Shown here: positions 1 to 64,000 of the stretch, piece by piece
How the letters are laid out: the number at the start of each line of letters is the position of its first letter
Numbering within the stretch: the stretch's first letter is position 1
DNA from: Octopus vulgaris
Lineage: Eukaryota
DNA length: 64,000 nt
Assembly: GCA_951406725.2 (NCBI GenBank)
Contig: OX597840.1
Location: 22,196,001 to 22,260,000 of the forward strand
Reading direction: 5' to 3'
Notes under the pieces: generated by a model
Told to the model about the DNA's origin: nothing
The model's database searches: none
What the model saw: the letters and a program-made list of their open reading frames with translations, nothing else
Program-made: the position numbers and the translations under genes

Positions 1-1829
1 CTCGCCTTCTGCCTAAATTAGAAACTATTACTGAAGAATGTCGAGCACAGAATGGGTCAAAGAACTGATAAAATGAGTTGTGGTACATAGTTACGTCCCT
101 TTAAATACTGAACTGAAATTCTGCTGAGGTCAAAACCATCGTTCGTCTTTGCAAGTCTGCAATTCTGGCGCCGATTTAATTAACTGTTCCCAAACCCAAA
201 CATTCCGTCGAGATCAACATTGCCTTTCATACTTTTGGGTTCGATAAACAAAATAAAGTATCAGTGATGTACTGTAGTCCATGTGATCTACGCGCACCGG
301 TCCTCGAAGCTACAAAAGCCAGAACCGTTACAAAAAATGCTTAGCGGCATTTCTGACGGCTCTTTACGTTCTGAGTTGTAGGCCTTGTGCTGAGGTTAGA
401 AAGTTATATAATTAGCTACCATTTCTGACAGGTCGAGTAACCACATGAAATTATCCCGTAGGATCGCAAAGTCCTTAATTTATAGGGTTGGTGCATATTC
501 GATTGAATCGCACCAGTCTATCCCTGGTACTAATCACCCATAAAAATAGGTGGCAATCCTTCGATATAACTCGACAAAACTATAACAAACATTCGGCTGT
601 TTCTGTAACAACTTGACAATTCACTTCTGATATCTTCCTGACCTCCGTGGCAGCTGCTGATTGCCAAATAAGTAGAAGTATATACCTTCTACCTACTTAA
701 ATAGAGTGCACATGCCTCAACTTCGCCTTTCATCTTTTCGGGGTTGATAAAATAAGGTGCCGGTTAATTACTGGAGTCGAAGTAATCGACTAACTTCTTC
801 TCACTGAAATTGCCGGCCTTGTGTCGATAGCAGAAAGCATTATTAATGTAAGCATTTAGTCTGGTGCCCTACCGACTAGGTTGACCCGAAGTTAGAGGCA
901 GAGCCCACAGACAAAAACTCGCGACCTGGTTTCGGTTCCCGCTTGAGAACAATTTCATTTCACTTTCAAGTATGCTGTCCAGTTTCATAAAAAATCATTA
1001 TACAAAAAAAAAAAGTTAAAGCGAATTAACAGTTTTTTTACCCCTCTAAGTCTATAGAATTATATTATTTCAAACAACAAGGATTTGCAGTGGTGTACAG
1101 CATTTAGGGCACTTGTACCGTCTTCTCATAAACGAGCACCGACCGCTCTGTCAGCGACCGAAAGGGTCTCTTCGTCATTATTCAATCTACCAGATATGGT
1201 AGGTAAATTGCCCTAACACTATACACCCTGCCTTCTTAAAAAACAAATTTACATTACGTTGCTCTATATAAAAAAATGTCTACTGTCTTTAAAATAAACA
1301 AATAAAGACGGGACGGCCACGGTTCGAATGCTTTTTATAATAGGTTTACATGATATAGGTTGACCCGAAGTTAAACACTCGAGGCAACGGTCCTATATAA
1401 CTACCGCACCAAAAGTAGATTTATAAATCTAATTATTATAACCATTATAGAGAAGTTGGAACCACAAACCTCTTTAAAAAGTGTTCGAGCCGCAAATGCT
1501 GTCGGAATTATGTCAATAGTATGGGAGATAACCCGCAGCCAACTGTTGATAAAACATGTGAGTCGGCTTCTCGTAAATGTGTGTGTGTGTGTACTTATAG
1601 ATGATTAAATGAATCTGTGTATCTGTAGAGGTATAGATATGCAGTGTGAGTGTGTGTACGCGCGTACAGATGCATATATGAGTGTATGTGCGAAAGGCAA
1701 AATAATCAACCTTGGTGGAATTTGAACTCAGAACGTGACGATGGACGAAATGTCAGTTAAGCATTTTATACAGCGCACTAAAGATTCTGCCACTTCCCGC
1801 CGTTATATTATAATATAATGAAATTATTG

Positions 1830-2580
1830 TATACAGTGCTCAGGTGCACCACAATTTGTCAAAAGTGCGTATAAAGCATATGCAGTAATGTACAAATGTC
1901 TGGAAAGTGAACAGTATATGAGTCAGATACATGTCTGCGTGTGTATGGAGGGAAGAAAATCAGGTGTAGTGTTGGCGAATCTCAGGAAGCATGGAAGTTT
2001 TGAAGGATGCAGTGCTCCGACAACTAACAACTGATGCCGGCAGTTTGTTCCATACTTCAGCAACTCTTAGCGTGAAAAAATGTTTCTGAAAGTCATGGGA
2101 GCTGTGCTGTTTTCTGACTTTGTAAATATGTCCATGGGTGTTAGACAGGTGGAGTTTGAAAAGGTGCTTAGAGTTATTGTTTGTAAGATGGTTAATAATT
2201 TTATGGGTGTCTACCAAGTCAGCTGCCAGACGTCGGAGTTTCAATGTATCCATGCCCAAGGAAGTAAGGCGTTCAGAATATGGCAAATGCCTGATGGAGG
2301 GTATTCTCTTGGTTGCACGTCACTGAACAGCAAATTCCAGGTGAGGTCACACCATAGCTATATAAAGCCTCAGATAGATAGCTGGAGAGCGGCTCACAAA
2401 GGACTTGGTGAGTGATGCCAAGACACCCTCAGCCTTCTTGGCAATTTTAGCAATGTGTTTTGTCCAACGCAAATCAGTCAACAACAATGCCCAGGTCATG
2501 TTCACAAGAAGACTTTTTGAGATTAGTGTTGGGGAGGGAGTAAGCAGTCACTGGGTTTTTCTTCCCAAAATGTAATAACA
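1830..2580 (-). mobile_element. Degenerate 3' fragment of a CR1/L2-group non-LTR retrotransposon (RT C-terminus)
   Basis: ORF 1960-2286 (LRRLAADLVDTHKII...HFFTLRVAEVWNKLPASVV) is typical of CR1-group ORF2 ends; upstream frames give PHLEFA-like motifs interrupted by stops. Confidence 0.8.
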
Positions 2581-3119
2581 AAAATGATAAATAATAATAA
2601 TCCTTTCTACTATAGGCATAAGGCTTGAAATTTCAGGTGAGGGAACTAAGTATACTTAAACCAGAGTTCAACTGACACATATTTTATTAGCCCTGAAAAG
2701 GTTGATAAATTTGACCTCAGAACAAAAAGACAGAGGAAATACTGCTAAGCATTTTGCCTACCATGCAAATTATTCCTCCCACCCCCCTGCTTTCTGACCA
2801 AAGGTGGGGAGGACGTGAGGGACAGATCTTGACAATGGATTTGGTTGATAGATATAACACTTGAAAGTCAAGAAGCAAATTTGATGACCTGAGATAACAA
2901 CAATGATAACATATCCAGAATTATAGCAAATTTCTCATAATCAGAAAAAAAAACGAGTACATGAGAATGTCTACACCTGTTTCAGTTTGGTTTATCAGTT
3001 TTTAGTTCCTCAAATTGACAAGTTACAAATACATTTGTTGTTGTTTGTTGCTGCTGTATGTATGTCTGTCACTCTTCTTGACGAGTTGTACGTAATGATA
3101 ACTGTCTTTCTCATTTACA

Positions 3120-3247
3120 TATATGGGTGTATATATGCATGTGTGTGTAGGTATGTATGTATATGTAAGCGTGCATATATATATATATATACATGTATAT
3201 ATTACATATATATATATGTAATATATGTACACATGTGCCTGCCTGTG

Positions 3248-3282
<35 letters not shown>

Positions 3283-3292
3283 ATGTATATAC

Positions 3293-3332
<40 letters not shown>

Positions 3333-3350
3333 GTATATGTATATATATAT

Positions 3351-3391
<41 letters not shown>

Positions 3392-3403
3392 CATATGTGT
3401 GTG

Positions 3404-3450
<47 letters not shown>
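3120..3450. repeat. (TA)n/(TG)n compound microsatellite
   Basis: Directly visible dinucleotide runs; explains the IY/YI ORFs here. Confidence 0.95.
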
Positions 3451-3454
<4 letters not shown>

Positions 3455-4340
3455 TAAGGTCCAACTGATAGGAGATTTGTATACAAAGTGACAGGTATGT
3501 GCAAACATTATCTTTTGCTTTGAGAAAATAAGAGATCCCATGGTGAGAAATTGGTTACTGAATATTTTATTACAGGCATAAGATGGACCATTAATTGTTT
3601 CTTGTTTGAATGGGATATTACTGGTACAAGTGTGGGGCAGAGGAGTTGTTGATACTTGGTTTAGAAATAATGGCAGGGAGTTGGAAGTATCTGTGTATGT
3701 GTGTGTGTGTGTATGTGTGTGTGTGTGTGCGCGTGTGTGTATGTGCATGTGTGCGTGTGTACATGTGTGTGTGTGTGTGTGTAGTCTCAATGAGGATATT
3801 TAAACCTCTTACAAGGATATTAATCCAAGATACATTGGTTTAGGATACATTTGGAATCTGCAGAATATATAGAATCTGAAGGTGGTGAGCTGACAGAAAC
3901 GTTAGCACACCAGGTGAAATGCTTAGTAGTGTTTCGTCTGTGTTTATAGTCTGAGTTCAAATTCCGCCGAGGTCAGCTTTGCCTTTCATCCTTCCAGGGT
4001 CAATAAATTAAGTACCAGTTGTGTACTGGGGTTGATCTAATTGACTGGGTCCCTCCCCCAAAATTTCGGGCCTTGTGCCTAGAGTAAGAAAGAATATATA
4101 GAATCTGAGGATTCAAAACATATCTTAATGTAATCCTTGTACTGTCCTTTGTACACCCCAATGGTTTTCCATACAAGGTATTTAAAATGCAAAATTATAT
4201 ATTTATATGTTTTGTAATTCTAATTTTGTATATCAAATGAAACATTTGTAGATGAATATGTTTATTAATTAATAAATTAATTTGTATCCATTAGATCACT
4301 TTGTTTTCTAACTCGATAATAATGTTTTATATATATATAT

Positions 4341-4372
<32 letters not shown>

Positions 4373-4545
4373 TTAACGTCCGCTCTCCATGCTAGCATGG
4401 GTTTGACGGTTCAACTGGGGTCTGGGAAGCCAGAAGGCTGCACCAGGCCCAGTCTGATTTGGCAGTGTTTCTACGGCTGGATGCCCTTCCTAACGCCAAC
4501 CACTCCGTGAGTGTAGTGGGTGCTTTTTACATGCCACCTGCACAG

Positions 4546-4789
<244 letters not shown>

Positions 4790-7347
4790 CAATCATCGTC
4801 ATTTTATATATAAAACACACACGTTAGTATAGATTCAGAAACAAATATAATCTAATATGTTTATATCCATTCTTAAATTTGATCTTTGTAACCTAAACAA
4901 GCCCATATAATAAACTTGTCTCAATTCAGTGACAAACTGCAGACGTATACCAATACACTCTGAGCTTCAGTATTTTTCTTGAATAGGCGCAGGCATGGCA
5001 ATGTGGTAAAAAACTTGGTTGGCAACCACATTGTCCCAGGTTCACTCCCATACATGGCACCTTGGGCAAGTATCTTCTACTACAACCTCAGGAAGACAAA
5101 ACCTTGTGAGCAAATTTGGTAGGCAGAAACTAAAAGAAACCTATCATGTGTGTGTGACTGTGTGTGTTTGTCCCCCACCACTGGTTGGTAACCGGTGTTG
5201 GTTTGTCTATGTCTCTGTAACTGAACAGTTTGGGAAAAGAGACCGACAGAATAAGTACCAGGCTTTAAAAAAGGAACTGGGGGCGATTCATTCAACTAAA
5301 CTTCTTCAAAATAGTGCTCTAGCATGGCCACAGTCTAATGACTGAAACAAGTAAAAGATAAAAGATAAGACAGCACATCACTAATATTAGCCAGATAGAT
5401 AGATAGATAGAAAGATAGATAGATAGACAGACAGGCAGACACCATCATGATGATGATGACAATACACTCACACACAAACTCACAGGATGAATTTCCAGAA
5501 AGTTAATTACTTAGTTTGTAAATCAATTAATAACTTAATTAGTATCACTATACCAGTAAAAATTTCTTTCCCTTCCTGGATAATTAATAAGGAAGCTTTC
5601 CTAATTACTTAAATTTAAAGGATATAAATCAAACTTTGAAACACAGCTGTGCCCCCAACTCATTCCTGCTAATAAATTATTTTCTCAATAACTTTCCGGA
5701 AAACTGATATTTGTGAGATTTTCTCCAAATATCTTTCAGGCGGTGTAGATTATGATTATATCGGAATTTAATGTAAAAATAAAAAAGAAATATTGGCTGT
5801 GCATACATAATGACACACATCGCATATAATTATAAAAGGAAACTGGAAATTTTGTAAAAAAAAAATGTGATGTGTGTATGTACTAATTTCTTTTCTTTCG
5901 TTTTCCAGATTAAATTCCGATATAATTGTAATCTACAGTAGCTTAGTAGAAAATTTCATTAAAATAAAAAAAAAACATTTTTCTGACAGTTATAAAGAAA
6001 CGAAATCGAAGGGGCCCACTTGTGTAGGTTTACCCCGTCATTTTTATAAGGTCCCATCTAAGACCAAACGGTAGCTTTGTAAATATGGGTCACAATTTAG
6101 TCCAATACAGAAGCAAAAATCGCTTCACATGTGACATGCAGCCATAATAGTTACATACAATTCCATAGAACTGGTGTCAGCTATTCTTAGATGATGTTAT
6201 GTAATGTCTAAGTAATCGGTAAGTGTTTAATACTACGGAGAACCTAAATAACAGCATTATTCTGTCGTCTGAGGTATGTAAATTATTATTTTTAATTATC
6301 ATTTATTATTCTACCCTCTTCTGGGTGTATTTTTTCCGATTTAAAAGGTAACTTCCAATAAATTTAGGTGTCTCTCCTAGCAGCCGATCGTCATGTTTAC
6401 AATGAAGGCCACTGTCTATTTTAGTGGAGCTCCGAACAATGGGATATTATCAGTTATTTTCTTTGGCTGGCCTAATCAATCAGCCATATGGTAGACGGTA
6501 TTCCAGCCAGGACCATCATGTCTTAATGGAGAGGCGTAAACATTTTTGGATCTTGTTAGTTTGTGTCACAAAATCAGCCTCCTTTCATTTTGCTCAGGTT
6601 GTTTCCAAATTTAGGAATTTTGATTACACTCAACTTTATCTCGTAAATTGAAGAATTTGATGTTATTTGGAATTAAAGTTGGAATATTTGTGTAATTTTA
6701 GCCAATCAACAGACAGCAAGGCATTAACAGCTAGTTACCATAGCAACTTATGACTCGCTGTGTTGCGTCTTCTCGCCTGCACGCAATTTCTCTGTACATG
6801 TTTCGATTTTGTTATTTTTGTTGCCAACTTTATAAATCGTCCATTACCTGTGCTTATATCAATTAGAATTAAAAAAGAGTGTTATCCCTAAAAAATAAAA
6901 AGTGTAATAAATCCAGGCACAATATAAGAAAGTGCTTCGTATGAATTTATACTGGTGGTGCACTCGCAATGAGTGTAATGCACGTTTGTCAGTAAGAACA
7001 GGAGGAAAAAAAGAAAAACCTCGGTTTTTTCGCCTGCATTCAACGTATCTAACCGCCAAACCCGTCTCAAGAAAGGGGGAGGGTGGTTATGGACCACGAA
7101 GTTTTCCGGAACCCACAAAAGGAAAGATTTGGCTGCTATTTCTCACAAACCCTGCTACCACGTAACACCTATTTGCGATAAAGGACCCGCCGTTATCGCA
7201 AATAGTTGCTAATGTGAGTGCACTTGTACAAATTTACCCAAACATATACAGACAAATACATTAATATAACAAAAAATAATTAAATAAAAACATGACTTCA
7301 TAAGGTATTTATCTTTATTTAGAAACCTAGAATGAACAGGTTAGAAA

Positions 7348-7428
7348 GGGTACAACCTTACACGGGGTACAACCTTAGACTGGGTACAACCTTACACGGG
7401 GTACAACCTTACACAGGGTACAACCTTA
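7348..7428. repeat. 17-bp tandem repeat (GGGTACAACCTTA + 4 variable nt), 5 copies
   Basis: gggtacaaccttacacg/gggtacaaccttagact/gggtacaaccttacacg/gggtacaaccttacaca/gggtacaacctta. Confidence 0.9.
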
Positions 7429-9896
7429 AAGTTGACACCGTTCGCTACAGCCAGCAAAAGTTTATTTTGACTTAAAAATAGAAAATGTTTCGATTTTTAA
7501 ACGTCTCTAACTTTTTCGTCAAATTTTTCTCAATAAATTCTTTGGTTCAAATGAATAAGAAATGAATATGTTTAATGTGACATATTTTCAGATTTTAAAA
7601 GGGGGCTGATTTTGTGACTCAAACTAAACCCACACCCTTTCTTGAGCAAAAGTTCTAACCATTTTTTGAAACTTAAAAATGACCAAACGAGACATTTGTT
7701 TTGGTAAAAATGGATTGCAGTCCAACAGGGGAAAGAATATTGGATGATCTTTCGATATATTGATTGTTAAACACCAACAATTATGAAGATATTTTATTAG
7801 CAACCTCAATTACAATCGGGTCAAAGTTTTGGAAAGATTTCTTGAAAAAGAGGACCTGACTATGCTTCGGACTCTCTCAACCTCAACAACAGCAACAACT
7901 ATGCTGACCAATTTTTATTCCCAAAGATCAAGCAACACTACTAAATAATGATGCAATGCTTGCAATATAATCATTTCAAATAGATAGGGAGAAAATGTTT
8001 AAAATTCGGAAGTTGCTCGTTTTGCCCCACACCTATAGCTTTGTTCTTCGAGATCCAATCCCAAAGAAAGAACCATTCCACGTTCTATCGATAATTTATA
8101 AATTCGCATGACATCAACATTTTACATTTAGTTCTGTTTACCAAGTGTGTCCGCAATCAGCTGCGCTCATTATCTCGTTAAAACGTAATTATTTTAGCAG
8201 CTGAGTCACTTCCTTTGTTGGTTCAGTGTCAATTTAATCAGGCGTCGTTCGACTTCAGATCTAATCACTTCACAAACAGACACAACACGAAAATATTTAC
8301 TGTTTCCTTCCGACATTCTCCAGGACAAAGAGATTAAACAGTCGGTTCATACATCGATTCTGTTTTAAGGTTTAATATTTATTTTACTTTGCATTTTCCT
8401 TCCTTTATGAACCCAACAAGATTAATCTCTAAATATCAATTATTTTATCAACCACTAAATAATTTGGCTTTGATTTCTGCCTTTCAAATGAAATTTCCTT
8501 TTGCAATCGTAAATTATATGTTGTATGTTTTTATGTGTTCACACTGATTATATATGTGTATTATATTTTGCTTGTTTCAATCATTTGACTGCGGCCAGGC
8601 TGGGGCACTGCCTTGAAGTGTTTTAGTTGAATAAATCAACCCCAGGACTTTTTTTTTCTTATTTTAGCGGTTTCCTTGACACAACCGCTAAACTACGGGG
8701 ACGTAAACACACCAACACCATTTGTTAAGCTGTGGTGGGGACAAACACAAAGACACATACTCACACAGTTACAGAAACACACGCACACACAGTTGTGTAC
8801 TGTTTACTTTCTGTATCTGCCTTTCAAACACACAGAAACGTAAACATAGATCCGTGCATATATCTTACTACATATCTTTTGCTCGTTTTAGTCATTGCAC
8901 TGCGGTCATGTTGGGACAACGCCTTGAATACTGATATTCTAAGCCTGGTAATTAATCTATCAGTCTTTCGCTGGACTGCTAAGCTATGGGAACGAAAACA
9001 AACCAACACACATACGCACATATATAAACGGAGTGTGGGGGGTAAATTGTCACTAATTTCGCGCATGCGCATTGATTGTCAGAGAGAGAGAGAGATGGTG
9101 GTAAGTGCCAGGGCATATCCTTGGGGTACATGGATCATAATGTAAGAACTCGATTTTGCTGGAGTGGATGGGTCTTCTCAAGAATCACCAAATATCTCGA
9201 TCCAGTGTCATCTCTTCTGTGATGCTCAATATCTTGAGATCAGTCTCTGCTACTTCATCCCTTCTCTTCCTAGGTCTCCCTCTTCTGCAAATTCTACCCA
9301 TTTTAAAAATAATCAGTACTTCTTTGTACTTCTTTCTTGAATCTATATATGCGTATCATCATCTTTCTCATATAACTGACAATGCCAAGGGCCATACCAG
9401 GTCCCATAGTCTGTTAGGGCTTGGTTTCTATGGCAGGAAGCCCTTCTTAACACAAACGACTCCACAGAGTGTACTGGATGCTTTTTACATGGCACCAGCA
9501 CCCACACCATTGCTTTCTACTTGGCACCCTGATTTTAGGATCTCAGTTCTGTTGTGGTGGTCGTTTCAAGTACAGCAAAGCACCACATATCTCAGTCCTT
9601 TGTCATCTCCTTTGTAAGGTTCAGCATTTTGAGATCGGCATTCAATATTTCATCCCTTGTCTTCCTGGGTCTCCCACTTTCACAACTTCCCTACACTTTA
9701 AGTGACTGACACTTCTTCATGCAGCTGATCTCATCCATCCACATCACATGACCAAACCAGCTCAGTCTCCTTTCTTGCACTCTGCATATAATTCTTCTTA
9801 TGCCCAACTTCTCTCTACATACAGTATGACATTACTCTCACCATATTCAACCTTTCCTTCTTCTTCTTTTCTTGTCTCTTCTTTTTATTTATTTAT

Positions 9897-10019
9897 TTTC
9901 AACTCTGATGAAGCTCCATGATTCAAATCAGTTTTATTACCAACTACGATAAATATTCTCTTTGTATCATAATGGTAATTCTAAAGAACATTGGCAGCAG
10001 AAACGGCTGTAAGATGGAA
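9897..10019 (+). ncRNA. Degenerate Penelope-type hammerhead ribozyme motif with long stem-II insert
   Basis: CTGATGA (9905-9911) ... GAAAC ggct GTA (10000-10011); stem I tttcaact/agatggaa with one mismatch; stem II base gct/agc. Confidence 0.45.
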
Positions 10020-10158
10020 TGCAGTCTTTTTGTAAATTATTAATAAATAATAATGGATGCAAATGAATTGTTGTTCATCAATGTTATCTCCATTTTCTCT
10101 TTTCTTTCTATATAAATATTCAGTTACTAAATTTCTTTTCTGTTGCAGTATTTCAACA

Positions 10159-10216
10159 ATGTTGCGCACTGTGATATATATTTTGGCTGTCGTTTGCCTA
10201 AATTCTGTTATTGCTG
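10159..10216 (+). CDS. Chitinase exon 1 (signal peptide MLRTVIYILAVVCLNSVIA)
   Basis: Acceptor ttgcag ending 10148, ATG 10159, donor G|gtaagt; phase 1 matches next exon. Confidence 0.85.
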
Positions 10217-13200
10217 GTAAGTTTATGACTAATCTGTTTATCAACCTTATCCTTCCTGTTTTCCATATCCTACATTATCTTTTAATCCACCTCATCAATT
10301 TCTGATTATTTCCAGTTACTTTTGTTTTCATTTAACCTCCAAGCAACTCTGATTGAACAGATGTAAGATTGACCTGCTAGAAATAGCTGTCAAATCTCCA
10401 TCAATAACACCCTGCTGTCTTAAAAGAGAGGACACAGTGGAAAAAAAAGTAATCCTAGGTAGAGAAAAGCATAGATTAGATCAATATACATAACCAGTCT
10501 GACCACTGAGTTATAGTGGTCATTCAACCATGCCAGTAGCTCAGGTATTATACTGTCTGCCATTTCATACTAACTGACCACTGAGCCATCCTGACTTGTC
10601 AGTACTCCCTGCCTAACTGTTTCCAGTTCATTCCATATATGCTACATGATGATGATGATGATGATTATCGTCATCATCATTTAATATCTGTTGTCCATGC
10701 TGGCATGGTTTGACCTGGGCTGGTAAGCTGAGGGGCTGTACCAGTCTGATTTGGCATGGTTTCTACAGCTGGATGCCCTTCCTGCTGCCAACCAGTCTGA
10801 GAGTGTAATGGGGCTTTTACATGTCACTGGCACAGGTGCCAGTTGCGTGACACCAGTATCTGCCACAACTATGATTCCACTTGACTTGCTGGGTCTTCTT
10901 CTCAAGCACAGCATATTGGTAAAGGTCTCAGTCACTTGTCATTGCCTCTGTGGGGCCCAACACTCGAAAGGTGCTTTTTAACTTGACACCAGTAAAACTG
11001 CTAGTTTTGCGACACCAGCATTGGCCACATCGCCTCCATCATGCCCAACGCTCAAAAGGTGCTTTACGCAAATTAATAACATAAAATACATTTATAAAAT
11101 AGAATTGACACAGAATTTTGCTTCTCACAATATAGAAACATTTTTCATGGCCCCAGCAGACAAAATGGAAAAGGCGATGCCCTGGAGGATAGTAAGGGAG
11201 ATGCACTGGAACAGCCACTCTGACTGATGGGGCTTGCACTTGAGGACAGCAGTCTCCACCCTGATAGCAATGATATGGTTCAGGAGACCAAGAATACTGA
11301 AGTTCCCAACTGTTTGACCCTGAACCTATCAGAGAGCGACCAATACCTTGAGAATTTACTCCCTCTCTTCCTCCCTCCGTATTGTTTATTGACCCATTTA
11401 CCACCTGTTCTACCTTTTGGTTTCATTTCAGACTCAGCATCGTCCGAGAAAATTGTCTGTTATTATGCAACCGGTCTTTCAAATTACTCTACCCCTTTGC
11501 CACCCGGTCTCGACCCTACCTTATGTACTCATTTGATCTTAATTGGATCCAGTATAATTGATGGACAGATCAAACCCCAAAAACCAACTGATCCACAGGT
11601 GTACTATGAGAAAATTCCTTTAATGAAAAAACTTAATCCACAGCTGAAAGTTTTATTATGCAATGGAGGAAATTTCAATGGGGTTCTTGCCACAAGTCAG
11701 AATCGATCCAGGTATAGTGCATCTTAGAGTTTATGGATTAATCAATTATCTTCTATTATAAAAGAGAAGCTGATCCCCGTCTGTCCATCACAAAATATAT
11801 GTGAAGGAGAGGAGGAGAAAAAGTTGTTGCTGTTGAGAGAGAAATACAGTGAGATAGAGAGAGAAAGTGTGTGTGTGCAAAAGATAGATAGATAGGTGGT
11901 GTTGTCACCATAGTAACTAAGAAGTTTTTATTAAAAATACAGGAACTTTTAGTGCAAGTTTGTCAACACAACACATCACAGACTTCAAAACAAAAAAACA
12001 AAAGAGTTTCAATATATTACCATGTTTTTTTGGTTGTTTGTGTGTATGTGTATTCTTTTACTCTTACTTGTTTCAGCCATGCATCTGTGGTCATGCTGGA
12101 GCACCACCATGTTTACTCTTGTACGTTCTTAGTTCAAATTCCCTCTAGGCTGTCTTTGCCTTTCATCCTTTCAGGGTCAGTAAAATAGGTACCAGTTGAG
12201 CACCAGGGCTGACTGATATTAGCTTAACTAAGCCTGAGTAAGTGTATTAAAAACTGCACCCCTCTGCCAAGCCATGTTGAGCCAGTGTAGCAGAATAGGC
12301 TCATCAACCCAGTGTGACCTGAGGGTCAAATTCATAGCCTCCATGTCAGACCATATATATGTTTGTATATATGTATGTATGTGTGATATGTGTATGCATA
12401 TATGTATGCATGGTGTGCATGTGTGTGTGTGTGTTTTATTGTTTTCTGAACTTAGTTCTGCATGATAGTTATAAACGAGGGGGACTGTCGTACAAGCAGT
12501 GATTTTTGTTCCTGTTTTGAGTCTTCCCTGAAAACATGTCTGATCATGAGAAATATTACCTTAAATGGTAAAAGGTCAGGCTTGGCAACAGGAAATACAT
12601 CCAGCTGTAGAAAATCTACCTCAACAAACTGCATCTGATCCATTGAGCATGGAAAACTGCACATTAAAAATGATGAAGCAGTGATGCTGGTGGTGGTAGT
12701 GGTTATGGTGGCAGTGGCAGTGATGATGATGGTTGTGGTCAACCAGGAGCTATAATAAAAGACACTTGTCCAAGGTACTGTGCAGAAGAACTGAACCTTA
12801 AGTCATGTGGTTGCAAAGCAAGCCTCTTCACCATATAACCATTTTTTTTTTTATTTTCAATTCTTCTTCTTCCAGATTTGCCAACAGTTCTTTGCCTATT
12901 CTCAGGAAATATGGTTTTGATGGGTTGGATCTTGATTTCGAATTTCCTGCTTGGAATGGTTTACCCAAGTATCAGAAACATTCCTTCAGTCTTTTATTGA
13001 TGGTAATTAACTTTGCTTCAAAACTTTACAAGTATTTAATCTGTTATATTGGGTTTTTGATATCCATATTTTGTCAGCAATAACATCAGGAGTAATAGTG
13101 CCCCAGCTGGCCATTTGCTGATTGCCGGCATATTTGGTATTGTCAAGAAAGTGTCTATATATAAAAGATACATACAGATATATATAAAGGTCATATACAA

Positions 13201-16200
13201 ATTTATAAAGGACATATACAAATATATAAATGATGCATGCAGTATTTAAAGAACACATATAGATATATAAAGGTTATATACAAATATATAAAGGACACAC
13301 ACACACATAAAGGACACATACAGTTATAAAGGACAGCTACAGATGTAAAAGTCATATATGGATATATAGCATGTACACATAGAGGACAAATACAGACATA
13401 TAGGCCATTTACAGATTTGAACAACATAGGACATATATTGGGCATATACATAAAAGACATGCATCATCTCCATAGCAGCAAGGTTGTTCATTTCACCTGT
13501 CTTCCATGAGAAACATGTCTGGACATGGAAAAATGTTATTTTGCTTGGAAACAGGTGAAGGTTGGTGACAGGAAGGGCATCCAGTCTAAAAATATGCCTA
13601 AACAAATGCCAGCTGACCCATGCAAGCATTGAAAAGTGGACATTAGATGATGATGATGATGGTGCAAGGTATCAGTGTTGATGTCTCAGGTAAATATATA
13701 CTACAAGGCTCAAGGCTTTAATAGAAGACACTTGACCACAGTGCCATGCAGTGGGACTGAACCTCATCATCATCATCATATATATATCTTCTCTTTCTCT
13801 CTCTCTCTTTCTCCTCCCACTCCCATGTGACCCATTCTCCTCTCTCTGTCCTCTTCCTTTCTTCACTTGGCCATTCATTCATTCAGTCTCACTTCTCACA
13901 GGCTCTGCTTCCAACAGTCAGTTCCTTTCTTCACCCTTCATTCTCTCTTTCCGTCTCCACTTTCCGGTCCCAGTCCTTTCGGACATTTTCCTTGCATGAC
14001 TCAGACACGTCTTGTCCTATTCTCCAACTGTCCAACCTTTATTTTCGTTTGTGTATTATCTTTTATCTTTTACTTGTTTCAGTCATTAGACTGCGGCCAT
14101 ACTGGGGCATCGCCTTGAAGAATTTTAGTAGAATGAATCAACCCCAGCACTTTTTTAAGCCTTGTACTCATTCTATCAGTATCTTTTACTGAACTGTTAA
14201 GTTACAGGGATGTAAACACACCAACACCGGTTGTCAATCAGTGGTGAGGGGAACAAACACAGACACAAAAACATGTACACACACACACACACATATATAT
14301 AATCTAGTTTCCAAAATTTTCCAAATTTCTGGTTGATGGGGATATATAAACCAAGCTGGTACCAATATGAACTTCTACCGATTGATAATGATGGTCAGCG
14401 TACAGGAGTTTATGTACTTTCAGTTGGTTGTTTACCTATTCTGTGTACATTGTGATACTGGACAATCCAGTTGTCTCTATGGAGTCTGTTGGCTTTTCGG
14501 TAGACGAGAAATACTGAATCAGTTCCAGGAAAACAGAGAATTGAGAATATCCATTTTTTTTTATTTATTTATGCAGTCATTTAATTTCTTGGGAAAAATT
14601 GGATACTCTCTATCCACTGTTTACCTTAAACTGATCTTTCAGCTACCAAACTCTTTTACTACAAAAATAACCTCAAAAAAAGGTTGAGGTGGGGTTTGCA
14701 CAATTTTGAGGTTTCTTAACTAAGGGAGGCAACTCTGCCTGAACAAGCTTCACGTCTTAGAGAAGAAAATGTTTAAAATACAGAGTTTTACCAGGGAATG
14801 AAACTTCAAAGATACACCATGAACTTTATTATTATTATTATTTAATAGATAATCTTTTAATGTAAAGAGTGTTTGTCTGTGTTTTGATTACAGCAGACAC
14901 ATAGCATGGTTCTGTTTTGTTTTTCTTCCTGAAATACTGTAAATCTATGTCTTTCTTTTGATAAAAGAGTGTTTTAAGAGAGATTTGGCTGCTATTTGTA
15001 GTATCTCAAGTTACCACAGAGACATCTGTGTGTGTGTGTTTGTGTTTTCTCAGAATATTTTGCACAATAATTTTTGGACATCTTCCTGCTGACCATTCAA
15101 CTTCAATTTACAATTGTTAATTGCTGGAAGTCAAGTGGACTGAGATGTACATCTAGTGTTATTGTATAGAGTTGGCAGTTCAATATGAAATTAGCCCTGA
15201 GGCTAATCAAGAAACACATTGTACTAAATGTGCAGTCCATAATATACTTCGGATCTATGCAAGGTGCAGGTTCTGAGGAAGGTGAATGATAAATAAATAA
15301 ATAGCAACAGATGCATATGTCAATTCACTACAGCTGTTTCCAACTAATTTTTAATTAATTTGTTAATGGAGACATTACATCATTAGGAAAAACCATTTTC
15401 ATCAGGTGAATACATGAACCACAACATTCAAAACCATTCAGAATTCAATGGGATGGGCATCTTCATGATTTTTGTGACTCTTGCTGGTCAAGATGAACTA
15501 TCTGTTAGAGTTTGAATGCTGTGGTTCATGTTTTGACACAATGAAAACAGTCTTTTCTAATGATGTAATGTCTCCATTAATTAATAATTTAAAAATTAGT
15601 TGGAAACAGCTGTAGTGAAATGACACATTATCCATCTGTTGTTATTTATTCATTTATATATATATATATCATCATCATCATTGTTTAAAGTCTGCCTTCC
15701 ATGCTAGCATGGGCCGGACAGATATATCACCTAATTGTTAAGGTGTTGCACTCACAATCTAGCAATTGTGGGTTCAATTCCTGGGCTGAGCAGTGTGTTG
15801 TGTTCTTGTGTAAAACACTTCATTCCACATTGCTCCAGTCCACTCAGCTGTAAATGAGTAACACTGCAAAGACCTCACTTTCCAGTTAGGGGGAATATTG
15901 GCCTGCTTGCCTAGCCTATGAGGTGGCATCATTCAAAAGCTAAAACAATGCAAAGTGCATTGTGACTAGCGATGTATAACAACATTCGGTAGCCAGATCA
16001 ATCATATGATATATATATACATTTACCTTTGTTACTTCTCTGGCTTTCATACACACATACTCACACATACATAAAAATATAGAGGCATGTATATGTGTGG
16101 GAGATGTATATCAAAGTTTGTCTTTCACTTCATCTTACAGGAACTCCATGCATTGTTTCAACAAGAAGCTGCCCTTACCAACAGACCACGCTTGATGCTG

Positions 16201-18953
16201 ACTGCAGCTGTCGTTTCCACAAAGGAGATAACTGATGCCTCTTATGAAGTCCCTATTCTTGCTAAGTAAGTAATTCCATATTTGTTCATCTCCTTTATGT
16301 GTGTCCTATAAATATCCTGACCATGTTGTTTATATCTGTAAATGGCCTTTATGTGTATGTGCTATATATCTGTATATGTCTTTTACATCTGTATCTGTCC
16401 TGTGTAGTTGCATGTCTTCTTTATGCCTGCATGTATCCTTTATGTGTCCTTTATAGTTGTATGTGTCCTTTATATGTGTATGTAATCCCAGCACCCAACT
16501 GATAAAATGTCAAGACTGTGTTGGCATCATGAAGAATGCTTTGGTGCCATAGAAATGGATGTATTTTTTCCCCTTTCATCATTCTGTATGTTTTTGTCTA
16601 AGAAGAAAGCTATCATAGAATCTCTGAGACTGTTAGGAGGAAAGGGACAGAGAGAAGAGGAAGTTATCCTCAGACTGGGGACCAAGATCAAGAAGCTTGC
16701 AACAGAGTGAAGTCTCTTCTGAAAACATCCAAGGTCCATTAGTTGTGTTAAAACCAGGCAATAATTTAATCTTTCAGTAATGAAACCAGCCATATCTGGC
16801 TCAAATATGCCTCCTGTTTTACATTTAAACTGGACAAATCAGACCTCTCACACCTACCCTACAATGTCATTCTAAAGATAAACATTCACATCATTGAAAT
16901 CTCAAAGCCACAAAATAATGCAGGATTAATTAAAAACAGTGTGAATAAACGAGCAGAACATTTGCCAGAGTAATGTGAATGCTAAAGGGGGTTCAAACAA
17001 TGTTGATAACCATTTAACTGTTTTAATCATTTAGAATGTGGCCATGCTGGGGCACCACCTTCAAATACTTTTAGCCAAATGAATCGACTCCAGTGCTTTT
17101 TTTTAAGCTTGGTAGTTATTTTATCAGTCACTTTTTGCCACACTGCTAAGTTATGAGGACATAAACAAGCTAACACCAGTTGTCAAGTGGTGGTGGGAGA
17201 CAAACACAGACAGAAAGAGACACGGACATATACATACAGATATGACGGGCTTCTTTCAGTTTCCATCTGCAAAATCCACCCACAAGGCTTTGATCAGCCT
17301 GAGGCTATAGTAGAAGACACTTGCCCAAGGTGCCAAGCAGTGGGACTGAGCCTAGAACCATGTGATTTTAATGTTGTTTTTAATGGCATTTAGATATTTG
17401 TATTTAATATTTTAAGAACATTTACAAAATTTGTATTTTAATGGCACTTTAATGGCATTTAAATATTTTTCATTTTAATATATTTGATAATATTTTCAGG
17501 AAATTTACATATTGTATTTTAATGACGTTTCAAAGATATTTGCATATTTGTATTTTTAAGGCATTTTAATGGCTTTTAAATATTTGTATTGAATGATATT
17601 TTAAGGCCATTTGCATATTGCATTTAATGATATTTTTTAAGGGCATTTGAGTATTTGTATTTAATGACATTCACTTTGTTTTCACCTCACCTCCCTGGGC
17701 CTTTCCTTGCTCTCTTAACATTTCTCTCTCATCTAACTTACCTCTGAACAGAGTACTGGACTTCATCAACCTGATGTGTTATGACTACCATGCTTTTGCT
17801 TACTACGATCCCTTCACTGGATTTAACAGTCCACTCTACCCTGAAAAACATGATTCCATCTATGGCAACCGGTCCATTGTAAGTCTCAACTACCCTTCAT
17901 TAGTCTTTTTTTCTATTTATAATTCTCTATTTAATTAGTTATATCATTCAATGAATAACCTTTTTATTTCACATGGTGGTCTTACAGGAATCTGTATAAA
18001 CTGCAATAGAGTCAGAGGGCAAAAGAGATTTAAGCTCAGAGGAAGATAAACATTTCTAAACATATCCATCGTTTATCTTTGGTGAAGAAATTTTTTTTTC
18101 TCAAAGAGTGAAAAAGAGACAGAAGAACATACATCTTATGGCATATAATTCTTTTATTATTATTATCATAGTAGCCATTTATGATATCATTTCATCCTCA
18201 TTTGGAATCCTTTTATTTTAGTTACTTCTGGAATGCAGAAATATAAGAATAACTGAGTCATCATCATCATCATCGTTTAACGTCTGCTTTCCATTCTGGC
18301 ATGGGTTGGACAGTTTGACTGAGGACTGGCAAGCCAGAAGGCTGCACCAGGCTCCAATCTGATCTGACAAGTTCTACAGCTGGATGCCCTTCCTAATGCC
18401 AACTTCACCGAGAGTGTAGTGGGTGCTTTTTACATGCCACCGACATGAGTGCCAGTCAGGTGGTACTGGCATCAACCATGGTCGAATGGTGCTTTTTACA
18501 TGCCACCAACATGGGAGCCAGTCAGGCAGTCCAACAAACACACTCTGCCAACAAACAACATGAATCTACCAACTGCTACAAAATTCAAAAGAAGACAGAT
18601 GGATGGGATGGCCTTGAAGTCGAAGATTTTAAAACTAATGGCAACAACACTTGAATATCACCTGAGGAAACACAACTGGATCTCATTATGCGAACAAACA
18701 GTTGTGTAACCAAATACGTGTGTTTTTTGAGAACCATGTTGTATGGAAACAATTGTAGTGATTAAAAAATAACTGTCCAACCGTACTCCTTCTTGGTGAC
18801 TCCAATTTCTTCAGTTTTATAATCACACACAATGAATATCCAAACATATATGTGGAAGTATATAATAATGCTACCGGATAGCATTGGTGGACGATTCTGA
18901 TGGTGGGCGAGCTTTATACTGTACTCTGCCAAGTTCCCTAATAGAATATACAA

Positions 18954-19003
<50 letters not shown>

Positions 19004-19292
19004 TGTGTGTGTGTATGTGTATGTATATATATAGATATATATATATATAAATGGAACATTAAAATTAATCAAAGATATATTAAGTATGTCTATTTGCTAG
19101 AAATAAGAGTTTTGACTGTTATTTCCAGCAGGTAGACATACTCAGTATGTCCTTTGATTAATTTAAATCTTTCAGCTACTTAATGCTTGGGGGGGAGGGG
19201 GCTTGCATTTAAATTATTACACTAGATAATAATAGAATCAATGATATCTTCATTGATTCTATTATTATTATTTCTCATGAATTATTTGTTCC

Positions 19293-19356
<64 letters not shown>

Positions 19357-22300
19357 ATATTATGTATATTATGTGTGTGTGTGTGTCTTTTTGTTTGTGT
19401 TTGTCCTCCACCTCTGCTTGACAACTAGTGTGGGTGTGTGTATGTCCCAATAACTTAGCGGTTTGGCAAAAAGACTGATAGAATAAATACCAGGCTTTAA
19501 AAGAATAAGTACTGGGGTCAATTTATTGAACTAAAAATTCTTCAAGGCGATGCTCCAGCATGGCCACAGTCTTCTGTCTGAAACAACTAAAAGTTAAGAG
19601 TTATATATCTGTTTTCAGGTTTTCTCCGCTAACTACTGGATTCTGAAGGGGATGCCAAAGTCTAAAGTTGTGGTTGGAATTCCTTTGTATGGCCACAGCT
19701 ACAAGCTGGTGTTTAAGGGTTCGCATGGGGTCCATGCTCTCAGTTATGGACGAGGTGAAAATGGCGGCTTTGTCACTTATCCACAAGTAAGGGTTGCCTT
19801 CTTGCTTTTTCTGAACATTCTCTCTCTCTCTCTCTCTCTGACAATAGATTAGCATTGAGATCATCACTCACCAACATTATCATCACCAGTCACATCATCA
19901 TCAATCACCATCATCATCAGTCACCATCATTGTCAGTCACCATAATCATCAGTCACCATCATCATCAGTTACCATTATCAGTCACGATCATCATCATCAG
20001 TCACCATCATCATCAGTCACCATCAGCATCAGTCACCATCATCATCATCAGTCACCATCATCATCAGTCACCATTATCAACAGTCACCATCATCATCATC
20101 ATTACCATTACTACTACCATTCCCACCATTTTCTTTGTTAGGATTCCTCACTTGACAATTTCTGCTCTTTGTTTAAGGACTTGATGAAGGTCAATGACCT
20201 AGTGGTTAGGGTGTTGCACTCACAACCTTACAGCTATGGTTTCAGTTCCTAGGTCAGGTGGTGTGTTGTGTTCTTGAACAAAACCCTTCGTTTCACATTG
20301 CTCCAGTCCACTCGGCTGTAAAACAAGTTCCAGTATTAACTGAGAAGTTAACCCTGTGAATGGTTGGAATCCCATCCAGGGGAGGATTATGATCTCAATC
20401 ACTTATATTCTATGGAAACCAGGTTCGACTCCAGCCTTATGAGCCCTAGAGCTCATGACTGAGCTAAACTAAGATTAAGGACTTTAAGAGGAGCATTGTT
20501 GTCACTGGCACCACCGCTATCATCACCATTATCATCACCATCACCACCACCACCATCACCATCATCATCATTGCAATCATCACCTCATTTTCATCATCAC
20601 TGCCATCATTATCATCACTATTACCTATTTCTTTACTACCCACAAGGGGCTAAACACAGAGAGGACAAACGGATTAAGTCGATTACATCAACCCCAGTGC
20701 GTAACTAGTACTTAATTTATCGACCCCAAAAGGATGAAAGGCAAAGTCGACCTCGACGGAATTTGAACTCAGAACGTAGCGGCTGACGAATACCGCTAAG
20801 CATTTCGCCCAGCTCACCGCCTATCATCACTATTACCATTACGTTCTGAGTTCAAATTCTGCCCGGGTTGACTTTGCTTTTCATCCTTTCAGGGTTGATA
20901 AATTAGGTACAAGTCAAGTACTAGGATGATGGTGGTGGTGGTGGTGGTTGCTACTGTTGCTGTTGTTGTTGTTGTTTAGCCCAGGTCAGCTTTGACTGTG
21001 CAGAGAGCTATGATCAAAGATGTTCTAGCCTTGACCATCCTTATCTTTTGTTAAGGCATAGTGTATCTTGGACTATATTACCTAATATTATCCTACTTGT
21101 TGTTGTTCTCAGATGATAGAGTTGGAATATCTTTGATCCTATGTGACCTGGGGTTAAAACAACACCCATCTCTGAATTTCTCTCCCCTCCACCTCTTTCT
21201 ACTCCACAGGTGTGCAAATACCTCCAATCAAACTTCACCAGGGTGTTCTATGAACAGTGTCAGGTCCCTTACATGTACAAGGATCACCTATGGATTAGTT
21301 ATGAAGATGAAGAGAGCCTTAGTATAAAGGTAACAGCAATTTTCTTGCTTATACAAGGGGCTGCTGAAAAGTTCCTAGCTTTAAGGGTGTTATAAACCCA
21401 AACTCAAATATCAAAGTTTAAAAGGTTTCACGTAGAGTCTCCCCAGAGTTTGAATTGCTTCTGAGTAATTCTCACATTCACTTATGAGTTCGTAAACGTC
21501 TTTATCATGAAAGGCCTAGCTGGAGGCCCAACCTTCTGAGTTCTTTTACATGACTAAGAAAAACTGAAGGACTCCTGCAATAAATGTGTGAATCTGAGAG
21601 GGGAATATATTGAATAAAATCATAATTAACTGATCCTCCTCTATTTTCTTTTATCGAAAGCCAGGAACTTTGCAGCCCCTCCCCTCATAAACGTGTGTGT
21701 GTGTTGATGTGAAAATTATTTGTGCTGGTCAGTATCTGCCAGGTTTCCACATAAATGGCTCAGATCTCATCGAGCATCCAATCAAATACCCCATGTACAC
21801 TTTTTCTTTCAGTTTAATTTAAATTCTTCTTGAGAGAGTCCAAGCCAGTCGCTAATAAAGTGACAAGACATTTTGAGTTGAAGGAGTCCCCAGTGTCTGT
21901 AAATATGGAGTGGAGTTGGTAAGTTAGTTGAACTGTCAATGCATACACTTGAGTGAGTGCATCTATTCAAATAAGAATCTCCGGTGAAGAATCTTTGGAA
22001 TGTCTTACAGATCTTCATTGTGCCACTAATAGATTGGATTTGGAGAATAGCTATCAGTTTCTGTTGCTCTTTCAATGAGACACTTAGAATTTCTAGATTT
22101 TTGAGTAAATCTGTAGGTACATTGCCTAATGCACCTGTGTTGAGAAGTACAAATGAAAATTTCTAGTCAATGTGCAGGAGCTAAAAGTTCCTTCTTCCTG
22201 GACTTTCGATCGGACATTCACATCCATTGGGCAACTGACCTCTACAACGGTGAGTTCCCTGTCCCACACAACAATATCAGATTTGTTATGTTTGCACTGA

Positions 22301-23091
22301 GTTTCTGTTTTTAAAGGTATGAATATATGCTGGTCCTGACATGCCTTTAGTGTCAGAGCAAACCTTCCTGTAGATAGTCTTTGCAACTGTATCATGGCTC
22401 AGTGGCAAGTAGTATCTTGTAGATGTTTTTGGGTCAGCTGCTGATGATGTGGATGATGTCTCCCACACATATATAGCGATATGTGCGTGTATGTATGAAT
22501 GAATGTATTCAGTTATATTTCTAGATTCCTCGTCAATAGAGAAAGAGCCAGTGTCAAACCTAAGACCCGAATCTCCTTCATTGAAAATTTAAATAACATC
22601 AACAGAGTATTTTTGCATTTGCGTGTGTATGTGTGCAATACTTTGACTCTGTGCTTGTGTAGAGTTATGGGTTTCATTTCATGTCTCTATTGTCTTGCTT
22701 ATAGTTACATGTTTAGGCATGGACATATGTACTTAAATGCTAAACCTTTGGAAATGTTTACAAGAATTTGACAGTTCCATTGATGGCTTGTGTCTGTAAT
22801 CTTATTAGCTTTCTCCCTTCTGGGAGATAATGTATAGCTTAAATATACAATGCAATACTTCTTCCAGGGGATTTGAACCTAAGATGAACCCCAGACTGGT
22901 CGTTCAATACTCAATACCTTTTCCATTCAGCCATCACATTTCCTTTTCTCTTCCAGGTGAACTGGATCAAGAGCCATGGTTATCCGGGTATTATGGTGTA
23001 CTCAATGAACTATGATGATTACTTGGGTGTTTGTGATGGGGGCAAGACAAAGAACCCACTCCTGAAGATTATTAACAAGTTCCGGCTGTAA
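10159..23091 (+). CDS. GH18 chitinase-like protein (chitotriosidase/AMCase-like, secreted, 379 aa, 8 exons); whole-gene span
   Basis: Join 10159-10216,11432-11711,12876-13002,16141-16265,17752-17878,19619-19786,21210-21329,22957-23091 = 1140 nt. All introns are GT-AG with matching phases. Signal peptide, FDGLDLDFEFP, MCYDYH, NYWILKGMPKSKVVVGIPLYG, WISYED and terminal TAA are present. Confidence 0.93.
11432..11711 (+). CDS. Chitinase exon 2 (SEKIVCYY...LDPTLCTHLI...LKVLLCNGG)
   Basis: tttcag| acceptor, AG|gtatag donor; GH18 N-terminal motifs. Confidence 0.93.
12876..13002 (+). CDS. Chitinase exon 3 (catalytic FDGLDLDFEFP)
   Basis: tccag| acceptor, |gtaatt donor; DxxDxDxE at 12919-12942. Confidence 0.95.
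16141..16265 (+). CDS. Chitinase exon 4 (ELHALFQQEA...RLMLTAAV...SYEVPILAK)
   Basis: ttacag| acceptor, AA|gtaagt donor. Confidence 0.93.
17752..17878 (+). CDS. Chitinase exon 5 (VLDFINLMCYDYH...NSPLY)
   Basis: aacag| acceptor, |gtaagt donor; conserved MxYD motif. Confidence 0.93.
19619..19786 (+). CDS. Chitinase exon 6 (NYWILKGMPKSKVVVGIPLYGHSY)
   Basis: tttcag| acceptor, |gtaagg donor. Confidence 0.93.
19857..20120. repeat. (CAT)n/CAGTCACCAT low-complexity repeat
   Basis: Visible trinucleotide-based array in chitinase intron 6. Confidence 0.9.
21210..21329 (+). CDS. Chitinase exon 7 (VCKYLQ...VPYMYKDHLWISYEDEESLSIK)
   Basis: ccacag| acceptor, |gtaaca donor; 40 codons. Confidence 0.93.
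21354..21687. mobile_element. Non-autonomous mariner-like element (related copies at 38678-38896 and 54562-54779)
   Basis: TA-flanked; termini caaggggctgctgaaaagttcct ... aggaactttgcagcccctcccctca; shared internal sequence among three copies. Confidence 0.7.
21800..22470 (-). mobile_element. Relic of an RLE-type (R4/Dong/NeSL-like) non-LTR retrotransposon 3' region
   Basis: Frameshifted HDTVAKTIY ... KHNKSDIVVWD ... VVEVSCPMD, matching the RHD..PD..(D/E)V..P restriction-like endonuclease pattern. Confidence 0.65.
22957..23091 (+). CDS. Chitinase exon 8, terminal (VNWIKSHGYPGIMVYSMNYDDYLGVC...KFRL*)
   Basis: ttccag| acceptor, TAA at 23089-23091. Confidence 0.92.
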   Translation: MNWIKSHGYPGIMVYSMNYDDYLGVCDGGKTKNPLLKIINKFRL

Positions 23092-24982
23092 GGCTCACAT
23101 CCCACGTCCCTGCCTGCCCACTTTCGTTTCCTAACCTCCCTCGCCCCCACCTGTTTTTATTATTCACATGGACCCTAATATTTTAAATGCTTGCAATAAT
23201 CCTTCATTGTGCCTCTTTCCTCACCTCTCAATCTCTCAACTTTCTAGCCCTTAAGTTTACAAAGTCCAACCACACCCCTACTCTTTTCATCCTAACATTC
23301 GGTTTTACCCCCCACCAATCTTGATTGCGGATCTGCCCCTGGAGCCTAAAAAACATAGCCTTGCAGGATTTCATTATGTGTCTTTCAGTTGTAAGTTCAA
23401 ATCCTACCCAATCCTTCTTTGCCTTTCATCCTTCTGGGGTGGGGGTCACTAAAATCAATAGCAACACAGTGGAACTCGGCCTGAAACCACATAGTTCAAA
23501 AGTAAACTTCAAAAGCCAGGGTATTCGAAGTTGTTATTTCCTAAGAAGTGAAGGATATGTTGTTTGAGTCTCATTAATACATCTCTCTCAAATATGGCAC
23601 AGCTGTGTCGTAAGAGGTTTGCTTTGCAGCTACATGGCTCTAAGTTCACTCCCACTGCATGGCATCTTCAACAGGTATCTTCAGCTATAGCCCTGGGCCA
23701 TCCAGGGCCTTCTGAGTGGATGTAGTGAACAGAAGCCTTTTGTGTGTGTATCAATCAATGAGAGAGATGGAAGATGAAATGAGAATCTGTATAAATGCTT
23801 ACAATCGTTTTGACCCATCTAGCACCAATCCCTTGCAGTGCGATTTATTAATTACTATGTATATATAATGTATGTATGTATGTATGTGTTGTTGTCCAGT
23901 CCAGATCAGCACTTATCACACAAGTAAAGTGGTTGGCATAAGGAAAGGTGTCCAGCTGTGAAAACCATGCTAAAACAGACAATGGAGCTTGGTGCAGTCC
24001 TCTGGCTTGTAAGCATGGAAGATGGACTTAAATGACGGTGATGAACACTGGGGTTGACGTAATTGACTTACTCTTGCCTCCAAAATTTCTTGCTTTGTGC
24101 CAAAATTTGAAACTAGTATTTTCCATAAGTTATTTTATATAAACATCATCATCCGCATCTTTTAAAAAGATGGCATGGATTGGAGAGTTTGACAGGTGCT
24201 GACCAAGCAGGAGCCTACACCAAGCTTCTGTATCTGTTTTGGAGGGGGCTGAGTGTTTTTTATGTGGCACTCGCACAAGTGAGGTCAGTTTTGGCATGGT
24301 TTTTTTTTACAGCTGGATGCCCTTCCAGATGCCAACCATTTCACAGTGTGGACTGGATGCTTTTTAAGTGGTACCTGCAAGTAACTTTGCAAGAAAAGTC
24401 GAGAGGAGAGAACGTTTTTCTTTTTCACATTACATTTTTGAAACAAATAAAGAAATTATCATTATTATTACTGCTGTTGTTTTTGAAACTAATTTTTCAT
24501 TTCCACAGAACTGTTGTTTTCTTTGACTATAGAGAAAAAATTCCCCCTCAGCCCTCCAAATTCTTAAATGTCTGTCAGAATAATTTGGTCGTTCTTGCCT
24601 TTTATCTTCTATTGCATCCATGCTAGGGCACCATTTTGAAGGGTTTTAGGTGCTTCTAATAAACTGCCTGTTAGCAGTTTTCCTCACACCATACATTTTT
24701 AGTTCTACTAAGTCAAAATTCAAAAAAATCCTTGGTGTTGCCATAACATTGTCCAGGACATTTTCACTCCTTGCTGGACAGAGTACTATTTGCTCAATGA
24801 ATAGCATATTTATATGGTCAAGCAGAGACTCTGCCTACCTTTGCTCATGTAGTAACACATTTGAAAGGAAACGGTCCTCAGGTTGAAATCTAGAAGAAAT
24901 AAGTGCAGGAAGTCATCTAGGTTGGTTAACACCTCTTCCGTCTTTATGAAGCTCTCTTCAAAGGAGTCCCCATGGCTTAGAG

Positions 24983-25220
24983 CAGTGGTTCCCAAACTTG
25001 TTCGGGCTATTGCCCCTTGGCACCCAGGCCGCTACAAACATAGACCACTTTCTGTATCAATTTCAAAACAACTATATTTCACAAATAAAACTTATTTTGC
25101 CATTTTTACATCCATCGACCCCTTTTGGCCACCCCATTATTACCCCATTTTTCTTCAAAACCATCCTGGATCTTTCCACTACTCCCAGCAGGGTAGTACT
25201 ACCCACTTTTGGACCCACTG
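24983..25220. mobile_element. hAT-like MITE
   Basis: Terminal inverted repeats cagtggttcccaaa ... tttggacccactg; degenerate 8-bp flanks gcttagag/atttaggg. Confidence 0.6.
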
Positions 25221-26254
25221 ATTTAGGGCATCTAGTGGCCAATGTGTATTGCATATTACCATTTGATGATCTGTTTAATGTGTGTTGTCAGTGTGTCACA
25301 AACTGAGTTTGAGTGTGACAAGATTCCAGCCACGACATCTCACTATGAGTTCATTCTCTCCTACCAGTTTGAAATACAACCTCCTTCAATTATGCATTCA
25401 ACATCTGCCTTGTCAGTGGTCAGATGTGTTTCTGTTAGGGCCATGCATATTGCTTGATTACATGTGCGTTCGGTGGCAAGCTGGCAGAATTGTTAGCATG
25501 GTGGGTGAAATGTTTTACAGTGTTTTGTCTGTCTTAAATTCAACAGAGGTCGACTTTGCCTATTGTCTTTTCAGGGTCAGTAAAATAAGTACCTGTTGAG
25601 CAGTGGGGTCAATGTAATTGACTTCACAACTCCTGGATAACAGTATAGAAGATTGCATCCCTCTGCTAAGCCATTTCAAAGCTGTGTGGCACGGTAGGCT
25701 CATCAAGCTAGTTTGATCTCAAGCTATTCTCTGATGGAGAGAACATGCTGAGGCCTTTGTCCTGCAACAGACTAAACTTATTTCTTTACTGCCCACTAGG
25801 GGCTACACACAGAGGAGACAAACAAGGACAGACAAACGGATTAAGCCGATTATATCGACCCCAGTGTGTAACTGGTATTTATTTAATCGACCCCAAAAGG
25901 ATGAAAGACAAAGTCGACCTCGACGGAATTTGAACTCAGAACATACAGATGGACAAAATACCGCTAAGCATTTCGCCTGGCGTGCTAACGTTTCTGCCAG
26001 CAATCCAGTCCAATCCAATATGTAACTAAGACTCTCAGGTATGGAGATTTGGGGCTGGTAAGATGTTACAAGGTGCCTGGCATTTAGCAGGAACACTTGT
26101 GTGATGTGTAGAGTGTCTGAAGTGGTTGCTGGTCTGACATTTGTGGAAGTGTCAGGAATGGACATTTGGGACAAACTTATGAAAATGCTTTGGACAAGCA
26201 AAGGGTGAAATAATCTGCTGGAACAAGGCTAACTTGGTGGGCCTATAATCAAAA

Positions 26255-26424
26255 ATTAATGCCCACTTAAACATGGATGTTCTGCTAAAACAAACTATAC
26301 TGTTAGAACTATATCTCCCCACTAGCAATATAAACACCAAAAGCCAACATGAGAGTTTCTCTCATGGTATCTACTGCAGTATAGTCTGTTCTAACAGAAC
26401 ATCCACATTTAAGTGGGCATAAAT
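26255..26424. mobile_element. Fold-back MITE with ~50-bp inverted arms
   Basis: atgcccacttaaacatggatgttctgctaaaacaaactatactg vs cagtatagtctgttctaacagaacatccacatttaagtgggcat. Confidence 0.75.
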
Positions 26425-28449
26425 ATTATCTCTTGGTATTAATACTGCCTCTATCACTAATAAATATTTTATAATCAAAGATGTCTCTGAGCATTGTACA
26501 TGTCCCTTCTTGTTTAATCCTCTTCCTGTTCCATGTAACTTGGGTTTTATGAAAGAAAAGCTTTATATTATTCAGAAAGTATGAAACAAGGACCAGTTAA
26601 AAGTCTGCAAACAAGCATGAGTGTTTAGAAGAAACTTATGAAAATGCTTTGGGTTACATTGTTATAGTCAGGCTTGATTCAAAAGATCTGTGATAAAAAA
26701 ATGTTCCATCAGTTATTAACTCTAATTTAATTCAGACATTGTGTATCTAAGATTACATTATCCAATGTGCCATTTTCTAGTAAATGTTTCACCTCAGATC
26801 ATCGAAGACCCAAGAGATCAATAATCAAAGATATTTCAGTAGTAACCTGATTGTTATTCAGACATTTAAGGGACACTTTGTTGGTTACAACAACAAGAGT
26901 TCTCATCGATCCAATCAAAGAAACAAACTGCTCATGAAATTCTGGTGCAAATAGCTGAGCATTCCACAGACACATATACCTTTAATATAGTTCTCAGGGA
27001 GATTCAACACGACCCAGAATGTGACAAGGCTGACCCTTTGAAATACAAGTATTACTCATTTTTGACAGCTAAATATCTCTAGGACTACATTATCTGAAAC
27101 GTCTTTCCTTGTTGTTCTGCTCTGAGTCAGAGTTGATCAATTACGCCTAAAATCAAAAACACTTCTATAGGGACCATTCCATTTGTTATCCAAATATAAT
27201 GGATCTAGGACCACATCGTTGGACATATCTTTCCTTGTTGTTCTTCCCTGACATAATGTATCTAGGACTGCATTGTCTTACATGTTGTAGCAAGTCAGGA
27301 AAGCTATTTTTGTTATCACATTGTAGCATAGCTGTGATATGGCAGCTTCAGTCAATCAGGGCTTGGCGTGTATTAATACCAAAAGCAGTTCTCTGGCCAA
27401 GAAGAGAAGCAGGTGTTTTAATCAGTTAGTGGAAAGACAGCATACAAGCAACATCACTTCTTCAGTATGAGAACAACCTCTTTGTTTTACACATCAACTT
27501 TGCATCACTAACTCCAATCACACCATGAGCAGCCTATTTCATTTATGCCAACTTTTCTATGCAAACTTATGAATGCCATCAGCCCACAACTCTGCCATAT
27601 AATGAACAGTATATTTTCATTTACACCAGCTCAGTTTCTGTTAGCTTATAACGACTTCCAACTGTTCAAACATAAGTTATAAAGCTTTCTCTGACTCATG
27701 CACACACACCTGCTATGTTCATATTACTTGTCAGCTCTTGTTATCATCAACATCGTTTAACGTCCACTTTCCATGCTGGCATGGGTTGGACAGTTTGACT
27801 GAGGTCTGGAAAGCCAGTGGCTGCACCAGGCTCCAATCTGGTCTGGCAATGTTTCTACAGCTGCACACCCTTCTTAACCCCAACCACTCTGAGAGTGTAG
27901 TGGGTGCTTTTTACATGCCATGGGCACAGGAGCCAGTCAAGCAGGCCAGGCATCTTATAATAAATTAAAATACTTTGTATAAAAATGCCTTCTGATATTC
28001 CATTACACACGCTTCTCAAAAGCTTGCTCACAGGACCTCTCTATGAACACTTTCACTAAAATGGTGATCCTTTTACCAATATTCCCTCTCTATGTCTTTC
28101 ATTATTGTTATTTTGCCCCCGTGTTTGCCCTGGCCCCACAAACAATCAAAAACTTGTAGCTACCACCATCCCATCTTTAATCCAGACATATCTAGGAAAA
28201 CACTATTCAATGTGTCTCCTTTACTGCTGTTTCGCTTTAAACCATGTGGACCAGTGGAACTCAACTGTGGTCCGCATGGCCCTTCGGGGTCCATATAAGA
28301 GTTTGTTGTTAAAATTTATGCGCAACAAATTGGAAGAAGTTGGTCTAGTCCAGTTTTAGGCAACCTGCTGGACTTTCTGAATGGCACGTCTAACAAAACA
28401 AAATCACCTTCGATCTTTTTTTAGTAGTGCGGCCCGCTGATGATGAGCT

Positions 28450-28680
28450 GGTACTATTGGAGAACAGTGGTCCCGGTAGCTAGCTAGTCGTGACTAGTCG
28501 ATCCTACAACGGCTACCTAGCAAAGTAAATAAAACACAAAATAAATAATTTTTGTTAAACAAAGTAAATAATTTATTAAACAAAATAACACAAAAACACA
28601 AAGTAAGGATCGACTAGTCATGACTAGCTAGCGCGGATGCGCGAGTGCGCGCACCGGGACCCCTGTTCTCAAGTAGTACC
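28450..28680. mobile_element. MITE with ~55-bp TIRs and a 9-bp TSD-like flank (Mutator-like)
   Basis: ggtactattggagaacagtggtcccggt...gctagtcgtgactagtcgatcct mirrored at the 3' end; flanks tgatgagct / ttatgagcc (7/9). Confidence 0.75.
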
Positions 28681-29791
28681 TTATGAGCCATGTCTCATGC
28701 GGCCGACTTCTCGAAAGAAGCTGCCCAGTCTCTAATAAACTAGTAAATAAGCAACAATTTCCCATTTTTCTCTCTCAATTAATGACTTCCATTTCAAGGG
28801 GAGTGATGACGAGAAGCGCCCTCTGCTGCTAGATATTCACCGGTGTAAGACGAAGTTATGTCCTCAACAGCCATTTGTCCTACTTGGATGATCCACTTCG
28901 TACGTGGTGTTGCTCTAAAGAAAACACAACAGAAAAGTCAAATTAATCAGGACAGTTATATTAATACGATGAACCAATTCTTGTTGATCTTGCTAGGATG
29001 AAATGTTCCGTTTTAGACGACTTCATTACTGACAACATGTAAAGAAATGTAGAATGTTGGTTCCCAAAGCTTGAGACAAGCGGAATCATCCGTTCTGTAA
29101 TGGAATTTCAACGAATATAAAAGAAACACTGTTTCAGCCCAGAGCTTCTTTCGTTTTGTCATGCGACTTGTTGTTGGACACGTGCGAGTCCAAAGAGTGA
29201 TTTGACGGACGGATAATTCGTTGTTATCATTTATGTTGTTATTGTTGTTCCATTTGTTATAATTTTGGGAGGTTGAGTAGGTTTGGCTCTGACCCTGGAA
29301 ACATTGTAATTTCCTGGTTCCAAATGAGTCGGGTTTATAACAGCGAAAAGAAATACGAGGACAAGAGTTGTAATTGACTGCCACACTTGATTTAAACGCC
29401 TAAACAAAAGTACAGCAAAAGATGGTTCATCTTGAATGATTCTGTCAGAGAATATGTTGGTTTCTCAGGCAGTTGGAACTTGGTGAAGTGTACTTGACGG
29501 AAGAGAACAGCTCTTGGCCAGATCTCTGCTGAAGAACTCTTCCTCTCTCCATACCGAGATCGAATTCGACCCTGCCTTGCCACCCACCACACAGCTCTTG
29601 GCCCGCGTTAAGCCAGAAAGATTCGACCATCACGGCCGAATGATAAACATACTTCTTCTGCCACATAATTAAGGGGTGAGTAGTGTTTGCCTTCTTTACT
29701 TCGTTTCAGACACCTGCTTTCCCTTAATTATATCTATTCGAAAAATGTATGCACTCAAAAAGATTAATTAGCGTTCTTTTAATTGTATGGG

Positions 29792-29844
<53 letters not shown>

Positions 29845-30532
29845 CATACATATGTACACACATACACACACACACACACACACATATATATGTTGTGTGT
29901 TTATGCACATGTTTAATATGTATACTACATGTCTACACACACAATACATAGATACGGGTGCACGTGTGTGACATTTCGGTTGTGATTAACTTATTACTAA
30001 TCCCGAATTAGTTCGAAGAATGCATATATTGTACATCGATCGGAGATGTTGAGTCCTTCTTAGTCAACTCTGATCGAGCAGACATCTAATAAAAGACATC
30101 TGTAATCTTGACCATCCCATCTTTTTTAAGGATCACTTAGGACCACATCATCTAATGTGAACTTTACATTTTTTAAAGGAGGGAGATTTAGCTGTTATTT
30201 CTAGCGAGCCAAACGATCACCTAGTTTTCCTACTTAACTCGTGTAATAATAATGATTGTTGTCAATGTTGGCTTCTAATAAATAAACAGCGCGAGATGGA
30301 ATTCGAACCACATTGGAAAGCTTTGTTGTTGGTGGCATTCTGCGTTGTCACAGAAGCTCTGTGGATGAAGATGCGATTCTGTTTCGATCTATTGTCATCT
30401 ACCTACCAATATATACGCCCAGTGATACTATTTGGACTTAGTACCGTTTATAGTATAGTGTGTCTGTCTGTCAGTACGTTCAGCTTATTTTTCGTTGAGC
30501 GAAGAGCTTATACACACACACAAATCGTTATA

Positions 30533-30583
<51 letters not shown>

Positions 30584-30899
30584 ATAACGTTATACGCATA
30601 TGTGTATGTGTGTATAAAAGAAGGAATCGTGGGACAATATAGGCACTGATATACAAGAAAATGGGATACTTACGAATGCCTTTCCTCATAGATCTGTTCG
30701 CTCAGGGCTAACCTGGAGTTTACTCTGAAGAAAGACATTTCAGTCATGACCATCCCTCCTTTTTTGTGTACCCAGGTATACAGTGTTTGACCCCGTGTTA
30801 TTTGAGAGAGATATTTGACTGCTATTTCTAACAGTTTGAGAAACCACGCAGAGGCTCCCTTATTGCCTTGGTATGTATGAATGTGTGTGTGTGTGTGTA

Positions 30900-31292
30900 G
30901 GCGCAGACGTGGCTGTATGGTAAGAAGCTTGCTTTCCAGACACTTGGCTCCAGGTTCAGTCCCACTGCGTGGCACCTTGGGCAAGTGTTTTCTACTATAG
31001 TCTTGGGTCAACCAAAACCTTGTGAATGGATTTGGTAGACGGAAATTGAAAGAAGCCCGTCGTGTATGTATGTATGTATATCTGTTTGTGTGTGTGTGTT
31101 TGTCTCCCACCACTGCTTGACAACCGATGTTGGTGTGCTTGCATCCCCCGTAACTTAGCAGTTTGGCAAATGACATAGATAGAATAAGTACCATGCTTAA
31201 AACATAAGTACTCGGGTCAATTCATTCGACTAAAAATTCAAGGTGTGACCCCAGCATGGCCACAGCCTAATGACTGAAACAAGTAAAAGATA
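30900..31292 (+). mobile_element. tRNA-derived SINE, family B (other copies e.g. 4986-5370, 43510-43935 minus, 46014-46630, 63055-63450 minus)
   Basis: A-box-like tggctgtatgg, B-box-like ggttcagtccc, body ggcaccttgggcaagtgt...; many dispersed copies. Confidence 0.85.
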
Positions 31293-31422
31293 TAGGTATA
31301 TATATATATACACACACACACACATACATATATATATATAGCATGTAAGGTCTCTTTACCTTTCTCCGCCTCCCCCACGTGTGTGTGTATGGTACAAAAG
31401 TGAAAAAAAAAAATGGAGTTAA

Positions 31423-31643
31423 CCCTTTAGTGTTCAGATTATTCTGTCAAATGTGATATTTGTTTATTTATATTGCTTTGAATTAATCATGCATTATCTT
31501 GTAGTTTAGAGATTTCAATGATGTGATTTTTTTAGTTTTAGAATGACATGGTAGGGCTGAGGTGAGAGGCAAGATCTGGTCAGTTTCAATATAAAACAGG
31601 TTAAATATTTTGGCCGGATATGGCCGGTTTGAATGCTAAAGGG
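31423..31643. mobile_element. piggyBac-like MITE (partial copies near 16770-16990, 34950-35120, 46855-47270, 63950-64000)
   Basis: TTAA on both sides; TIRs ccctttagtgttca / tgaatgctaaaggg. Confidence 0.8.
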
Positions 31644-32179
31644 TTAATCAGGGTGTATTACATATATGGCTGTGTTTCTCTGTCCTGTGATCTTGGGTGA
31701 ATGTCTTCCGCTGTAGCTATGGGCTTTGTAAATGGATTTGGTCAACAGAGTGAATAGAAGCCTCTCAAGACCTTCAGACTAGTGACTGAGACCTTTGGAA
31801 ATATGCTGTGCTTGAGAAGACCCGGCAAGCCAAGTGAGACCATAACCCGTGGCCTGTGCCAGGGGTGTAACCAGCCCAAATATGCGTACCTTTCCTTTAT
31901 TGGACACTAAACTCTGCTTGCAAAGACCTGTTGAGGCAAGTGAAATCAAAATCAAATTCGATGGCAGCACCACATGACTGGCATCCATGCTAGTGGAGCG
32001 CTAAGAGCACCATCCAAGCATGATTGTTGCCAGAGCTGCTGATTGATCCCTGTGCTGGTGGCATGTAAAAAGCACCATTCAAGCGTGATCATTACCACTG
32101 TTGCCTTGCTGGCACTTGTGCAGTTTTGTTCTGTCTGCCCATCCGTACCGTAGTACAAAAGGTAAAAATAAAAAAAAGT

Positions 32180-32628
32180 GGACTGGATGCTTTTTAAGTG
32201 GCAGCATTTTATCTGATCAAATTCATCCTATGGCTGAGGAATTGTTTCCGGAAAGAAATGCAATCTTTCAGGATGATAATGCACCAATTCACACAGCTAA
32301 AGTTGTTATTGAATGGCATGAGGAACATTCTAGTGAAGTTGAACATCTTATCTGGCCATCACGGTCCCCAGATCTCAATATTATTGAACATTTATGGTGC
32401 ATTTTAGACAAGTAAGGAGTCTATATCATCCACCATCATCACTACAAGAACTGGAGACTGTTTTAGCTGAAGAATGGACAAAAATTCTTTTAGAAACAAT
32501 TCAAACTTTGTACAAGTTCATACCTTGTAGAATTCAAGCTGTAATTACTGCCAAAGGCAGTCCTACCCCATTTAAAAATAAATATGTTTGAAATTTTAAA
32601 GTGTTTCCATTATTTTGTCCAACCCCTG
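32180..32628 (+). mobile_element. 5'-truncated Tc1-family transposon (transposase C-terminus + right TIR)
   Basis: FQDDNAPIH...WPSRSPDLNIIEHLW; ends ttttgtccaacccctg followed by TA. Confidence 0.88.
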
Positions 32629-33329
32629 TAAGTGTGTATATATATGTATACTGATATATATATGTGTATGTATATGTGAAGGCACATACATATATTTTTA
32701 TGTGTATGTCTATGCATGTATATGCATATATGTGTGTATATATATGTATGCTTAACTGTACATACATATGCACGCATGTGTATGTGTGTGTCAAGTTATA
32801 TTCATATGTACGTTTAGACATCAACACTTTACAAAAACCATTGAGAATCGATATCCTTCCTTGAGACGCTTTGGTGCAAACACACTAATTCAAAATCTCA
32901 TTGACCAATGGGCACTGATTGACCAATACGGCTCTGTTGTAATTTCTTTTTCAGGGGTGATGGGTATGAAGAATGCATATGTCTGTGTATGTATATGAGT
33001 GCGCATACATATTTATGCATGTCTGTATGTGTGTATATATGTATATGTATATACTTGTGTGTGCATGTATATGTATATGCGTGTATCTGTGTATGTATGT
33101 GAGCGTATGTATATACATGTATATGTAAATACAGATATATATATTTTTATAATTTTACTTATACCTTATGAATGAACTTTTATTCTTTTTATTAACCGTA
33201 AACTTACCTTATTTCTATTCCTCTTTCCCCAATCATCCCTATTTTTACTTTATTGTTCTAGTTCTATTTATTTATTTCATTTTATCTCTAATCATATTCT
33301 AATCAACCTATAAACCCTTCACCCGAACA

Positions 33330-34620
33330 TATCATCATCATCATCATCGTTTAATGTCCACTTTCCATGCTGGCATGGGTTGGATGATTTGACTGAGGAC
33401 TGGCAAACCAGATGGCTGCACCAGGTTCCAATCTGATCTGGCAGAGTTTCTACAGCTGGATGCCCTTCCTAATGCCAACCACTCCAAGAGTGTAGTGGGT
33501 GCTTTTACATGCCACCAGCATGAGGGCCAGTCAGGCGGTACTGGCAATGGCCACGCTGAAAAGGTGTTTTTTACGTGCCACCTGCACAGAAGCCAGTCCA
33601 GCAGCACTGGCAACAACCTCGCTCAAATGTTTTTCACGTGCCACCAGCACAAGTGCCAGTAAGGCAATGCTGGTATGCACACTGACATTACACATCCATC
33701 AGATCATACTGGCTTCATTCCTTGCAAGCTTACATATATCCTCAGCAGTCACGGCCCATGTTTCACTGCCATGTAGCATGGCTGTTCGTACACATGTGTC
33801 ATACAGTCTACCTTTTACTCTGAGCGAGAAGCCCTTTGTCACCAGCAGAGGTAAGAGCTCTCTGAACTTTGCCCAAGCTATTCTCATTCTAGCAGCTACA
33901 CTTTCAGAGCACCCTCCCCCTACTTCTGACTTGGTCACCTAGGTAACGGTTGATGGGGTCTCTCAAGCACAGCACATCACCAAAGGTCTCAGTCACCGGT
34001 CATTGCCTCAGTGGGGCTCAAATTTCAAAGATCATGCTTCACCACCTCGTCCCATGTCTTCCTGGGCCTGCCTCCACCACAGAAATCAGCACTTCTTTAC
34101 ATAGCTGGCCTTGTCTATACGCATCACATGACCATACCAGTGCAGTTGTCTCTCTTGCACCACATCTGATGCCTCTTATCCCTAACTTTTCTCTTCAGAT
34201 GCTTACTCTCTGTCGAACATGCACATCTAGCAAAGCATACTGGCTTCATTTCTTTCAAGGCTATGCATGTCCTTGGCTGTCACAGCCCATGCTTCATTGC
34301 CATGTAGCACAGCTGTATGGACACAGGCATCAAGCAATCTGCCTTTCACGCTGAGAGGGGGGCCTTTTGTTGCCAGCAGGGGTAGGAGCTCTCTGAACTT
34401 TGCCTAGCCTAATCTTAATCTCACAGCTATGCTCTCAGAACAACTACCTCCACTACTAACTTGGTCACCTGGATACCGGAAGCTATCTACTACCTCTAGC
34501 TTAACCCCTGGCAGTTGATGGAATCTATTTTCAGCATTTATTGTACCTGTGCACCTTCCACATACAAAAGTTAGTTTCCCTGTTAACCATCCTCTGATGT
34601 TGCTGCATCTTAATGTAAAT
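33330..34620 (-). mobile_element. RTE-clade LINE fragments with 3' UTR and (GAT)n tail; the same 3' region is dispersed many times in the window
   Basis: RMRIAWAKFRELLPLL...LYDTCVRTAMLHGSETW and VVDSFRYPG motifs; tail ...gttaaacgatgatgatg. Confidence 0.85.
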
Positions 34621-35257
34621 TTGATGTACAAATTTGTAATTAAATTATTGAGTATTAATTGAAACGGCTGCAAGAAGTGAAGATGACCAATTTGAGCAAG
34701 ACATTTTATTTCATGTTGCTCCAGTCCACTCAGCTGGCAAAAATGAGTAGCACCTGTAATACAAAGGGGGCCAGCCCTGTTACAATCCGTGTCCTGCTGA
34801 ATCTCCCTGAGGACTACGTTAAGGGTACACGTGTCTGTGGAGTGCTCAGCCACCTGCACATTAATTTCACAAGCAGGCTGTTCCATTGATCGGATCAACT
34901 GGAACCCTCGTCATCATAACTTACCGAGTGCCAATTATCTGGCCTAATTATTCTGTCTGGCAATATCTGGCCCCTCACATCTACCCTACAATGTCTTTCT
35001 AAAAATATGCATTCACATCATCAAAATTTTGAAGCTATCAGATAATGACCGATTCATTCAAAATAATGCGAATAAATAAGCGTTACTCTGGATATATAAT
35101 GTGAATGCTAAAAGGTTAACATTTTCTGTTGGACTCTAAAAACCAACTTTTTTTTTTAATTATTCACAAATATTTTCTTTTGTTTCAGTTGTTTAATTAA
35201 TTTATTGATTTTTTTTTCATGTCAACCAAACCAAATGAAAGGAAACTTGTATTGACC

Positions 35258-35381
35258 ATGAGTATCTGTAAATGGGACGTTTGTTGGTCCAACAGCAACC
35301 ATGATAATTTCATCATGTGCGGGACTTCAGTCACCCAGTATCGGGTGGAAAACAAGGCCAACTTGGCACAGAATCAAATGG
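35258..35381 (+). CDS. MIOS: MIOS coding exon 1 (MSICKWDVCWS...)
   Basis: ATG in accATG context, G|gtaagt donor; upstream acceptor tttcag ending 35188. Confidence 0.85.
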
Positions 35382-38300
35382 GTAAGTAATTTTTTTTAAC
35401 CCTTTTATTCCCCTACTTCCATTCGGAAACATTGTTTTCCCTCCAATTTATTTTAAAAATAATGAAGAATATTGTAAAAAGAGACCTCAGATGTGGTGTG
35501 CAAGAGAGAAGAATGCTCTGATATGGTCATGCATATAGACAAGGACAACTGTGTGAAGAAGTGCCAATCTCTAAATGTGGAGGGAACCTGTGGAAGAGGT
35601 CGACCCAGGAAGACATGGTACGAGGTGGTGAAGCATGATCTTTGAACGTTGGGCTTAATGGAGGTGATGACAAGTGACTGAGACCTTTGGTGCTCTGCTG
35701 TGCTTGAAAAGACTCGTTCAGTCAAGTGAAGTCATAGTCGTGGCTGTTGCTGGTGGCGTGTAAATGGCTCCTGTGCCAGTGGCATGTAAAAAAACACCCA
35801 TGACACTTTTGGAGTAGTTGGTGTTAGGAAGGACAACCATGCCTAATCAGACTGGAACCTGCTTCAGACGTTAAATGATGACGACAACGATGACAAACTT
35901 TGTTGTTATTAATCATTACTAATCTGATGTTTGAAACATAAAAAAGAAGCCCTTCGGTCATAAATGACTAGGGGATTGCACCTGGAAAGTTACCCTCCAA
36001 AGCGCAAGTCCAGGCAAGGTTGATTGATTAGTTCTGATGTTGTGATTGTTTATTTTTTAGAACGACATTGTGGGTCAGGTATGAGAGAATGGATCTGGCC
36101 AGTTTGAACTTAAAACAGGTAGGATACTTGAGCCAGATGAGGATGGGTGTTCTTCTTGTCCAAAGATGAAGAGACAAAATGGCCACCTCCATGCAAAGCT
36201 GAGGCTGCAACTGCCAGAACCACCCAACACCCGTCATTTTCGTTTGTTCTTCATCACTGCAGGGCTAGAAAACCAGCTCCCTATCTGCTTTGATTGTCAT
36301 GAGCCACATCTTTGGCTGACCACCTCTCTGCCTATCCCAACCCAGAGGAAGGATCTGGTGCTGTCGCCTTCCGGATGAGTTCGTCATGGGGAGCACCACA
36401 AGTGACAGAAGGCTGCAGGGACCAGCAAGCTGTAGGTTTTCCATTAGAGAGACCTTCTCCTCGGGGAATTGCCTTACAGGGCTGGAGAGCTTCGCTACCC
36501 TGGAGTTGCTGGAAGAGTATCAAAGGGGTCAGTAAACCATGTGAGGGACTCTACTTCTTGATTTGCTGTCGAGGTTGACTCCCCTCCCACAAGTGACTCT
36601 CTGCCAGACAAAATAGAATAAGAACAACAAGAGGAGACACATGGCATAGAGAGTCATTGAAGAGGTCACAAATTGTGTAGTGAAAGAACTTTGACAAAGA
36701 AACTAAAATAATAATTATAAAACTGAATTGGGGACCAAATATACAGTGTGTGTGTTTAATTGGCAAAATATGACCATCCCAACTATAATGGTTTCAAATT
36801 TTGCCAAAAGGACAGCAATTTTGAGGGAGGGGATGAGTCGATTACATCGACCCCAAGTGTTTAACTGATACTTATTTTATCAACCCCAAAAGGATGAAAG
36901 GTAAAGTTGACCCAGGCAGAATTTGAAACCCTCCCCAAGTATAATGATATCTGTTGCAACACACAATTTTACAAATTACTTATTATTTTCTTGTATTTTT
37001 ATTTCTTCTGTTTTCAGCAAAAGCTGTTTCCTTATCAGGCAACACCTGTGCCATTCCTCTCTACACCTGCCTCCCTTCGGATGTACAGTTTATGAAGGTT
37101 AGTAGTGTCGATACACATTCATATAATTGGTGCAAGCCTGGCTGTGTGGTTAAGAAGTTTGCTTCCTGACCAAGTAGTTTCAGGTTCAATCCCATTATGA
37201 TACCTTGCTTTAAAAGAGGGATGGAGAGAGAGAAAGAAATCATAATCTAAACTGGAAGATTAGACAGAGACAGGGTAAAGACCGTTACCCTCTGAGGCAC
37301 AAGTCTTGGCAAGATTGTCTATGGAAGACCAGCAGTCGCCCATGCATACCAGCCTCCCCTCCTCATGCCACTGATGTTATCCAAGGGAAAGGCAATGGCC
37401 AATTCAGCTTGGCACCAGTGACATTGCAACTCATTTCTCCAGATGAGTGAACTGGAGCAACATGAAATGAAGTGTCTTGCTCAAGAACACAACACACGGC
37501 CCAGTTCGGGAATCAAACTTACTACCTCATGATTGTGAGTCCGACATTTTAACCACTGAGCTGTGGAATAGATTAGAATGAGATATGAAAATTTAAAAAA
37601 TTGAGGAGTAGAGTTGAAGGTATGAGAATTAGTGAAGTGGAATAACTTTGATCTCGGTAAATACTTCTAATGTTATTACCTCCGCCAAAGAAGGAGGTTG
37701 TTTTCATCGGCGTTGGTTTGTCTGTCCGTCTGTGTGCAAATTAACTCAAAAAGTTGTGAACAGTATTTGATGAAACTTACAGGAAAAATTGGTAATGACA
37801 CAAGGAACAAATGATGAAATTTTGGTAGGGATCCAAGAATTTTTATGGATTGTTGAAGGATTTTTCATTTGTTATATTTACTTTACATGAAGTATTACAA
37901 TGTTACGTTCTTTGATTATCTCCCTTGAAAACACGTTCATCGTTTCCATGTAACTTATGGTGGCGTTGCTGTTTCCAAAGTTTTTTTTTCGTTTCTCTAT
38001 TAGTAATTTTACTCGTATCTATCTTAAAATGAGCTTAACGGAGGTCTGTGCTCTCCGAGTGCTTTTCTAGTTTTCTTACTGTTTTGTTATTTTTCAGTGT
38101 GTGGCACTCTACCCAAGGCCAGAATATCCAAACCTCTTAGCTATCGGACAAGTCATTGGCAAAATTCTTCTGACCAAGTAAGTGTGGAGAAAAGGCAACT
38201 GTTTTATCATTTCTTTCATTGAATGTGTAATGTCAGCGTGCATCACTCTCTCGTCTCTCCCTGCCTCTTCTGTTGCTATGGCAATAAACTCTGACTCACT

Positions 38301-40832
38301 TACACACATCTGCTAAGGCTTCTGTTTCGTTTTTAGTTAAAAGCACACAAACATAGGTTATAGCAGACAAGAATCGGCTGCCAAAGGCATTGGAATTTCA
38401 TGTCATGTGATTTCACCCTACTGGAAATCATCAGTGGGAGGCGTCCAGTCAAATCTTGCTGCTACAATATATAGAATATCAGCATCTTGTCAGACAGATG
38501 TTGCAAATAGCCAACAGGCTAATTAAAAATTAATTATTAGCAACAGAAGCTGTATTAATAGCAAAATGTAATCTTAATATCCAACTTAAGATGGATTGCC
38601 TTGTTAGAACACCAAATACTATTATTAGCCTTGAGATCCTCTCATTTTGCCACTTGATGCATAAAAGCACACACATACAAAGGGGTGCTGAAAAGTTGCT
38701 GATTTTAAGGGTACCGTAAAAGGCCTGGTTGAAGGCCCAACCTTCCGAGTTCTTTTACAGGGCTTAGAAAAACTGAAAGACAACTGGAATAAATGTGTGA
38801 ATCTGAGAGGGGAATATGTTGGATAAAATCTTAATTAACTGATCCTCCAGTTTTTTTTTCTTTTACCCAAAGCTTGAAACTTTTCAACACCCCTCATAGA
38901 CCATAGCAGATGATTCTCATCTGCTACAATCTATGTGTGAGCCTTTATGTATCAAGTGCCTTATAAGAGAAGATCTCTCAAAGCTAATAATGTAATATCT
39001 TAAGTTGGATATAAAGATGACCTTTTGATCTAAATTATAAATTTCCATGTAAATTTATGTTCTAAATACCAGCTTAATATCAGCAAAATTCTTTGAGTAA
39101 CTTCTTTGTTATTTTCACAATTAATTGAAACATAAACTATGTATTTCAACTGAAATATAGTCACAAAATAATTAAGAAAGAAAAAAACATTCAATCAAGG
39201 ACCAAAATAAAGTCAAGTTTAACCTTTTTGATGCTGCCCTATCGGAAATCACTCCTAGTTCTATGATGCAAATTTTATGAGTTAAACTGATCTAAATTAA
39301 AAACTGCCATCAAAATTTTATGCTAATTTATGTTCCAAATGCCAGATTAATTAATGACAAAGTTATTTTACTAATTGTAAAATCTCAAGAAGAGATCAGA
39401 ATAGTAACGATACCAAACAGTAGAGCGCCAGTCGCCACATCAGAGTGGCTGTTGAATGTTACTACTAGTTTAACCCCAGGCAGATTTTCCACCAGCTGGT
39501 TATCAGTGCAACACTCTGCACTCTTTAGCTTATTGCAAATCAGTGACTGATGGCCACTTGGTTTACAATATATTGTTAGCGGTAGTGGACTCTGGCTATC
39601 ACTCTGGCAAGAAGGTGGTTACGACTGAGGATGAGCCAAAGATCTCGAAACTGAGTCAGTCTTGTGATCCTGTTAGCTGCTAGAGGGTGGTAGGGATTCC
39701 CTCCCCCCTGCTGACAGTATATTGTATATAAAGGTTGCAGGGTGTCACATTGATAACCAGCTGGTGGAAAATCTGCCTGGGGTTAAACCTGTTGTAACAT
39801 TCAGCAGCCACTTTGATGTGGTGACTGACTTTACTGTTGCTTTACTAAATTCTTCATTAATTTCAAAATTAATTGAAGGAAAATTAATGTCATCATCATC
39901 ATCAGTCATCAAGATCCCACACCTGATGCAACCAGTCTTTGGGGTGCCACTCTAGGCACATTTGTAGTCAGCCATCACCATAGCTCTCTATTCTCTGTTG
40001 TCCAAGTAAGATTTTCTCGATTTTCCTCACTTGCCCACCTCCAGCTGTGCCCTGAAGAATGGCTTTAGCCCAGGGAGTTGTAGCAAGATACATGACCATA
40101 CCTGGCAAGCTTTTGTCTTTTTTTATCTGCGCTAGGAGTGGTTCCTGTCTGCCAGTATATGTTGACTTGCTGCCTGACAAAGCTGTTTGTTTTGTGCTCT
40201 GTGTAGCAGCCATTGTCTTTTCAGTGACAGTTGTAAGGGTCCATAGAGAAGGATCAAAGTTGCCAGAGTCTGGTACACTCTGAGTCTTGTTGGAAAACAA
40301 GGAGAAGCAGTGAAGCAGAACCACAGGAGCTTAGACATAAGACTGGAAAAAGTATCAGGAGCATACGAATGGGGATCAATTCAGAAAAGAGCAAAATCCT
40401 AGTCAATAGTAACAACCAAAAGACAGTATAGTGCTGAGCAGAGACAGACTTGATGAAGTGGAGAGCTTCAAGTACCTGGGATCCACTTTCATCAAGGACA
40501 GCATTTCTTGAAGGGAGATCACAACAAAAGTAGTGTGTTTCAACTGAAATATGATACCAAAAGGGTTAAACAACAACATTAGTATCCATAGTAGTTTACT
40601 AACTGCCCATTTTACCATTTACAAATTCTGTTTAATTTTGATTCATTTTCTTTTAACAGTCTTGGAGATGTGCGGAACTGTGATTTGGCAGGCAAAGAAT
40701 TTGGTAGGTTTCATTCTGTTGATCTTTGCTTTACACTTCAGTTATTTTTATTTTTTTAGCATAATAAATGCTGAGATGTGCGAAGGGATGTAAACACACA
40801 AACACCAGTTGTCAAGTGGTGGTGGGAACAAA

Positions 40833-40869
<37 letters not shown>

Positions 40870-43800
40870 ACATAGACAGTTTCCGTCTACCAAATTCACT
40901 CACAAGGCTTTGGTCAGCTCAAGGCTATAGTAGAAGACACTTGTCCAAGGTGCTATGCAGTAGGACTGAACCCGGAACCATATGGTTGGTAAGCAAGCTA
41001 CTTACTACACAGCCACACCTACACCTGATTGCCTTTATTACAAATGACAGTGAACTACTCCCAAATAGAATCTTGCTCCTGAAATAGGTTTGCAATGGCA
41101 CAGTTTGGGTCTTGGAATCAAGTACAAAGGAAGACCTTTTTTCTGTTATCTTTTACTTGTTTTAGTCATTAGACTGTGGCCATGCTGGGACACTGCCCTG
41201 AAGAATTTTACTAAAATAAATCAACCCCAGTACTTTGGTGAAGCCTGATACTTATTCTGTGCATCCCTTTTTTTGCCAAACTGCTAATTTACAGGGAAGC
41301 AAACACACCAACACCAGTTATCAAGCAATGGGGTGCAGGGGAGGCAAAATTCTTAGCCACACAGCTTTACCTGTACCTCTCAGTCTGTCTACTTATCTAT
41401 CTGTTTATACATTCTACATCTATTTTTCACAATGAACTACAACAGATCCATTTAACTGTGATATTTCATAAGCTAGAAATGACAGCAAGACTTTAGCAAA
41501 AATACCTGCAAAGATGGAGACAGAAAAAACATAGAGGGAAGCAGAAAGAAAGATATGTAAATATACAATGTATCAATACTCAATGTATGCTAGACCTGCT
41601 GCCAGAAATAGCAGCCAAATCTCCCTGAATCTCACATCTCTCTGTCTGTCTATTTTTCTATCTACTTATCTATCTGTATATATGTCTATTTGTCTATCTA
41701 TCTACTTATCTTTCTATTTGTCTATCTGTCTCTTTGTCTGTCTGTCTATAGATAGACAGACAGACAGACAGATATATATAAAACATATTTTTCTCAAATT
41801 CAGCTTCATGAACCATAACTGTACTTCCCTTTGCCATTTCTTCTAATAACCATTTCTAAATGTCTGCTTCTTCCATTGTTTTGATTACAGCTCAGAGACA
41901 CACAAGACAGTGTAATTATTTGGCATGGAACCCAATTGAATCAAATTTGGTAAGTTTCCAATAAAATCATTTTGATTTCATATTTTCCCTTTATTTTTTT
42001 TTTCTGTATCTGTAACCAAAATCAGTAGTTAAGTCAATGAATGAGTCTCTACCAGGTTGTTAAACCTGCCAGAAATTGCAGCCAAACTGCCCTCAAAGCA
42101 CATCCTATTGTAGAGCACAATTAAAAGAAGTCACACTGAAAAATGTAGTCCCTGATATTCCAGAAAGACATGATCGCAAGGCTGTTCTTCTGTTTACAAA
42201 ATTACAAGTCAAGAAACACTTAAGACAAAGAGAAAGTAGTAAATCATTCATAAAAATGCATCACCCACACACACACACATTGACTTTTATGAGGAAAAGA
42301 CAAACAACGACTTAGAAGTTTCACCTTCAATCAAACTGACGCCCTTTATGTTAATGAGCCAAATACCCTGACCCCCAAGCCATGGGCCTTCATGCTCCCT
42401 ACTCACAGAACTTTCTATCTATTCACTAAAGTTAATATAGCTAAGACAATGAGTGTTCCAGTTGATCCAATGAAGAGAACAGCCTGCTCATGAAATTAAC
42501 ATGTAAGTGGCTGAGTACTCCACAGACATGTTCTTAGGGAGATTTAGCATAACACAGAATGTGACATGGTTGACCTTTTTGACTTACATCTGAGTGGATT
42601 GTAGCAACATGAAATAAAGTGTCTGGCTCAAGGACACAACACACCACTATGATTTGAACTCATGACCTTACAATTATAAGCCATACATCCTAACCACTAA
42701 GCCATGCACCTTCATGCTACCCACTCACATAACTTTCTATCTCTTCACTATAGTTGATTAAAAAACTTGAAATACTGTCTGTCCAGGACCCCTATGTCTC
42801 AGTCTACCTTTTTGGAATCATGAGGATTCCAGGATTGAAAATCTGTTCTTCATTCGGTTCTTGAACATCTAGCTTTGGGACCTGATTTAAAAGCATTTGG
42901 GTTGCTATTTCTAGCAGGTAAATCTTGGTTGGCATTTGTCAGATGACATCAGAGATGAGGGGGAGAGATAAATAACATTCACTTCGTTAATTTTACATCG
43001 TGATAAGAACTTTGGGACAAATTGGCCAAAAGTTGGGATTGAACTTGCAACTGGAACAATAGAATGATTTCATCACAGAATTAATTCCCATCCATCCTTA
43101 ACCTCTGATCAAACATCCCCTGAGGCCTATAAGTCATTATAGATGTGTTATAGTCATGCTTCTTAGCTCTGTTTTGTTTTGCCCAATTAACCCTCCACAG
43201 GAGCTGGCTTAAAAGTCTGCACAGAGCACGGCTTTTAAGCTGGTCATTGATGTAGCTACTCTACCTGTTCACTGTTTAACATTATTACATTGTCTTCTGT
43301 TGTCTTCTATTCCAGCTGGCGGCTGGACTTGAGAAAAACCGACACGATGGTTGCATTGCGATCTGGGACGTGAACAGCAAGTCTGTAGAATCGGCAATGC
43401 CTCTTGAAAGAAAACATTATGCTCCTAATGAAGTGACGAAACCATATTTAGATATTGGTAAGATTAACATTTCTGTGTGAATTTGATGGTGGTGGGGATG
43501 GTTGTGTCATTCTTTTATTTGTTTCACTCATTTGACTGCGGCCATGCTGGAGCACTGCCTTTAGTCAAACAAATCAACCCCAGGTCTTATTCTTTGTAAG
43601 CCTAGTACTTATCATATCGGTCTCTTTTGCCGAACTGCTAAGTTACGGGGGTGTAAACACACCAGCATCAGTTGTCAAGCGAATGTGGGGGGACAGACAC
43701 AGACACACAAACATATATATGTGTGTATATATATGTATGTATATATATGTATGTGTGTATATATATATATATATATATGTGACAGGCTTCTTTCAGTTTC

Positions 43801-45940
43801 CGTCTACCAAATCCACTCACAAGGCTTTGGTCGACCCAATTCTATAGTAGAAGACACTTGCCCAAGGTGCCATGCAGTGGGACTGAACCCAGAACTATAT
43901 GGTTGGTAAGGAAACTACTTACCACACAGCCACTCCTTGACTTTTTTTAACTTTTCTCTGTTTCAGTCATTATACCTCTGCCATGCTGGAGCACTGCATG
44001 AAGAACATTTTAGTCGAATGAAATGACTCCATTGATTAGGTTATTCACCAAAGAAGTGCCCCAGCATGGTCACAGTCTAATATCTGAAACAAATATAAGA
44101 TAAAAATGTGTTGTGTATGCATGTGTGTGTTTGTCAGTGTGTAACTTAGACACACACACACATACGCATTCTAAGTTATGATGATGTCTCTGAGATCACT
44201 AACTTGGAACGACCGCTGCCCCATCAAGCAAGTGCATGAAGCCAAGCGAGGTGCCCCAGTATGACCACAGTCTAAGGACTGAAACAAGTAAAACATAAAA
44301 GATATCTCAACAAAAAACAATTTCAAACTTGATATACCTCCAAAAAGGATAGATCGTCATCATCATCATCATCATCATTGTTTAATGTCTGTCTTCCGTA
44401 GTGGCATGGTTGGACAGTTGGAGAGGAACCTGCACCAGATTTCTGTATCTGATTTGGCAGGGTTTTTACAGCTGGATGACCTTCCAAACGCCAACCACTT
44501 TACACTGTGGACTGGATGCTTTTTACGTAGTATCAGCATTGAATAAAATCCTGGAGATCCCAGGCATTAATAAAGCTTTCCAGAGATAAGGGAAATGAAA
44601 TTTTGAGTGAAAATGTCTGATTTCTGCAATTAAAGGATTAATCAATTGTATTCTAATATCTCAGAAATATTCTTTGTTTTCTCTAGGAATATCGGAATTT
44701 AGTACTTCATTTTGCTGGCAGCCAAGAGAATCGAAGACATTTGTAGCTGGAGTGAATAAATGCCTGCGTGTTTATGATATTCGAGGTGAGTTGTGAGTTC
44801 CATTGCCAAAACTTTGCTACAACTTTCAGATTTGAACTTTCCAGACTGTTAACCATAGCTTTAGAGATGAAATGTTTTTAAGAATAATTCCAAACACACA
44901 CACACACAGATGTGTGCATGCATATATACAAGGTGCAGTGAACATATTGTCATCTAAATTACACAAAAATGAAAATAACACTGACGCTTCCTTTTAACAG
45001 ATATATTTACCAAAATTACATAAAAGTATCTTGAAATACTAAAGAGTAAAACTGTTAGTTTTAAATTTATGAATGAGGTCTAAGTAATAACTATACTTCA
45101 TAGTAAAATCTATTTGTCAACATAAGGTGACAGTCCTGCATAGGACCATGTTATTACCTTTTAACCCCTGGAAAACATCTTTTCCAGCTGGTTATCGACA
45201 CACAATCTGTGTCTGAAATATACTGTGTAAATTTCTTCAATAAAATCGCCATTGGTTTCAACCACAGCCTCCAGACAACTTTGGAATCTCCTGCAACTCA
45301 TCTGGACAATCTCCTTGTTTAAGTTGGCGAATGCTCCCATAATCCGTGCCTTCAGTTCATCTTTGGTGTTACAAGGAATTTTGTTAGTCTCTCGCTTAAC
45401 TGTGCTGCACGCATAATAACCAAGGGAGTTGCTGTCTGGGGAGTTAAGGGGCCAGATGTTAGGGGTTGATGTGGTTGCAGAAATTATCTGACAGCCATAA
45501 CTAGGTTCTCCTGCTTGTGTCACAAGGTGCAGTGTCCTGATGCCAAACCTAAGGTCTTCCAGCAGCCACCCTCTTGACCCAGGGCAACACTACCTCCTCC
45601 AGGCACTTGATGTAGGCCTCTGTATTCAATCTGAGGCCATGTGCAAGGATGAATGGAGGCATGACATCACCATCACTAGTGTTCACTCCAAACACCATGA
45701 TGTTGACTGAATGTTTGATTTTTATCACCCTTGGTGCACATCTCCTCAAATTGAAACTCAAACACTCGCAACTGGAGCTTTCGGTGTGAATGCCAATAGG
45801 TACAGAACATCGTTTCCCAATTTCTGGCTGAGTGAATTGCGTCATGGTGCTGTTTTTCTCACAGACAGTGTCCGACTGCCCTTACTATACTGTGTAGTCA
45901 GCAAAATAAAAAATATAAAACAGCAACAATTTATCCATCA

Positions 45941-46013
<73 letters not shown>

Positions 46014-49000
46014 GAGGCACTAGTGTGGCTGTGTAGTAAGAAACTTGCTTCCCAACTACATGGTTCTTGGTTCAGTCCCACTGCCTTGCACCTTAGGCAA
46101 GTGTCTTCTAGTATAGCCGTGGGCCAACCAAAGTCTGTGAGTGAATTTGGTAGACAGAACCTGAAAGAAGCCCACCCTGGGTGTGTATGTGTGTAAAGGT
46201 AAGGTAAAGATAGCTTCTCAAGGCATACCAACTCATAAGGTGTATATATTCCCCACATACACACCTGTATAGGACGCCAGTCCATTGCAGGATTACTCAT
46301 TTTTGCCACCTGAGTGGACCGGAGCAACATGTCGCCCAGTCCATGAATTGAAACCGTGATCTGATCATGAGTCCAACACCCTAACCACTAAGCCATGCAC
46401 TTCCATTTTGAGTGTATCTGTGCGTTTTTGTGCCTGTGTTCATCCGCACATACCACTTGACAACTGGTGTTGGTGTGTTTACATCCCTTTACATAGCAGT
46501 TCTGCAAAAGAGACCAACAGAATAAAAACTAAGCTTTAAAAAAATACGTCCTGAGGTCTATTTGTTTGACTAAAACCCTTCAAAACAGTGCTCCAGCATG
46601 GCTACATTCAAATGACTGAAACAAATAAAAAAAAATCAGTAAATAAATAACATTGGTGCCATCTTTTTTTCTCTTTTAACGTAAACCTTTGTTGTATTTT
46701 ATAGAATCTACGAAACCCCAGTTGTCCACAAACACCAAAGCTCTTTATGGCATATCTATTGATCCTTTGTTCCCAAACAGAGTGGTTTCCTTTACAGAGG
46801 TAAGCTTTCCCCTCTCACTGAAATTTCTCAATTATTTTTGTAATCTCAACTAATTAACCCTTGAACATTTAAACTGGCCATATACAACCCAAATATTCTT
46901 CCTGACCAGATCTTACCTCTCACACTTACTCTACAATGGCATTCATCATCATCGTTTAATGTCTGTCGTCCATGTTAGCATGGATCAGATGGTTTGACCA
47001 GAACTGGAAAGCTGCACCAGGCTCTAGTTTGCTTTGGCCTGCTTTCTAACAGCTGGAGGCCGTTCCTAACACCAACCACTTTACAGAGTGTATTGGGTGC
47101 TTTTATGTGGCACCAGCACAAGACTCTTGCTGGCCAATCCTACATTTCTGCTGTAGAGGAGAGGTCTTACATCATCAAAATCCCAAAGTTACAAAATGAT
47201 AAATTATTAATTAAAAACAATGTGAATAAAAAACATTACATTTGACCTGGTGATCAGAATGCTAAAGGATTAAACACTTAAAACCAGTTAACACCAACCC
47301 ACACTAAATCCAGATCTGGTCCAAAGATTAAAAACCTCCTATTTTAACTTTTTGTTACCATATTTCAGTTGAAATATCTACAGCTTTTCATTCAGTTAGT
47401 TTTTAAAATAATTACTAATTTAGTAAAATAACTTTGTCATTGTTAAGCTGATGCATGGAACCTAAATTAACAGGAAATTTTTATTTCTATCCTTTTTTTA
47501 GGACAGTGTTTGTATGTGTGTGTGTGTGTTTGTCAGTATATATGTATGTGTTTCTATGTTGGTGTTTGTGTGTGCTTGTATGTCAATGGTTGCATGTGAG
47601 AGTGTGTGTGTTGTCAGTGTGTGTGCGTGTATCATTACAAGTGTGTGTGGTTGTATGTCGGTGTTTGCATATGAGAGTGTGTGCATGTGTATTGTCAGTG
47701 TATATATGTTTGTGTATCAGTCCCTCTGTGCATGTGTGTGTGTATCACTTGGTGTATGTATAACATTGTCCATGTATGTATATGCTTGTGTGTTAAGGCG
47801 GCGAGCTGCCAGAAACGTTAGCACGCCAGGCGAAATGCGTAGCCGTATTTCATCTGTCGTTACGTTCTGAGTTCAAATTCTGCCGAGGTCAACTTTGCCT
47901 TTCATCCTTTCGGGGTCGATAAATTAAGTATCAGTTACGCACTGGGGTCGATATAATCGACTTAATCCGTCTGTCTGTCCTTGTTTGTCTCCTCTGTGTT
48001 TAGCCCCTTGTGGGTAGCAAAGAAACAGGTATTTGCTTGTGTGTGTCTCTTACTATCAGTATAGGCAGCCAGTGTTTGGACCTGTTTTTCATTCAGATAT
48101 TCAGACATAATCTCTTTCATTCATCTTGGATTTTAAATAACTGTTTTTTTTTGTTTTTTTTTTCAGAATCAAGTATTTATCTGGAATCTTAGAAACCTAG
48201 ATGATCCTGTATCCTTTTGCTGCACACTGTTTCTTAATATCAGGGCCCAGGAAGTAGGGACCAGGTGTCAGAGGAACAGCAGAATTGATAAGACCTCTGC
48301 CAAAATCCCTTACCAATTTTAATGTGTTTAATTGTGTATATTAGGGGACGTGAAGGAGCGTGGCCTAGTGGTTAGGCAGTTGCACTCACGATCGCTACAT
48401 CGTGGGTTCAATTTCCTGACTGGCTGGCGCATTGTGTTCTTGAGCAAAACACTTCATTTCGTGTTGCTCCAGTTCCCTTTTCAATCAGGGAAGAATGTTA
48501 GCCTGCTTGCCTAGCCAGCAGGTTGGCATCATTCGAAGGCTTAAACAGTGCAAAATGCATTGTGACCAGCGATGTGTAACAACATCAGATATCCTGGTCA
48601 GTCAAGTGATATTAGGGGACATTTACCTTTTTTCAGTCCACTGCAGGACAAAGGCCTCAGCATGTTTCCCTTCACCAGAGAATGGCTTGAGATCCTACTG
48701 GTTTATTGAGCCTACTCTGCCACACTGGCTCCACATGGCTTGGCAGAGGAATACAATTTCTAGACTCATACCCAGGAGTAGTTAAGTCAATTACAGTCAA
48801 CCTCAGTACTCAACTGGTACTTATTTTAGCAACCCCAAAAGGATAAAAGCAAAATTGATCTCATTGGAATTTGAACTCAGAACGTAAAGATGAACAACTT
48901 GCTGCTGAGCAGTTTTCCAGGCATGCTGATGATTCCACCAACTCATTGACGTTCGTTACCATATTTCAATTAAACTATATTAACTTTGTTTCAATTAATT

Positions 49001-51505
49001 TTTAAAATAATGAAGAATTTACTAAAATAACTTTGTCACTATTAAGCTGCTCTTTGGGACATACATTGAGGTGGAATTTTCATGAAAGGTTTTTGATTTA
49101 AAACAGGAAGTTTGTATCATAGAATCAGGATCAGTCTCAGAGAAGTTGGTTTTAAAAGTGGAGATGAAATTAGTTGGGTAGTTTTATACAGGAGTGTAAG
49201 ACTGAATTAATGGTAAAAGAATAGAATATATTAGTGATTCTTTTGGGGGAGGTCATATTAAACTTGAGGTTGCATTTTGTTCAGACATATTACAAGTAAA
49301 AAAGGAGTAAACTAAACTTGTTGAGTCATGCTGACTCATAAGGGCCAGTTTCTTGGTTTCCATGGCATATACATTCCCCCTCCTGGACGGGACGCCAGCC
49401 ATCGCAGGATTACTCATTTTTGCCAGCTGAGTGGACTGGAGCAATATGTTCTGCTCAAGAACACAGCACATTGCCCAGTCCAGGAATGAAAACCATAATC
49501 TTTTGATCGTGAGTCCAACATCTTAACCACTGAGTCACTTGCTTCCACTCAAGTTGCAGGTGCCTCACACTGACTCGTAACTTGAATAGTACAGGATTAA
49601 TAAACTTGTATCATTTATATTAATGTAGAGATACCTGTAATTCATTGAACTATTTAAGTAAATTTAATATTTAACTTAGAGGCAGGATGGCAAGTTGGCA
49701 GAATTGTTAGCATGCTGAGCAAGATGTTTAACAGTGTTTCATCTGTCTTTACATTCTGGGTTCAAATTCCACCCAGATCAGCTTTGCCTTTCAGCCTTTC
49801 TAGGTCATTAAAATAAGTACCATTTGACTACTGGGTCAATGTAATTGACTTACTTACCATTTCCTGAAACTGCTGGCCTTGTGTGATATTTGAATTTTCC
49901 AATGGTTAAATAAATTTCATCAGACTATTTCTCTTGTCATTTATACCTTTATACACTCCTTCTCGTTTTCTCTTGTATTGTATGATATATTATAAATGCT
50001 TTGTAGAGCAATATATTAAGGAGCTTCTTTTAGGAGTAGTGCTGGATTACTTGAATCCATATATTGTGACTTGAATAAATACGTATACATACATGATGGG
50101 CTGCTTTCAGTTTCCGTCTACCAAATCCATTGTCGAGACTTTGGTTGACCCAAGGCTATAATAGAAGACACTTGCCCAGGGTGCCATGCAGTGAGACTGA
50201 ACCAGGGACCATATGATTGGGAAGCGAATTTCTTATTACAGTCATGCCTGACTCTAGTCTAAGGCTGAAAACTCTTGCCCACAAGGTGAGATTTGTTGCA
50301 AAATGTTGACAGGCAATGGGTGACCATGAATAGACTGACTCTTAGAATTCTATCTTCAAGTTCACAGTTGTTGTTCTTTAACTTGTTCTCCAGGAATTTA
50401 CAATCTCTGAATTAAAACCTGTACAGAAAGTCAGTTGGTGCCCCACACGGTGAGTGTAGCAGCTTATTTATTAATGTGTGTGTGTGTGTGTCTATTAACC
50501 GTTAATCCAGGCATGTTTTTTTGCCTCTTTTCATTCCTTTTCTTGGAAGAGAACAGGTTTGAAACATCAAAGATTTCTTTCATTTTTCCTGAATGTCAAA
50601 CTCATACACCATGTTTGTTGTTCCCTCACCTGTCTCTGTCTTTAGTTTTTTTTGTACAATTTTGAACTCTATGTATGTGCGTGTGTGTGTCTATATTATC
50701 ATCATCATCATACGTCCATTTTCCATGCTGGCATGGGTTGGATGGTTTGACTGAAAACTGGTAATCCGGGGAGCTGCACCAGGTCCCAATCTTGATCTGG
50801 CAGGGTTTCTACAGCTGGATGCCCTTCCTAATGCCAACCACTTCATGAGCATAGTGGGTGTTTTTTACATGCCACCAGCATGGGTGCCAGTCAGACGGCA
50901 TTGGTATCGGCCACGACTATGCTTTCACTCGGCTCAACAGGTCTTCACAAGCACAGCATATCACCCAATGTTTGAAGGGTGCTTTTAATGGACCAGTTAT
51001 GTGACACACATACGTACATAGATATATATATATATCATCATCGTCATCAGTTAGCGTCCGTTTTCCTTGCTAGCATGGGTTGGACGGTTCAACTGGGGTC
51101 TGTGAAGCCACAAGGCTGCACCAGGCCTAGTCTGATCTGGTAGTGTTTCTACGGCTGGATGCCCTTCCTAACGCCAACCACTCCGCGAGTGTGGTTGGCA
51201 TTATCATGTGACCGACCAGGTTATCAGATGTTGCTACACATCGCTGGTCACAATGCGCTTCGCATTGGTTTAGCCTTCAAATGACGCCACCCTGCTGGCT
51301 AAGCGAGCAGGCCAACAGAAGAAAGAGTGAGAGAAAGTTGTGGCGAAAGAGTACAGCAGGGATCGCCACCACCCCCTGCTGGAGCCTCATGGAGCTTTAG
51401 GTGTTTTCGCTCAATAAACACTCACAATGCCCGGTCTGGGAATCGAAACCGCGATCCTACAACTGCGAGTTCACTGCCCTAACCACTGGGCCATTGTGCC
51501 CCCCC

Positions 51506-51556
<51 letters not shown>

Positions 51557-53452
51557 TATATGTATATATATATCATCATCATTGTTTAACATCCGCCTTA
51601 CATGCTGGCATGGGTTGAACGATTTGAAGCAAGATTCTCATTGCACAGTGCAAGTCATCGTCATCATCATCATCGTTGAAATCAATAATTAATACATTTA
51701 GTAACTATAAATTTTGCTTATTATTAAAATGTCCCTTGTTATGTTTTTCTCCTTTCAGGGTTGGTTTCCTCAGTATTCTGTGTAAAGATAGCTCAACAAT
51801 TCAACACTGTGATATTATCCACACTTCTGATGGTAAACGATCGTTTTTTGTTTCTCTTCAGTTTTTCTTTTCAATAATCTCCTCTCCTGTTTCCAGATTT
51901 CTAGAATTCTCTCCAGCTACCTGCTTGACAAACTTCACAAACCTATGCATGCTCAACCAGCTAAAAATGGTGGCTAAATTGACCTCAAATTACATTCTAT
52001 CATCTGAACCTTTTTGTTACCATATTTCTTTTGAAATTAAGATAATCTGAAAAGTTGTCGTTTGTAAGAAGTGTCTCTGGGGGCATCTCTGCTTCTTGTG
52101 GAGGAGGAACAAAAGGCTTACTCATATTCTTTGTGCAGCCCATGCTGGGACACTGTCTTAAAGGGTTTTAGTCAAATATATTGCCACCAATACTTATTTT
52201 TCAGGTCTGGTTCTTATTATATCAGTGTCTTTAGCTGTACCGCTTAGTCATGAGATTGAAAAGAAAGACACATATACAGTGGGCTTCCACACAGTTTCAG
52301 TTTACCAAATTTACTCACAAGGCATATGTCTCAAACTATTTCTTTCTTATTTACTCTTCTAGGCCCAGATGATCTTGAGCCAGCTTACATTCAAAGATAT
52401 ACACCCTGTAAGTATCATCACCATCATGATCGTTATCACCATCACCATCATCATCATCACCACCACCATCATCACCATCACCACCACCATCATCACCACC
52501 ACCATCATCACCATCATGATCGTCATCATCACCACCATCATCACCATCAATCCTCACTTTCTTTTTCAAGTCAAACTTGAACAAGTTGATGAGGGTTTGG
52601 CTAAAGAGGAAAGCATCTGTCTTCGGCCCTTTCAGTCTGATCCATCAAACAAACTCTTTCACTAAGTATTTACATATTGATAATCCTTTCTACTAAAGGC
52701 ACAAAGCCTGAAATTTGAGGGGAGGGGTGCAGTCGATTACATCGATCCCCAGTATTCAACTGGTACTTATTTTCTTGATCCTGAAAGGATGAAAGCCAAA
52801 GTCAACCTCAGTGGAATTTGAACTCAGAACATCAAGGTAGACAAAATGTCCCTAAGCACTCAGTGTGCTAACAATTTTGCCAGCTGGCCACCTTGGAATA
52901 CATCTGATGATCCTTTCTATGATAGGCACAAGGTCTGAAATTTATGGGGAGGGGTAGGTCAATCACATCAACCCCAGTACGTGACTGGTACTTAATTTAT
53001 TGACCCCAAAAGGTTGAAAGGCAAAGTTGACATCAATGAAATTTGAACTCAGAACATAAAGACGGATGAAATGCCAGCAAGCATTTTAACCAGCGTGCTA
53101 ATGGCTCTGCCAGCTCCCCCCACCCCTTTATTTACACATCGATCATTAAAACACACACACACACATATACATTATAATCAGATACACAACACATATACAC
53201 ACACACACGTATATACATTTACTTAATAACCATACAAACACACACAATTATATAATGTTCATATATACACACAGTATAATGATCATAGACTACATATACA
53301 CACACACAACACATACATGCTCTCTCTTGTTCATCCTATCTCTCTCTCTCCCTATCTCTCTTTATGCCAATCTGTCCCTCTTTATCTCTGGTTCTAGATG
53401 CTTCTCTCCTTTCTGTATCCTTCTCTTTTCTCTCATTCTCATTCACTCATGC

Positions 53453-53491
<39 letters not shown>

Positions 53492-56400
53492 ATTCATGTA
53501 TCTCCTTTTCTCTTCCTCTCATTCTCACTCACACATGCTCACTCTCTTTCTCTCTCTCTTTATTTCTCCTTTTCTATCACTTTCTCTCTGTATCTCTCTT
53601 TTTCTCTCACTTTCACATATTCTCTCTTCTTCTCTCATACTAACATGCTCTTTCTCTTCCCCCCTCTCTCTCTTTCTGTCTATCTTTTTCTCTCTCTCTT
53701 CCCCTCTCTCTCTCTCTCTATCTTTTTCTCCCTCCCTCTCTCTCACTTTCTCCCTCTGTCTCTCTTTCACTCACTCTTATACTAACACATGTTCTCTCTC
53801 TTTCTCTCTCCCCTTTATTGCTTCAGGTGATAAGTCAACATGCCTTTCCTCCTTTGCGTGGCATCTCTCTGAAGACAATCGCTTCCTCACCATTCGACCC
53901 AATGGAATAATGACCGATGAGAAGATTTGTAACCAAATTGCTCTGGTAAGTTACTTCTCCATCTTTGAATTTTTGTTGTTGTTGTTGTTGTAGTAGCAGC
54001 AGCAGTAGCAGCAGCAGCAGCATTGTTGTATAACTCCACATCAACTGTAATGTGTCAGACCAGTTATCAAGAGTTCCAGCTGAGATTATCCATTCTTAGA
54101 GTCAACAAGTTCATCTAGGACTACATTATCTAATGTGTCCCCTATTTTTTGTTGTTTTTTAACCCTAAGTCACACCTGTATTATGAAAGGTGTTACTGTT
54201 TTCATCCGTAAAAAGGTAAAAGACCCCCCTCCTCCTTCCTTCAGTCATGAATATCTTTACCGCCTTTTGTTACAGGATTGGTCGAATGAATTTAATTTAA
54301 CAGAAGTTTCTGGGAAGAAGAAAGAAGACATTCACCTTTGCAAAGAACTCCTCAAAGAAGACATTGGCATGATTATGAAGAATCGAGCCATGCTTGAATA
54401 TGGAATGGAGGTAAGTCCCCCCTAATTACGCTAGCCATGACGTTGTTGTTGTTGTTCTTGTTGTAAATCTCAACTTACTGTAGGTGGTGGCGGTGGCGGC
54501 AGTGGTGGTGCTTAACCTCTCAAGTTGGCCCTGATCCTTCAGACCTACGATAAAAGCAATATGAGGGGGTCTGAAGAATTCCTAGTTTTAGGGAAAAGAG
54601 AATACAAGGAGGATCGGTTAATTATGATTTTAGAGTTCTATATTTAAGAGATGAGGAATTATGTACATTATTTACATCCTTCAGTTTTTCTAATCCCTGT
54701 AAAGGAACTTGGATGGTTGGGTCTCCAACCAGGCCTTTTGTGATACCCTTAAAGCCAGGGACTTTTCAGCACTCCCTCATATATTCGCACATTTTCTCAT
54801 TGTCCTCATTGTTCTTAATAATTAAAGTCAGTGAAGAAAAGGAATGGATATATTAAGGAACTGAAGATGTATAAGGATCTTCAGGAGAGCAGGTATTGGA
54901 CCTTTTTTATAAAAGGTATTTAAGGTAGAAATATTTGTGTTGGATGTCAGTAGGTATGAAGTGAATATATATTCACCTCTTCAGCAAGACACTTGCTCTT
55001 GGCCTTCTATCATACATTTATAACCTTCAGTATTATAAAGGATTTGATGCCACTTACAACTACCTTTGCATCTTCTGTCTGATAATATTTTTGTTAGTCC
55101 AACCTATACTTTTCCTACAGTTACTAACTCTTTTTGGCTTGGACTCTTTCTCCCCATCATTTGGTGTGGGAGTTTAGGTATCTGGTCCAGTCTGAGCACT
55201 TTTTGTCTTTATCTATTAAACACCTTTTTTTTTATGCATCCTTACTCGTGGTTAATCCATATTATTCTATAAGGAGTTTAGGGCCACAACCATTTCATGC
55301 CAGTGGATGTAATCTTGGGGCTACCTCCTTGATTTCAGATCAAGATAGACTGATTGCTTTTACTTCATCCTCCACGCATCCTTTCCAGGTCTTCTCAGGT
55401 CATTCAACTTTCCTCTTCTCTTCAGGTTGCCAGTCTAACACTTGTCTTGAAATGCCCTTTGGAGGTCCCCTTAGTCTGTGACCAGTTCACCTCCATTTCC
55501 TTTTCTTACTCACAACACACACACACACATATACATTGTAGTTTTATGTATCCATGCAAACGGGGAGAAAATGAAAGGGGAATTTTCCCTATTGTTTGTA
55601 TCCTACATAAGTTTGATCTGTTTATATAGAAACTCCTTTATATTTATACTTAAGTATTTATCATCTGAAAGTTTTCAGTCTTTGCTTTCTCTTTGTATAC
55701 ATTTGTACATATTTTGTATGTCAAACCTAAGCTGTTATATTTAATTTGTTGCCTCCGTACCTGCTCACCTAGATTCCTCTTATTGCCACTCTTTACTCTG
55801 CAGAATTGGTCTCTCATAAAAACATTGGAGTCTAAATTGAAATCATTTGAGCTCTACTAAGTGTTTTCTATACTGAGACTCTCTGCATCTCTCATCTGTT
55901 GACTGCATATTGTCATTTTATATTTTTAGATTGATAAACCGTGGAAAAGTGCTGAAATAGTACAAGATGACAAAGTGCTTTCACGGCTGTGGACGTGGAT
56001 GGCAAGTATCCTTTGAATTCCGTTTGAAAATTACAGATGACACGGAGAATTTTCTGACAATATTTTATTGGTGGTTTAATGTGTATTGTGTTGTATACCT
56101 TAGAAAAGATGACTTCACATTCCTGCCTTGAATTTCATGATTGTGAGACCCAGAATTTGGAGCAAGTGTTAGTGCAATTTGATTAAGGTTTGGCAGCTGT
56201 TTTGTGGGGCTGAGGTAGGTCAGAAGTGTAGGGTCAGTGATGTAACGCAAACAACCAAGGGGCCTTATTGGAAGGTGAGGGGTGACGGAGGTCATGTGAA
56301 CAGAAGCACAACTAGCAAGGGCCTCTTTTGCCTTGGGGCTCTCGTATGAGATGGATGTATTTGGCTGCATGAGTTGAGGGAATTTGCCTATAGATTCTGG

Positions 56401-59400
56401 CCAGAGGTTAGGTGTGTGGGGCTCCAGTGGATATTTATCCCCACTGGAAAGGATCAATGCTAAGAAAGAACCTGCAAGATAGGTGATTTGCACTTCCCTC
56501 CAACATTGATGTCATACACCTTGATTTCAGCAAGGCATTTGACAGGGTGGACCACAAAATCCTGCTGAAGAAACTGTCCAACATTGGAGTCTGTAGAAAG
56601 CTGCTGCAGTGGATAAAGTGTTTCCTGATGAACAGGACCCAACATGTGGTTGAGGGAATCCAATGAAGCTCAGCCAAAGTCAGTAGTGGTGTCCCACAAG
56701 GTACAATGTTGGGCCCACTACTCTTCATTAGCTACATCAGTGACATAGTCGGATTTGCTGTTGTCCAATGGGTGGAAAAGAGAATACTCTGAAACTACCA
56801 TATGCTCTTCCCTTGGGTGACTCCCTAGTGTCATCCAACAACACTAGAGACCTTGGAGTAATTGTTGATAACAATCTGAGCTGGAGTTCACACGTAAACA
56901 GCAAGTTTGACTTGGCCCACAAGATGTGCTCCTGGATTCTGAGAACTTTCTAGTCTAGAGATGCTCACACCATCATCCTTCTCTACTCTACTTTTGCCCA
57001 ACCCCACCTTGAATACTGTTGCCCACTGTGGTCTCCCTGCATGAAGCAAAGCATTATGAAAGTGGAAGCACTCCAGAAGTCAATAACAATGCCACTGTGA
57101 GTGCCACATCATTTGTGTGGTATGAAAAATATTCCATCAATATTGCACAACTGGTGTTAACATCAGTTTTAAAATTCACCCAAGACTTGGCCCCTGTGCA
57201 AATCGAACTCAAGACACATGGCAACATTACAACACAACTATTTTATCTCAAGCGGCTCTCATTAATATTATATCAAAAGGGAAACAGATCCCATAAACAT
57301 TATTTACATTTGACAGATATTTGTCCTCATCTTGTTTGTTGTTAACACAACGTTTCGGCTGATATAGCCTCCAGCCTTCATCAGGTGTAGATCCCATAAA
57401 ATTCAAAAGTTCTTTGGACAAATTTCTCAAAAAAATCCCGGACCAACCTCCTACACCCAGATATGTCTCCAACAATAATAACTCTTTGCTAGAGGGGCCC
57501 ATGGTGTCCCATATATGACTAAAAGTCTTCACCAGGTGGTGCTATTAAATCAGACATGGCCTGGGACTAGACTGGCCGAAACCTAAGTTATTTAAGTTAC
57601 TTTGATTTAGAGTTTTTCAGTGAAGGTTTTAAAAACTATTTTAACTTCCTTCAGTTTATTTTCAGTTTCCAATATCTGCTGTGTGTTGCGCACAAATCTT
57701 TATTAATTACCAAATTTGTTTGTTTGTGATTAATAATGTTTATTTGTAAGAAACTGGTCCATCGTTTCCTTAACTGTTGTTTATCCCAGTGTGTAAAGAT
57801 AGAATTAGAGATAAGATGAGAAAAACTGAGCAGAATTGCTATTATGGAGTTGAGAGTGTTCTGTTAAACTTGAAGAGTAAAGAAACACGAGAAAAATGGC
57901 AGGGACTTGAAGATAACGAAACATGTGCCAAATATGTTTATCGCAGCGAGGAGAGGTAAGAGGTGCTTTTTATTGGGGTTTTTATTTTCCTTAATAATTT
58001 TGTCAGTAAATGTGTCAGTGGCACAGTAGATGATGATGATAGTGGCCTATCATCATCATCATCATCCTTTAATATCCATTTTCCATGCTGGCATGAGTTG
58101 GATGGTTTGACCAGAGCTGGCAAGCAGAAGAGCTGCACCAGGTTCCAGTCTGATTTGGTTTGGTGTCTACAGCTGGATGCCTTTCCTAATGCCAACCACT
58201 TTACAGTTTGTGATGGGTGCATTTAATGTGGCACCAACACAGGACACATGCAGGCCAATCCCTTTCAGCAGAGGGTGGGGTGGTCTTAACATTTCTACTG
58301 TACAGGACAGGTCTTCTTGAGCACAGCAAAGTATCAGACGTCTCGGTCCTTTGTCATCTTATCTGAAAGGTCCAGCGTCCTCAGGTCGTCCTTCAGCACT
58401 TTGTCCCATGTCTCTCTGGATCTCCCTCTTCCACATGTTTCATCCACTTTGACTTCTTCGTGGAGCTGTCAGCATCCCTCTGCATCACATGGCCAAACCA
58501 GTGCAGTCATCTCTCTTCTACACTGTATCTAATTCCTCTTATTCCTAACTCCTCTCACACACGTACCCTTACACATCCAGTGGGGCACACTAGGCTCATT
58601 TCTCTCTAGTCTTCAGAAATGTTACTGTGGCCCAGTGGACAGGGTTATGCCTGTTGACCAGGCATTGCTGAGTGGTTATGATGATTGTTTTGTGATCATG
58701 AAGCCCCAGGTTCAATCCCACTACATGGCATCTTGCTATGAGTCTGAGAGTTTGTTGTTGCAGACTTTTTTTCTACATCCAGAGGCATTTCCTGTCCCCA
58801 ACTGTCACTTGATTCTGGGCAAGGTAACATTTTGTTTTAACCGGAGGTGTTTTCATTTATTCTCAGTCCCCCCCCCTCTCTACCTGAATTTAGAGCAATC
58901 CATATATTTTTGTCTTATTTACTATGTTCTTACAGGTACCATGTTCTGCAGATGTGTGGCTGGGACAATCTACAAAATCCAACTGGAATAAGTGAGTTCA
59001 GGAAAAGGTGAGTTACTTCCATTGGCTGTGTTATTTTGGTGAGAGAGAACTATGGATAATTGCATATATATGACTAGATGACTGTATATATGTATGTGTA
59101 TATATCTGTATGTGACAATTATTCGGTAGCCATGATAAAACTGAGTTTCGGACATTGGGGCAGAAACCCACGCCAGCATCTCTTCAGTTATCTGACCATC
59201 GAAAAAAAGATCTATGAAAATGACCGTTAAAACAAAAGAAAATTACTGTGTGATTGACCGTTATTAAGACAAAAGAACTATTAGAATGACCGCTAAGTAA
59301 GAGGAGGGAGTAAAAATGCTCATTGTAAGTGCACATGTCCGTACATACACATGCGTGTCTGTACACCCACGTACATGCACCTACATGTATATACACATCC

Positions 59401-62377
59401 ACCCTCACTAGAAACACACACAAATGCTCACCCACACATTCGTCAAACAATATATACATACACGATCATGCGCACAAAAAAATGTTCATTCACACATCTA
59501 TATACGCACATGTACAAGAAAAAACGGCAAAAAAAGGCAAAATACGGGAAAATGTGTAAAAAAGTGTAAAAAATAAGCAATAAGAGTAAGACACATCTAT
59601 ATACGCACATACTCGCATGCACACACACACGTCTAATATATACACATACCTACACACATCTATATATACACACACATACGCACAAATAAAATTCATACAC
59701 GTATATATATGCACATACACAAAAAAAAACAGGGCTAAAGGCAAAATACAGAAAAATGTGTAAAAAAAAAGGTGTAAGATGGGAACCAAAATCTTCAAAG
59801 TCACCAGAAGAGGAAAAGAAGAAAACAAACAAGAGGAGAGAATGCCATCAATTCTTCTCTGCAAGAATTGGTCTACAGAGTGATCAACAGCGTCACCATA
59901 AAGGAAGCGTTTGACAAAGAAAAATCTAAATTCTTGAATACAAGATAAAGCTGCCATCACCAACAACAATTAGAAAATATTATGGTGCGTTTGGTGGTTA
60001 CATGAAGTTTGCGATGAACCACCGATGGCACATGTGGGGATTACGTTAATGTTTCTATATTTATTGTGAATTCGTTTGTGTCTTGTATATTCTTCTTTCT
60101 GTTTGTAGACTCCAGAAACAAGGGGAATACGAGAGGGCAGCGGCCATAGCTTTATTTAACCTCCACATAACATTAGCTTTGGCTATTCTCAACGATGAAC
60201 GATCCCCTTCTTCAGATGAAGGTAAATTAACGTCATTTCTCTGTGTGTGTGGTGAAAGTGCATGGCTCAGTGGTTAGAGTGTCAGGCTAACGTGAGGTTG
60301 TGAGTTCGATTCCCAGACCAGTCTGTGTGTTGTGTTCTTGAGCAAGACACTTCATTTCATGTTGCTCCAGTTCACTCAGCTGTAGACATAAGTTGAGACA
60401 TCATTAGTGCCAAGCTGTATTGGCCTCTTTGCCTTTTCCTTGGATAACATTGATGGCATGTCCTCAGTCAACTGAGCACCCACTACACTCTTGGAGTGGT
60501 TGGCGTTAGGAAGGGCATCTATCTGTAGAAACTCTGCCAGATCACTTCCTAACGCCAACCACTCCAAGAGTGTAGTGGGTGCTTTTACGTGCCACTGGCA
60601 TGAGGGCCAGTCAAGCGCTACTGACGACGGCCACGCTCAAATGGTGTTTTTTATGTGGCACCTGCACAGGAGTCAGTGTGGGGACTGAGGGGAAAATAAG
60701 AAGGGCAACTAAACCCTTCAAGGCAATGCCCCAGCATGGCCGCATTCAAGTAACTGGAACAAAAGATAAAAGATATTAATTATTATCTTTCATATCCTGT
60801 TCCCCCTGCTGCTTTTTTTTTCTTTTGAAATTCATTCATTTATGTTTTATTTCTCAGAATCTGACCGCAGTTTGGCGTTGGTGGGCATGGCACTGGCTGG
60901 TTTTACAGAGAACAAAGATGCCCTCTGGCAGAAAATGTGCCGCAATTTCAGACGACAGTTAACAAATCCTTACCTAAGAGCTATGTTTTGGTTCCTTTCC
61001 TCATCAGAAACTGATAACTACAAAGAAATATTGGTGAGTTTTGTTGTTGTTGTTCATGTTTTTATACTTGTAGTATTCCTGCAATTATGTTTTCTTGTTG
61101 TGTACATGCTTTGTGTGTGTTTCTTTTTCACTTCTTTCAGTCATTAGACTGAACTCCCTCTTGCAGAGACAAGGGTCAGTTGTAGTGAGCAGTAGCAGTG
61201 ATATACAAACAACAGGATGGTCATGGCTGGAACTCATAAGTCATCTTGATCAGAGTTGACTCAGCACTAAATAACAATAAAATATGATATAACCAAACCT
61301 CTGTGAGGGGTTGGTGTTAGGAAGGGCATCCAGCTGTGAAAACCCTGCCAAAACAGATAGCAAAGCCTGGTGCAGTCTTCTGCCTGACGGCCAGCTCCTA
61401 TAGGACCGTCCAACCCATGCCAGCATGGAAAGCAGACATCAAATGCGGATAATAAGGATTATGAAATCTTGTGCATGCATTCATGAATGCATACAAGGCT
61501 TCTTTTCCGTTTCTACTGACCAAATCCATTCACAAGGCTATGGTCATCTTGGGCCTAGAGTAGAAGACACTTGTACAAGGTGCCATGCAATGGGACTCAA
61601 TCAAGAGCCATGTGGTTGAGAAACAGTCTTCTTACTACTCAACCCTGCTCAATTCTGTAAAAGACTTTTGGAAAGATTTTGTGTGCTGTGTGTTCTTGAT
61701 TTTGGTCTCAGTCACAATCAATAATATTATAATGACCTTATGACATTTTCTCTTTCCAGTTTGAAGAAGGAATGGCTGTTGGCGACCGGGTGGCATTTGC
61801 CTGCACTTTTCTTCCAGATGATTCTGTGAGTACCAGCTTGTCGTTTTTTATACATACATCATTCACATACACTCTCTAACTTTTGCATACACTCATATTT
61901 TCTCTCTCTCACACACATTCAGTCTTACACACTTATTGTATCATACACGCACCCTTTGTTCTACTCCTAGCTTCTCTCCCTCCCTCTTTTCCACTCTCCT
62001 CCCTTCTCTCCATCCAACTCCCACACAATGTCTTTCTTCTTCCTTTCTCTTATATCCCTCCATTCTCTTCTTTAGTTCTCTCTCCATCTTTCTTCTCTTT
62101 CCTTCCTCTCTTCACACAGAGCACAGGAATAACATTCACCTCCTCCCTTCTCACCTCCCAGACCACACTTGACCACAGAAGACATCAAAAAACCTACACA
62201 CTTCCTCCCACTTTGCCCCCCCACCACCACCACCACACCCACACACTAACCAAAACACTAATCACTTCCATTGGTCATTTTGCCATTTCTGGATCTCATT
62301 TCAGTTGATAGAATACATCCAGTCTTTATCCAATCAGTTGGTGCTGGCTGGAAATTTGGACGGCATCTTGCTCACTG
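35258..62377 (+). CDS. MIOS: GATOR2 complex protein MIOS (WD40 beta-propeller + alpha-solenoid), coding exons 1-21, 3'-incomplete
   Basis: 21 phase-consistent exons (1936 nt) colinear with recalled metazoan MIOS: RQCNYLAWNP, LAAGLEK, SFAWH, GEYERAAAIALFNL, MALAGFTE...NPYLRAMF, DRVAFAC, AGNLDGILLTG. The C-terminal Zn/RING region lies beyond the window. Confidence 0.95.
37018..37097 (+). CDS. MIOS: MIOS exon 2 (AKAVSLSG...DVQFMK)
   Basis: ttttcag| acceptor, |gttagt donor; phase consistent. Confidence 0.85.
37673..38070 (+). mobile_element. Helentron/HINE-like non-autonomous element
   Basis: ttattacctccgccaa start, subterminal inverted copy ttaacggaggt, gtctgtcc microsatellite, terminal ctag followed by a T-run. 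Confidence 0.65.
38098..38177 (+). CDS. MIOS: MIOS exon 3 (CVALYPRPEYPNLLAIGQVIGKILLT)
   Basis: Canonical splice sites; matches recalled CVAW...LLAVGQ. Confidence 0.9.
38571..39018. mobile_element. Palindromic MITE interrupted by a mariner-like insertion (38678-38896, TA duplication)
   Basis: atatccaacttaagat...gcataaaagcacacacata mirrored by tatgtgtgagcctttatgtatcaagtg...atcttaagttggatat. Confidence 0.7.
39375..39840 (+). mobile_element. Non-autonomous element with ~100-bp inverted arms enclosing a hammerhead (Penelope-like/retrozyme-like)
   Basis: Arms 39416-39520 and 39736-39838; direct repeat tttactaa at 39367-39374 and 39841-39848. Confidence 0.65.
39617..39669 (+). ncRNA. Type I hammerhead ribozyme (GUC cleavage triplet)
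   Basis: ggttacga-CTGAGGA-t-gag(ccaaagat)ctc-GAAActga-g-tcaGTC-ttgtgatc; stems I, II and III can all pair. Confidence 0.7.
39888..40545 (-). mobile_element. RTE-clade LINE fragment with inverted 5' segment
   Basis: Minus strand LRVYQTLATLILLYG...KAILQGT plus (GAT)n tail; plus strand 40295-40545 EVESFKYLGS. Confidence 0.7.
40660..40703 (+). CDS. MIOS: MIOS exon 4 (LGDVRNCDLAGKEF)
   Basis: aacag| acceptor, G|gtaggt donor; matches recalled DLIGKEF. Confidence 0.88.
41891..41949 (+). CDS. MIOS: MIOS exon 5 (AQRHTRQCNYLAWNPIESNL)
   Basis: Canonical splice sites; conserved motif. Confidence 0.92.
43316..43457 (+). CDS. MIOS: MIOS exon 6 (LAAGLEKNRHDGCIAIWD...KPYLDI)
   Basis: Canonical splice sites; WD repeat. 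Confidence 0.92.
44687..44785 (+). CDS. MIOS: MIOS exon 7 (GISEFSTSFCWQP...VYDIR)
   Basis: ctctag| acceptor, G|gtgagt donor. Confidence 0.92.
44927..45930 (-). mobile_element. Degenerate maT/mariner-like (DD37D-type) transposon
   Basis: Frameshifted IMVFG...GDVMPPF...YIKCLEEVVLPW, WHQDTAPC, WPLNSPDSNSLGY, RRFQSCLEAVVETNGDFIE. Confidence 0.8.
46705..46799 (+). CDS. MIOS: MIOS exon 8 (NTKALYGISIDPLFPNRVVSFTE)
   Basis: Canonical splice sites; matches recalled NTKAVQGVTVDP. Confidence 0.92.
47797..48033 (+). mobile_element. tRNA-derived SINE, family A (copies e.g. 3881-4090, 20628-20820 minus, 25784-26000 minus, 52683-53120 minus)
   Basis: ggcggcgagctg...gagttcaaattc...gaggtcaactttgcctttcatcctttcggggtcgataaa body repeated throughout the window. 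Confidence 0.85.
48167..48208 (+). CDS. MIOS: MIOS exon 9 (NQVFIWNLRNLDDP)
   Basis: tttcag| acceptor; U12-type donor |gtatcctttt. Confidence 0.9.
48209..50393 (+). other. U12-type (minor spliceosome) GT-AG intron, MIOS intron 9
   Basis: 5'SS GTATCCTTTT; branch-like TTCTTTAAC at 50374-50382 close to the AG. Confidence 0.85.
50394..50449 (+). CDS. MIOS: MIOS exon 10 (EFTISELKPVQKVSWCPTR)
   Basis: Matches recalled KPLTKVAWCPTR; CG|gtgagt donor. Confidence 0.92.
51205..51500 (-). mobile_element. tRNA-derived SINE (third family)
   Basis: Reverse strand tggcccagtggttagggcag...ggtttcgattccc A/B boxes; related 3' parts at 15900-16000 and 48500-48610. Confidence 0.7.
51759..51832 (+). CDS. MIOS: MIOS exon 11 (VGFLSILCKDSSTIQHCDIIHTSD)
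   Basis: Canonical splice sites; phase consistent. Confidence 0.9.
52363..52407 (+). CDS. MIOS: MIOS exon 12 (GPDDLEPAYIQRYTP)
   Basis: Canonical splice sites; matches recalled DETEPTIIER. Confidence 0.88.
52414..52548. repeat. (CAT/CAC)n trinucleotide repeat
   Basis: Intronic; explains the poly-His ORF. Confidence 0.95.
53320..53815. repeat. CT-rich low-complexity tract
   Basis: (CT)n-dominated sequence directly upstream of exon 13. Confidence 0.9.
53827..53945 (+). CDS. MIOS: MIOS exon 13 (CDKSTCLSSFAWH...NQIAL)
   Basis: cttcag| acceptor, |gtaagt donor; SFAWH motif. Confidence 0.92.
54276..54410 (+). CDS. MIOS: MIOS exon 14 (DWSNEF...EDIGMIMKNRAMLEYGME)
   Basis: Matches recalled DIATKMRLRALSRYG. 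Confidence 0.92.
55930..56005 (+). CDS. MIOS: MIOS exon 15 (IDKPWKS...LSRLWTWMA)
   Basis: tttttag| acceptor; U12-type donor A|gtatcctttg. Confidence 0.9.
56490..57600 (+). mobile_element. Degenerate CR1/Crack-like LINE RT fragments
   Basis: LDFSKAFDRVDH, SGVPQGTMLGPLLF, RDLGVIVD, PHLEYCCPLWSP, FKSSLDKFLKKIPDQP, with stops and frameshifts. Confidence 0.88.
57345..57388 (-). ncRNA. Minimal type I hammerhead ribozyme (Penelope-type, palindromic stem III)
   Basis: Minus strand acac-CTGATGA-a-ggctg(gaggctatat)cagcc-GAAAC-GTT-gtgt. Confidence 0.72.
57790..57955 (+). CDS. MIOS: MIOS exon 16 (MCKDRIRD...YYGVESVL...WQGL...RSEER)
   Basis: cccag| acceptor, AG|gtaaga donor; phases consistent. Confidence 0.9.
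58936..59007 (+). CDS. MIOS: MIOS exon 17 (YHVLQMCGWD...SEFRK)
   Basis: Matches recalled LQLCGW; AG|gtgagt donor gives the phase needed by exon 18. Confidence 0.9.
59134..59192 (-). ncRNA. Type I hammerhead ribozyme motif
   Basis: Minus strand gataa-CTGAAGA-(gatgctgg...ccaatgtcc hairpin)-GAAAC-tca-GTT-ttatc; perfect 5-bp stem I. Confidence 0.6.
60109..60221 (+). CDS. MIOS: MIOS exon 18 (LQKQGEYERAAAIALFNL...)
   Basis: Strongly conserved motif; canonical splice sites. Confidence 0.95.
60858..61033 (+). CDS. MIOS: MIOS exon 19 (SLALVGMALAGFTE...NPYLRAMFWFL...YKEIL)
   Basis: Strongly conserved; canonical splice sites. Confidence 0.95.
61760..61825 (+). CDS. MIOS: MIOS exon 20 (FEEGMAVGDRVAFACTFLPDDS)
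   Basis: DRVAFAC motif; canonical splice sites. Confidence 0.95.
62305..62377 (+). CDS. MIOS: MIOS exon 21 (LIEYIQSL...AGNLDGILLTG)
   Basis: AGNLxGILLTG motif; G|gtaagt donor. Confidence 0.95.
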
Positions 62378-64000
62378 GTAAGTACCAGCCATAACACCTC
62401 TCTTTTATTTCTTTTATTTCTTGTGCATCATTCAAGCAAGTAATGCAAGACCATGTACAAATCTGTATTTGTTTTGTGGACAAATGACCGAGACGTTTGG
62501 CAATATGTTGTGCTTGAGAAGAAGAAGACCCATCGATTCTAGTCATGGCAGATACTGGTGGCATGTAAAAGCACCCATTACATTTTGGGAGTGGTTGGCA
62601 TTAGGAAGGGCATCCAGCTGTAGAAACCATGCCAAATCAGACTGGAATCTGGTGCAGCCCCTCAGCTTACCAGCTCTGGTCAAACCATCCAACCCATGCC
62701 AGCATGGACGACAGATGTTAAATGATGATGATGATGGATAGGGTATGCATTGTTTTGGAGTAATTAGAAAAACCTTTACTTATTTATCGCATCCCCTGGC
62801 ATTAGGAAGGAGATCCAGCCATAGAAAGCCTGCCTCAACAGACAGCTGGAGTCTGGACAGTTCCCTGCAAGTCAGCTCCATATCAAACCATCCAACCCAT
62901 TCCAGCATGGAGAGCAGGCAATAAAACGATGATGAGGGGTCACCACTGTGGCCTGTTGCTGGAACTGACCAGTGACCCCACGTATTTTGTGGGGTCACAT
63001 GGCAGACTGTTTAATTGCAAGGAAATGTAATATTTCTGCATTTTCTTTTCCTCTTTTATTTGTTTTAGTCATGTGACTGCAGCCATGCTGGAGCATCACC
63101 TTGAAGGGTTTTAGTCGAACAATTTGACCCTGGGACATATTATTTTCTGAAGCCTAGTACTTATTTTATCGGCCTCTTTTGCCGAACTGCTAAGTTACAA
63201 GGATGTAAACGCATCAACACTGATTATCAAGTTGTGATGGTGGGGACAAACACAGACACACACACACATAGACACATACGTATATATATGATGGGCTTCA
63301 TTCAGTTTCCATCTACCATATCCACTCACAAGGCTTTGGTTGGCCCAAGGCTAGAGTTGAATACCCTTGCCCAAAGTGCCACACAGTGAGACTGAACCTG
63401 GAACTATGTGGTTGGGAAACAAGCTTCTTACCACACAGCCACCCCTGCGCTCAGGAGCCTGACCGGTCAGTATCCGTTTGTGCTGATTGCTATCAAGAAG
63501 TCAAGGATGGATGGATATGGTGAACATTGCCTTGGGGTAACCAAAAAAATCTTTATTTATCGTATCTACTGATACTTTGGCACAGTCACCACCACCAACG
63601 GTTTGTTACTGGAACTTACCTGGGATGCCACATATTTCACACAGTCACATAACATGATGTTTAATTACAAGGAAATATAATATTTTTGGGTTTTTACAAT
63701 ATTTCATAAAAATCGATAAAACTTGGTGCAGTGTTCAGCCTTGCCAGCCCTTGTCAAACCGTCCAACCCATGCCAGGTGGAAAATGGACGTTAAATGATG
63801 ATGACAGGGTCCCGACCGGCTGCTGACAGTTTGTGCTGGTCGCTGATGAGATGTCAAGTGCTCTCTGACTTTATGCTGCTGATTTCCTCCGCAAAATAGG
63901 GATAACAACATCCCTTTGGCGATATATTTTACCTGTTTTATGTTATACTGGCTAGATCCAGCCTTTCATACCTTGCCTACAATGTCATTCTAGAAATTAA

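Follow-up and report, generated by a model that had tools for sequence, protein, structure and literature searches.

A MIOS intron and its insert

The window analysed here, a 64,000-nucleotide stretch of the Octopus vulgaris genome, carries MIOS on its forward strand, with a PF21719 match at 60050-61144 and weak PF21720 matches at 43316 and 44689. One MIOS intron harbors a 466-bp insert with a hammerhead ribozyme motif. An earlier note on this DNA had placed the motif on the sense strand of MIOS intron 3; the gene and the sense orientation hold, and the rank of three lacks support, the first MIOS coding exon having been looked for and not found. The locus is organized as follows.

38178-40659, forward strand: MIOS intron with the element, between exons at 38098-38177 and about 40660-40703, inferred from splice signals and resemblance
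39282-39877, strand not assigned: abundant host repeat cut by the insert, in pieces of about 39282-39374 and 39841-39877
39367-39374, forward strand: left copy of the target-site duplication, TTTACTAA, supported by the empty sites of host-repeat paralogs; the final 4 bases can be aligned to the long 3' end of the element as well
39375-39527, reverse strand: inverted, 5'-truncated piece of a 359-bp unit, unit positions 255 to about 47, with the long 3' end; 90% identical to the family majority and without the hammerhead
39375-39415, reverse strand: "tail", the part of the inverted piece beyond the short 3' end, made of the first bases of the next unit; the right arm holds no partner for it
39521-39838, forward strand: 5'-truncated piece of the same unit, unit positions 48 to 3, with the short 3' end; 88% identical to the family majority
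39617-39669, forward strand: type I hammerhead with an intact core and a predicted cut after C39661; stem II down to 3 bp, stem I changed by CpG-type mutations
39729-39838, forward strand: right hairpin arm, the 3' end of the forward piece, pairing with 39416-39527
39841-39848, forward strand: right copy of the target-site duplication, 8 bp

The insert spans 39375-39840 and is bounded on both sides by TTTACTAA. All five host-repeat copies that align up to the site, two in the window and three at other loci, carry a single TTTACTAA-like word, which reads TTTAGTAA at one of them, and contigs of host-repeat paralogs likewise run straight through the empty site. Since these uninterrupted paralogs hold the word only once, the 8-bp target duplication is genuine, and the original description of a 466-bp insertion with direct repeats splitting another repeat was correct. 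Contigs assembled from sequencing runs guessed to be RNA yielded one 220-nt piece across the left junction and a few diverged pieces of the family; such contigs cannot show transcript ends or levels.

Two back-to-back pieces of the 359-bp unit, each truncated at its 5' end, make up the insert. On the unit alignment the inverted piece runs from 39527 down to 39371, and it overlaps the forward piece by 7 nt at the junction. The left arm repeats the 3' end of the unit and adds about 45 further bases of the next one. The arms reported earlier as reverse complements do pair, imperfectly, with 39416-39527 and 39729-39838 complementary in 96 of 112 columns (86%); the left arm then continues unpaired as family sequence through 39375-39415. 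The predicted fold of the whole insert has an energy of -254 kcal/mol (z -21.6). Ten of 13 CpGs have been lost in this copy and three are left, and only one of 13 non-CpG variant sites is common to both arms.

Other features were noted in the neighborhood. Nested inverted repeats, with arms of 39, 27, 17, 16 and 19 nt around position 38915, occupy 38554-39035 in the same intron; they contain a high-copy repeat and resemble a folded-back or MITE-like element. Upstream of MIOS, a forward-strand frame at 21147-21392 has a weak match to glycosyl hydrolase 18 (chitinase-like, E 6e-5).

The 359-bp family and its hammerhead

A search of the 2.8-Gb genome with the insert returned 1081 candidates on many chromosomes, 40 of which were scored, the best at 84% identity. 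The family majority unit is 359 bp long and forms seamless head-to-tail junctions in natural tandems (loci L010, L012 and L027). It is predicted to fold into a long rod around the hammerhead, with a circular fold of -147 kcal/mol obtained without a shuffle control. No Penelope protein match was found within the unit, which is dispersed in the genome; the insert is indeed a non-coding mobile element, as had been proposed. We fetched 115 family loci and dropped 32 as the same place repeated or segmental duplicates, leaving 83 loci with 142 pieces that were chosen by similarity or pattern, so that counts from them are not genome-wide rates. The longest piece measures 630 nt, and no tandem array beyond 1.75 units occurs among the 83 loci; three of the 142 pieces span two hammerhead positions. 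Pieces longer than 200 nt are 70-91% identical to the family majority (median 86%), and nearest-neighbor identity among 49 pieces has a median of 83% and a maximum of 90%. Judged by this divergence, the copies are old. At L027, an inverted piece (2166-2358) lies 360 nt from the main copy and matches it at 98% identity, suggesting a later local duplication or conversion.

The motif at 39617-39669 comprises eight possible stem I pairs, three of them G-U, followed by CUGAGGA, an extra U, a 3-bp stem II, GAAA and a near-palindromic stem III. GUC lies at 39659-39661, with cleavage predicted 3' of C39661. Every core position of the type I order CUGANGA / GAAA / NUH is present, and the complete hammerhead claimed at this position is confirmed at the level of its bases. 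An Rfam scan of 38500-40700 gave no match at E<=1. A loose core pattern matched three times in the window against 0.78 expected, which is weak evidence when taken alone, and a tight 25-base hammerhead pattern matched 25 times in the genome against none in a reversed control. The window holds a second hammerhead-core-like pattern match on the reverse strand at 57352-57384, ending in CGAAAC.

In the family motif, stem I has 6 bp and stem II 4 bp, an internal loop is present and stem III is palindromic, a layout of the dimer type (PMC4209133). The MIOS-intron copy has four CpG-type changes in stem I, where the third G-U pair arose by a private change, and it has lost one pair of stem II. The 8-bp, G-U-rich stem I remarked upon earlier can thus be drawn with all its pairs; it is a private decay of the 6-bp family stem and not a feature of the family. 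The earlier note had named a core not conserved among copies as a ground for refuting its reading, and conservation did not emerge: all core bases are kept in 9 of 25 similarity-picked copies, the MIOS-intron copy included, and core identity of 90% against a background of 85% is biased by the intact query.

Covariation, which the note had proposed to check, gave a divided answer. Within the family it did not rise above shuffles (40 rows, 293 of 500). Across sister subfamilies, double changes affected three pairs of stem I and one of stem III, with 32 double-sided cells and 0 of 500 shuffles for both paired cells and score; the alignment comprised 15 sister copies (67-79% identity) and eight family rows, picked on core and stem II and related to one another. 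One stem I column is missing from five rows of this alignment, which captures few independent events. This covariation of stems I and III suggests that the ancestral ribozyme is likely real and that source elements likely kept the fold. The sister hammerhead subfamilies (L160-L173 and L179, for example G000:C9:9798133 and C16:57017336) are 67-79% identical to the unit and carry different stem I and stem III palindromes; several of their loci display the same inverted layout. A separate family at L174-L177, unrelated to the 359-bp unit and often TA-flanked, bears short hammerhead-like motifs with a minimal stem III. The L174 motif was set aside, as it sits in a TA-flanked insert of its own, on the opposite strand.

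Folding models that leave out Mg2+ and tertiary contacts place the active secondary structure of the MIOS-intron hammerhead 6.8 kcal/mol above the ensemble, whichever of four contexts is used (53 to 478 nt, with or without arms); the cause is pairing between the core and the 3' strand of stem III. The predicted share of the active fold is about 2e-5. A crude dimer estimate is also unfavorable, and there is no second hammerhead in cis, the inverted arm holding none. Having a single hammerhead, whose stem II is weakened and which faces a competing helix, the MIOS-intron copy would be expected to cut poorly, likely leaving the pre-mRNA mostly uncut. We considered whether the pairing of core GACUGA with the stem III 3' strand could be a designed off-switch. 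The same pairing exists in the family majority (5.2 kcal/mol), but sister subfamilies with another stem III cannot form it, and the idea was discarded.

Ends and inversions across the copies

The 3' ends of the pieces fall at two places. Fifty-three of the 142 lie at a short site (unit positions 345-14), 50 at a long site (38-66) and 39 elsewhere, each site covering 8% of the unit; hence 103 of 142 ends map to two fixed sites about 55 nt apart. The 5' starts are scattered, with 10 at the short site, 13 at the long site and 119 elsewhere. A microsatellite adjoins 61 of the 103 fixed ends, compared with 202 of 2000 control positions.

Back-to-back inversion was seen at 37 of the 83 loci; the other 46 have no adjacent inversion. 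In the 18 inversions with both outer ends at fixed sites, 16 pair a short with a long end, two are long+long and none is short+short (binomial p 6.6e-4 vs 50:50); at least one outer end lies at neither fixed site in the remaining 19. Arms range from 37 to 491 nt (n=37). The inversions enclose one hammerhead position in 23 cases, two in five and none in nine, two of these nine with a truncated one. Neither the "ribozyme-in-a-hairpin design" proposed for the MIOS-intron insert nor a conserved architecture among genomic copies is supported by these numbers.

The arms of one insertion are related to each other. Arm identity has a median of 83% within the same insertion (n=22) and 79% between different insertions (420 non-independent pairs), and shared non-CpG variants amount to 114 of 589 within insertions and 901 of 14028 between them. 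Because arms are more alike within than between insertions, the pattern is as expected if both came from one source, to which subfamily structure or gene conversion could add. Among 17 inverted or paired insertions checked, the MIOS-intron copy alone has a clear junction-adjacent duplication outside microsatellites; the other 16 are not clear, and most of them sit in microsatellites.

Later local DNA rearrangement, or two independent landings back to back, might also generate such inversions, and some loci are complex, among them L027 with its nearly identical inverted piece away from the main copy. We regard this as very unlikely for the insert studied here, where one target duplication frames both pieces, and the prevalence of short+long pairing is unexpected from random rearrangement. 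A different origin is brought to mind by MITEs, which are short and non-coding and have inverted arms and a flanking duplication, as does the MIOS-intron insert. The arms would then be a MITE into which the hammerhead piece had inserted. That scenario can scarcely be credited: the right arm and the hammerhead form one stretch in uninverted copies and in the tandems L010, L012 and L027, the outer ends differ by the tail, and arm length is not fixed. Unlike those of MITEs, arms in the 359-bp family are asymmetric, vary widely in length and belong to a tandem unit that also occurs uninverted, and more than half of the loci have none. The expectation that the arms are not an unrelated MITE is therefore upheld. 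The arms are a by-product of insertion.

The earlier note further proposed that, if the ribozyme cleaves, the duplex would hold the two halves of cut MIOS pre-mRNA together and could make the element tolerable in an essential gene. Taken further, this would mean an active ribozyme kept in the hairpin by design or selection, with splicing able to proceed. The core is intact and sense to MIOS, and the physics is plausible: the cut halves would be bound at about -125 kcal/mol with the arms, compared with -14 without them, according to the folding models. We nevertheless consider this reading quite unlikely. The architecture is variable and often omits the hammerhead, the arms have drifted to 86%, stems I and II have suffered CpG-type and other damage, about a third of the sampled copies keep the core anyway, and the predicted share of active fold is minute with no second hammerhead in cis. 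The variable layout, the drifted arms and a core kept by about one copy in three give no hint of selection for a cage. Since the arms leave the predicted hammerhead fold unaltered, little or no predicted cleavage would explain tolerance in MIOS more simply than a duplex.

The position of the ribozyme cut in the copies bears on the template. The cut site is read through in 85 of 142 pieces, and 14 pieces exceed 429 nt. The cut site (unit position 189) shows no excess of 5' ends, three of 142 falling within 183-195, although L008 begins exactly there. From these three observations we infer that the template was uncut, religated or multimeric RNA. With 5' ends unenriched at the cut, hammerhead processing of the template is not shown by these copies.

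Retrozyme affinity and a Penelope-like footprint

Metazoan non-LTR retrozymes are non-coding 170-400 nt units with a type I hammerhead, measuring 350-390 bp in mussel (Cervera and de la Pena 2020, PMC7229834), and Penelope-like elements have been proposed as their partners (PMC7229834; Li, Clavereau and Pollet 2026, bioRxiv 10.64898/2026.07.22.740005). The octopus family resembles them in its 359-bp unit within this size range, its type I hammerhead, its common head-to-tail junctions and its extensive self-pairing. The target duplication longer than 4 bp (8 bp in the MIOS-intron copy) and the co-existence with Penelope-like elements are further likenesses, as is the intronic location, which is frequent among described retrozymes (42-44% of copies in Xenopus). 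Of nine retrozyme genomic dimers assayed, eight did not cleave (bioRxiv 10.64898/2026.07.22.740005). Unlike the described retrozymes, the 359-bp family reaches at most 1.75 units, lacks young copies and is known here from sequence alone, and back-to-back short+long insertions do not figure in the passages of the retrozyme descriptions considered. Our literature search found no description of this octopus hammerhead element or of short+long retrozyme inversions, and subscription papers and supplements may hold one; the main text of PMC13282606 contains neither "ribozyme" nor "retrozyme", and its supplements may list the family under another name. Most likely, the family belongs to the non-LTR retrozymes, as a new though old member, and its insertions bear a Penelope-type footprint.

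That footprint is recognized by comparison. Penelope-like insertions, as described by Craig et al. (2021, PMC8557442), are partial tandems with truncated 5' ends and tend to fall in microsatellites. The unit is often framed by an inverted copy, likewise 5'-truncated, and the tail of 30-40 bp is often confined to one of the ends. The octopus copies share the 5' truncation, partial tandems, inverted 5'-truncated copy, one-end tail and microsatellite bias; they differ in having no ORF and no partner found, and a tail of about 45-58 nt as compared with 30-40. In vitro, a Penelope-like protein extended both strands, with two adjacent internal start sites defining the tail, and used mostly uncut RNA (Frangieh et al. 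2024, PMC11167929). Penelope-like elements commonly give rise to truncated single hammerheads (Cervera and de la Pena 2014, PMC4209133). Like ours, the hammerheads in the pLTRs of these elements carry an additional unpaired base ahead of stem II, and their palindromic stem III is suited to dimer formation (PMC4209133); theirs are minimal in helix sizes, whereas the hammerhead of the 359-bp family is canonical.

The genome contains intact elements with reverse transcriptase (RT) and GIY-YIG domains (148 matches among the 150 of 6136 candidates scored, with an ORF of about 780 aa), and inverted ends occur in four of 11 Penelope-like elements fetched. A search for a coding partner with shared termini, as the earlier note had suggested, returned none in the sampled loci, even though the insertion footprint fits the proposed Penelope link. 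No coding element shared unit sequence among 30 GIY-YIG loci, no unit likeness was seen in 12 longer stretches, 11 of which had a Penelope-like ORF, and no partner was present among 20 loci chosen by stem II variants, 15 of which proved to be sister-subfamily copies (67-79%) and five unrelated. At the 83 family loci, no insert holds an RT+GIY-YIG ORF and no Penelope protein match reaches into the unit; such matches in L108, L006 and L145 stand apart from it. In L108, an inverted Penelope-like fragment (577-1315 and 1349-1829), framed by a 49-nt inverted repeat, lies by a family copy. It was dismissed as a joined partner, as it ends in its own microsatellite and is not linked to the unit.

Two Penelope-like families were encountered along the way. 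A young one (L116, L127 and L119; G000:C16:20835000-20843000 and others) has many intact 781-aa RT+GIY-YIG frames that are 98% alike, and its 3' region contains short tandem subrepeats and no standard hammerhead detectable by regular expression. A second (L117:1321-4483, L064, L088 and L174) bears a compact hammerhead-like motif in its terminal repeat; in the L117 element the inverted arms are identical over 766 bp, and a tail lying in (TA)n is present on one side.

These comparisons raise the possibility that the unit is the pLTR of a coding Penelope-like element and that its copies are heavily truncated ends of that element and not a separate non-coding one. The same footprint would be expected (PMC8557442), truncated single hammerheads commonly come from such elements (PMC4209133), and 150 of the 6136 GIY-YIG candidates were scored. 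Several observations make this improbable. The longest pieces, up to 1.75 units, consist purely of head-to-tail unit; the tail is made of the first part of the following unit and brings in no other sequence; Penelope protein matches run into the unit at 0 of 83 loci; and stems I and II of the hammerhead have the canonical lengths of 6 and 4 bp in place of the minimal form.

Taken as a non-LTR retrozyme, the insert is best read, with a probability of roughly 80%, as two back-to-back 5'-truncated pieces of the 359-bp unit, likely written by a Penelope-like enzyme into a staggered break, since decayed and predicted to be a poor cutter. The enzyme is likely the Penelope-like one by analogy of its footprint. 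Under this model, a source locus would produce tandem RNA, and its hammerheads, cutting as dimers, would release unit-length RNA in linear or circular form. The two DNA strands would be nicked 8 nt apart by a Penelope-like endonuclease/reverse transcriptase, with one cDNA beginning at the short site and the second about 55 nt beyond it, at the long site; both would stop early and join head to head. The hairpin would be the overlap of the two cDNAs. A more specific version of this model, which we put forward tentatively and as somewhat less than an even bet, is that a Penelope-type enzyme primes both sides of the break on uncut multimeric or circular ribozyme RNA, each strand at one fixed site, and copies through the cut site.

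By itself, the MIOS-intron copy is ordinary and likely inert, and the family is of modest use; younger families would be a better test than the decayed 359-bp one. In the passages considered, the animal-retrozyme papers rest the proposal of a Penelope partner on co-occurrence and pLTR kinship. The short+long end pairing, the cut-site read-through and the arm kinship lead to testable predictions about the priming mechanism. If the priming model is true, two start sites in vitro are predicted to within a few bases, and the copies would provide direct footprint evidence for a retrozyme route whose case has until now been built on co-occurrence and sequence kinship.
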